Virus record (IMG/VR): IMGVR_UViG_3300032212_000030
Span: 1 to 45,103 of that record
Direction: 5' to 3' (one strand)
Length of the DNA: 45,103 bases
Source: a virus
Taxonomy: Duplodnaviria; Caudoviricetes
The first letter of the stretch is position 1. Each line of letters opens with the position of its first letter. Positions 1-45,103 of this stretch are shown piece after piece. The position numbers and the translations under genes were made by a program. Below the pieces are notes generated by a model, which had not been told where the DNA came from, searched no databases, and was given only the letters and a program-made list of their open reading frames with translations.

Positions 1-127
1 CGTTTGAGGGTAAAGAGGGTAAGTTTGAGGCAACAATTATGTTTCCAAAATCTGACACTAAAACTTATGAGGCGTGTATTGCTGGTATTGAGGCCATGAA
101 AAAAGAGAACAAAGGTGCTAAAGTACC
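1..127. repeat. 127-bp terminal direct overlap with 44977-45103 (circular assembly overlap)
   Basis: The first 127 nt are identical to the last 127 nt, and the overlap falls inside a coding sequence. Confidence 0.95.
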
Positions 128-449
128 TGACTCAAAAACGTTCATCAAAGATGGTGATGATGTAGAGTACGATGGTTGCGAGGGTATGTGGATGGTTAAA
201 GCATCTAACAACAAACGCCCAACAACTCTTAAACGCGATGGTGAACCAGCGGTTGAAGAGGATGACGTATTTTATGCTGGTTGTTATGTACAGGCTATTA
301 TCGAACCTTGGTTTCAAAATAACCAATTTGGTAAGCGTGTAAATGCAAACTTACTTGGAGTTAAATTCGCTAAAGACGGTGAACCATTAGGTGATGGTGG
401 TACAACTGTTGGAGAAGATGACTTCGATGAGTTTGACGACGACCTTTAG
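1..449 (+). CDS. DUF2815-family ssDNA-binding protein, 3' part
   Basis: FYAGCYV, VNANLLGVKFAKDGEPLG and an acidic C-terminal tail (DDFDEFDDDL); sits after the DUF2800 gene. Confidence 0.85.
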   Translation, partial: FEGKEGKFEATIMFPKSDTKTYEACIAGIEAMKKENKGAKVPDSKTFIKDGDDVEYDGCEGMWMVKASNNKRPTTLKRDGEPAVEEDDVFYAGCYVQAIIEPWFQNNQFGKRVNANLLGVKFAKDGEPLGDGGTTVGEDDFDEFDDDL

Positions 450-455
450 TTGTCT

Positions 456-475
456 CTAAGCCCTTCGGGGTTTAG
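456..475 (+). terminator. UUCG-tetraloop hairpin after the SSB gene (terminator or stability element)
   Basis: ctaagccc-TTCG-gggtttag; no clear U-tract follows. Confidence 0.45.
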
Positions 476-527
476 CTGAGAGCTAAAACTCTAAATAAAG
501 TGTACCTACACTAGAAAAAGGATTGTT

Positions 528-782
528 ATGAGTTATTTTGAAGATTTTATTGAACCTCATATAGGTGAGTTGGAAGATTGGATGTATGGTCGCAATTACG
601 ATGACTTCCAATACAGTGATACTCAGTGGTTGCACGATGGTAAATGGTATTTCTACGAACATTTATCGACTAAACACCTAAATGCTATTGTTGGTCTATT
701 GACAAAAAAGAAGTTGCGTGTACCGCCTCATCTTGAGATTGTTATTGATGACCGCGTTAAGGAGATGTTCGATGAAGAATAA
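528..782 (+). CDS. Hypothetical protein
   Basis: ORF with AAAGGA RBS; overlaps the polymerase start. Confidence 0.7.
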   Translation: MSYFEDFIEPHIGELEDWMYGRNYDDFQYSDTQWLHDGKWYFYEHLSTKHLNAIVGLLTKKKLRVPPHLEIVIDDRVKEMFDEE

Positions 783-2568
783 ACGATTAGTTGTATTGGA
801 TATAGAGTGTTATCCTAACTACTTCCTACTAGCTGTCAAGTCTATTGACAAAAAGAAGCTCTTAACTTTCGAGGCTTTTGGTGCTGATGAGAAGTTAGAT
901 AGAGAACAGCGTTCACGTATTCACAGCCTGTTGACCAAGTACACGACCTTTGGTTTTAACTCGATTAAATATGATATACCTATGATAGCTTATGCTCTTA
1001 AGGGTGCTACCTGTAAAGAATTGTATAAGGTGTCTAAGGATATCATTGAGAAGAATCAACCTGATTGGATGACGTATCAGAAGTTGGGTATTGAGCAACC
1101 AGCTTATGACCACTTCGATATCTCTGAACCAGCCCCAGCCGTAATGATTTCTCTTAAGAATTACGGTACACGTGTAGGAAGTAAGAAGCTTTGGGACTTA
1201 CCCTTTGACCCTCACAAACCTGTAACGCGTGATGAGGCTGATACATTAAGGAGGTACTGTGAAAATGATTTGGATGTCACTACAGATTTATATGATGTCA
1301 TTAGTGACCGTATTGATTTACGTGTGGCTATGGGTGAAGATTACGGATTAGATTTACGTTCTAAGTCTGATGCTCAGATTGCTGAAACCGTCATCTCATC
1401 TGAGCTTGAGAAAGTTGGAGTTAAGGCGGTTAAACCTGTCTTGCAAGATAACTATAAAACAAAATATAAGGCCCCTGACTTTATCAAGTTTGAGAGTTAT
1501 GACCTGAACGATTTATTACAAACGGTACAGGATATCAAGTTTGAGTTACAGGCTAACGGCTCAGTTAAGATACCTAAAGAGTTGGCTAACCGTAAGATTA
1601 TTATTGGTAACACAACGTATAAGATGGGGATTGGTGGACTACACTCTCAAGAGAAGTCATTGTCTGTTGTTAGCAATAAGACTCATGTTATGCGTAATGC
1701 TGACTTCGCGTCGTACTATCCGTTCATCATCTTGAACTTAGGTCTGTTTCCTAAACACTTGGGAGCTGGGTTCTTAAAGGTGTACCGTAAAATTGTTGAG
1801 ACACGACTCAAGGCAAAACGTGAAGGTGACAAGCTGGTAGCTGACTCATTGAAGATTACAATTAATGGGAGCTTTGGTAAGTTTGGTTCTAAGTATTCTA
1901 AACTCTACTCACCTGACTTGCTACTAGCTACTACCATCACAGGTCAACTTACTCTGTTGATGCTGATTGAGCAAATGGAGAAACACAACATCCCTGTCCA
2001 ATCTGCTAACACGGATGGTCTTGAGTACTTCTGCCCTAGAGATAAGGTGGACTTGGCTGAGAGCTTGGTCTTTGATTTAGAACTGGTTACAGGTTTTGAG
2101 ATGGAGCATGGTGAGTATCAAGCTCTACACGCTTCTAACGTTAATAACTATGTGGCTGTCTACGATGGCTACACTAAAGCTAAGGGGCTTTACGCTGAGA
2201 CAACACTAAGTAAAGGTCGCTCAACTCCTATTGTCTATGAGGCTGTACGTAAGTACCTGTTAGACGGTACTAAGCTTGGCTTCACCATTACGAGTTGTAA
2301 AAATATTAACGAGTTCGTGTCGGCACGTACAGTTAAGGGTGGTGGCGTTTATGATGGTAACTATTTAGGAAAGATGGTGCGATGGTACTACTCAACTAAG
2401 AGTAAAGGTCCTATCACCTATAAACTTAATGGTAATAAGGTACCTAAGACAGACGGTTGTGTACCTATGATGGACTTAACTGATGAGTTGCCTGAGGACT
2501 TAGATTGGGAATGGTATGAGGCTGAAGCGATAAGCAAGTTAAAAGATTTAGGAGTTGATTATGCGTAA
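772..2568 (+). CDS. Family B-type DNA polymerase with 3'-5' exonuclease domain (start probably 772, not 718)
   Basis: ExoI LDIECY, ExoII FNSIKYD, ExoIII YCEND; PolB motif A ADFASYYP, motif B KITINGSFGK, motif C NTDG; AAGGAG RBS before ATG 772. Confidence 0.9.
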   Translation: MKNKRLVVLDIECYPNYFLLAVKSIDKKKLLTFEAFGADEKLDREQRSRIHSLLTKYTTFGFNSIKYDIPMIAYALKGATCKELYKVSKDIIEKNQPDWMTYQKLGIEQPAYDHFDISEPAPAVMISLKNYGTRVGSKKLWDLPFDPHKPVTRDEADTLRRYCENDLDVTTDLYDVISDRIDLRVAMGEDYGLDLRSKSDAQIAETVISSELEKVGVKAVKPVLQDNYKTKYKAPDFIKFESYDLNDLLQTVQDIKFELQANGSVKIPKELANRKIIIGNTTYKMGIGGLHSQEKSLSVVSNKTHVMRNADFASYYPFIILNLGLFPKHLGAGFLKVYRKIVETRLKAKREGDKLVADSLKITINGSFGKFGSKYSKLYSPDLLLATTITGQLTLLMLIEQMEKHNIPVQSANTDGLEYFCPRDKVDLAESLVFDLELVTGFEMEHGEYQALHASNVNNYVAVYDGYTKAKGLYAETTLSKGRSTPIVYEAVRKYLLDGTKLGFTITSCKNINEFVSARTVKGGGVYDGNYLGKMVRWYYSTKSKGPITYKLNGNKVPKTDGCVPMMDLTDELPEDLDWEWYEAEAISKLKDLGVDYA

Positions 2569-3331
2569 ACTATCATGGTTAATTGTTTTAGGTTCTATAA
2601 TATTGTTCCAACTTCACAGCGGTTTTGCTTGGGTTGAGATAACAGGTAGTGATATTGGTTGGGCTTGGGCGGTTATGTTCGAGTTATCTGCTATCTACTT
2701 CTTAGCAACAGGTAACAAGACTTTAGGGATTGTTACTTACACGGTTGTTTTGTGTATGGCTTCTTACAGTATCTCAAAAGATGGTAGGACTGAGGTTATG
2801 GCTGGTGTTAATGATAAGGCTATTGAACTTGCTGAACAAACTTTAAAAAGTATTGTTGACGCTGAGAGAGATTGGCCTATTACGATTCAAAAAACTATGG
2901 CTAGTATTCAACAGTTAAAAGAGACTAACCATAGCACCGCTACTAACGCAACTAAGATTGTTTTTGGTATTGAAACACTACTGCAAATCATCGCCCTATT
3001 CTTTATCATGATAGCTCAAGTGAAAGCCGTTACATTTTTACGTGAAGAGGTAGTAACAGTTACGGAACCTAAGCCTGTAACCCCAAATGTAACTACAAGT
3101 AACCCTACTGCAACTACTCCTGAGGCTGTTTTTGCAATCAAGGTTTTAAAGGCCCTTACAATTTTTGGTAACGTTAATGGTCTTACTTCTGAAACCTCTG
3201 TACGTAAAAGGTTGGAGCTAGATGCACCTACGTTCACCCGTTTAAAAAAGACGCGGGACACAGGCTCAGGTATGAAGATAAAAACGATGCAACTTATCTT
3301 AGATACTGTAAATAATTATAAGGAGGCATGA
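2561..3331 (+). CDS. Multi-pass membrane protein with T/P-rich linker and possible C-terminal HTH-like domain
   Basis: Three N-terminal hydrophobic segments, a helical loop, a fourth TM, VTEPKPVTPNVTT linker; GGAG RBS before ATG 2561. Confidence 0.75.
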   Translation: MRKLSWLIVLGSIILFQLHSGFAWVEITGSDIGWAWAVMFELSAIYFLATGNKTLGIVTYTVVLCMASYSISKDGRTEVMAGVNDKAIELAEQTLKSIVDAERDWPITIQKTMASIQQLKETNHSTATNATKIVFGIETLLQIIALFFIMIAQVKAVTFLREEVVTVTEPKPVTPNVTTSNPTATTPEAVFAIKVLKALTIFGNVNGLTSETSVRKRLELDAPTFTRLKKTRDTGSGMKIKTMQLILDTVNNYKEA

Positions 3332-3621
3332 TGCAACAAATAATCGCCTCACTCATAATACTGTTGGTATTATGCTTTAAGCCTAACGCCCTTTATAGTA
3401 AAGTGGATAGTAGGTTCTTTGACAATCACCAGTATAATGCCTTATGGGTGTTAGCTGATGGGAGATGTGTATTTTGTAACGTGAAGTTGTTACCACGTAA
3501 AGGTAATGATAGAAGCGGTGAAGCTGACCACATTATAGCGTGGTCTAAAGGTGGTGAGACTACCATCAGTAACGGACAGATGTTGTGCCGTAAATGTAAT
3601 CGAAAAAAGGGTAACAAATGA
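3328..3621 (+). CDS. HNH endonuclease with hydrophobic N-terminus
   Basis: CVFC, DHIIAWSKGG, NGQMLCRKCNRKKG; N-terminal IIASLIILLVLCF. Confidence 0.85.
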   Translation: MMQQIIASLIILLVLCFKPNALYSKVDSRFFDNHQYNALWVLADGRCVFCNVKLLPRKGNDRSGEADHIIAWSKGGETTISNGQMLCRKCNRKKGNK

Positions 3622-3824
3622 AAACTGAAAACAAAACAGACCCACTATTATATGTGATTTACTTAGGAATCGTATTATTAATTATAGCAATAATATTTTT
3701 CTTATCACTACACATTAACAGCTTAGATGCTTTCAAAAAAACAAAGCATACAGAAAGCAATATCACGTACATTAAAAAAGGTGAATGGAACACAGAATTT
3801 GGGGTTCAAGGGAGTAAAGAATAA
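3618..3824 (+). CDS. Small single-TM hypothetical protein
   Basis: Hydrophobic stretch LLYVIYLGIVLLIIAIIFFL; overlaps neighbouring genes. Confidence 0.65.
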   Translation: MKTENKTDPLLYVIYLGIVLLIIAIIFFLSLHINSLDAFKKTKHTESNITYIKKGEWNTEFGVQGSKE

Positions 3825-4039
3825 TGAAAATAGATGTAATGAAAATAATACAAAATGCCTTAATAGGTGGAACTAATGGTGATATGGCTTTCAAATATAA
3901 CAACCATTTTGTGAGAGAGTTATTTGATAATTTTGAATATACTCCCAAGGATGCGAAATTTACTCCAAGTAGTTATGATGATGACAAATTCAGAGCATTT
4001 TTATATGAGATATTGCACAATGAAAAAGAGGCAGAATAA
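3824..4039 (+). CDS. Hypothetical protein
   Basis: TAATG translational coupling on both sides. Confidence 0.65.
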   Translation: MKIDVMKIIQNALIGGTNGDMAFKYNNHFVRELFDNFEYTPKDAKFTPSSYDDDKFRAFLYEILHNEKEAE

Positions 4040-4176
4040 TGGAATACATATACTCAATCATATTCGTAATAGGCATGGGAATAATCATTAAAGGTGGCTT
4101 ATCATCAAGTAAAGCAACAAAGAAGCATAAGCGTAACGATTATGTTTTAACTCGGTTCTATGAGCCTAAAGGATAA
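4039..4176 (+). CDS. Small membrane peptide, 45 aa (not in ORF track)
   Basis: MEYIYSIIFVIGMGIIIKGG...EPKG*; coupled to the upstream stop and fills the gap exactly. Confidence 0.6.
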   Translation: MEYIYSIIFVIGMGIIIKGGLSSSKATKKHKRNDYVLTRFYEPKG

Positions 4177-4179
4177 GAG

Positions 4180-4446
4180 ATGGAAGCATCAATACAAGCA
4201 GTAGTAGCAAGATTTAACAATAAACCTATTTCAGTTGAAGCAATAAATGATGATTATACATCTGTGCAAGTCGTTTTGAAGCTATCAGATTTAGATGATG
4301 AAACGATAGAGGTATTAAAAAACGATAGGTTTGTTAATGTATCAGAACAGTCAGTTAACTTAGGTGAAATGGAAGCCAAAGACTATTCAAACATCAATGA
4401 TAAGTTAACAATTAAAATAGAATTTTTTTCTATTACTGTAACCTAA
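4180..4446 (+). CDS. Hypothetical protein
   Basis: AAAGGATAAGAG RBS. Confidence 0.7.
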   Translation: MEASIQAVVARFNNKPISVEAINDDYTSVQVVLKLSDLDDETIEVLKNDRFVNVSEQSVNLGEMEAKDYSNINDKLTIKIEFFSITVT

Positions 4447-4456
4447 AGGATAAGAG

Positions 4457-4741
4457 ATGAATATAGATGATTTAAAACTAATACAACAACAATATAAGCT
4501 AGGGTTAGATATTGGTGACGATTTAATGATGCTATCAGAGTATATCCAATCACTACAAGCCGAACTATCAGCACTTAAAGAGGGTGTGGTGGCAGAGTTT
4601 GAAGCAAGTTTAACAATGGGTACTGAAATGATGGGAACAAGTAAAATAGTTATACATGATAGTGATATTGATTTTGCTTTTAATGGTAGCTCATTAGGTG
4701 GGAAAAAGTATAAAGTCACAATTTCAGAAGTAAAGGAATAG
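4457..4741 (+). CDS. Hypothetical protein
   Basis: AAAGGATAAGAG RBS. Confidence 0.7.
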   Translation: MNIDDLKLIQQQYKLGLDIGDDLMMLSEYIQSLQAELSALKEGVVAEFEASLTMGTEMMGTSKIVIHDSDIDFAFNGSSLGGKKYKVTISEVKE

Positions 4742-4743
4742 AG

Positions 4744-4929
4744 ATGAGTACACCTAAACAATATTTTATAATCGCAGTAAGCGTCTTAGTAGGTTCTTAT
4801 ATTATAGGAACTATGATAGGCAAAGACATTAAAGAGAAAAATGCTAAGTTTTCGGAATCAGGCTTATACGAACAAAAACAAGTTTGTAAAATGTATGAAA
4901 ATATTTGGGTATTAAAAGACCAACAATGA
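4744..4929 (+). CDS. Small single-TM hypothetical protein
   Basis: AAAGGA RBS; hydrophobic N-terminal half. Confidence 0.6.
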   Translation: MSTPKQYFIIAVSVLVGSYIIGTMIGKDIKEKNAKFSESGLYEQKQVCKMYENIWVLKDQQ

Positions 4930-5018
4930 CACTTTATTAAGCAGACATAGCAACACTACTAAGTATAGCACTTATAACGCTTGTATCGGTAGTGTATCAA
5001 CTAAGGAGTATTAGATGA
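4926..5018 (+). pseudogene. Small membrane-peptide ORF interrupted by TAA at codon 5
   Basis: MTLY*ADIATLLSIALITLVSVVYQLRSIR*; ATGA overlaps at both ends. Confidence 0.4.
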
Positions 5019-5260
5019 ACGAAACAGAACTAATTTACGGAACACTACACAGATACTTAAGGCATACTGGCTTAACAGCAGAAGATATAATCAATACTAT
5101 TGATGGTGAGATATCATGCTTAGAAGAAACACGTAACGAGCATATCAAAAATCGTGATAACTTCACTTCAAATGATTTGATTATTTTTGCATCACGTAAT
5201 GAGGTGATAGACAAAAAGAAAAAGCATAAACAACGTATGCTTGAATTTATAGGAGGATAA
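5015..5260 (+). CDS. Hypothetical protein
   Basis: AAGGAG RBS. Confidence 0.7.
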   Translation: MNETELIYGTLHRYLRHTGLTAEDIINTIDGEISCLEETRNEHIKNRDNFTSNDLIIFASRNEVIDKKKKHKQRMLEFIGG

Positions 5261-5262
5261 AT

Positions 5263-5958
5263 ATGAGTCAGTGGAAAGAACTAAAGAAGTGTAAAGAGTG
5301 TGGTGTTGGAAAGAGCTTGCAAGCTTATCAACAAGATAAGGACATATGCTCAATCTGTGTTACAGAAATTATCCAAGAGAAGTGGGCTAATGGTATTGCA
5401 ACCTATAGAAAGTGTAAAGAGTGTGGCGAACACAAGAACGCTTCACCTAACTTCTATGTAACTACAATGGGTGTAATGTATAACACTTGCAAAACTTGCA
5501 AGGCTCTATACCATCATAAACGTAGAGGTGTGATAGATGCTAAACCTAATTGTAACTATCGTGGTACAGTTGTTGATGAACAAAGATGTTGTAGAAAGTG
5601 TGATGAGATAAAGCATATAGATATGTTTTACACCAATTACGCTGACTGTAGAAAGTGTTTAGGTAGACCAGAAAAGAAACTATTACAGCGTAAAGGCAAG
5701 AATGTTAAACCTTGTCCTAGAGAAGGTGATACAATGCAGTGTAATAAGTGTGATGAGTTTAAACCTTTTGATGAGTTCTATAAAGACTCAAAGAATATAT
5801 ATTCATTTGGCAGACAAAGAGCTTGTAAGATTTGTACTAACGACCGTAAGCGAGAGTGGTATGAAAAGAACAAAGATAAAGCACCTATTATAGGTAAAGA
5901 AAACTTTCTTGAGAAGTTCAATAACATGAAAGAGGAGATGTTTAATGACACGATTTAA
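5263..5958 (+). CDS. Multi zinc-ribbon protein (8 CxxC motifs)
   Basis: CKEC/CSIC, CKEC/CKTC, CRKC/CRKC, CNKC/CKIC; AGGAGG RBS. Confidence 0.8.
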   Translation: MSQWKELKKCKECGVGKSLQAYQQDKDICSICVTEIIQEKWANGIATYRKCKECGEHKNASPNFYVTTMGVMYNTCKTCKALYHHKRRGVIDAKPNCNYRGTVVDEQRCCRKCDEIKHIDMFYTNYADCRKCLGRPEKKLLQRKGKNVKPCPREGDTMQCNKCDEFKPFDEFYKDSKNIYSFGRQRACKICTNDRKREWYEKNKDKAPIIGKENFLEKFNNMKEEMFNDTI

Positions 5959-6346
5959 AAAGATTTATTATTGGAATATGAGTAGAGGTTTAATAGCAAA
6001 AGGTTTTAATCATGAAACCGAAATAAAGCTACTAAGTGAGGAGTTATTGGAGTTCATATCTACACCAGTAGAGAACACTAGATGGTGGCACAAGCTTATG
6101 CCACAACGCTATAAAGTCCCAACAGAACATGAGATGATTGATGCCCTCAATGACATTATCGTTGTGGCTACTGGTGCTATTTACAAGATGGGCTATGATG
6201 CTGACAAGACTTTAGATGAAACCATTAAAGAGATTGAGTCTCGACGTGGTAAAATCAATCTTAAAACAGGTAAGTTTGAGAAAGACTTATCACCTGAGGC
6301 TAAAGAGCTTTGGTGCAAGGCGAACTACGACAAATGTAAACTATAA
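5945..6346 (+). CDS. MazG-like (all-alpha) nucleotide pyrophosphohydrolase
   Basis: LSEELLEF ... IDALNDIIVV ... ETIKEIESR-GK-KD pattern. Confidence 0.7.
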   Translation: MTRFKKIYYWNMSRGLIAKGFNHETEIKLLSEELLEFISTPVENTRWWHKLMPQRYKVPTEHEMIDALNDIIVVATGAIYKMGYDADKTLDETIKEIESRRGKINLKTGKFEKDLSPEAKELWCKANYDKCKL

Positions 6347-6362
6347 CTAAAAGGATATAAGG

Positions 6363-7700
6363 ATGTTAACAATAGATAACCTACACCATTACCAAGAGAG
6401 GGCGGTTAGTCACGTTTTAGACGTACCAAAATCGGCACTCTTTCTCGACATGGGATTAGGTAAAACAATTACAACGCTCACAGCTATTGATGAGTTAATG
6501 TGGAATAGGTTTCATGTTAATCGCGTCTTGATTATTGCACCTTTACGTGTTGCTAACACTGTATGGCACACTGAGGCTAAGAACTGGGAACACACTAAGG
6601 GTTTAAAGTTCAGTATTGTTACAGGTAAACTGGAAGATAGAGTCAAGGCTTTACAACGCAGTGCTGACATCTATGTAATTAACAGAGAGAATGTTAAATG
6701 GATTGTGGAATACTACAAATCTAAATGGCCTTTCGACATGGTGGTTATAGATGAGTCCTCATCGTTCAAGAGCCACGCCTCACAGCGTTTTAAAGCTCTA
6801 AAGAAGGTCTTACATAAGGTTACGCGTATGGTGCTGTTAACAGGTACCCCAGCGTCTAATGGTTATATGGACTTATGGTCACAGGTTTATCTGTTAGATG
6901 GTGGTACGCGTCTTGGTCGTAACATCACCAGCTATAAGAGTCAGTATTTTATTAGTGACTTCATGGGTTACAACTATGAGTTGCGAGAGGGTAGCGTTAA
7001 ACGTATCCAAGATAAGATACAAGATGTTGTCTTGAGTATGCAAGCTAGTGACTACTTAGAACTACCTGACCTTATCCCCTCAGTGCTTGGTAACAAGTTG
7101 GAGGGTAAACTTCTCACTCAATACACCAAGTTTGAGAAAGAGATGATAATGTCTATAACTAAGGACGATAAGCTTACAGCCATGTCGGCCGCGACTTTAT
7201 CCAACAAGCTTCTACAGTTCTGTAGCGGGAATGTGTACGATGAGAATGGTGTCGTACACAACATCCATAGATTAAAACTGGATACACTTAAGGAGATTAT
7301 AGATGAAAACCCAAATGATAATATCCTCATCGCCTACAACTATAAGCACGAGTTACAGGCACTTCTTGACGAATTTCCTACTGCGGTCACTCTTGACAAA
7401 AAGGGTGAAGCTGTCGCGGAGTGGAACAAAGGTAACATCAAACTTCTATTGGCACATCCAGCATCTGCTGGACACGGGCTTAATCTCCAACACGGAGGCT
7501 CACTTGCTGTTTGGTATGGTTTTACGTTTTCTTTAGAATTATATCAGCAATTTAATGCTAGACTACATCGTCAAGGACAAAACCATACCGTACGTTTAAT
7601 GCACATTGCTGTTGGAGAAATTGAAGAACATCTCATGCGAGTACTTGCAAAAAAAGATGCGGTACAAGATGATTTACTAAAGGCGTTAAAATGCAATTAA
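6363..7700 (+). CDS. SNF2-family (SF2) phage DNA helicase
   Basis: LHHYQ, LDMGLGKT, VIDESS, LTGTP, SAGHGLNLQ, QFNARLHRQGQ. Confidence 0.93.
   Translation: MLTIDNLHHYQERAVSHVLDVPKSALFLDMGLGKTITTLTAIDELMWNRFHVNRVLIIAPLRVANTVWHTEAKNWEHTKGLKFSIVTGKLEDRVKALQRSADIYVINRENVKWIVEYYKSKWPFDMVVIDESSSFKSHASQRFKALKKVLHKVTRMVLLTGTPASNGYMDLWSQVYLLDGGTRLGRNITSYKSQYFISDFMGYNYELREGSVKRIQDKIQDVVLSMQASDYLELPDLIPSVLGNKLEGKLLTQYTKFEKEMIMSITKDDKLTAMSAATLSNKLLQFCSGNVYDENGVVHNIHRLKLDTLKEIIDENPNDNILIAYNYKHELQALLDEFPTAVTLDKKGEAVAEWNKGNIKLLLAHPASAGHGLNLQHGGSLAVWYGFTFSLELYQQFNARLHRQGQNHTVRLMHIAVGEIEEHLMRVLAKKDAVQDDLLKALKCN
7644..7691 (+). repeat. Copy 1 of an imperfect 48-bp direct repeat (helicase C-terminal 16 codons)
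   Basis: 42/48 identical to 8142-8189; all differences are synonymous. Confidence 0.9.
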
Positions 7701-8149
7701 TTAAAGACTTAGGTACAAGTAAAACCGAAAGTGGTCGAAAGGTTAGATTAGGAGTATATCTTTGTCCGTCTTGCGACAAAGAGGTGACTGTCAATCAATA
7801 TGATGTTAACCGTAAGCGTGGTAACAAAATGTGTTACACCTGTAGTCAAACTGCTAATGGATATAAACATGGATTAAGTAATTCAAGGTTATATCGAATA
7901 TGGACTAACATGAAACAAAGGGTTAGTAACCCAAAGAATAAAGACTATAAGAGGTATTGTGGTTTAGGTATGACACCCGATTGGTTCTTAGACTTTAAAA
8001 GGTTTTATGATTGGTCTATGGAAAATGGTTATGAGGATGGGTTTCAAATACATCGGAAGAACAACGATAAAGGTTACGCGGATTGGAACTGTGAATGGTT
8101 ATCACAGGATGACCATTTAGAAAAACATAAAAATGACCGCCCTTGCTAA
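7691..8149 (+). CDS. Putative HNH homing endonuclease
   Basis: CPSC/CYTC, KHGLSNSRLYRIWTNMKQRV, QIHRKNNDKGYADWNCEW. Confidence 0.8.
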   Translation: MQLIKDLGTSKTESGRKVRLGVYLCPSCDKEVTVNQYDVNRKRGNKMCYTCSQTANGYKHGLSNSRLYRIWTNMKQRVSNPKNKDYKRYCGLGMTPDWFLDFKRFYDWSMENGYEDGFQIHRKNNDKGYADWNCEWLSQDDHLEKHKNDRPC

Positions 8150-8192
8150 AAAGGATGCGGTACAAGATGATTTACTGAAAGCATTAAAGTAA
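8142..8192 (+). repeat. Copy 2: orphan helicase 3' end LAKKDAVQDDLLKALK*
   Basis: Encodes the same peptide as 7644-7691, followed by TAA. Confidence 0.9.
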
Positions 8193-8207
8193 ACCTAAAG
8201 GATTAAT

Positions 8208-8483
8208 ATGCCAAAATCAGAGAGTAAGATACAAAAAGAGATAGTAGATTATCTTAAAGGCAAAGGTTATTACGTCATTAAGATAGTAAGAGCTAATGAG
8301 CAAGGTGTCGCTGACTTGGCTGTCTGTAAGGACGGTAGGTACATAGCTATCGAAGTCAAAGCGGTTGGTAAAAAGAAGAACGTTACAAAGCTACAAGAGC
8401 ATCAACTTCATCTCGTGCGAATGAGTGGAGGCAAAGCCTTTGTAGCTGATAGCGTTTGGGACTGTATAGAACACGGGTTATGA
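8208..8483 (+). CDS. VRR-NUC domain nuclease (Holliday junction resolvase-like)
   Basis: SESKIQKEI, GVADL, AIEVK, TKLQ. Confidence 0.88.
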   Translation: MPKSESKIQKEIVDYLKGKGYYVIKIVRANEQGVADLAVCKDGRYIAIEVKAVGKKKNVTKLQEHQLHLVRMSGGKAFVADSVWDCIEHGL

Positions 8484-8484
8484 G

Positions 8485-8982
8485 ATGTTAACACAATCTG
8501 AATTACGACAGGAACTATATTATGATGTTAATAGTGGGCTTTTCACTAGAATAAAAAGTAATCATCATAGCGTCATGGTTGGCGATATAGCTGGGAGTTT
8601 AAATACTCATGGGTATGTCGGCATAAAGGTTTTTGGTAAATTATACTTGGCTCACAGGTTGGCGTACCTGTATATGTTAGGTGAAACACCTGATGAGGTT
8701 GACCATATTAACCATATACGGGCTGATAATAGGTGGGTAAACTTACGAGACGTTACTCGCAGTGAGAACTGCAAAAACAATTCTAAGCGAAAGGATAACG
8801 CGTCAGGTGTTACAGGAGTACATTGGAAAAAACGAGATAGTCGTTGGGTTGCTCAAATAAGAGTTGATAAAGAGACATTATGGCTAGGCCAGTTTGTCAA
8901 GTTCAGTGATGCGGTAGATGCTCGTAAAAATGCGGAGGTCTTATATGGCTTCCATGAAAACCACGGAAAGGAAGGTTTGTAA
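8485..8982 (+). CDS. HNH homing endonuclease with AP2-like C-terminal domain
   Basis: YLAHRLAYLY, VDHINHIRADNRWVNLR, NASGVTGVHW, WLGQF. Confidence 0.9.
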   Translation: MLTQSELRQELYYDVNSGLFTRIKSNHHSVMVGDIAGSLNTHGYVGIKVFGKLYLAHRLAYLYMLGETPDEVDHINHIRADNRWVNLRDVTRSENCKNNSKRKDNASGVTGVHWKKRDSRWVAQIRVDKETLWLGQFVKFSDAVDARKNAEVLYGFHENHGKEGL

Positions 8983-9143
8983 TGAACCCACGAATTGAAG
9001 AGAAACATTTAAGTCTTTTTGAACCTCAACATGAGCGTTTAAAGAAGATGGCTAAAGCTGAGGGCCGTACTATGCGTGGTATGGTTGAGGTATTGATGAA
9101 CGAACATGAGGAGAAAAAGAATGACAGAAGCGGAACTGATTAA
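8982..9143 (+). CDS. Ribbon-helix-helix (Arc/CopG-like) DNA-binding protein, 53 aa (not in ORF track)
   Basis: KHLSLFEPQHERLKKMAKAEGRTMRGMVEVLM fits the RHH pattern; TAATG coupling. Confidence 0.7.
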   Translation: MNPRIEEKHLSLFEPQHERLKKMAKAEGRTMRGMVEVLMNEHEEKKNDRSGTD

Positions 9144-9324
9144 ACATCTACGCCCTATTATTAAGCGATGCGTGAAGATGCTACGTAAAGGTAACCCTGA
9201 GGAGTTGGTCGGCAAACTAGCTATCCTCACTGCGGAATCTCAAAAAGAGGATGCTAACTCTGCTGACCAGTTCTTAGAGTTAGCGATATTAACCAAGTTG
9301 GTGCTTCTCGATGACAGCGAGTAA
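9121..9324 (+). CDS. Hypothetical protein (start probably 9121)
   Basis: GAGGAG RBS before ATG 9121. Confidence 0.65.
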   Translation: MTEAELIKHLRPIIKRCVKMLRKGNPEELVGKLAILTAESQKEDANSADQFLELAILTKLVLLDDSE

Positions 9325-9380
9325 GCGTAAAAAATTACGGGATAAACGTAAAGCCCGTTCACAAAAAGAGGAGAATTAAG

Positions 9381-9608
9381 ATGAAAAAGTTATTACTCAC
9401 AGTGTTGCTAGTTACTACTAGCTTGTTCGCAAGTGTTGAGGTTATCCATAAGATTGAGTGTATCAATGGTAGTAAGTACCTAGTAAGTGTTCTCACTGAC
9501 AACAATACAGCGACAGCACTTAACACGATTCAGATGAAACAACGTACTCAAGCTACAAGAGAGATTCTTGTTCCTATCCCTTGTACGAGAGAGGATGGTA
9601 AAAAGTAA
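9381..9608 (+). CDS. Small exported hypothetical protein
   Basis: Signal peptide MKKLLLTVLLVTTSLFA; GAGGAG RBS. Confidence 0.7.
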   Translation: MKKLLLTVLLVTTSLFASVEVIHKIECINGSKYLVSVLTDNNTATALNTIQMKQRTQATREILVPIPCTREDGKK

Positions 9609-9910
9609 TGATAACCTTGCACCCACTTATTAACCCTAACAGTAGTCATTACGATACTCAAGAGAAAACAGCGATTGAGCATCTTGAGGACCAGTTGACG
9701 GTACGTGAGATGATAGGTTTCTGTAAAGGGAACATCTATAAATACACGTATCGTAAAGAACATAAGGGTGCGAAAGAGGCAGATGAAGAAAAGATTAAAA
9801 CCTATGTCAACTACATGGCAGTACTTCACAGTACGTTAAACGCCTCTATAGGTGGTCTTACTGTTACTGAAACCTTTAAACACAGCGGTATCTCTTTCAG
9901 ATACCGTTAA
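9608..9910 (+). CDS. DUF3310-like phage protein
   Basis: INPNSSHY, GFCKGNIYKYTYRKEHKG. Confidence 0.75.
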   Translation: MITLHPLINPNSSHYDTQEKTAIEHLEDQLTVREMIGFCKGNIYKYTYRKEHKGAKEADEEKIKTYVNYMAVLHSTLNASIGGLTVTETFKHSGISFRYR

Positions 9911-11637
9911 AAGTTTGTACCGTAATTAGAACTTCTATTGCGGTATGAGCCGTTGAAGTTTTGCAACGTGAACTCTAAGTTCTTGTCAGCCTCTTCTTCA
10001 GCGTGTATCTCCAATCCTTTACTCTCATCATCAGATATTTTATCAAGTAGAAAACTCACTCCATTTGCTAAACTATCTAATCGGTCATCATGAGTCAAAC
10101 TGTCACGCTCTTTGGTTATCTTAGCTAACTGATGGGTGAATGAGTAGTTACGACTAGGAGCGTTGAGGTCATGCTCAAAGACTTCTTTATCCACAACAAT
10201 ACGGTGTTGGTTCATAATAGGCTCTAGCGTCTCAATGATACGCACTTCTTTTTGTCCTGTAACCTTTATCCCCTCTATCTCTGTATCAGGGCTTATACGC
10301 GTTACGTGTGGTTCTAACATCTTAGAGAACGCACCATCACCGTAGTTGTCCTCAGGTACTAGCGTCTCGATACGATGTATCTTACAAAGGTTTGCAATAT
10401 TCTCCATCACCTCATCTTCATAACCACCAGCAATACCAATAATCTTCTTAACAAAGATACGCGTATTGAGGTGATAGAGGATGGTAATACCAATCTCATC
10501 CTTACCTTTACCAGCTGTATCTATCGACATTATCCGATAGTCGTACTCAGCCATCTCAGGAGAGCGATACGCTGGGGTGTATAATTTGTCCTTAGCAAAA
10601 CCGTTATGTTTCTGATATAGGATATTATCAGGCATTGAAGAGTAAGTCATCTTAAGTGGTGCATGGTCATCGTCAACGTTATCCACAATAAAGTCTGATA
10701 ACTTGAGAGGATAACGCAAGTCATCCGCATCAGATACATCTAACTGATACTGTAACTTGAATTTAGACTTACCAATACGTTGCTCTTTAGACGTTAAGAA
10801 GTCATCGTTAAGTCTTTCATCCACTGCTTTACCAATCAACTCAGGATGTTCTTTAATAGCTTCTTTGATATAAGGAGCAAGGCCACCAAAGTATGATAGG
10901 TCATTCTCAGGGTAACGAGCTGGGATAACAAGAGGTACAAACCCTTTCTCATCAATCCAGTTCACATAGATGGATGACATCGAGTGAGGGGTACAAAGCG
11001 TAACTGACTCATCGTGTCCACTCATCAAGAGATTCTGAGCTTCCATAGCATAGGTATCAATCGCTTCTGACATCACTGCTGACTCAACAGTCTGAGCCGT
11101 TTCGATATCATCATAAACAACTAAGGTTGCACGGAAACCAGTTACTTGAGTCTTAGCACCAACAGCGTAAACGCTTGGAGCATCTGAAGCTGTAGAACCA
11201 GCAACATCAAAACTCTCACCCGATGTACGCTCAATATTGTGTCTAGGAGCCATATGTTTAGTAACAGGTAGTATCTTCAAAAGCTTTTGTACAAACTGCG
11301 AATAATTCTTTGCACGAGTTGAACCAGCTGACATGACAAGGATATGTTCATCAGGGTTATTTAACAACCGCCATACAACATAAATCTGTGAGCTTAATGA
11401 TTTAGATAAACCCCTCATCGCCATGATAAGTCTGTGAGGATTAGATGTGTCTAACAGGAATAGGGCTATTTCGTACTGTGCTTTACTAGGACGGGGTAAG
11501 CCGAGGTGAGCAAAGGCATAAGTATAGAAGTAGATAAAATTGTCCTCAAGGGCTTCATTTGAGAAATACTTATCATCCTCGTTGAGTTGTCCCCAACCAT
11601 CTTGGGTAAAGATGGCAACTTGTTCTCTAGGCGTCAT
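9907..11637 (-). CDS. Terminase large subunit, T7 gp19-like
   Basis: MAMRGLSKS Walker A, TGFRATLVVYDDIE, MSIDTAGKGKDE, EDNYGDG, GQKEVRIIETLEP, HDDRLDSLA. Confidence 0.93.
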   Translation of the reverse strand: MTPREQVAIFTQDGWGQLNEDDKYFSNEALEDNFIYFYTYAFAHLGLPRPSKAQYEIALFLLDTSNPHRLIMAMRGLSKSLSSQIYVVWRLLNNPDEHILVMSAGSTRAKNYSQFVQKLLKILPVTKHMAPRHNIERTSGESFDVAGSTASDAPSVYAVGAKTQVTGFRATLVVYDDIETAQTVESAVMSEAIDTYAMEAQNLLMSGHDESVTLCTPHSMSSIYVNWIDEKGFVPLVIPARYPENDLSYFGGLAPYIKEAIKEHPELIGKAVDERLNDDFLTSKEQRIGKSKFKLQYQLDVSDADDLRYPLKLSDFIVDNVDDDHAPLKMTYSSMPDNILYQKHNGFAKDKLYTPAYRSPEMAEYDYRIMSIDTAGKGKDEIGITILYHLNTRIFVKKIIGIAGGYEDEVMENIANLCKIHRIETLVPEDNYGDGAFSKMLEPHVTRISPDTEIEGIKVTGQKEVRIIETLEPIMNQHRIVVDKEVFEHDLNAPSRNYSFTHQLAKITKERDSLTHDDRLDSLANGVSFLLDKISDDESKGLEIHAEEEADKNLEFTLQNFNGSYRNRSSNYGTNF

Positions 11638-11864
11638 GTGCTTAATGCCTTCTTTTTCCTACGTTCATCAGCCTCAGCGAGACGGGCCTTAGTGTCCTCT
11701 TCAACAGAGCTACGAGACTTTTCTTCTACAACCGCGTTACTCTTAAGGTAGTTAACGGCTACTGACAACTCAGCTAGTTCGTTTGTGTCTCCGTTCTCAA
11801 CAAGCTTAACCATTCTATCAAGCACTAGCTCATCAAGTCTTTCAAGTTTTTCTTTTTTAGTCAT
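11634..11864 (-). CDS. Terminase small subunit, T7 gp18-like
   Basis: Directly upstream of terL; AELSVAVNYLKSN motif. Confidence 0.7.
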   Translation of the reverse strand: MTKKEKLERLDELVLDRMVKLVENGDTNELAELSVAVNYLKSNAVVEEKSRSSVEEDTKARLAEADERRKKKALST

Positions 11865-11883
11865 AAGTCCTCCTCAAGACATC

Positions 11884-14800
11884 TTATTTATAATTGTATA
11901 GGTTTAAAAAGTCTCCGATATTAGACGATAACCCCATAGGTGCTGGGTCCAGTAGACCTAATCCCGCACTGTAAGCACCCATAAATGGATGATTTAACAA
12001 TCCACCCATAATCATATCAGTTTCATCATACTCTTTACCTTTAATCTCTGAACGTAAAGAAGTAAGCAATGCTCCTGTACCTGTCCACATAGCGACTTGT
12101 AACATCGCTTGACCGTCACCAGCAAAGATACCACGACCTAAGAATGAACCATGATTTGAGTAAGCGTTCATAGGATACTTAAGTAGGTTAGAGATAATCC
12201 CACCTAAAGCGGTTTGACGTGTGTACGCACCTGTACCACCGAACGTTGCTTGTTGAATACGTTTCTGCATCATAAGGTCCACGACTGTAGCGAACTCCAT
12301 ACGGTCAGCTCTTGACCATTTGTCAAGCTCGATATCCATAACCTTACCCTTATCGTTCATCTTAAACTCATACTTTTGCAACATCTTTTCAAACTCAGGT
12401 GTAATCCCGAACGTTACTTTCTCATGAGCTTTGAACGTGTAGGTACCAGCTTTAAACTCTGCTAGAACTTGAGCTGTATCAATAAGATTAATCTCAGTCA
12501 GGGCGTCAGAGGTTTTAACAAAAGGTAGTACGTGTAGCACAACATCTCTTGACATCTCACCAACCTTACTAACTACACCACCAAAGCCCTCACCACCAGC
12601 CAAGTTACCTGTATCGTCAAGTGTTTTGTACGCACCGTAACTAGCACCGTATCTGTGCATACCTAAACCTGTGAGGTTTTGTAAGCGTGTAATCAACATA
12701 CTGTCACGACCATGAGTGTTAATCATACCACGACTAACTTTCTTGAAGCTCTCGCTCCATCCGCTTGTACCCATCTTAGCCATAGTTGCACCAGCCTCTT
12801 GAATCAGAGATAGCGTTGAGAATATCATAGCTTTCGCCATAGCGTAATTAGAGACATCACGCCAAAAACGATTGGTTGCATCTGAGTAGTCAACTACTGG
12901 CCTACCAGCAAGTAGCTCAATATCATTGAGGATTGTCTCTTTAGCTTTAGGATTGAACCCACTCTCAATATCATTAACCTGAGCGATAGCATCATCAACA
13001 GACTTGTAACCTAAGTCTGCAAAGGCGATATGACCTGATGACTGATTAGCGTAAGTCTGCATAATATTCATGATATCGTTCTCAACAACATCGTTGATAC
13101 CAACGTTGATTGTCTTGAAGCCGTCACCATCTCTCACTGTTAACTCTATCTTACCAAACGCTGTCTCATCCATAGGGATACGAGCTTTAAGGCGATTGTA
13201 TCCTTTAGTCCCCACTCCAAGAGCTTCAGCTAAGTCATCTGCTAACTCAACGTCAAGACCTTTGGCTCTCAATGTTTCTTGAATCTTACTGATAGCTTCT
13301 TTGCTTGATATCTTTTGCATAGAGTTTAATGCACCCATAGTTTCAAGATACGCCTCAGCAGTAGCTTCAGGGTTAGTTGTCTTATGGAACATTTTAGTAA
13401 ACTCTTTCATGAACACTTCGCGTGAAGCTGGTGTCATAGCTCTCATAAGAGTTTCAATATTACCACCCTTAACCATACGTGGGACATAGTTCTCTAGTTC
13501 TGTAATCTTTTCAATACCTTTGATACCAGCATCTTGCATATTCTTCAATACTGAGTCTAAAGATTTACGCGTAGTCTCAACAGCCTTGTTTAATGACTCA
13601 TACTCTGACTTCTCGCCTGTTTTAAGGAGTCGGGTAACCTCATGGTTAAACTCAGCTCTTTTGCTCATATTGCGAAAGAGAGACAGCTTTCCTTCGATGG
13701 CTCCTGTACCACTTTCTTTTAACCACTCTCTGTAGTTCTCATGACTTTCACGTTGTAAGGGTTTAATAATACTCTCATAAGTCATATTCTTAACACGCTC
13801 AACAGTCTTTTTACCCTCGATTGGATTGAAGTAGAAGTCATTAACTAACTTCTTACCAGCTTCAGTAGCACCGTTTAGTAGTGGTTGCAAAGTTTCTGTA
13901 ATACTTATACGCGTTTTAACAGCAAGGTCTGATAACTCAGCTCTTGTATCACGCGTTCTGTCTAACAGTTTCGCGTTACGTGCGATAGCTGTACCATTTT
14001 TGGTCATCTCCCAAATACGACCAGCGTTAGCAACACCAAGTCCTAAACCAATAGCACCAGCTAGTATCATCCAACCATCAGATGAAGGGTTGAACCCATC
14101 GTCAGCTTGAGCTAAAGCTCCTGTAGCGATAAGGCCTAAGGCTACTTTCTTTGGAGTAGAAAAGGTTTTGTTCCCAACAGTCACTTTCATGTTATCACCG
14201 TCAGGCGTCATCTTAATCTTTGGAGGCGTCATAGGTTTACCAGCGTTGAACGCATCTTCTAACATCTTGAACGCTTCATCTGATAAGGTGCCGTTGTCAT
14301 GAAGATGTTTGTAAGCATCAAAAGTCTCTTGCTCAATACCCGACTTATCCGCTTTGTTTATCTCATCAATGCTTTGTTTAGTGTGTTCTAAACCCTCATC
14401 AATAGATTTAGTTACCATCTCTTGGTCTTTGATGGACTGACGAGCTAGGGACAACTCTTTCTCAACCTTTGAGATGTGTTTGGCTTGAGTCTCTAATACT
14501 TCATCTGTTTGCTTAACACCGTGTTTAGGTAATGTTTTAGATACGCGAACACGCTTCATCTCACGAATAATGCTATCAAGACGTGCGATATTGTCTTTAG
14601 TTTGTAAGCTAGGTGTCTCTAAGTCACGTTTAGCTAACTCATCACGCTTGGCGATAAACTCAGCTTCATCCATTTTAGCTACCCACTGTCTGTTAACTAC
14701 CTCTTCATTAAGTTTTGCACGTGCTTCAACCGCTACAGTTTTCTCCATAGGTGTTGAAGCTTTTTGGATGGCTTGTTCATAAAACTCCATACGCTTCTCA

Positions 14801-15756
14801 TACTCTACAGCGAACTCGATATCATCAAGCTTCTTTATGTCCTCATGGAACGCAACTTCTTTAGCTGGTTCCACACGATGAGTAGGTTTATACTCAGTGA
14901 TAATTGTTGGCATCTGACCTGTCTCAGAAAAACGCGGTAACATCGCAATCTCTTGTTCAGCAACATTAGCTACTGTAGCGTTACTCGGCATACCTTTAAG
15001 GCTGTTAGTCAGTGGTTCCGTGTTAACTCTTGAGACAATGGCTCCATCAATAGCTCCACCAATAAGACTGAATAAAGTTGCTTCACCCCACGAGACGTCA
15101 TCTTGAGTCTCAGCTATAAACTGACCGTAAGTAACGTGCGTCGCACCAGCACCGAGGGCCATAATCTTTGAGGCACCAGTTATCTTTGCACCAATACTCG
15201 CAACAGGAGCAATAATCGTATCAATATCACCAGCGATACCTGTAGCTAATGATGATACAATTCTCTCTGTAGAGCTTAAGGCGTTAGCCATTTGTGTTTC
15301 TCTACGTTTCTTCTCTTTGATACCAGCTACTAAGCTGTCACGATGTTCTGCATTTTTAGCAAAGTCGAATGAGTTGATGTCATTAAAGTCAAGGCCAACA
15401 GAGTTAGCGTACTCTAACACCGCATCACCTTTAAAGTTAGCTGTAAACTCTTTATCTTCTTCTTGCCAAAACTCTCTATCATGTTGGAAGTAGTCAACAC
15501 CTCGTGCTAACCATGTGTCATCCCATGTATTAGAAAAACCTCTCCACTTCTCACCTACAAAGAGACTAGCTTCAGAGTTGAACCATGTAGCTGACTCAAC
15601 TTTACCTAAACGCTCATTCTCTTCTTTGCTACCAGCTAAACCCTCTTGGGTTTGTGTGATAACATCAGCACCAATTTTACGCTCATCAATATTATACGGT
15701 TGGCTTGTAGATGTTGACGCGGTTACGTCACCATACTCAGGGTTTTTATCAGTCAT
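11884..15756 (-). CDS. Internal virion (ejection) protein, gp16-like
   Basis: 1290 aa, helical, NYVPR motif; third of three consecutive core genes. Confidence 0.7.
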   Translation of the reverse strand: MTDKNPEYGDVTASTSTSQPYNIDERKIGADVITQTQEGLAGSKEENERLGKVESATWFNSEASLFVGEKWRGFSNTWDDTWLARGVDYFQHDREFWQEEDKEFTANFKGDAVLEYANSVGLDFNDINSFDFAKNAEHRDSLVAGIKEKKRRETQMANALSSTERIVSSLATGIAGDIDTIIAPVASIGAKITGASKIMALGAGATHVTYGQFIAETQDDVSWGEATLFSLIGGAIDGAIVSRVNTEPLTNSLKGMPSNATVANVAEQEIAMLPRFSETGQMPTIITEYKPTHRVEPAKEVAFHEDIKKLDDIEFAVEYEKRMEFYEQAIQKASTPMEKTVAVEARAKLNEEVVNRQWVAKMDEAEFIAKRDELAKRDLETPSLQTKDNIARLDSIIREMKRVRVSKTLPKHGVKQTDEVLETQAKHISKVEKELSLARQSIKDQEMVTKSIDEGLEHTKQSIDEINKADKSGIEQETFDAYKHLHDNGTLSDEAFKMLEDAFNAGKPMTPPKIKMTPDGDNMKVTVGNKTFSTPKKVALGLIATGALAQADDGFNPSSDGWMILAGAIGLGLGVANAGRIWEMTKNGTAIARNAKLLDRTRDTRAELSDLAVKTRISITETLQPLLNGATEAGKKLVNDFYFNPIEGKKTVERVKNMTYESIIKPLQRESHENYREWLKESGTGAIEGKLSLFRNMSKRAEFNHEVTRLLKTGEKSEYESLNKAVETTRKSLDSVLKNMQDAGIKGIEKITELENYVPRMVKGGNIETLMRAMTPASREVFMKEFTKMFHKTTNPEATAEAYLETMGALNSMQKISSKEAISKIQETLRAKGLDVELADDLAEALGVGTKGYNRLKARIPMDETAFGKIELTVRDGDGFKTINVGINDVVENDIMNIMQTYANQSSGHIAFADLGYKSVDDAIAQVNDIESGFNPKAKETILNDIELLAGRPVVDYSDATNRFWRDVSNYAMAKAMIFSTLSLIQEAGATMAKMGTSGWSESFKKVSRGMINTHGRDSMLITRLQNLTGLGMHRYGASYGAYKTLDDTGNLAGGEGFGGVVSKVGEMSRDVVLHVLPFVKTSDALTEINLIDTAQVLAEFKAGTYTFKAHEKVTFGITPEFEKMLQKYEFKMNDKGKVMDIELDKWSRADRMEFATVVDLMMQKRIQQATFGGTGAYTRQTALGGIISNLLKYPMNAYSNHGSFLGRGIFAGDGQAMLQVAMWTGTGALLTSLRSEIKGKEYDETDMIMGGLLNHPFMGAYSAGLGLLDPAPMGLSSNIGDFLNLYNYK

Positions 15757-17939
15757 TATTTAAGCCCTAGTCTATTGTAATTTTTCTTACCACTTGCTAC
15801 CTCATCAGGATACATCACCTCATAGTGGAGCAATTTACCAGCTGAGTATACACTAACTGCTGTTAATATCGTACCATCATCGCCAATACTCTGTGAGACT
15901 TTAAAGTTTTCATCATCACCAATAGAGTCATCGTCAACCTCAATGTTAATTCCAAGCTTATCAACGCTACGTTTAAGTAGGGTTGTCATGTTCTTTTGCA
16001 TTTGGTCGCCTGTAACTGCGACATCAGTACGTTGACCACCCTCAGCTGTAGATAGCGAGTAAGGTCTAATAATAGTCATACTTGTACCCCACACACCATC
16101 GCTGTCAATAACTGCTGTACGTGAACGGGCCATTGTTTCAAACTCTTCAGGAGTTGTAACCTCATTAGAGTTCTTACGTGTAAGTTTACCTAAGATATCC
16201 ATAACACCCTGTACAGGTTGCACCGTACCTACAGCGTAACCCTCAACTAAGTTCTCGTATTCCTCACCTTTGTCTTGGTTCGCAATATGCTGTTTCATAA
16301 CATCAGGTTGTGTAAAATCTTTTTTACGATTGTTCAACACAATGTTATAAGCAGACTTAAGGCGTAGTAGCTCATCAGCTTCAGAGATTTTAACACCACT
16401 CTCACGCTCTTTAGCGTATCTTGCTTGTAGGTTTTGGATAATCTCATAATCACCTTGGGTTGGACCGTCAGCATAAGTGTCGCCACCTTTAGCGTCGTTA
16501 CCGTAAGCTACAGCGGTTACAATCGTATTGTTCAACTCTGTAATACTCTTAGCTCCTGACGCACCGTGGTTAGCATCTCTGACAATCTTAGTAACTACAG
16601 GTAAGTCACCAAGTCCTGATAACTTGAGAGACTTGACAGTGTTCGCTAACTTATTAGCACTTGCTGGACTACCACTTGCTATCATCTGATTAACTTCGTC
16701 AGTGAACTTAGTCTTTAAGAAGTTGTCAATCTCAGCTGGTTTCAACTTGTAGTTAACCGTAATTGAAGATAGACCATCTTGGCTTGGGATAGTGGTTGCA
16801 ATATCCACACCATTAGCTCTTGCTGTTCTTAGTCCAGCTCCACCGTCTTTAGCGATACCTGTATAGATAGCACTCAACTTCTCGTAAGTAGCTCCTACCA
16901 AGCTCGCTTCACGTACAGCTTTAAACTCACTTTTACTGAGCTTGAAGCCTAAGGCGTTCTTTTGATTACCTTGAGTGACAATACCATTAACCGCTGTTTG
17001 TACTTGCTCACTTGACATCGTTACGTATTTACTTTTCAAGTTGGCTGTAGCTTCAGTTATTTGAGTATCAATATCAGTTTGTTTACCAACAGTTGAGCCT
17101 AACACTTTCCATCCACCAAGAATACGTTTAAACTCAACGTCTGACATATCCTTTTTAACTTTATGAATTTCACCTTTTTTATCCATCGTTGCAACCGCAC
17201 CAAAAAGACCATTGAACGTACCCTGTTCATCTTTAGTGTACATAACTGCTAACTTGTTAAGGTCCTCAGTAGCTAAACGCTCAAGAGATGTTAATTGTGA
17301 AGTTACAATCTTATTAGTAGCAACGTCTTTATCGAGTCCAGCTCCTACAATTTGGTCCTCTAAGGTGTCAGCCATATCTTTAGTCATACTAGAAACTACA
17401 GTGTTACCACTGAAAGTTGCTAAAGCTTTATTGGCTCGTAGCTCAACCGCTTCAGTCTCTTCTTTTTGAAAGAGTTTTGTACCAATCTGAGAGTTTCTTT
17501 GCTTGTTAGCGAACAGTAGGTTAGTAGCTGGTTTAGCGAATACATCTTTAAAGCCTTGGTTAGCAAGGTCATTGTTACCGAAACTACCCTTAGTCACCAT
17601 CTCTTGATAGAGTTGTTGCTCCATATCTGTTTTATCAGCGTATTGTTGAGCTGTAGGGTTAGGAATTTCAGCAAACTTCTGATTACTTTGAGCCATAGCT
17701 TCAGTGTAATCAGCTAGTAGCTCGGAACCAGCTCTCTTACCAGCACTAATGTTTGCAGATTGAACCTCACCAGCTATCTTTTGTAAGTTGATGCCAAGGT
17801 CTTTAGCGAGCTTCGCACCCTTATCAATCGTTTTACTCTCTTGGATAGTCGCTGATGGTGCTGAGGTACTGATAGTCGCACCCTTAACACCTGAGGTTGT
17901 ACGTGCTACTTTGCCAGCTGTCTCTTTAAGGGTAGCCAT
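15756..17939 (-). CDS. Internal virion protein, gp15-like
   Basis: 727 aa; position between gp14-like and gp16-like genes. Confidence 0.6.
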   Translation of the reverse strand: MATLKETAGKVARTTSGVKGATISTSAPSATIQESKTIDKGAKLAKDLGINLQKIAGEVQSANISAGKRAGSELLADYTEAMAQSNQKFAEIPNPTAQQYADKTDMEQQLYQEMVTKGSFGNNDLANQGFKDVFAKPATNLLFANKQRNSQIGTKLFQKEETEAVELRANKALATFSGNTVVSSMTKDMADTLEDQIVGAGLDKDVATNKIVTSQLTSLERLATEDLNKLAVMYTKDEQGTFNGLFGAVATMDKKGEIHKVKKDMSDVEFKRILGGWKVLGSTVGKQTDIDTQITEATANLKSKYVTMSSEQVQTAVNGIVTQGNQKNALGFKLSKSEFKAVREASLVGATYEKLSAIYTGIAKDGGAGLRTARANGVDIATTIPSQDGLSSITVNYKLKPAEIDNFLKTKFTDEVNQMIASGSPASANKLANTVKSLKLSGLGDLPVVTKIVRDANHGASGAKSITELNNTIVTAVAYGNDAKGGDTYADGPTQGDYEIIQNLQARYAKERESGVKISEADELLRLKSAYNIVLNNRKKDFTQPDVMKQHIANQDKGEEYENLVEGYAVGTVQPVQGVMDILGKLTRKNSNEVTTPEEFETMARSRTAVIDSDGVWGTSMTIIRPYSLSTAEGGQRTDVAVTGDQMQKNMTTLLKRSVDKLGINIEVDDDSIGDDENFKVSQSIGDDGTILTAVSVYSAGKLLHYEVMYPDEVASGKKNYNRLGLK

Positions 17940-18517
17940 TAGTCATCTCCTACGAATAAATCTTCTTTACTTTGTTTAGGTAACATCGCTAAGGTCTGTT
18001 GAAATGCTGAGATACCACCACTTGTTGCGGTTAACCATCCGTCACTACTTACTCTCGGCATACCTGTAGATAAGGATAATAAGTCTGACTGTAGTTTAAT
18101 AGTCTGTGAGTCCATTTGAGTTTGAATTGAACGCTGTTCATTAGTAGCTGATGCGATAATGTTAGCTTTATCAAAATGTTCAGCCATGAACGCCTCTTGG
18201 ATTGCAAGGTCAGTTGTACCACCTGAAGTCCCTGTCTCAGCAGAAGCTACACGTAACCTCGCTTGGTCTTTGAGCGATTGCATTGAACGCTCAGAAAGTT
18301 TGCTACCTAACACTTGGTCAAGTTCTTCAACTTGTTGTTTCATCTTAGACATCGAGAACTCATAAGATGTTGTAGCTTGTTTCATGTTAGCTATCTTGGC
18401 ATCAGCCTTAGCTTTAGCCTGTCTCTCAAAAGCTTTTGTTTCTTGAATACCGCTTAGGATAGTGGTACCAGCAGTGATACCAGCTGAGGCTACGGTTGCT
18501 TTTTCACTTGCTGTCAT
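17939..18517 (-). CDS. Internal virion protein, gp14-like
   Basis: 192 aa, A/Q-rich, RVASAETGTSG motif. Confidence 0.7.
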   Translation of the reverse strand: MTASEKATVASAGITAGTTILSGIQETKAFERQAKAKADAKIANMKQATTSYEFSMSKMKQQVEELDQVLGSKLSERSMQSLKDQARLRVASAETGTSGGTTDLAIQEAFMAEHFDKANIIASATNEQRSIQTQMDSQTIKLQSDLLSLSTGMPRVSSDGWLTATSGGISAFQQTLAMLPKQSKEDLFVGDD

Positions 18518-18527
18518 AACCTATCCT

Positions 18528-19037
18528 TTATACTACACGTTGGTAGATAATATCTAAATGGGTAACAAGCAAGACATCGCCAGCGTTTTCTTTTCTCGCT
18601 TGTACAACAATGTCTTTAATCCCACCAGCAAAGACGTCAACATGGATGAGAGTGTCAACAACATTATCTGTATTGTCTTTAGGTTCTTTACGTACTTCAG
18701 TCCAAGTGCTTCCACCGTCAGTAGAAAATCTAAAGAACGCAGAGGTTGTTACTGAGTTTAAAGAATGAATCATTGACATCTTTAACTCATACGTACCAGC
18801 ACCTCTTGACGGAGTAACTAATTGAGCTACTGTCTCATAGGTATCATTAGCTACTGTAAAGCTGGCTACCTGTACGTAATCGTAAGTACGGTCTATATAA
18901 TTACCCTCAAGTGTTGTGATTCTACCGCCTAAGGCGATATCCTCAGCGTAACACTCATCGAAGTTGGCATCAATGTTAGCTCCAACAACTGCTCCTGTTG
19001 ATACGCCTGTAACGGCTACTGGTTTCACTTGTGCCAT
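18528..19037 (-). CDS. Putative virion fibre/decoration protein
   Basis: IDANFDECY, short coiled coil, beta-rich C-terminal domain (FSTDGGSTW). Confidence 0.55.
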   Translation of the reverse strand: MAQVKPVAVTGVSTGAVVGANIDANFDECYAEDIALGGRITTLEGNYIDRTYDYVQVASFTVANDTYETVAQLVTPSRGAGTYELKMSMIHSLNSVTTSAFFRFSTDGGSTWTEVRKEPKDNTDNVVDTLIHVDVFAGGIKDIVVQARKENAGDVLLVTHLDIIYQRVV

Positions 19038-19060
19038 GTTATACTCCTGTTTGTTATAGC

Positions 19061-19069
19061 ATTATAGCG
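19061..19069 (-). promoter_or_regulatory. Putative -10 box (cgcTATAAT) for 19037 and downstream core genes
   Basis: TATAAT on the minus strand in the short intergenic gap, upstream of an AGGAG RBS. Confidence 0.5.
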
Positions 19070-19076
19070 TAAACAG

Positions 19077-19484
19077 CTACCCTTTATACATTTGGGTAGC
19101 AAGTCTCTCACATCGTGCTGGTGTTTGTTGATACCATTTTGAGTCCATCATCTCTTTAGATGCTGTCTTAAAATCTAAACGGTCAAGAGCTTCCCACATC
19201 TTTTTAAACTTTAACACACCAGTTACACCTAGTTGATAGGCCATATTAGCTAGAACATCCTGTCTCACTGAGTTGATGTTCTCAACAATAGGTTTAGCAG
19301 AGATTAGACCTTTAATCTTATTCTTTAAACGTATCTCTAATAGGGCGTGAGCCTCTTCTCTTGAGATACCTTCTTTAAGGTTGGTACCAAAACCAATAGT
19401 AAGAACACCTAATGTGTCCTTATAAACATGAGAGCTGAAACCCTCTTCCTCTTTAATACTGTTGATTAGTGCTTGAGTTATCAT
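19077..19484 (-). CDS. Endolysin, GH24 (T4 lysozyme-like)
   Basis: E-x8-D-x5-T triad (EGFSSHVYKDTLGVLT), NMAYQLG, DSKWYQQTPAR. Confidence 0.9.
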   Translation of the reverse strand: MITQALINSIKEEEGFSSHVYKDTLGVLTIGFGTNLKEGISREEAHALLEIRLKNKIKGLISAKPIVENINSVRQDVLANMAYQLGVTGVLKFKKMWEALDRLDFKTASKEMMDSKWYQQTPARCERLATQMYKG

Positions 19485-19497
19485 TTATCATCATCCT

Positions 19498-20013
19498 TTA
19501 GGGTTTAGCTTTAATAGCGATATGGTCATCAATCTTTTTTTCAACGATACTGATGTGAGTTTTGATATCATCTTCATTACCGTCTGTTAGGTTTAAAATA
19601 ATACCTAATAGGAAAGCAGAAACTAACCATACGATACCAAAGGTACGGTATAGTTTAGTGATTTCTCTATCCGTATATTCTGAAGATTTACTCGTGGTAT
19701 CGTCACACTTATCAGGAATAGCTGTAAGAAGTGCCTCAATCTTTTTTGCGAGTTCTTTATCGTTATCTTTAATCTCAGAGATTTCTTTTTTTCTGTCATC
19801 AACACGACTATCTAAACGTTTGATATTTTGCAAGGTTTCTTGATGTTCCAACCGTCTATCTGTCTCAGCTTTAAGTAGCTCTTGAACACTAAACTGTAAG
19901 GTATCTAGTTGGTTAGTAGTACCTTTAACGGCTTCAACCAAACTACCAACATTAGAGGATAGGTTTCCAAGATAGAGTATGAGGTCTTTATCATCTTCAT
20001 TAATTGCTGGCAT
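19498..20013 (-). CDS. Coiled-coil protein with C-terminal TM (lysis-region, possible holin/regulator)
   Basis: Heptad-like region followed by FGIVWLVSAFLLGIIL. Confidence 0.6.
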   Translation of the reverse strand: MPAINEDDKDLILYLGNLSSNVGSLVEAVKGTTNQLDTLQFSVQELLKAETDRRLEHQETLQNIKRLDSRVDDRKKEISEIKDNDKELAKKIEALLTAIPDKCDDTTSKSSEYTDREITKLYRTFGIVWLVSAFLLGIILNLTDGNEDDIKTHISIVEKKIDDHIAIKAKP

Positions 20014-20033
20014 ATTGGCCCTTTTTTATTTGG

Positions 20034-20042
20034 ATTATAGCA
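20034..20042 (-). promoter_or_regulatory. Extended -10 promoter TGCTATAAT
   Basis: Perfect TGnTATAAT about 20 nt upstream of ATG 20013. Confidence 0.6.
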
Positions 20043-20044
20043 CG

Positions 20045-20341
20045 TTATTCTTTACTTATTTCTTCATTATATTTGTTAATCGCTTCCATTGTGCTTATGA
20101 AGTCTGCTGAACGCTCATAACACGCTTTCTCGAATCGTTTAACACCTAATACTATATTATGGTCAACTAGCCATTTATCGGCTGTTACACGCTTCATAGT
20201 ACCATTAAGGTCTAAGGTGGGTGGTAGTGTCTTAGGTTCATAGTTAGGGCATGGTAAGTATTCAATTTTAGTACAACCACTAAGGGAAAGTAATAGAATC
20301 GCCAATAGCGGTATCATTAAGAGATTTAACTTCATCATCAT
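20045..20341 (-). CDS. o-spanin-like lipoprotein
   Basis: Lipobox LSG-C followed by a Pro-rich segment; overlaps the i-spanin-like gene. Confidence 0.7.
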   Translation of the reverse strand: MMMKLNLLMIPLLAILLLSLSGCTKIEYLPCPNYEPKTLPPTLDLNGTMKRVTADKWLVDHNIVLGVKRFEKACYERSADFISTMEAINKYNEEISKE

Positions 20342-20546
20342 GTTCCTTTTCTATTTTATCTGTAAGTTCTTTATAGACTTTTTGCTTTGTGTAGTTCCCA
20401 TCAAGTACAGCTTTGTTATACACCATGATAGTTTCAAGGTTGATAATCTTTCTCTCTAATCTATCATTTTTGTATTCTTGCCATGCTGACGAACCTAAAA
20501 GACCTAATGCAATAACTAAACCGATTATGCTTTCTGTACTCATCAC
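20280..20546 (-). CDS. i-spanin-like protein
   Basis: N-terminal TM plus helical domain; overlaps the lipoprotein gene. Confidence 0.65.
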   Translation of the reverse strand: MMSTESIIGLVIALGLLGSSAWQEYKNDRLERKIINLETIMVYNKAVLDGNYTKQKVYKELTDKIEKEHDDEVKSLNDTAIGDSITFP

Positions 20547-20692
20547 TTAACCTTTTTAAATAAATAAAATCTATACGGAATCTGCATAGCTATATATAGT
20601 TTATTATGCCCTTTCATGAAAGAAAAACTTTCTACCACAAACCATAGAAACTCATTTTTAAATTTATTAGGCTTTCTTTGTTTATTTTTCAT
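20543..20692 (-). CDS. Small basic hypothetical protein, 49 aa (not in ORF track)
   Basis: MKNKQRKPNKFKNEFLWF...KKVK*; GGAG RBS; 4-nt overlaps on both sides. Confidence 0.5.
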   Translation of the reverse strand: MKNKQRKPNKFKNEFLWFVVESFSFMKGHNKLYIAMQIPYRFYLFKKVK

Positions 20693-20916
20693 TTGTTTCT
20701 CCATGCTTTTATCATACCAGTTACCTTAGTAATCGAATTAAGCCCAAATGTTAACACAATAAGAGCTATAAGAGCAAATAAGCCAGTAATGAATACTATC
20801 TCTTGATTTGGAGTTTCAGCTCTTATAGCGTGTATATATGCGTAAATAAGAGCTAATGCTAATAGTCTTGTAGTGATTCTATGTCTACCCCATAAATCTA
20901 CGTTTTCATTTTCCAT
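20689..20916 (-). CDS. Putative holin
   Basis: 75 aa, two TM segments, basic C-terminus, in the lysis cluster. Confidence 0.6.
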   Translation of the reverse strand: MENENVDLWGRHRITTRLLALALIYAYIHAIRAETPNQEIVFITGLFALIALIVLTFGLNSITKVTGMIKAWRNK

Positions 20917-21247
20917 ATTTAATCCTATGATAGAGTTTTACAAAGAATATTATTCCTCTTGTAATGATAGTGTGTTTTTCTTTTTCTGCAATTAATAGCA
21001 TTTCTTCTAAAACACAATCTGCTACATCATATAATTCAAGTTCACATAAATGGTCGTGTACTACATAGCAAGGAAGATACTTAGCTTTATGAGGTGTTGT
21101 GAATAACCAAAATATTCTTGGGATATCTCCACCATTTGATACAAACCCTTCCTCTACTTTGATACCATCAAAAATATAATCTTCTAAGACTACAATTTTA
21201 TTATCAATAGTAGATGAATATTTGAGGGTATACATTAAGGTATCCAA
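20906..21247 (-). CDS. DUF1353-like protein
   Basis: GFVSNGGDIPRIFW ... VVHDHLC ... AD. Confidence 0.75.
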   Translation of the reverse strand: MDTLMYTLKYSSTIDNKIVVLEDYIFDGIKVEEGFVSNGGDIPRIFWLFTTPHKAKYLPCYVVHDHLCELELYDVADCVLEEMLLIAEKEKHTIITRGIIFFVKLYHRIKYGK

Positions 21248-21651
21248 ATACTTGCTTGTTGATTACCCGCATCAAACAAAATAGCTCTAAGGTCTATCTT
21301 ATTTAATTGTGTAGCTGTATTATCTTTTGCTACCCACAAGATAGTGGATACATCATCGGGTAAAGCGTTAATGGCTCTACTCATTCTATCTTGACTTATT
21401 TCATCACCTTGAAAGATTAAAGCGTTATAAGTCACTTCAATATTATCTACTAGCTTTTGTCGCTCTGCTTTAAATGCTTCCCTTTCACGTTTAGTAACTA
21501 AGCCAACATCTACAATAGGTGCTGTCGGCTCTGCATCATTCCATAATAATACGTCTTGTGAATCGGGTAATGATTGAACTTCTACTGCTCCATTACCATT
21601 ATCTACATTCCCTACTGCTACTGTACCATCTTCATTTTTACTTATCCACAT
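21235..21651 (-). CDS. Tail fibre assembly protein, DUF4376-like
   Basis: FQGDEISQDRM, WVAKDN; directly after the fibre gene. Confidence 0.7.
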   Translation of the reverse strand: MWISKNEDGTVAVGNVDNGNGAVEVQSLPDSQDVLLWNDAEPTAPIVDVGLVTKREREAFKAERQKLVDNIEVTYNALIFQGDEISQDRMSRAINALPDDVSTILWVAKDNTATQLNKIDLRAILFDAGNQQASIWIP

Positions 21652-24600
21652 TATTTTTTACCTCCAAAGATAATACACGAATTTTCTACTGCGTTTATTG
21701 GTACTAATGATGTATTTGCTGTTCCAAATGAGAATTTATCAACTCTTTTTGCTCCACCCCAATATGCTGATATAGGTGCTGTTGCTCTATCACTTCCTAA
21801 ACTCCAAGAGTAATTATCATTATCTAATTCTTTCTCAAAAATAATATCAAACAACCCAGTAGATGTTCTGATTACATCTTTCACATTATAACTATCTTTG
21901 ATAGTTACTGGTGTTGTAGTCCCATCAAAATTAACCCATGCACTACATTGATTAGCTCCTATTGTGCCTTTTTCAAATTCAACTTCATCATGAAACACAG
22001 CTTTACTAAATTGAACCACATCTGTATCTGCTTGTGTAATATGGCTTACTGTTTCTGTGCCATCAACTACTGCTGTACCTAACTCTGTAAATGTATCTGT
22101 TACTGTGTCGTTTACATCTGTGTAGATTACATTATCTGTGATGTTTAGGTATGGTGTATCGTCTACTGCGAATTGAAAATCTATCTCAGAAAGCCCAACG
22201 TTTAAGCCACCTACTTGTATGGCTGTTACGTCAAGTTTATATGCTAGATATGCTGTTGTGTTAGCAAGGGTGACTTTAGGTTTTTTGTAGAACGCAACTG
22301 TATTAATATTTCCAGTTACACTCTCTAGTGTTGTCCATGTGCCATCTGAATTTAAACCCTTAATTGTATAATCCAAAGGTGTTCTATTTGCTGTACCATC
22401 AGAAGTAAATGAATATGAAATTAAAACTCTTTTTTTAGATAATGAATAAGTTATATTGGCAGTAGTAGACGCAATACTAATCCACCCCGTACTATTAATT
22501 TTATCAAAAACTTTATGTATAGGATAAGTAGCAGATAACTCACTACTCGCACTAACAAAACCAGTATCACTAGCATAAGTACCATGTCTAGCTGTAGTCT
22601 TACCAGTTACAACACCATTAGCATCTAATACATCAACACCCCATTTATCGGCATCAGCTCGATTAAGTCCTGAGTTCAAAGGATAAGGCTGATTAACTAC
22701 TGTTGCATCACCTTTTAAATATACGTGTTGAGTAGTGTTAGCATTACCAGTTCCTACATCAAGTTGAGCTAGTGATGGTGCATCAACTAAAGCTGTTTTG
22801 TTAGCTTCATTTGCTTTGCCATCTGCTAGGGTTGCTTTGATGTTAGTTTTAAAGCCTATGTATTTACCACCTATGGGTTGATTGTAGCTTGGTGTGTGGA
22901 TAATTGCTAGGTAAGTACCATTAAGTGCATTTGAACTTGTTAAAGTGTTATCAATAATAATACCAGTATCAGTGAAAGTAACTTCATGTGCAATCCCCTC
23001 TGCACTTGAAAGATTTGAATATAAAGAGTTTGCCCCACCCCTAACATTATCTTTCTTAACCCAATCACCAACCGCATCTAATCTTTTTAATTTAGCCTTA
23101 GTACCACTATCAGTACAATCCATACCAATATTATTTAAAGCATCATTACCTACATTACCAGTACCTTGATAAGATACTATCTTAGTGTTTGGTGTTTCTC
23201 CATAGTAGTAATCTATGTAGTTTACATTTAGAGCATTTATATTACTATGATTACCATAAGTGAATGTATTTAATGTAGGTTCTGTATCATTCCATATAGT
23301 AGAGCCTAAAGCAGATAATGCTGTAGTATTTAACTGCATAAAATATTTAGCACCGTTAATAAAATCGTAAGTACCCCAGTTAGTTACAGCACCAGTTAAA
23401 GCCTTAGTATAAAGCAATTTAGTTAGCACTCCATTAGTAGGAGCATTAGCACCTGCAACACTATTACCATATCTAAATCTAATTCCGTTACCTTGCACTG
23501 GATTATCGTGAATGATTACTGGATTACCTTGAGAATCTACTTCACATAACGAAGCATGAACACTAGCATCATAAGTTCCCGTACCATCATAAGTACCGAT
23601 TGAGTTAACAACTACATCTCTACCTAAAGCTACATCAAATACTAATGTTCCTGATGTTCTTCTAGTTGTTTGTTCTACTTCTAGTACGTAAGTGGCTAGG
23701 TTTGTATTACAGATTAATGCTGTACCTAATGTGATACTAAAAGGTGAAATAGTTGTAGTTGATTGTGCATCTGTAACCTGAATGGCTGTTGTATTTGAGC
23801 TTATGTATTTGCCTAAACCTTGAATTGAATCAAAGCCCATGTGAGAAGTTGCACCACTTCGACCTTTAATGTTACCTTTATACCCAAACTGATTATCAGA
23901 TAACTTCCAATTTGCACTTGTATCATCAACATCTGCTCTTGGTGAAACACCAGTAGCACCTACAATTTCTACGGTACATTCATAAGGTAAACTATCACCA
24001 GTTACACTTGTATCGTAAACAATAGTACCTACTGCATAAGAGGTGTTGCTCCATGCACTAGCTAAGGTTGTGCCATCCCCATTATCATTAGCAATCTGAA
24101 CACCAGTTGTAGCTACTGTTCGCTCTACACCAGTACCAGTATAAAGAAACTCCGTCTGACCTATTGTTGGTGTAGCGTTTAGGATTAAGGGTTCTTCGGT
24201 TGTGATGTTGTTGACTACCATTGATGAACGATTATCGACAATACTACTGTCAATAGCCAACTCACTTGCTTTAGCATTTGTTTCTGCTAATTCTGCACCA
24301 GCTTGTGCTGTTTCTGCTAGTCCTTGAGCTACAACACTTGCATCCTTAGCCACAACTGAGGCATCTCTAGCTGACTCAGATAACCCTTGAGCTGTTTGTG
24401 CATCAGTAGCTGATTGTAGAGCGTTACCAGCTTGTACGTCAGCATCTAAGACTTCAGCTAAGTTATCTGAGATGTTCTCTAGTCCTGTAGCGTTTGCTCC
24501 AAGTACGGTTAACTCAGCTTCAATCCCAGCTAAAGCTGTCACCTCTGTAGCAATACTCGCTAAAATCGCTGTATCGCTTGGAGAACTGATAAGCTCATCA

Positions 24601-24836
24601 GGATTGTCAGCAACACGAACCTCTAACTTTTTATATAATGTTTGGTCCAGTAGCGTAGTTAATACACAACGGTTATTAATCAGCTCATAACTGTTAACAT
24701 TAATCTCAACCCACGTATCATCAGCTAACAGCTGTACCCATACTGCCATGTGGCGTTTGGTAGCGATGTGTTTAGTAGATGGGAAGTCTCTCACATCTAA
24801 TGATGTACCCTCATAAAAACTTGATTGAATAGCCAT
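21651..24836 (-). CDS. Tail fibre / receptor-binding protein
   Basis: Adaptor-like N-terminus, Ala-rich heptads, YTGTG/YQGTG repeats, discoidin-like domain, C-terminal AWVNFDG domain. Confidence 0.85.
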   Translation of the reverse strand: MAIQSSFYEGTSLDVRDFPSTKHIATKRHMAVWVQLLADDTWVEINVNSYELINNRCVLTTLLDQTLYKKLEVRVADNPDELISSPSDTAILASIATEVTALAGIEAELTVLGANATGLENISDNLAEVLDADVQAGNALQSATDAQTAQGLSESARDASVVAKDASVVAQGLAETAQAGAELAETNAKASELAIDSSIVDNRSSMVVNNITTEEPLILNATPTIGQTEFLYTGTGVERTVATTGVQIANDNGDGTTLASAWSNTSYAVGTIVYDTSVTGDSLPYECTVEIVGATGVSPRADVDDTSANWKLSDNQFGYKGNIKGRSGATSHMGFDSIQGLGKYISSNTTAIQVTDAQSTTTISPFSITLGTALICNTNLATYVLEVEQTTRRTSGTLVFDVALGRDVVVNSIGTYDGTGTYDASVHASLCEVDSQGNPVIIHDNPVQGNGIRFRYGNSVAGANAPTNGVLTKLLYTKALTGAVTNWGTYDFINGAKYFMQLNTTALSALGSTIWNDTEPTLNTFTYGNHSNINALNVNYIDYYYGETPNTKIVSYQGTGNVGNDALNNIGMDCTDSGTKAKLKRLDAVGDWVKKDNVRGGANSLYSNLSSAEGIAHEVTFTDTGIIIDNTLTSSNALNGTYLAIIHTPSYNQPIGGKYIGFKTNIKATLADGKANEANKTALVDAPSLAQLDVGTGNANTTQHVYLKGDATVVNQPYPLNSGLNRADADKWGVDVLDANGVVTGKTTARHGTYASDTGFVSASSELSATYPIHKVFDKINSTGWISIASTTANITYSLSKKRVLISYSFTSDGTANRTPLDYTIKGLNSDGTWTTLESVTGNINTVAFYKKPKVTLANTTAYLAYKLDVTAIQVGGLNVGLSEIDFQFAVDDTPYLNITDNVIYTDVNDTVTDTFTELGTAVVDGTETVSHITQADTDVVQFSKAVFHDEVEFEKGTIGANQCSAWVNFDGTTTPVTIKDSYNVKDVIRTSTGLFDIIFEKELDNDNYSWSLGSDRATAPISAYWGGAKRVDKFSFGTANTSLVPINAVENSCIIFGGKK

Positions 24837-24845
24837 TGTGTATCC

Positions 24846-27539
24846 TTACTTTAATTTCTTACTACGACTGTTATAATTACCCTCGTAGTTTACCGTATTT
24901 ATTCTAAAACCTTTATCAGAGTAGTTACGAACACCTACCTCAACATTTTTAGTATTACCATAGACCATAGGTTTACGATTAACGGTATACTTAGAGGCCA
25001 CTACGCGAGTATCCCCACGGTTTAAGTCATCTACTACTAACTCAAAATCACTATCAACCTCACTAGATATCATAGCGGTCTTAAATTGAACCACCCCTCT
25101 GATATCTTTACCATTAACTGACGGTACCCACTCACCAAAGTTAACATCCGTTTTAATTACTGTTTCATTATCACTGTCGATATCATCTACAAATCGTGTA
25201 GTTAAGTAGTTCTCAGGAGCAATAGGCATTGTTTCAAACTGGTTAGTGGTCACTAGGTCTAATGGACTACCTACCCATAACTTAGTATCATCCCATAATT
25301 TAGCATCATCCCATATACCTGTACCAACAACCCAATCGTCCTCAGTACTTGCTTCATCGCGTTTAATCATGATATTAAAATTCTTACCAAGTGCGAACGC
25401 ATTATAAATAAGACCGTTGAACGCCCATTTAAACCATGCTGACTGATGACGCTCTTGACCTACATCATAATACTTATACACAAAGACTTCACGACTGTTC
25501 TCAGGTGTAAGGAACAACATATTGTTATTAGCACTACCTGACATCTTAACGATGTTTAAAGGTATGTAATTTTTTACATGTGCGGTAATGTCAATCGCTT
25601 CAGATGACACGTTGGTAGCTTTAACTTGGTATTGCATAACAGCGGTGTACTCACCACGTCTTGTACAAAAGAACACCTTATCGTTCATGAATACAGGACG
25701 CACATTACGGTCAATTTCATAAGATGATATCTGAGCTACCTGTACACTAGACGGACTTAACACTCTACCACCAGCTAAACGAAATTGAGCTTTATCAGCA
25801 AAGAGTAAGATGCTATCTTCAAGGTAGGTTGCAAAGTTTAGTTTGATAACCTTAGTACTATCAACAGCAGTATCAATAATATCACTGTCCAAAAGGGTTG
25901 ATGTTGTGGTTCTCCAAAAGTTTCCATACGCTCCAACCTCACTTAAGACAACGGTTCTATCAGTGATGAACCCTAGTCTGTTTTTAAAGAAGAAAATGTC
26001 TTTAATCGTCGGTGCCGAGTTCTCGTTACTATCCACGAAACTTGGTGCCTTATTGGACTTCTCATCTCCAACTAACTTATCGGCCCAACCATCATAAACT
26101 TTAAACGTGAACGTATCGTCAGCGTTCTTAACTAAGATGTGAGGCATGGTTGTAATATCTATCTCACTTGTATCCGCTGGTGATAAAGTCTCAGCCCATT
26201 GTGAGCCGTTGTACTTTAACCAGTAAGTAGTGAACCCTACAGAGCCATCACCTGTTATCTCAACATACGCATCTTGGTGTCCCATGTTTTGAGGTAGGTC
26301 AGTGGCATACGGCATTTTATAGTGCCAAGCTACCATCGCTTGATTACCCCAAGTGTCTGACGCCTGTATGTCTTGGATGTTAAATGAACCAGTTATCTTG
26401 ATGACACTACCAATCGCTACCGCTGTAAAGTTTGCATTAGCAGTGATTGTTGAAGCAAGAGCTGATGCTACAGCTGTAGTGGTTGTTGAAGAGTTTGAAG
26501 CACTTACAGTATTGGAATTAATATCTGTAACAGTTACATCGTAAGTGTAAGCATTTACAGGATTACTACTCTTTATCCAAATGTACGCTGTCTGTAAATG
26601 AACAGCATTTGTAACCTTTACAGTATCGGTGTAACTGGAAACTGTAACGGCTCCTAAATAGTCTGTAGGTGTACCAGCTACTACGGTTCCATTCTTTTGT
26701 TTGAAGATAATGTCAGTACTTACAGTAACGGGGTTACCATCTAAACGCTTAATATGTAACTTCCTATCAGCAGTGGTGAACACCTCATATAAATCTGAGT
26801 CCAAAGAGGTGCGAAGTACATTAAGCATATCAGTTACATAACTACCATAAGATATAGTGTTCATCCACTGAAAAAATAACCAAGTGTTATTAGGATGCAC
26901 ACTATCAATCTTAATCGCCTGACCATCAACCGTTATTGTAGTGAACCCATCCGCTAAGTTCTTAGGATTAAGGCTCACCAAGTGTTTAGGTGCTGTACGA
27001 GCCATAGGATAACCAAAGGAGTTAACACCATCTGTCTCAGGTAACAGTTGTATCTGAGACTCATGTACTGTTATCGTTGAGCCTACAGCGAGTCCTGAGG
27101 TCTTAAGCTCAGGTATCATAGCCTTATTGGAGATGAACGTTGTATCTTTAATCGTAACACTAGCGTACCCATCTTTACCACTAAACGGATGTAGGTAGTC
27201 TTTAGCAGTGCCATCAAACGTAAGCCCACTACCCTCTTTATAGACTTTGCCTGAGAGGACGTTAATTATCTCCATCCCATCAGCTGAGACGTTAATAGAA
27301 AACTTCTCCTCGTTTGTACCAGCAAGTCCACGGTCATACTCGTGCGTCCAAATCTCTTGTTGGTATGAGATAGACGAACTCAGGTTTAATGCTCGTGTTG
27401 GGTTACGTTTAAGTAGCCCTGTGTTGATAGTAGGATAGGCGTTAACCATCTCTTTAACTTGAGTCTGTAGACGATGCTCTGAGGCTTGTTCTGACACACC
27501 ATTATACAAAGACTCTAATGAATTATTGATTAGTCCCAT
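24846..27539 (-). CDS. Tail tubular protein B (gp12-like nozzle); start probably 27539
   Basis: LYNGVSEQ, GLLKRNPT, TMPHILV, FFFKNRLGF, QSAWFKW; AGGTGG RBS. Confidence 0.9.
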   Translation of the reverse strand: MGLINNSLESLYNGVSEQASEHRLQTQVKEMVNAYPTINTGLLKRNPTRALNLSSSISYQQEIWTHEYDRGLAGTNEEKFSINVSADGMEIINVLSGKVYKEGSGLTFDGTAKDYLHPFSGKDGYASVTIKDTTFISNKAMIPELKTSGLAVGSTITVHESQIQLLPETDGVNSFGYPMARTAPKHLVSLNPKNLADGFTTITVDGQAIKIDSVHPNNTWLFFQWMNTISYGSYVTDMLNVLRTSLDSDLYEVFTTADRKLHIKRLDGNPVTVSTDIIFKQKNGTVVAGTPTDYLGAVTVSSYTDTVKVTNAVHLQTAYIWIKSSNPVNAYTYDVTVTDINSNTVSASNSSTTTTAVASALASTITANANFTAVAIGSVIKITGSFNIQDIQASDTWGNQAMVAWHYKMPYATDLPQNMGHQDAYVEITGDGSVGFTTYWLKYNGSQWAETLSPADTSEIDITTMPHILVKNADDTFTFKVYDGWADKLVGDEKSNKAPSFVDSNENSAPTIKDIFFFKNRLGFITDRTVVLSEVGAYGNFWRTTTSTLLDSDIIDTAVDSTKVIKLNFATYLEDSILLFADKAQFRLAGGRVLSPSSVQVAQISSYEIDRNVRPVFMNDKVFFCTRRGEYTAVMQYQVKATNVSSEAIDITAHVKNYIPLNIVKMSGSANNNMLFLTPENSREVFVYKYYDVGQERHQSAWFKWAFNGLIYNAFALGKNFNIMIKRDEASTEDDWVVGTGIWDDAKLWDDTKLWVGSPLDLVTTNQFETMPIAPENYLTTRFVDDIDSDNETVIKTDVNFGEWVPSVNGKDIRGVVQFKTAMISSEVDSDFELVVDDLNRGDTRVVASKYTVNRKPMVYGNTKNVEVGVRNYSDKGFRINTVNYEGNYNSRSKKLK

Positions 27540-27540
27540 A

Positions 27541-28128
27541 TTACAGACCACCTACAATATGGTCAAGACCATATTGTGAGTTAAGCATATTGTAACGTCC
27601 TGTGAACCCATCACTACGTCTAGCGATAATGTGAGCTTCCTCTACATCGTTTTGAGTGAAGCCAAACACGTTTGTATCCATAGCTTGTTGCGCAAGGAAG
27701 AGGCGTGCTGAACGCTTAGTAATGTAGTTACGAATAGGGTGAGTAAGACTGTTAAAGTCAAGGTCCCATATAACGTCTACTGTCTGTGGCTCAGTGAACT
27801 TAGCACTGTTATCTTTACGTGAATAGAGTCTCCAATCACGCATAATAAGGTTGCTATCTACCGATGAAATATCTAACACGTTATCAGGAATAGCGATATA
27901 ACCATCAGAGGTTGGTGGAAACTCAACACCTTTATCTTTATTGAAGTTCCATCCTTCAGACAGGACCTCTTTCTTTGTTTCAATAATTGCTGAGTAAGCT
28001 AGTTGTGCCTCAAGCACATCAGCCAACTCTACATCATCTGCGATAGGGCGTTCTCCAATAGTTTTAAGAAGCGTATTTACAGCGTAGAGTAAAAGCTTAG
28101 ATGAGTCGTTTTGTTGGTCAAGAGCCAT
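27541..28128 (-). CDS. Tail tubular protein A (gp11-like)
   Basis: AVNTLLKTIGERPI, VLSEGWNFN, YITKRSARLF. Confidence 0.9.
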   Translation of the reverse strand: MALDQQNDSSKLLLYAVNTLLKTIGERPIADDVELADVLEAQLAYSAIIETKKEVLSEGWNFNKDKGVEFPPTSDGYIAIPDNVLDISSVDSNLIMRDWRLYSRKDNSAKFTEPQTVDVIWDLDFNSLTHPIRNYITKRSARLFLAQQAMDTNVFGFTQNDVEEAHIIARRSDGFTGRYNMLNSQYGLDHIVGGL

Positions 28129-28139
28129 AACACGTCCTT

Positions 28140-28204
28140 TATATAGTTTTAGAGTGCATAGTTACAGGGGAGGAGGAATATAACTATGCACGAAAAACCA
28201 TATA
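28140..28204 (-). other. Long stem-loop after the capsid gene with a CU-rich loop (processing site or attenuator)
   Basis: Perfect 11-bp stem 28154-28164/28181-28191 plus outer stem; G-U pairs form only on the minus strand. Confidence 0.6.
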
Positions 28205-28214
28205 AGCCTAAGGC

Positions 28215-29141
28215 TTATACGTTCTTAATTGAGATTGCACACTGTGGACGTAGTGGAGCAACACCGTTTGAGAAGTAAGTGTTAATTAACTTAGCGTTAA
28301 GGAACTCAGGTTGAGGGTTAACATCAGTTGTTACATCCCATAACTTAGCCATACCAGCTGACTCAGATGTAAACATAAGACCAATAAGTCCAGCTGTAGC
28401 TGGTAAGTTGTTTGATTTGAACACTGTAGCATTACCAACCATTTTAACATCACCGATGTCAAGACCACCATTGTTAGATGTGTAATCAGCAGAGATGATA
28501 TTTAAAGACTGTGGTAAGAATTGGAACTCAGCTGGTGACATACCAACATAAATCTCACCCATAACGTCGTTAGCTTCCATTGTAGCTACACCAGCATAAA
28601 TAGTCTCTACTAACTCAGCACCACGGTCAAGAGCCACACCTGTGTCAGCTAAACCACCATTAAGTGCTGTATTAACAAGAACAGTACCATTACCATTAAG
28701 TACAAGACCAGTTGCTAAAGAAGATGCTTCAATAACTGCTGAAACTTTACGGTCAATAGCATTTGCAAGACGTGTACCTAACTGACGGATGTTCATCGCT
28801 AGTGTATCGTAACGAGCTACTGCTTCGTTCCATCTGTCAATACGACGTGACTCATACTGTGGACGGTCAAGTGCGATGATGATTTCATCTTGTGTACCGT
28901 TGTTAACGTTAACTTGAGTACCCGCTGGGTATTCTGCTAATGCACCATCATTTGTATCTTCTTTACCTTCAACGATAAATGAACCAGCTGAGACACCCTC
29001 AGGTAATTGGTCAACACGAATTAAATCAACGAAGCGAGTTGTACGCTCGAAAGCCTGTAGAACATCTAATGTGATGTCTCTTAATAAATCTGCTGTAGAA
29101 GTTGTACCCACATTTGGAGTAGTTGCACCTGTGTAAGCCAT
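28215..29141 (-). CDS. Major capsid protein, T7 gp10-like
   Basis: VLQAFERTT, IIIALD, LANAIDRKV, VFKSNNLP, GVAPLRPQCA. Confidence 0.88.
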   Translation of the reverse strand: MAYTGATTPNVGTTSTADLLRDITLDVLQAFERTTRFVDLIRVDQLPEGVSAGSFIVEGKEDTNDGALAEYPAGTQVNVNNGTQDEIIIALDRPQYESRRIDRWNEAVARYDTLAMNIRQLGTRLANAIDRKVSAVIEASSLATGLVLNGNGTVLVNTALNGGLADTGVALDRGAELVETIYAGVATMEANDVMGEIYVGMSPAEFQFLPQSLNIISADYTSNNGGLDIGDVKMVGNATVFKSNNLPATAGLIGLMFTSESAGMAKLWDVTTDVNPQPEFLNAKLINTYFSNGVAPLRPQCAISIKNV

Positions 29142-29287
29142 TGTATATCCTTAATTTTGTTTTGAATTTTGTTAGGTTGTGGTAGCCTATCTAGTTCACA
29201 AAATCTCAGATATACAACGTAATGACGAAGTAGTTTCTTGGATATGTTCCTTTTAGTCAGGCTGTAGCCCAACTAACCTTGTCAAAA

Positions 29288-29296
29288 AGTATACCA
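29288..29296 (-). promoter_or_regulatory. Extended -10 promoter TGGTATACT for the capsid gene
   Basis: Just after the scaffold stop and followed by a 5' hairpin (ttagttgggc-taca-gcctgactaa). Confidence 0.55.
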
Positions 29297-29303
29297 TAAA
29301 TTT

Positions 29304-30143
29304 TTACATTCCGTATACTTTTGAATCTGTCACCGCCAATTTCGCTCTATATCGAGCAATCGCACCAGCATCTTTTTGACCAGCTGGGCTATCAATATAC
29401 TTCTTATCTGCAAAGAGTTGAGCTTTAGTCTCGTACCCTTTAGCTGATGAGTTAGCTTGGTTGTCCCCTCTGAATCTATCTTGAGGCTCAGATGGTTCTT
29501 GATGACCAACACCCTTCTCGTACATCGCTTGTAGTCCAAGCATTAACGCTTCAGAGTGGTTACCTGATTGGATGTCATTGTTGAACGCTATCTTCTGTTC
29601 GTCTGTCATCTTCTCAGCATGGTAGGCCATAACGATGTCATAGTTCTCTTTGCCACCCATCATCTCGTGATGTGTACTAAGAGTCTCTTTCATCTCATAG
29701 GCACCTAACTTAATCTCAGACTCAGTTAGTCCCGCCTCAGTAAGTTTAGCTGTCATCTCAGGAGTCAGTTGCATCCCGTTCTCCATGAACGCTGGTACCA
29801 ACTCACGAATAGTGTCAAGGCGTTTCGTCTCAGTCTGCATCTGCTCTTGAGTCTGTTGTACCTCAGCTACTTGAGCTTTCTCAGCATCACTTAGTTCACG
29901 ATTGAGATTAGCGTACTTATCCTCAATACTTTTAAGCGTACCAAGCACATCGTCAATACTCTCGAACCGACCATTAAGCTTACCGTCTTTGAACTTAGCT
30001 TTAAGCTCATCAGTAATAGCGAACCCATCGAACGTTTGCTCAACGTTATCTGAGGGTAGGTTAGATTGTTCTACAGGTGGTGTACCTGTATCCGCTGGTG
30101 GTGTTACTCCTGTATCTACAGGTGGTGTAGTTGCCTCACTCAT
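29304..30143 (-). CDS. Capsid scaffolding protein, gp9-like
   Basis: Acidic; MGGKENYDIVMAY, EQKIAFN, GYETKAQL; upstream of capsid. Confidence 0.85.
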   Translation of the reverse strand: MSEATTPPVDTGVTPPADTGTPPVEQSNLPSDNVEQTFDGFAITDELKAKFKDGKLNGRFESIDDVLGTLKSIEDKYANLNRELSDAEKAQVAEVQQTQEQMQTETKRLDTIRELVPAFMENGMQLTPEMTAKLTEAGLTESEIKLGAYEMKETLSTHHEMMGGKENYDIVMAYHAEKMTDEQKIAFNNDIQSGNHSEALMLGLQAMYEKGVGHQEPSEPQDRFRGDNQANSSAKGYETKAQLFADKKYIDSPAGQKDAGAIARYRAKLAVTDSKVYGM

Positions 30144-30153
30144 CTATCACCTC

Positions 30154-30681
30154 CTAGTAGAACACGTCGGCTTTAAGATTGTACTTAATCCGTTGTGATT
30201 TAGGGCGCATCTCAGTCACCGACAGTTGCATAACAAGTTGCTCAAACTTCTCTACAGGCATTTGGTACTTCTCCATAATGTCTGATGGCTTCCATTTAGA
30301 GTTGATGTAAGCTCTCAACTCTTCAATAGTACAAGGAATCTCTTTACCTTTCTCACCACCAAAACGTGTGCGACCATTCTCTACTGAGTAATCTTCATAC
30401 TCTTGAGCTGACATCACCTGTACACCTTTACTAACAAGTTTAGCTGGTGTAGTTTTAACAGCCACTTCAGTTTTAGGCTCATCAGTTTTAGGCTCATCAG
30501 TTTTAACGGCCACTTCCGTTTTAGGCTCACCAGCTTTAGCTTTTTCAGCTTTGATAAGCGTACCAATCTTAGCTGGTGTAACACCCTCTAGTCCCAACTC
30601 TTCAATAATCTGACCAGCTTTCAGCCCTGTGGCGTGTAGCTCCATAACCTCTTTAATATCAATCTTCATTTCTTCAGCCAT
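30154..30681 (-). CDS. Hypothetical protein with possible N-terminal HTH and EPKT repeats
   Basis: GLKAGQIIEELG; GAGGAGG RBS. Confidence 0.7.
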   Translation of the reverse strand: MAEEMKIDIKEVMELHATGLKAGQIIEELGLEGVTPAKIGTLIKAEKAKAGEPKTEVAVKTDEPKTDEPKTEVAVKTTPAKLVSKGVQVMSAQEYEDYSVENGRTRFGGEKGKEIPCTIEELRAYINSKWKPSDIMEKYQMPVEKFEQLVMQLSVTEMRPKSQRIKYNLKADVFY

Positions 30682-30721
30682 AATATGACCTCCTCTTTAA
30701 TTATGAGCGTAAGCTCTATAA

Positions 30722-30753
30722 AATCTCACTCCTCAATTTTGAGGAGTGAGATT
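30722..30753 (-). terminator. Intrinsic terminator-like hairpin
   Basis: Perfect 14-bp stem aatctcactcctca/tgaggagtgagatt with a 4-nt loop. Confidence 0.7.
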
Positions 30754-30761
30754 CTAAGAAA

Positions 30762-30866
30762 TTACTTTTTCTTTTTCTTTTTACCGAAGTCTGCTACAGA
30801 CTTAGCACCTTTGATGTCTTTCGCATCAATAACTTTAACACCTTCACGTTTCTCTGACTTTGCCAT
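30762..30866 (-). CDS. 34-aa Lys-rich peptide (not in ORF track)
   Basis: MAKSEKREGVKVIDAKDIKGAKSVADFGKKKKKK*; strong AAGGAGG RBS. Confidence 0.65.
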   Translation of the reverse strand: MAKSEKREGVKVIDAKDIKGAKSVADFGKKKKKK

Positions 30867-30884
30867 GGTATCCTCCTTTATAGG

Positions 30885-32375
30885 TTATTGTTGTAGGTTA
30901 GCGATGGCCTGTTCGCCACCAGCCTTACCAGCTGACTCAGCTCCACTCATCGCCATCTGTTGGTCTTGAGCTTGTTGTTGAGCTTGAGCCATCTCTTGTT
31001 TAACCTCATTAGGCGTCTTGACTAAGTTAGCTGTGTTGATGCCGTCGAATGAGGCCCATCTCGTGATAAGCTCTGACTCTTTCAACCAGTGTTTCATCTC
31101 TACAGCGACTAGACGTTGTACGAACGCGTCTTGTTTTTGTGCCTCTTGTGAACGACCTAGTGCATCAAGCCCTGTAAGTACATTAACGTCAATCGTTTCA
31201 AACTTAATCTTAAGTTCTTTCATCACTTGGTGGATTATCCACTTCTGCCAGTCCAGTGCCATCTTAGAATAGATACCAGCTAAGGTAGATGACTCTAGTT
31301 GTTGAGCTTGTATACGTATCTCTTCAGCGGTAACACGCTCTGCATCACGCGTTACTGAGCCTGAGTCAAGGAACGCACTCTTAAGCTCTTGTTTTATCAT
31401 CGCTTCACGCTCGTTAGATGTTTGGAAGTCATAGTTCTTGTTGAACTGGAACGCTGAGATGTCCTCTTCACGACCATCAATCACCTCACCATTAGGAGCA
31501 TCGACGATATCGGACTTGCGTGTACGTCCACCACGTTGATTAACAAGAATTAACGACTTGGCCGCGATTACAGCTCCCTCAGTATTGAGTTTAGCCAACT
31601 TGTTAGCTTGCTCCATATCTGAATAGTAGTCCTCAGCGAATGGGCGGTGGTAGTCATCACCTATCATCCATGTCCAACCAAAGTATCTGAATGGTAAGGC
31701 GTCATAGTCTTTGTATGTTGCTTCATCACCTATCATCTCACCATCAATCTCTTGAGTCATGGTCCAAGACTTAGTTTCTTTATCCATAACAAGTAGGGTA
31801 TAGAGTTCATACTCATCTTTTTCTTCTTTTTGCTCTAGTCCCTCAGGTAGAACAGACAGTGTCTCATTGATACACATCTCATAAGGATTACCTTTAGAGT
31901 CAAGACGTACCACGAAAGACTTAAGAGGGTAGATAACTACACCTTTTTTGGATAACTTCTCAACAACAACTGAGCCAACACCTACTAATTGACGGATAAC
32001 ATCAAAGAGCGATGAACGAATTTGCTGGTTCTCTACTTCAGAGTTAATCGCATCTGTTTTAATAGAGAGGTCAGCGTACATTTGAGCCAGTTGGTCCTCA
32101 TCCCCACCGAATAATTGCAGTAATGCTTCAGCATCAGGCTTGAGTCGGAACGATGAAGTGCTAGGAGGCAGTAGGGCCATACCCATTTTGGCGGTAAGGT
32201 TGTTAATGAGACGACCATTGAAACTTTGAGCTGGTGCGTTCTCCATACCTTTTGTACCTGTTGAGCCATCTTTACGGATGAGGTAGGGTAAAGAGATAGA
32301 TGCGATGTCCTCAGCACGTTTCTCATAGGGTTTACGGTCAGGTACATACTTATTGTACATCTCAGTTGGCGTCAT
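30885..32375 (-). CDS. Portal (head-tail connector), T7 gp8-like
   Basis: SLPYL, NNLTAKMGMALLPP, RDAERVTAEEIR, TGLDALGR. Confidence 0.93.
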   Translation of the reverse strand: MTPTEMYNKYVPDRKPYEKRAEDIASISLPYLIRKDGSTGTKGMENAPAQSFNGRLINNLTAKMGMALLPPSTSSFRLKPDAEALLQLFGGDEDQLAQMYADLSIKTDAINSEVENQQIRSSLFDVIRQLVGVGSVVVEKLSKKGVVIYPLKSFVVRLDSKGNPYEMCINETLSVLPEGLEQKEEKDEYELYTLLVMDKETKSWTMTQEIDGEMIGDEATYKDYDALPFRYFGWTWMIGDDYHRPFAEDYYSDMEQANKLAKLNTEGAVIAAKSLILVNQRGGRTRKSDIVDAPNGEVIDGREEDISAFQFNKNYDFQTSNEREAMIKQELKSAFLDSGSVTRDAERVTAEEIRIQAQQLESSTLAGIYSKMALDWQKWIIHQVMKELKIKFETIDVNVLTGLDALGRSQEAQKQDAFVQRLVAVEMKHWLKESELITRWASFDGINTANLVKTPNEVKQEMAQAQQQAQDQQMAMSGAESAGKAGGEQAIANLQQ

Positions 32376-32520
32376 TAGGTAGTCCTTTTTCTAAAATGTC
32401 TTTAATCTTATCAATGACATCGAGTTGACCTAGTAAGAACTGGCGTTCATTGTCACCAGCCCTAAGGTCCTCAGGCGTAATGTAGATAATGCTTTCAAGA
32501 TAGCTAACTACTTCGTTCAT
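32362..32520 (-). CDS. Small hypothetical protein, 52 aa (not in ORF track)
   Basis: MNEVVSYLES...FLLGQLDVIDKIKDIL...; fills the gap and overlaps both neighbours. Confidence 0.6.
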   Translation of the reverse strand: MNEVVSYLESIIYITPEDLRAGDNERQFLLGQLDVIDKIKDILEKGLPNDAN

Positions 32521-32831
32521 ACTGCGAACCCTAGTCCACTGGTCCCTGAGGTCCCAAGTGTTGATGACTTATCGGTCTTAGGCGTTAGAAACTCAGCATA
32601 GGCATCACCTAAAGGGGAGTCTCCACCAAGCTTAACACCTTTAGCTCCCAACTCTTCAGGCTTAGTGTCTCTAGCGATTTGCTTTTGACGCTCTTGCTCT
32701 GCTCGACGTTGTGCATCTACGCGTTGTTGTTGCTCCTCAGCTATCTCTTCTTGCTTCTCACCTTGGTAGTAAGCAGAACCAGCACCGATAACGGCTGTGG
32801 CGATGAGTGCTGTTGATGTTGCTACAGCCAT
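32517..32831 (-). CDS. Small virion protein (positional analogue of T7 gp6.7/7.3)
   Basis: Hydrophobic A/G N-terminus, Q/E coiled coil, GTSGLG C-terminus; upstream of portal. Confidence 0.6.
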   Translation of the reverse strand: MAVATSTALIATAVIGAGSAYYQGEKQEEIAEEQQQRVDAQRRAEQERQKQIARDTKPEELGAKGVKLGGDSPLGDAYAEFLTPKTDKSSTLGTSGTSGLGFAV

Positions 32832-32841
32832 ATCGTACCCC

Positions 32842-33195
32842 TTAGTTAAATTTTAGGAACATTATACCATTATCTAAACGGTCTGTCACTGTTAAGTTGT
32901 AACGAGAGAACTTTTCTAGTAAATAGTCAGCGTTCCCGTTGAACATTGTATGGATAGTCTCACCTGTCTTGATGAGGTGGATTATTTTCTTAAGAACCCA
33001 CATATCAGCACGTTCTTTAGTCCCCGCAAGTAGTATCCATGCGTTAAGTTGTTCATTCCATATAGGGCAGTAGAAGCTATCGCCCTCAACTTGCACATCA
33101 TTAGCGATTAATTCTTCATATACTTCGTGGACAGGTGATGGCACTTCATAAGTTTCCCTATAGTATGTAAGTATTTCAAGTAATTTCTCGTTCAT
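32842..33195 (-). CDS. Hypothetical protein, first gene of the late operon
   Basis: ORF with AAAGG RBS. Confidence 0.7.
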   Translation of the reverse strand: MNEKLLEILTYYRETYEVPSPVHEVYEELIANDVQVEGDSFYCPIWNEQLNAWILLAGTKERADMWVLKKIIHLIKTGETIHTMFNGNADYLLEKFSRYNLTVTDRLDNGIMFLKFN

Positions 33196-33237
33196 GGTAT
33201 ACTACCTTTACTAAATAATGGAGAAGTATAACATGAA
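33191..33237. promoter_or_regulatory. Quasi-palindromic divergent control region with two facing extended -10 boxes
   Basis: TGGTATACT (+, 33195-33203) and TGTTATACT (-, 33225-33233). Confidence 0.55.
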
Positions 33238-33775
33238 AACGGATTATTTCGCATACCCTTTACCTTTTGTTGACCAATTAAGAGAGATGTACCCAACACC
33301 TTACAGGTTTTCTAAGGAGTTAACGGACTTTATTGACTACATTTATAAACACCCTTATAATAAGTATAGAGAGTTGTACGCAGATATTAGACGTTCACAC
33401 GATGCGAACGATATGGCGAAGCGGTTGTATCTTAATGTGAAGTATTATCTCGACCATCCGCAACAGTTTGGACACGCTATGGACAATATCGCTCCTGAGT
33501 GTTTGGTGGGTATGTGGAAAACGTTTATTGGTATTAATAAAAGAGCAAGGACGATTGGTTTTAAGCGGTATTATGCAACAGATATGAAGCTGTTGAAGCT
33601 AGTGAAGGGTAGGTTGTTTGACCTAATCCTTGAGGAGATTAAGGAGGAGAAGTTCTACATGACTAATGATGATATGGTTAAGAGGCGTCATGGAGTTGGC
33701 CTGAGAGAAAGGAGAGTTCCTAGGGCAGTTCGACTCAGAGGCTCTTATACTGACTACCTATGCAGTTTAGATTAA
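33233..33775 (+). CDS. Hypothetical basic protein (start 33233 or 33218)
   Basis: GGAG RBS before ATG 33233; isolated plus-strand gene. Confidence 0.7.
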   Translation: MKTDYFAYPLPFVDQLREMYPTPYRFSKELTDFIDYIYKHPYNKYRELYADIRRSHDANDMAKRLYLNVKYYLDHPQQFGHAMDNIAPECLVGMWKTFIGINKRARTIGFKRYYATDMKLLKLVKGRLFDLILEEIKEEKFYMTNDDMVKRRHGVGLRERRVPRAVRLRGSYTDYLCSLD

Positions 33776-33793
33776 CGCCTAAACGCACGTCCA

Positions 33794-33824
33794 CCTAAGG
33801 GCAGTTGTTTAACAGCTCTTTAGG
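33794..33824 (+). terminator. Hairpin after the isolated plus-strand gene
   Basis: cctaaggg..agttgt/acagct..ctttagg imperfect stem. Confidence 0.4.
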
Positions 33825-34142
33825 CTTCGCTTTCTTCACCCCTACTCCTCATCGACTTTAAGCTTCATTTAATCTTCTGATTTTTGCATAAGATATACTC
33901 ATGTGGTTATCCCCCACCGTGCCGACACGACTTTCCCCCTATGGGCCTGTCAGAGCGGAGCATGATAGGTCCAATCGTTTGCAGTTGTAGTCAAGCCGAC
34001 AAGGACTACAACTAGTAGGCTGTAACTTGTTAGTTTTATAGGGTTTCGTGTACGTTTTATAGGCCTAACAAACCATTAAGCACTCACCCACGATAATAGC
34101 TTATCAAATAATAATGTCAAGGCCTTATAAACCTTATAGACT

Positions 34143-34215
34143 TCACAATCTCATCCACTATTAGCCTTAGTTCTTCACAATCTACACTAATAACGTCACA
34201 ATCTACACTAATAAC
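34143..34215 (+). repeat. Short direct repeats: TCACAATCTACACTAATAAC twice (21-bp period) plus a partial copy
   Basis: 34175-34194, 34196-34215, partial TCACAATCT at 34143. Confidence 0.85.
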
Positions 34216-34305
34216 CTATAAGCCAGTGACAAATAACAAATAAAAAAATAAATAATCTGTAAGCACCATTTTATTTTTGATAATCGTTATCATACAGGCC
34301 TTAAG

Positions 34306-34345
34306 ATACAAGCTAATTAGTCATATATGGATAATTAGCTTGTAT
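34306..34345. repeat. Perfect 14-bp inverted repeat
   Basis: ATACAAGCTAATTA-N12-TAATTAGCTTGTAT. Confidence 0.85.
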
Positions 34346-34489
34346 TGTGTTAACTCAAAAGCTAACATGAGCCGATAGACTGAAAAAATAAAAATATAAG
34401 TTGTAGCACGTCCAGTCATTCTTTATGTTACCAAACGTAACGCCAAAACGCGTATTTATACATATTTAGCCTAAAGTTGACTTTAGGTA

Positions 34490-34518
34490 TTGACTTTGAC
34501 TTTAGGTTTCAATACAAT
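34490..34518 (+). promoter_or_regulatory. Strong early sigma70-type promoter
   Basis: TTGACT-N17-TACAAT upstream of the first early gene. Confidence 0.75.
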
Positions 34519-34598
34519 TAGGCAGTTAAAGAGCTAGACGGCACTAACTCGATTCAATCTTAGTTACTAGACGGTAGCTACACTAAAAGGATAAAAAG

Positions 34599-35057
34599 AT
34601 GAAAACATTATTAGAAGTTAATAACGGATTAAACAAAGCAAGAACAAACAGTATTAAAGTAAAAGAAGTAAGAGCTACAAGCGTACAGGATGCAGTTGAA
34701 GCTATTTTTGCTTTATACCATGATAAAAAAGAGCTGTTTAGTGGTAATCGTAAAATGCTTATGAAACTAATTATTGCGGACCAACTAGCAAACGTAAATG
34801 TAGATGATTACACTAAAAGAGCGATACGTGTTGCGAACAAGCTTTTAATTGATGGTTATAAGGTCCGTAAAGAGCTTTTAACATTATCACAAATAGAAAA
34901 CCTTATGCAGTTCGATAAAGGGCTTGTAAACGTTCTTATGAATACTGAAGATGATGAGATTTATGTAACTGAAGTCATAGAGCTTATTAAGACGGCTACA
35001 GTTGAGACAGTAACGAAAGCGTTTAGTGCTAAGTTAGCAAGAACTATTAAGGCTTAA
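34599..35057 (+). CDS. First early gene, hypothetical helical protein
   Basis: AAAAGGATA RBS; follows the early promoter. Confidence 0.8.
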   Translation: MKTLLEVNNGLNKARTNSIKVKEVRATSVQDAVEAIFALYHDKKELFSGNRKMLMKLIIADQLANVNVDDYTKRAIRVANKLLIDGYKVRKELLTLSQIENLMQFDKGLVNVLMNTEDDEIYVTEVIELIKTATVETVTKAFSAKLARTIKA

Positions 35058-35075
35058 TGGCCTTAATTAGTACCA

Positions 35076-35118
35076 TTAAGCCACTATAACTACAAGGGGT
35101 AGCTCTGTAGTGGTTTAA
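35076..35118 (+). other. 13-bp stem hairpin (possible RNase III site or terminator)
   Basis: ttaagccactata/tgtagtggtttaa with G-U pairs on the plus strand. Confidence 0.5.
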
Positions 35119-35446
35119 AGTATTAATTTAAAATGTGTAGCCTTATAACGTGTTGTTATAAAGGGATAAAAAAAATAAAAGTTAGTAAGCAAGTGGTTGA
35201 AAACTTTATTTGTGTTGAGGGTGTTATACCTCACAACTAAAAAGCATAACAAAGCTCATTACCTTATCACTGTCCAAGTAGATTAAAGCCGTTTGATGTA
35301 GCAAGTCACGTGGAATAAAGAAGCTAAACCTCATCACATAGAGGGATTAAAACATCTACGAATAAAACTTTTATTATATAAAGCCTTAATGCTTGTAGTG
35401 ACTTGCTTAGTAAGGTTTTCAGAATAAAAGAATAGAAGGATACAAA

Positions 35447-35578
35447 ATGGTAGTAGAAACGATTATAGGCTTAAGTCTATTAGTAGTAGGTGTTGCTTTA
35501 TTTATGTATGAGAGTAAAGAGGATAAAATTCAAAACGATTTTATCGAAAAACATAACAACTTGTATATCAAGGGGTAA
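35447..35578 (+). CDS. 43-aa single-TM peptide (not in ORF track)
   Basis: AAGGATACAAA-ATG; MVVETIIGLSLLVVGVALFMYESKEDKIQ...KG*. Confidence 0.7.
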   Translation: MVVETIIGLSLLVVGVALFMYESKEDKIQNDFIEKHNNLYIKG

Positions 35579-35581
35579 ATT

Positions 35582-35890
35582 ATGGCTTACGCATATCCAA
35601 TATGGCACAACGTTCAAGCGTGTCATTATAAAACAGACAAAAGTTTTGGTGGTAGAGATACTTCAGTTGATAATATAGTGGTGGGTTCTAGTATCTCAAA
35701 CAGTCATGATTTTGTAGACACAGTAACTACTAGAAGATTTCATACTCATGAAAAATATGGAAAAGTTTGCGTTTTTAAATTTAGTGTTGATGGTGTCATT
35801 TTAAAAGAGATGATATTCAAAGATAATAACGGTAGAGCTGGGGAGTTATTAAAAACTAACTCAAAGCTGAATCGAATTAAAAGTTTATAA
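35582..35890 (+). CDS. Hypothetical early protein
   Basis: AAGGGG RBS. Confidence 0.7.
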   Translation: MAYAYPIWHNVQACHYKTDKSFGGRDTSVDNIVVGSSISNSHDFVDTVTTRRFHTHEKYGKVCVFKFSVDGVILKEMIFKDNNGRAGELLKTNSKLNRIKSL

Positions 35891-35901
35891 AAGGATAAAT
35901 C

Positions 35902-36081
35902 ATGTCAATTAAACAATGTGATTGTGGATGTTTAATCACACCACAAAGTATTAGTAAAGTTGAGTGTGACGGATGTTATTACGAGTCACACCGTAAACGT
36001 GAGGCGCATAGCAGTGATTTTATGCAAGTTAGAACAAACAGAAGAGACCGAATGGCTCTTGATATGAGAGAAGGGAGATAA
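35902..36081 (+). CDS. 59-aa Cys-rich (Zn-binding) protein (not in ORF track)
   Basis: AAAGGATA RBS; CDCGC...CDGC. Confidence 0.65.
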   Translation: MSIKQCDCGCLITPQSISKVECDGCYYESHRKREAHSSDFMQVRTNRRDRMALDMREGR

Positions 36082-36082
36082 G

Positions 36083-37114
36083 ATGGGTGCTGGATTAACA
36101 TTAGATTTAAGTGGGGTAGTCAATGAGGCTATCGAAGTGAAGTTAAAAGAGTTGGGGCTTGAAGATAAAATCAATGACGCTCTAGGGCTTGCAGTACAAA
36201 AAGCAAGTAAGATGATTACCGTTACAAACGCTGAGGGTACAACGACTAAAATGGGTGTACAACATAAGCAGTTTGAAACAATCCTAAAACTTATTAGTAT
36301 GGGTGAAAACCTTATGATTAAGGGTGAAGCTGGTAACGGTAAATCTCACGTGGTGGCTGAGGTCGCTAAAGCTTTAAACCTACCGTTCCATAGTATGTCT
36401 GTGTCTAATCAGACCACTAAAACAGACCTTATGGGTTTTGTGGATGCTCAAGGGGTGTATCGTTACAACGGTTTCATCTCTGCTTTTAGAGATGGTGGTA
36501 TCTTCAACATGGATGAGATTGACGCGGGTAACGCTAACGTGTTAGTGGTCCTTAACTCTGCGTTGAGTAATGGTTTTGTAGAGACTCCAGCGGGAGAGAT
36601 GATTTACAAGCATGAAAACTTTAGATTTTGTGCTACAGCCAACACAGTTGGTACAGGTGCTACTAGTAAGTACGTGGGACGTAACAAGCTAGATAGTGCA
36701 ACACTGGATAGATTTGCAGTAATTCACTTTGAGCTTGATGACGCTATTGAGCTGATGTTATGTGGCGGTGATGAGGTTTATCATAAGCCCCTTAAAAAAA
36801 TGCGTGAACTGGCTAACAAGAACTATGAGGAGGTACTTATCTCTCAACGTTCTGCAACACGTCTTAAAAACCTTTTAGAAAATGGTTTTGATGTGGATGA
36901 GGCCTTAGACATCGCGGTGTTTAAAGGGGTGGATGAGGATATCTGTACAGCCTTACGTAAAGAATTTAAAAAACACCATAAGGTGAAAAAGGTTGAGTCG
37001 AAAGTGGTGACACCAGTTGAAGAACCGAAAGCTGAAGAACCGAAAGCTGAAGAACTACCACCTGTAACAGATGATGAGCCTGAGACGGCTGAAAAAGATG
37101 ACTTTGATTGGTAA
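36083..37114 (+). CDS. MoxR/CbbQ/CobS-like AAA+ ATPase
   Basis: GEAGNGKS, FNMDEID, HENFRFCATANT, NKLDSATLDRF, ISQR. Confidence 0.9.
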   Translation: MGAGLTLDLSGVVNEAIEVKLKELGLEDKINDALGLAVQKASKMITVTNAEGTTTKMGVQHKQFETILKLISMGENLMIKGEAGNGKSHVVAEVAKALNLPFHSMSVSNQTTKTDLMGFVDAQGVYRYNGFISAFRDGGIFNMDEIDAGNANVLVVLNSALSNGFVETPAGEMIYKHENFRFCATANTVGTGATSKYVGRNKLDSATLDRFAVIHFELDDAIELMLCGGDEVYHKPLKKMRELANKNYEEVLISQRSATRLKNLLENGFDVDEALDIAVFKGVDEDICTALRKEFKKHHKVKKVESKVVTPVEEPKAEEPKAEELPPVTDDEPETAEKDDFDW

Positions 37115-37123
37115 GGAGATATC

Positions 37124-37903
37124 ATGACACAGAGTAACACAAGATACATGAATGAGCTAGTATTTAATAACGTGTCAGACTTTACACGTTATCTTGAAGC
37201 TCATAAGGATAGTGAGAACCAAACCACCATCTATTGTGGTTCTAAGTGGCGTCCTGATACTTGGACGGGTGTTGGTACATGGTATGAGTTCATGGACTAT
37301 CTTGAAGATGGTAACCCTGACGCTACAGCAGATATCCGTAAGAACGCTAAATACTACATTGATAAGTTTGAAGATAAGTTCACCGAGTCAAGCGAGTATA
37401 TGTTTGATGTGGTGGGTGAGTTTTTCGATATCGGTGCGGTGATGGTAGGTGAACCCGAAGCATGGATAAAAGAGGTAAAGATTGAGGATGATAAGTTTAT
37501 TAACTTAACGATTCAAGGCTCTTATCCTCATAACACTGACTTAGACATGGTTAGGGAGAATGGTTCTAAGGTGTTAGCTATAGCTTTAACCTTAGAGAAA
37601 ATGGGCTTTTTGGTTCAGATTGATGTGGCGTTTCATACAAGAGGTTCTTATCTTAAGAACTCTAACAAAGAGACGCGGGCCTTAATCAAAGTGAAGGGTT
37701 ATGACCAAGGGCTTGACTACAAGAAACTAGGGATAGTTTTAGGTGTACCGTTTTTCAGACGTGGGTTTCTCAGACTCTTAGAGATAGAGTATGGTAAGGA
37801 CGTGAAAGTCTCTTATGGTACAGCTGGTATGAAAACAGGTGATATTAACCTAGCAAGAACTGGTGATATTTTAGAACTAGAGAAAAAACTAGAAGGAGAA
37901 TAG
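37124..37903 (+). CDS. vWA-like partner of the AAA+ ATPase
   Basis: Adjacent to the MoxR-type ATPase; DVVGEFFDIGAVMVGEPEAW, LEKMGFLV, FFRR, YG. Confidence 0.6.
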   Translation: MTQSNTRYMNELVFNNVSDFTRYLEAHKDSENQTTIYCGSKWRPDTWTGVGTWYEFMDYLEDGNPDATADIRKNAKYYIDKFEDKFTESSEYMFDVVGEFFDIGAVMVGEPEAWIKEVKIEDDKFINLTIQGSYPHNTDLDMVRENGSKVLAIALTLEKMGFLVQIDVAFHTRGSYLKNSNKETRALIKVKGYDQGLDYKKLGIVLGVPFFRRGFLRLLEIEYGKDVKVSYGTAGMKTGDINLARTGDILELEKKLEGE

Positions 37904-37905
37904 TT

Positions 37906-38172
37906 ATGAAAACTTTTGCAGATTTAGAATTTAAGGCTCATCCTGTAGGGAGAGGGCTTCAAGCTAAAATGGACTTTGATAATGGTTATGGGGTGTCGGT
38001 ATTATTTGGTACAGATTGGTATTCAAATGGCACTGACACTTATGAGTTGGCGGTGTTTAAAGATGGTCATATAAACTATGAACATACTCAAGGTGATGTA
38101 ATGGGTTATAAAAGCAGTGATGAAGTTACATCATGGATGAGACAGGTACAAGAGCTTAAGGAGATGAAATGA
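37906..38172 (+). CDS. Conserved phage hypothetical protein
   Basis: FDNGYGVSV, YELAV, DVMGY motifs. Confidence 0.75.
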   Translation: MKTFADLEFKAHPVGRGLQAKMDFDNGYGVSVLFGTDWYSNGTDTYELAVFKDGHINYEHTQGDVMGYKSSDEVTSWMRQVQELKEMK

Positions 38173-38173
38173 A

Positions 38174-38554
38174 ATGAAAACTTTACTAGCACAAGCTGAA
38201 AGACTTGATAATGGAGAGGTAATTGAGGGGTATTATGCTAAGGGTTTAACTAGGGATAAAGAAAGAAATATAATTGATACGAATTTGATTGGTGTAATTG
38301 AAATCAACCCCGAAACCTTAAAATATAAAGTAGGTGAACAATGGCTTACAGTTGATGAGATTGAGTTCTGTGTTAAAGACGTTGCAAAACGTAAAGCAGA
38401 GATAGATACATTGGTAGAAGCTCAATCATGTGAAAACTGTAAGTATTCTTTATCAAGTGGTAGAGGTATAGATTACAGAGATTGTAAAATTCAAACTAAA
38501 GTTGAGAATAAAAACTTCTACTGCTCTAAATTTGAACCAAAGGATAAAGCATGA
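38174..38554 (+). CDS. YopX-like N-terminus plus C-terminal Cys cluster
   Basis: RLDNGEVIEGYY, INPETL, CENC...C...C. Confidence 0.6.
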   Translation: MKTLLAQAERLDNGEVIEGYYAKGLTRDKERNIIDTNLIGVIEINPETLKYKVGEQWLTVDEIEFCVKDVAKRKAEIDTLVEAQSCENCKYSLSSGRGIDYRDCKIQTKVENKNFYCSKFEPKDKA

Positions 38555-38724
38555 AGCGAGCATGGATACACTTTAAGTTTATGATTGCATTTTTATTATT
38601 ACCTTTTGTTGTCGGAGCATCAGAGGCAAAAAGAACATTCAATAATAGTAGAATCATTAGCGGAATCATTTATCAATGGAAACGGATGAATAGACTATAT
38701 AGAAAATTTAAGGACAACCAATGA
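38551..38724 (+). CDS. 57-aa membrane or exported peptide (not in ORF track)
   Basis: MKRAWIHFKFMIAFLLLPFVVGA...; ATGA overlaps on both sides. Confidence 0.55.
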   Translation: MKRAWIHFKFMIAFLLLPFVVGASEAKRTFNNSRIISGIIYQWKRMNRLYRKFKDNQ

Positions 38725-39197
38725 CACCTAAACAAGTAACACCGCACGAACTTACCACTAAAGCTCTATTAAATGGTGCTAGGCTTATGGTGGTTAAGAT
38801 TGGTGAACAAGCTAAATTTAGATTATTTTATCAGACCATAGATTATGCTAAATACTATTTACCTCTCAAGCAAGGTGATGATATTTATATTGGTGAGGAG
38901 TTTTCTTACAGTAATAGTTTTGCTACAGTAGAGTATAAGATTGATGATAAGTTTGATACAAGTAATTGGATGCCTGCTTCTCAGATGTCTTATAATGAAT
39001 CAAGACTACACTTTACAGTAGGCGAAGTAAGTGTTAAGAAGGTGAGTGAGATAAATAAAAAGGTAGCTAATAAACTAATGGGAACAGATTACAGCATCAC
39101 GGAATACGATATTAAATTAAACCATTGGCTCAAAGCTCAAGACATAGAGCCTACTGATTATATAGCATTAGTAGAGCTATTAGATAAGGATAAGTGA
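38721..39197 (+). CDS. ASCH/PUA-like phage protein
   Basis: GDDIYIGEEF, WMPASQM..ESRL pattern. Confidence 0.55.
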   Translation: MTPKQVTPHELTTKALLNGARLMVVKIGEQAKFRLFYQTIDYAKYYLPLKQGDDIYIGEEFSYSNSFATVEYKIDDKFDTSNWMPASQMSYNESRLHFTVGEVSVKKVSEINKKVANKLMGTDYSITEYDIKLNHWLKAQDIEPTDYIALVELLDKDK

Positions 39198-39484
39198 TGA
39201 AGTTAAAACCTAAACACACCTATTTGGTGATGATACAAGAAACCGAGAACTTAAGAACAGGATGGCTGGTTCATCAAATCAGTCAGAGAGGTTGGGTAGC
39301 TACTAAGTTTACCCACCTTAACGTGGAGTATGAGGACACCATAAAGATTATTGGCCCAGCTAATAGTGTTGTGGTTGGTGACGCCTTAGAGAACTTAGGA
39401 GCATGTAGTATGAGAGCAGTGCAAACAAACGCCAGTCTTAGAAACTATATGTACAACATTTTAAAAACAGGGAGGTTCGAGTAA
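39194..39484 (+). CDS. Hypothetical protein
   Basis: Coupled ORF. Confidence 0.65.
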   Translation: MMKLKPKHTYLVMIQETENLRTGWLVHQISQRGWVATKFTHLNVEYEDTIKIIGPANSVVVGDALENLGACSMRAVQTNASLRNYMYNILKTGRFE

Positions 39485-40194
39485 TGCAAGTATTTCATAA
39501 TAACATTGAGGTGGAAGAGTATGGGGTAGTTACTATTGATGGTAACTCGTATAACAATTATATTAACAGTATGTATCCTGAGTTTCAAAAATATATGCCG
39601 AAAGATGGAGCTGAGTATGGGATTAAAGAGGAGTTTAATAACAAAACCTTTCAAGTGCGTAGATTACCAAAAGATACAGAGTTAACTTTTTGGGATGACG
39701 ATAACGCTGGATGGGTTAAGTTTGATACAGACACGTTTATACCTATGATGATAGATAATGCTGGTTCACCTTGGATGAGTATTACACCTATGGAAGTTAC
39801 AACGTGTAGAAACGGTGCATTAAACCAACATGGTACAGTGTTGGTGGGTGGATTAGGATTAGGGTGGATTACTAAATCTTTACTTGAGAACGATGAAGTA
39901 CATCATGTGACTGTATATGAGTTAGATGAGGATGTTATCGAGTTTATAGGTAGACCGCTTTTAGCTAAGTACGGACATAAGCTACGCATCATTAATGAAA
40001 GTATTTATGAGGCTTATCCATCAGAATTTGATTGTGTCAGTATTGACATTCACATGGGTTATGGGGACGCTGAAGATGACGATGAGTTAGAAGGTTGGCT
40101 CATGGATAATTCAATGTGTCACGATGATGATAATGTTTGGGTGTGGGGTTATAATGACACCACTCACGTTAGAGCCCTAAGATTTGGCTATTAA
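39484..40194 (+). CDS. Class I SAM-dependent methyltransferase-fold protein (spermidine synthase-like)
   Basis: WMSITPME, VLVGGLGLG, VTVYELDEDVI, FDCVSIDI. Confidence 0.75.
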   Translation: MQVFHNNIEVEEYGVVTIDGNSYNNYINSMYPEFQKYMPKDGAEYGIKEEFNNKTFQVRRLPKDTELTFWDDDNAGWVKFDTDTFIPMMIDNAGSPWMSITPMEVTTCRNGALNQHGTVLVGGLGLGWITKSLLENDEVHHVTVYELDEDVIEFIGRPLLAKYGHKLRIINESIYEAYPSEFDCVSIDIHMGYGDAEDDDELEGWLMDNSMCHDDDNVWVWGYNDTTHVRALRFGY

Positions 40195-40206
40195 AAAGGA
40201 TAGAAA

Positions 40207-40434
40207 ATGACAATAGAATACATGGGAAATGAGGTGTATAAATTAGAGTTTTTTGACGGTCAAATTGTGACCTTAAATTCAGACCAATTAGCAACCATAA
40301 AACAGTACGATTTTCACAACAATAAAGTGGGTGTTTCATGTGAAGATTTAGAGATAAAAATTGAGAGATTAAACATCGAAATTGATAGAATGAAAGAGGT
40401 TGCGATTGAAATAAAACGATTGGCTGATTTCTAA
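40207..40434 (+). CDS. Hypothetical protein
   Basis: AAAAGGATA RBS. Confidence 0.65.
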   Translation: MTIEYMGNEVYKLEFFDGQIVTLNSDQLATIKQYDFHNNKVGVSCEDLEIKIERLNIEIDRMKEVAIEIKRLADF

Positions 40435-40776
40435 TTTTTTCAGTTTTTTCACTGTTTTTCATAAAAATAATGTAAGGCTTAAAAACTTTTTTTATCTTTT
40501 CACTTTAAGATAAAAATGAGATTAAGCTAACTTTTATGTAAAATGATGGCACAGGTAGCCAAGAACGCTAAAAAGTAACCTCTAAGTTACACTTCAATTT
40601 TTGCTTGGCTACCTTTTCAAAAGCCCAAATTTAGCCTTTTAATACTATATAGTATATATAGTTACACTATTACTATAGGGGTAGTATATATATTTTTATT
40701 TTTTTAGAGTAAAAAAAAAAAAAAAGAATTTATAGAGAGGTTAAGAGAAAGCGGTGAAACTATACTAGGGGTTACC

Positions 40777-40806
40777 TTGCTAAATAACCTAAAGTTTTGC
40801 TATAAT
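40777..40806 (+). promoter_or_regulatory. Promoter of the replication operon
   Basis: TTGCTA-N18-TATAAT with extended TGn. Confidence 0.7.
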
Positions 40807-40813
40807 AATTTAT

Positions 40814-40940
40814 TAGAATTTTAAGACGAGTCACCACTCGATTTAGAGGCATATTTTGTGCCTCGTCTTAGGGTTCTATTTTTGAATCAAAATCGGGTGG
40901 TGACTGACTTTGATTCTTCCCTAAATATTTGAGGAGGATT
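40814..40940 (+). ncRNA. Candidate structured cis-regulatory leader of the primase gene
   Basis: 17-bp stem, 16-nt long-range complementarity, complementary hairpin loops. Confidence 0.6.
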
Positions 40941-40946
40941 ACCAAC

Positions 40947-43361
40947 ATGAATGAGATACTAAAAGATGCTTATGAGCAATACCGAAGTCAAGGCTTCATT
41001 TTGCAAAAATCAGCCAAACATGAAAAACACGCTCATCGCAAAGGGAGCTACACGGAACGTGAGAATGAACCGTGGGATGATAACGCTACAGGTTACGTGG
41101 CTATCATCCCACCATCACTCATCATCGTGGACAATGACAAATATCAAGATGAGGGTGAGAGCTTCAAACAACTGCTCAAAGACTTGGGGATATCTAAGTC
41201 TGACAAACCTGAACCCTTTGCCCTGACACCCAGTGGTGGTGAGCATTACGCTTTCCACAACCCTAACCCTGAGCTAGTGGTCGGTAACTTGAACAAGAAA
41301 TATCCAGCCTTAGATATCTACGCTGGTTATCAATCCGTGGTCCCTATTGTCGGCACTACGGTTCTTAACAAGCAAGACAAACTAGCCTCTTACGAGTGGG
41401 GTACGTTCGATGACAACCTCATTGTCAATCCTTGGATGGATGTGATGAGCGAAGTCTTAGAGCTACGCCCTAGAGCTGAGAAACGTCAACAAGAGTACGA
41501 TGACCTTGATATCGCTATCAAGGCTGATGACATGAGTGAGCAAGAGGTTATTGACCTTATCGCTCGTATGCCTGAGGACTTGGATTACGACACTTGGTTG
41601 CACGTTGGTATGGCTATTTATGACCGCTTCGGTGGGAGTGATAAAGGCTATGAGTACTTCAAAGATTTTTCAGAGAAGTCATCTAACAAGTACGATGAGG
41701 ACTTCACCTACGGTAAGTGGCATAACGGACACCTAGTGCCTGATAGTATCACTTACAAGCGATTACGCACAGTAGCGAGGGATAGTTTCATCTACGACAT
41801 TGAGTCTCGTATCGCTGAGTCTGAGGAGTTTGACGATATCTTGGAAGAGATTAAAGCAAACCCCTCTATCGGAGCTAAGGGCGTGAAAGACGCTGACATG
41901 AGACTCAAGTTAGCTCAAGATATTAACGCTCGGATGAAAGAGCTTAAACAACCTGTCACGCAAGCAAGAACTTTAGCCAAAGCGATGACACCAACTGTCG
42001 AAGAGACCTTAACTGAGGGTGTTGAGGGTGCTGACTGGATGGACGGGCTTGTTTACGTTGAGAGTTTTTCAACAAAATATTTTCTCACAGCTACACGAGA
42101 GAAGCTAAGTCCTGATGGTGCAAACGGCAGACTACATCAAGAGTTATCCGACCTGAAGAAAAAACTTGGGATGAAAACACTCACCGTACAAAACTTGGTC
42201 AAGATGAACATGGTGAGAATATGCTCTAACCACGAGTACAACCCAAAAACTAACGAAGTTATCTTCACGAGTCGTACAGGAGCTACCATCCTCAACACCT
42301 ACGTTGCTGACAGTAGGCCACCTGTAGCTGAGGAGTACAGCGAGAAAGGTCAAGCCCTTATCGCTAAGTTTGAACAACACCTCAAGTACCTGATGACTGA
42401 GGGTGAGGCTGAAATACTCTTGGACTGGTTGGCGTATCAAGCTCAGAACTTCGGTACTAAGCTGTTGTGGACGCCACTGATTCAGTCCGCTGAGGGTTTG
42501 GGTAAATCGCTTCTAGGTACAGCGATGATAAACAATGTGTTTGGCTACTCTAACGCTGGTACAGTTGACAGCAACGTGGTCGTAAGTCCAAACACGTCAT
42601 GGGCCACTAAGGGTGTCTTTCAAGTCTTGGAAGAGATTAAACTAGCTGGTCATAACCGCTTTGAGGTCCTTAACCAACTCAAACCGTTCATCACCAACAA
42701 AACAGTGTCACGTGTTGAGAAGTACGAGGCTAGTAGCGAGGTAACGAACTACTGCAACTTTATCGCCTTAACCAACTTCAAAGACGCGATACCTGTGAGT
42801 GCTGATGACAGACGGTGGTGGGTAGTGTTTGCTAAAGTGAACACGATTGAGGACCTTGAAAAGTTGGCAGATTGTGAGAGACGCGAATACTTCGAGCCTT
42901 TGCACAATCTAGCCAATGGAGAGTGTGGCGGTGAGTTCCACAAGTGGATGATGGAGAGGGACTTAAGCGAGTTCAACCCTAATTTTCCACCTGTATCAAT
43001 TCACAAAGCACGGATGATTGCAACTGAGGAGAGTAAGACAGCTAACTTGACAGACCTACGGGATGTTATTGACCACGGTTCACGTGGAGTTACTAAGTCG
43101 GTATTGTCCTCAAAAGAGTTACGAAAACTAACTCAGACTCCTACTTGGGAGCATGACAGTCTTGATTACAACGAGGTAGTCAAGCTACTCAGAGCCTTGG
43201 GATACACAAAGTTTCCGAGAAAGGTTAAGAGTAAAGACGAATTACACAGCATTTGGTTCAATGAGCCTAGACTGAGTGACGATGAGGTGCGTGAAAGATT
43301 CCACGCCAGTATGAAGTTGCCAGCTAATGACGGCTTCGATGATTTTCCTGAGGAGGATTAA
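40947..43361 (+). CDS. Primase-polymerase + PriCT-2 + SF3 (D5/DUF5906-like) helicase; start probably 40947
   Basis: IVDND, TPSGGEHY, LDYDTWLHVGMAI, SAEGLGKS, LEEIK, FIALTN, DDRRW; GAGGAGG RBS. Confidence 0.9.
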   Translation: MNEILKDAYEQYRSQGFILQKSAKHEKHAHRKGSYTERENEPWDDNATGYVAIIPPSLIIVDNDKYQDEGESFKQLLKDLGISKSDKPEPFALTPSGGEHYAFHNPNPELVVGNLNKKYPALDIYAGYQSVVPIVGTTVLNKQDKLASYEWGTFDDNLIVNPWMDVMSEVLELRPRAEKRQQEYDDLDIAIKADDMSEQEVIDLIARMPEDLDYDTWLHVGMAIYDRFGGSDKGYEYFKDFSEKSSNKYDEDFTYGKWHNGHLVPDSITYKRLRTVARDSFIYDIESRIAESEEFDDILEEIKANPSIGAKGVKDADMRLKLAQDINARMKELKQPVTQARTLAKAMTPTVEETLTEGVEGADWMDGLVYVESFSTKYFLTATREKLSPDGANGRLHQELSDLKKKLGMKTLTVQNLVKMNMVRICSNHEYNPKTNEVIFTSRTGATILNTYVADSRPPVAEEYSEKGQALIAKFEQHLKYLMTEGEAEILLDWLAYQAQNFGTKLLWTPLIQSAEGLGKSLLGTAMINNVFGYSNAGTVDSNVVVSPNTSWATKGVFQVLEEIKLAGHNRFEVLNQLKPFITNKTVSRVEKYEASSEVTNYCNFIALTNFKDAIPVSADDRRWWVVFAKVNTIEDLEKLADCERREYFEPLHNLANGECGGEFHKWMMERDLSEFNPNFPPVSIHKARMIATEESKTANLTDLRDVIDHGSRGVTKSVLSSKELRKLTQTPTWEHDSLDYNEVVKLLRALGYTKFPRKVKSKDELHSIWFNEPRLSDDEVRERFHASMKLPANDGFDDFPEED

Positions 43362-43364
43362 GTT

Positions 43365-43727
43365 ATGAAAATTACATTTGACACACAAAACGAGCAAGAA
43401 GTACAAGAGGTGACTAACCTCTTACAAATGATGGCCCTACAATCGAACGGAAACGTACCGTCACAGCCAAAAGAGGTAGTCACCAATACCAACACAGCCT
43501 CAAAAGATAAAAAGCCGTCAGAGGCTTCTAAACCATCAAGGAAAGCGAAAGCTAAAAAGACAGCTTCAAGCATTACTCTTGGTGATTTAAAAGCGGTGGC
43601 TCAAGAGGCTGTTGGTAGAACTGACCGTCAAAAAGTCAAAGAGGTTATTTCGCAATACGCTGAGAAGCTTAACGAAGTGTCTGAAGAGGACTACCAAAAA
43701 CTCTTTGACACATTAAAGGGGATGTAA
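43365..43727 (+). CDS. Conserved protein of DUF2800/DUF2815 modules
   Basis: Low-complexity linker then ITLGDLK..VKEVISQYAEKLNEVSEEDY. Confidence 0.7.
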   Translation: MKITFDTQNEQEVQEVTNLLQMMALQSNGNVPSQPKEVVTNTNTASKDKKPSEASKPSRKAKAKKTASSITLGDLKAVAQEAVGRTDRQKVKEVISQYAEKLNEVSEEDYQKLFDTLKGM

Positions 43728-44809
43728 TGCAACACGCAAAATTAAGTGCTAGTGGTTCTAGCAGATGGTTAAGTTGTCCCGCGTCAATTAAAGCAAGTGA
43801 ACAGTACGGTGAGTCTACTAACTCTAGTGCTGAGTGGGGTACAGCTTGTCACGAGGTAGGTGAGATGGTCCTTAAGGACTTAGACATCCCTAAAGAGGTG
43901 AACGGTCTTGAAGTGACAGCTGAGATGTTGGAAACAGCTGAGGACTACGCTCAATACTGTAGAGCTTTGGGTATCGCTGAGGTTGAGATGATTGAACAGC
44001 GTATGGACTTTAGCCATATTGTGCCTGAGGGTTTTGGTACAGGTGATTATACGGCTTTGATTGATGGGACACTTCACATTGTGGACCTGAAAACTGGTCA
44101 CCACTTAGTTGATGCTGAGGAGAACTCACAACTTATGCTCTACGCGATTGGAGCTATCAGAGAGTTGGAAGCTATCTACGACATTAACAGAGTGGTGTTA
44201 CATATCTGTCAGTCACGTGCTAATCACTACTCAGATTGGGAGACAACGCCTGAGCATTTAGCTGAGTGGGGTAAGTGGGTATCAGAGAGAGCTAACTTAG
44301 CTTTAACAGATGATGCACCATTTAGCCCTAGCAAAAAAGCCTGTCAATGGTGTCCACATCAAGTTAACTGTAAAGCCTTGAAAGACCACGTTGACAACGC
44401 TGTTAAAGGTCAGTTTGATAACTTCGAGGACTTAGAGGGTAACGCTGATAAGATTGACTTAGAACACGTTAAATCTATTCTCGATAACGCTGACTTGATT
44501 GTGGGTTTTGTTAAGGCGGTACAAGAGGTGGCCCTTGAACGTATGGAGGGTGGCGAAACGATTGACGGTTACAAGTTAGTTGAGTCTCGCACTAATCGCA
44601 AATGGAAAGATGAGTCTGAGGTTGAAGCACTGCTTAATGGTGAGGAGATTCATGTTAAAAAGCTCAAACCTATGACCAAAATTCTTAAAGAGTTTGGTAA
44701 AGATTACGACCTTGAAGCACTACTCATCAAACCTGAGGGTAAGCCTGTTGTCGCACCTGAAAGCGATAAACGTAACGCAATCACTTCGGTCTGTGACCAG
44801 TTTGATTAA
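43727..44809 (+). CDS. DUF2800 PD-(D/E)XK Cas4-like exonuclease
   Basis: HAKLSASGSSRWLSCPAS, GTACHE, GFGTGD, IVDLKTG, QLMLYA, CQWC..C. Confidence 0.9.
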   Translation: MQHAKLSASGSSRWLSCPASIKASEQYGESTNSSAEWGTACHEVGEMVLKDLDIPKEVNGLEVTAEMLETAEDYAQYCRALGIAEVEMIEQRMDFSHIVPEGFGTGDYTALIDGTLHIVDLKTGHHLVDAEENSQLMLYAIGAIRELEAIYDINRVVLHICQSRANHYSDWETTPEHLAEWGKWVSERANLALTDDAPFSPSKKACQWCPHQVNCKALKDHVDNAVKGQFDNFEDLEGNADKIDLEHVKSILDNADLIVGFVKAVQEVALERMEGGETIDGYKLVESRTNRKWKDESEVEALLNGEEIHVKKLKPMTKILKEFGKDYDLEALLIKPEGKPVVAPESDKRNAITSVCDQFD

Positions 44810-44812
44810 AAG

Positions 44813-44830
44813 CTTTAGGTTCGCCTAAGG
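44813..44830 (+). other. UUCG hairpin / CCTAA(A/G)G palindrome upstream of the SSB gene
   Basis: ctttagg-TTCG-cctaagg; TACAAT at 44841. Confidence 0.45.
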
Positions 44831-44918
44831 TAGAAGTGGTTACAATACTAAAGAACAAACTCCCTGAGGATGCTCAGAGTAACTAAAATTAAAAAGCTAT
44901 AATCTAAAAGGATACAAA

Positions 44919-45103
44919 ATGGCAAATATCAAAATCAATGGACGTTTATCGTTCCCAAGTCTATTCAAAAAAGCAACGTTTGAGGGTAAAGAGGGTAAGT
45001 TTGAGGCAACAATTATGTTTCCAAAATCTGACACTAAAACTTATGAGGCGTGTATTGCTGGTATTGAGGCCATGAAAAAAGAGAACAAAGGTGCTAAAGT
45101 ACC
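44919..45103 (+). CDS. DUF2815-family phage ssDNA-binding protein, 5' part (continues across the junction to 449)
   Basis: AAAGGATACAAA-ATG at 44919; MANIKINGRLSFPSLFKKATFEGKEGKFEATIMFPKS carries the RLSFP-LF motif and is in frame with ORF 39-449. Confidence 0.85.
   Translation, partial: MANIKINGRLSFPSLFKKATFEGKEGKFEATIMFPKSDTKTYEACIAGIEAMKKENKGAKV
44977..45103. repeat. Second copy of the 127-bp terminal overlap
   Basis: Identical to 1-127. Confidence 0.95.

Follow-up and report, generated by a model that had tools for sequence, protein, structure and literature searches.

A conserved leader RNA ahead of a phage primase-helicase gene is a candidate same-strand antisense switch

The leader of the primase-helicase gene in a complete phage genome of 45,103 nt (the whole stretch analysed, hereafter the window) is, as judged by sequence comparison, a real, conserved and uncatalogued RNA element. 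A segment near the predicted transcript start (segment a) is complementary to a segment (a*) held in a downstream hairpin (H2), and folding models indicate that pairing of the two likely represses translation. The favoured explanation, to which we give a probability of roughly 48%, is that primase translation would be repressed by a released 65-nt RNA that carries segment a and pairs with new transcripts, with or without help in cis.

RESULTS AND DISCUSSION

Phage, gene and genome setting

The IMG/VR record is a complete 45-kb virus with direct terminal repeats, and a single contig from the probable source run, not independent of the record, spanned the stretch with zero differences. The primase-helicase gene is the first gene of a replication cluster and is followed by genes for a 120-aa protein, a DUF2800 protein, a single-stranded DNA-binding protein (SSB), a DNA polymerase and a helicase. 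The window also encodes a head-tail connector, a terminase and a major head protein. A scan of 40 window proteins revealed no integrase, repressor or partition families, many proteins being unannotated. The PF00589 integrase was found in 0 of 16 records and in 0 of 8 near-complete records, and integrase, repressor and partition families were absent from 96 proteins of relatives except for one helix-turn-helix (HTH) protein in a phage without the leader. Primase relatives were absent from the species-genome collection, where DUF2800 relatives were at most 38% identical; cultured phages gave distant matches only and plasmids gave no match. From the style of the promoter, the host may be a member of the Campylobacterota.

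The primase family was found to be mosaic, with 49 of 63 relatives aligning over the N-terminal 34-49% only and carrying a different C-terminal half. The replication module in L233-L234 (G006) and L241 (G013) is coupled to another virion module (terminase 6N, tail tube), indicating that the module moves between phage types. Elsewhere in the window, an AAA_5 ATPase and DUF7192 gene pair (36083-37903) is also present in five leader-bearing and two leader-less relatives, and 820 nt without a long ORF (33776-34598) where late genes give way to early ones contain a 17-nt direct repeat and promoter-like sites.

Architecture of the leader

The following features were located in the window.

40575-40775, no strand: AT-rich tract that precedes the promoter, a possible origin of replication, suggested by repeats in relatives and weak in the window
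40798-40806, + strand: extended -10 promoter-like site TG-C-TATAAT, predicted transcript start at approximately 40812-40814
40814-40878, + strand: 5' domain of 65 nt, candidate small RNA, fold of -26.9 kcal/mol
40814-40827 with 40865-40878, + strand: closing stem P1, 14 bp (17 bp in the rod form)
40827-40840, + strand: hairpin P2, CGAG-TCACCA-CTCG, loop displaying the seed UCACCA, part of the best fold in the window only
40829-40844, + strand: segment a, the putative antisense code, 16 nt
40846-40864, + strand: hairpin P3, 8 bp, -11.2 kcal/mol, often UUCG-capped in homologues (by eye)
40879-40883, + strand: U5 linker from P1 to H2, not conserved as a terminator tail
40884-40916, + strand: target hairpin H2, loop GUGGUGA at 40897-40903, -11.2 kcal/mol
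40890-40905, + strand: segment a*, complement of a
40915-40920, + strand: anti-Shine-Dalgarno UCUUCC, of which only the first 2 nt lie inside the H2 stem in the window
40931-40938, + strand: Shine-Dalgarno sequence GAGGAGGA
40947-43361, + strand: primase-helicase gene, 804 aa, PriCT_2 and DUF5906, PHROG DNA primase

The four pairings of the original prediction were all present. The 17-bp stem (40814-40830 with 40862-40878, three G-U pairs, followed by TTTTT) was confirmed base by base, as were the small hairpin P2, the hairpin H2 with the 16-bp pairing of a and a* (one G-U), and the ability of TCTTCC to pair with GGAGGA at 40933-40938. The prediction had overlooked P3, and its simple 17-bp terminator hairpin did not stand, as the best fold of the 5' domain was a three-way junction on the 14-bp stem, P3 included. 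In the best fold of the full leader, the 16-bp a:a* duplex displaced P1 and H2, and UCUUCC paired with the Shine-Dalgarno.

The leader was more stable than all of 200 shuffled sequences (z = -4.34). Its score for two mutually crossing helices was -21.9, a value reached by 0 of 1000 shuffles, and it ranked first among 1124 slices of the window (runner-up -13.8); the minus strand at the same position scored -11.8. The 13-mer around the seed matched only the two known sites in the window, even when 2 mismatches were allowed, and the seed 7-mer occurred 10 times compared to 4.8 expected (2 of 100 shuffles). Promoter-like sites of the kind that precedes the leader numbered 36 in the window scan compared to 30.5 expected.

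The leader is conserved among homologous loci

Loci were collected through primase relatives and the DUF2800 family in viral and metagenome collections, giving 26 loci with distinct upstream sequence. L029 (too short) and distant relatives were excluded; in most of the latter, by eye, a small HTH-like gene or another gene lies before the primase. The layout was carried with different letters by 16 of the 26 loci (the window, L003, L005, L007, L009, L010, L013, L017, L023, L026, L030, L033, L035, L040, L043 and L053), a set sorted by eye and folding and thus selected for the feature. In this layout, the transcript starts with a long stem; next come segment a, which is exposed, and H2, which holds a* and, in most cases, an anti-Shine-Dalgarno arm. 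Eight of the 26 loci (L002, L008, L011, L014, L018, L028, L032 and L034) were leader-less, indicating that the leader is dispensable, and L036 was left unclassed. The leaders of L009 and L013 are nearly identical.

The crossing-helix score was above all shuffles in 14 of the 15 positives scored directly, L023 failing at 12/100, and also in three of the eight leader-less loci, there through inverted repeats upstream of promoters (-11.2 to -13.6). A model built from five leaders retrieved the held-out leaders L035 (45.8 bits, E 1e-9), L003 (4e-9) and L023 (7e-5). Models R1 and R2 were narrow: R1 missed the window, and R2, which found one strong copy per genome, detected only L026 (E 0.002) among the held-out leaders.

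A -10-like hexamer was found 3-14 nt upstream of the stem in 14/14 leaders (eight with TGn; the picks in L010 and L040 were weak), and a 5' domain of 62-78 nt with a long closing stem was likewise present in 14/14. The best fold of the 5' domain was a longer rod with segment a in a big loop in all 13 of the other homologues. The form with two hairpins was best in the window only, within 6 kcal/mol of the best in 10 more leaders and absent from three, as computed with a folding program that ignores coaxial stacking. The small 'kissing' hairpin originally proposed is present, but as a best fold it belongs to the window alone.

In the primase tree, the leader was found in the deepest branches; five changes were needed, at least two of them forced by strong branches, and the deep order is unsure because of long branches. 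No protein family was present in all seven leader-bearing genomes and absent from all five leader-less genomes, several being partial. L059, also among the 26 loci, has a long-hairpin variant of the leader (3170-3340), in which a 25-bp helix is accompanied by an internal, duplicated arm as a competitor for the same 5' segment.

Between leader and primase there is a small ORF in L009 (2810-3001) and in L030 (1471-1688), and three ORFs in L035 (207-2293), where the leader lies 2.1 kb before the primase and the last of the three ORFs is HTH-like by eye. Those of the intervening ORFs that were scanned had no Pfam match. Their position indicates that the leader heads an operon rather than a gene. 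In the leader-less L011 and L028, an operator-like inverted repeat flanks the -10 site within the last 45 nt before the start codon; perhaps protein control replaces the RNA there.

Compensatory changes and cognate pairing

P1 and H2 were recovered in an alignment of five leaders made from sequence only, with double changes at 16 of 38 pairs, and P1 had double changes at 11 of 16 pairs in an alignment of seven leaders made in the same way, both counts being uncorrected for relatedness. Double changes also occurred within H2 in five relatives. These matched changes in homologues uphold the proposal of an alternative-fold RNA element in the primase leader, for which covariation had been named as the check. 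Inside helices defined by Watson-Crick pairs, G-U outnumbered A-C combinations 38 to 11 (p = 1.4e-4), which points to an RNA on the + strand.

In most leaders, a and a* form one continuous complement of 13-20 nt. Duplexes between 5' domains and H2 targets were compared in 14 leaders, a set without L035 and without L009, a near-copy of another leader. The cognate ones had a mean of -30.8 kcal/mol compared to -17.1 kcal/mol for non-cognate duplexes (sd 4.9, n = 182). The own 5' domain was the best partner for 14/14 H2 targets, and the own H2 was the best partner for 11/14 5' domains, those of L013, L040 and L053 binding a foreign H2 better. According to these computed energies, about 15 largely non-cross-reacting candidate translational switches of about 135 nt would form a natural set for simple reporter fusions.

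Predicted masking of the ribosome site

With constraints used to impose an ON or an OFF state, the ribosome site was costlier to open once a* was taken in 12/14 leaders (median 2.2 kcal/mol), the opening energies being model-dependent. In the window the cost rose from 3.9 to 7.9 kcal/mol, and four of the six Shine-Dalgarno pairs could still form in the ON state. The link through the anti-Shine-Dalgarno arm was modest: the difference was about 1 kcal/mol in L040, L053 and L010, and opening was no harder in L017 and L026. An earlier test in which a* was masked as unpaired gave mixed results; H2 could close over the masked part, and that test was therefore replaced. The 5' arm of H2 resembles the Shine-Dalgarno region in many leaders, clearly so in L003, L005, L013, L023, L030 and L033, so that the 3' arm of H2 can pair with either. 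The H2 arm was in the top 5% of Shine-Dalgarno partners in 7/14 leaders, by a ranking biased towards the arm because the best of several windows was taken.

Proposed mechanism

The sequence presents P1 at the predicted transcript start, then segment a, H2 with a*, and the anti-Shine-Dalgarno arm. In the predicted ON state, a new transcript would fold P1 and then H2 with part of the anti-Shine-Dalgarno, leaving the ribosome site fairly open. In the predicted OFF state, a would pair with a*, beginning at the H2 loop, H2 would open and the freed arm would bind the Shine-Dalgarno. We suggest that the stem-protected 5' domain would outlast cleavage and trimming of the mRNA, accumulate with genome copies, and repress later transcripts as well as incoming phages of the same code. 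The translation block may be polar on the downstream DUF2800, SSB and polymerase genes, and pairing in cis may add to the repression. If this proposal is true, replication dose would be controlled, and self told from non-self, by an RNA code without a repressor protein.

In favour of a released RNA, the 5' domain resembles the C4 and CI RNAs in its size, in the long closing stem with which the transcript would begin, and in its diverging code; the leaders whose best cis fold lacks a:a* and the high refolding barriers (see below) also speak for action in trans. Several points count against it. The a:a* pairing was already part of the best full-length cis fold in 11/15 leaders, so that no trans RNA is needed. 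No signal to generate a short RNA, terminator or other, was conserved among the leaders, and as a U-run occurred in one leader of 15, processing would be required to yield the short RNA. On geometric grounds, an unbroken duplex of 13-20 bp would be hard to form with a closed-stem RNA. Finally, as no integrase or repressor was found, immunity lacks an obvious role.

Alternative explanations

Several of these points fit a folding timer in cis, in which the transcript is translatable in an early P1 and H2 fold until a:a* pairing hides the ribosome site; primase per mRNA would then be capped without a small RNA. Where a:a* was in the best fold, it lay 3-13 kcal/mol below the P1 and H2 state; no terminator is conserved, and the timer would not require a lysogenic state. 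However, the best cis fold of the remaining 4/15 leaders had no a:a* pairs and kept P1, and the computed refolding barriers were high, at 16-33 kcal/mol where a:a* was in the best fold (upper bounds, with pseudoknots disallowed). Divergence of the code between phages would also be expected more for a diffusible RNA. We consider the timer doubtful as the whole explanation.

That P1 and the U5 terminate transcription, and that the short product then interacts with the leader of read-through transcripts, had been the original suggestion. It draws on the U5 directly after the stem in the window and on the precedent of IsrK, as outlined in PMC4825925. The terminator was not borne out: at least five U within 8 nt followed the stem in only 1/15 leaders, indicating that termination is not the mechanism of the family, and the stem, with a base rich in A-U and G-U pairs and enclosing at least 31 nt, was absent from the terminator scan. 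Nor can a*, located beyond the stop point, serve as a cis-acting antiterminator. An attenuator is thus quite improbable.

We give little credence to a counter-transcript of the plasmid type, in which a promoter between H2 and the Shine-Dalgarno would make an opposite-strand RNA that binds H2, a:a* being a competing cis pairing. A good minus-strand -10 hexamer was found 17-23 nt before the start codon in 6/14 leaders (shuffle p 0.03-0.07, scored with a weight table), but p was below 0.05 in only 2/14 and the window had none (p = 0.70). The AT-rich spacer yields + strand hexamers too, and the G-U bias favours structure on the + strand.

An equally slim chance is left to the opposite polarity, namely activation of the gene by a:a* pairing or by the small RNA. 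IsrK, a leader-derived RNA, activates its own mRNA in trans (PMC4825925), and L017 opened slightly more easily in the paired state (-0.5 kcal/mol). However, H2 holds the anti-Shine-Dalgarno arm and not the Shine-Dalgarno, so that taking a* frees the blocker, and 12/14 leaders went the other way. That the pairings are due to chance, or to a DNA-level structure tied to the adjoining origin-like tract, is hardly credible given the 0/1000 shuffles for the window, the compensatory changes, the G-U bias and the UUCG loops in homologues, even though inverted repeats upstream of the promoter beat all shuffles in three of eight leader-less loci.

An origin-like tract adjoins the leader

In 13 of the 20 loci scanned (L003, L005, L007, L010, L011, L013, L017, L018, L030, L033, L040, L043 and L053), a 7-mer recurred 5-11 times within the 400 nt that precede the promoter, where its copies, in both orientations, surround an AT-rich core, and the word differed between phages. 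In the tract at 40575-40775 of the window, the top word occurred only twice and GTAAC/GTTAC four times. An inverted repeat at 40553-40614, with perfect 11-bp arms separated by 40 nt, lies upstream of the AT-rich tract. By analogy with P4, the repeat tract looks like an iteron origin adjoining its initiator gene. GC skew was also tried for locating the origin; its extremes (33354 and 9793) follow gene direction and therefore say nothing about 40.6 kb.

A more speculative and rather unlikely extension of the released-RNA explanation is that origin, promoter, coded RNA switch and initiator together form a plasmid-style replicon in phages without a recognisable integrase or repressor, in which the released RNA would count copies and exclude phages of the same code. 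If true, this would permit superinfection immunity or a carrier state based on RNA only, and almost all of the phages would each have a lock-and-key code of their own.

Comparison with known systems

No Rfam family reached its gathering score in the window, in agreement with the earlier remark that the element belongs to no named family, and the 15 homologous loci gave tRNA only. At E <= 10, the region 40400-41100 had no match to C4 (RF01695) or IsrK and three chance matches of snoRNA level (E 5-6). The IsrK model (RF01394) had no match in the window or the 15 homologous loci. As positive controls, P1 c4 and P4 CI scored 68.8 and 74.9 bits with RF01695, and the P4 control of the IsrK search gave 60.8 bits. 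No description of the leader element was found in the open-access literature; c4-2 and other phage motifs described with PMC5737381 may bear on its novelty.

The kinship to P1 C4 and P4 CI that had been suspected holds, the designs being close. Like the candidate small RNA of the leader, C4 of P1/P7 (RF01695, clan CL00128) has a long closing stem, and the strand that encodes it also carries its targets, downstream and before a start codon. The C4/CI RNA is released by RNase P processing and acts in trans. C4 RNA has 77 nt and two inner hairpins, one capped by UUCG, and no more than about 50 nt separate its targets from the start codon; RNAs of the clan measure about 75-85 nt, the RF01695 consensus combines a 17-bp stem with two hairpins, the first of them a UUCG hairpin, and a linker, and the P1 c4 annotation runs from the 77-nt RNA to targets a2 and b2 and then icd. 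In the phage leader the inner order is mirrored, with the UUCG-type hairpin on the 3' side, and most leaders have one continuous 13-20-nt complement whereas C4 has two sites of 7-8 nt. The leader is also without the upstream a1/b1 copy, its stem beginning at the predicted transcript start. Its target is the primase-helicase and not icd/ant, and no temperate immunity region was found around it (PF00589 in 0 of 16 records). C4 represses translation and sets heteroimmunity, as stated in PMC12197685.

P4 CI, which itself matches RF01695, is a leader-derived RNA that controls an operon with the alpha DNA primase (PMC4825925), and so parallels the leader in its target. The pairing of CI with seqA, upstream, and with seqC, downstream, terminates transcription in a lysogen with an integrase; in contrast, the phage leader has a single downstream target, predicted Shine-Dalgarno masking and no integrase found.

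In the Salmonella prophage Gifsy-1, the 5' part of the IsrK (RF01394) leader pairs downstream in cis to give a translationally inactive fold, and the long transcript is in turn acted on in trans by its short form (PMC4825925). IsrK is thus the closest precedent for action in cis plus trans, but it has an intrinsic terminator and activates, whereas the terminator of the phage leader is not conserved and repression is predicted.

In the I-complex plasmids, RNAI comes from the opposite strand, as a counter-transcript, and translation is activated by the cis pseudoknot of repZ/repA. Pairing of this RNAI (Inc RNA) is initiated at a loop of a leader hairpin, controls the replication initiator and sets incompatibility, according to PMC10724649. 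In the phage leader, by contrast, the complement is on the same strand and upstream of the target, and pairing is predicted to be repressive.

By analogy, the leader would work like C4/CI but is not a member of that family. To our knowledge, the known same-strand antisense switches (C4, CI and IsrK) stem from temperate phages of enterobacteria, where they guard lysogeny or antirepressor functions for the most part. Unlike these, the leader described here heads a replication operon, beside an origin-like tract, in phages without recognisable lysogeny genes.
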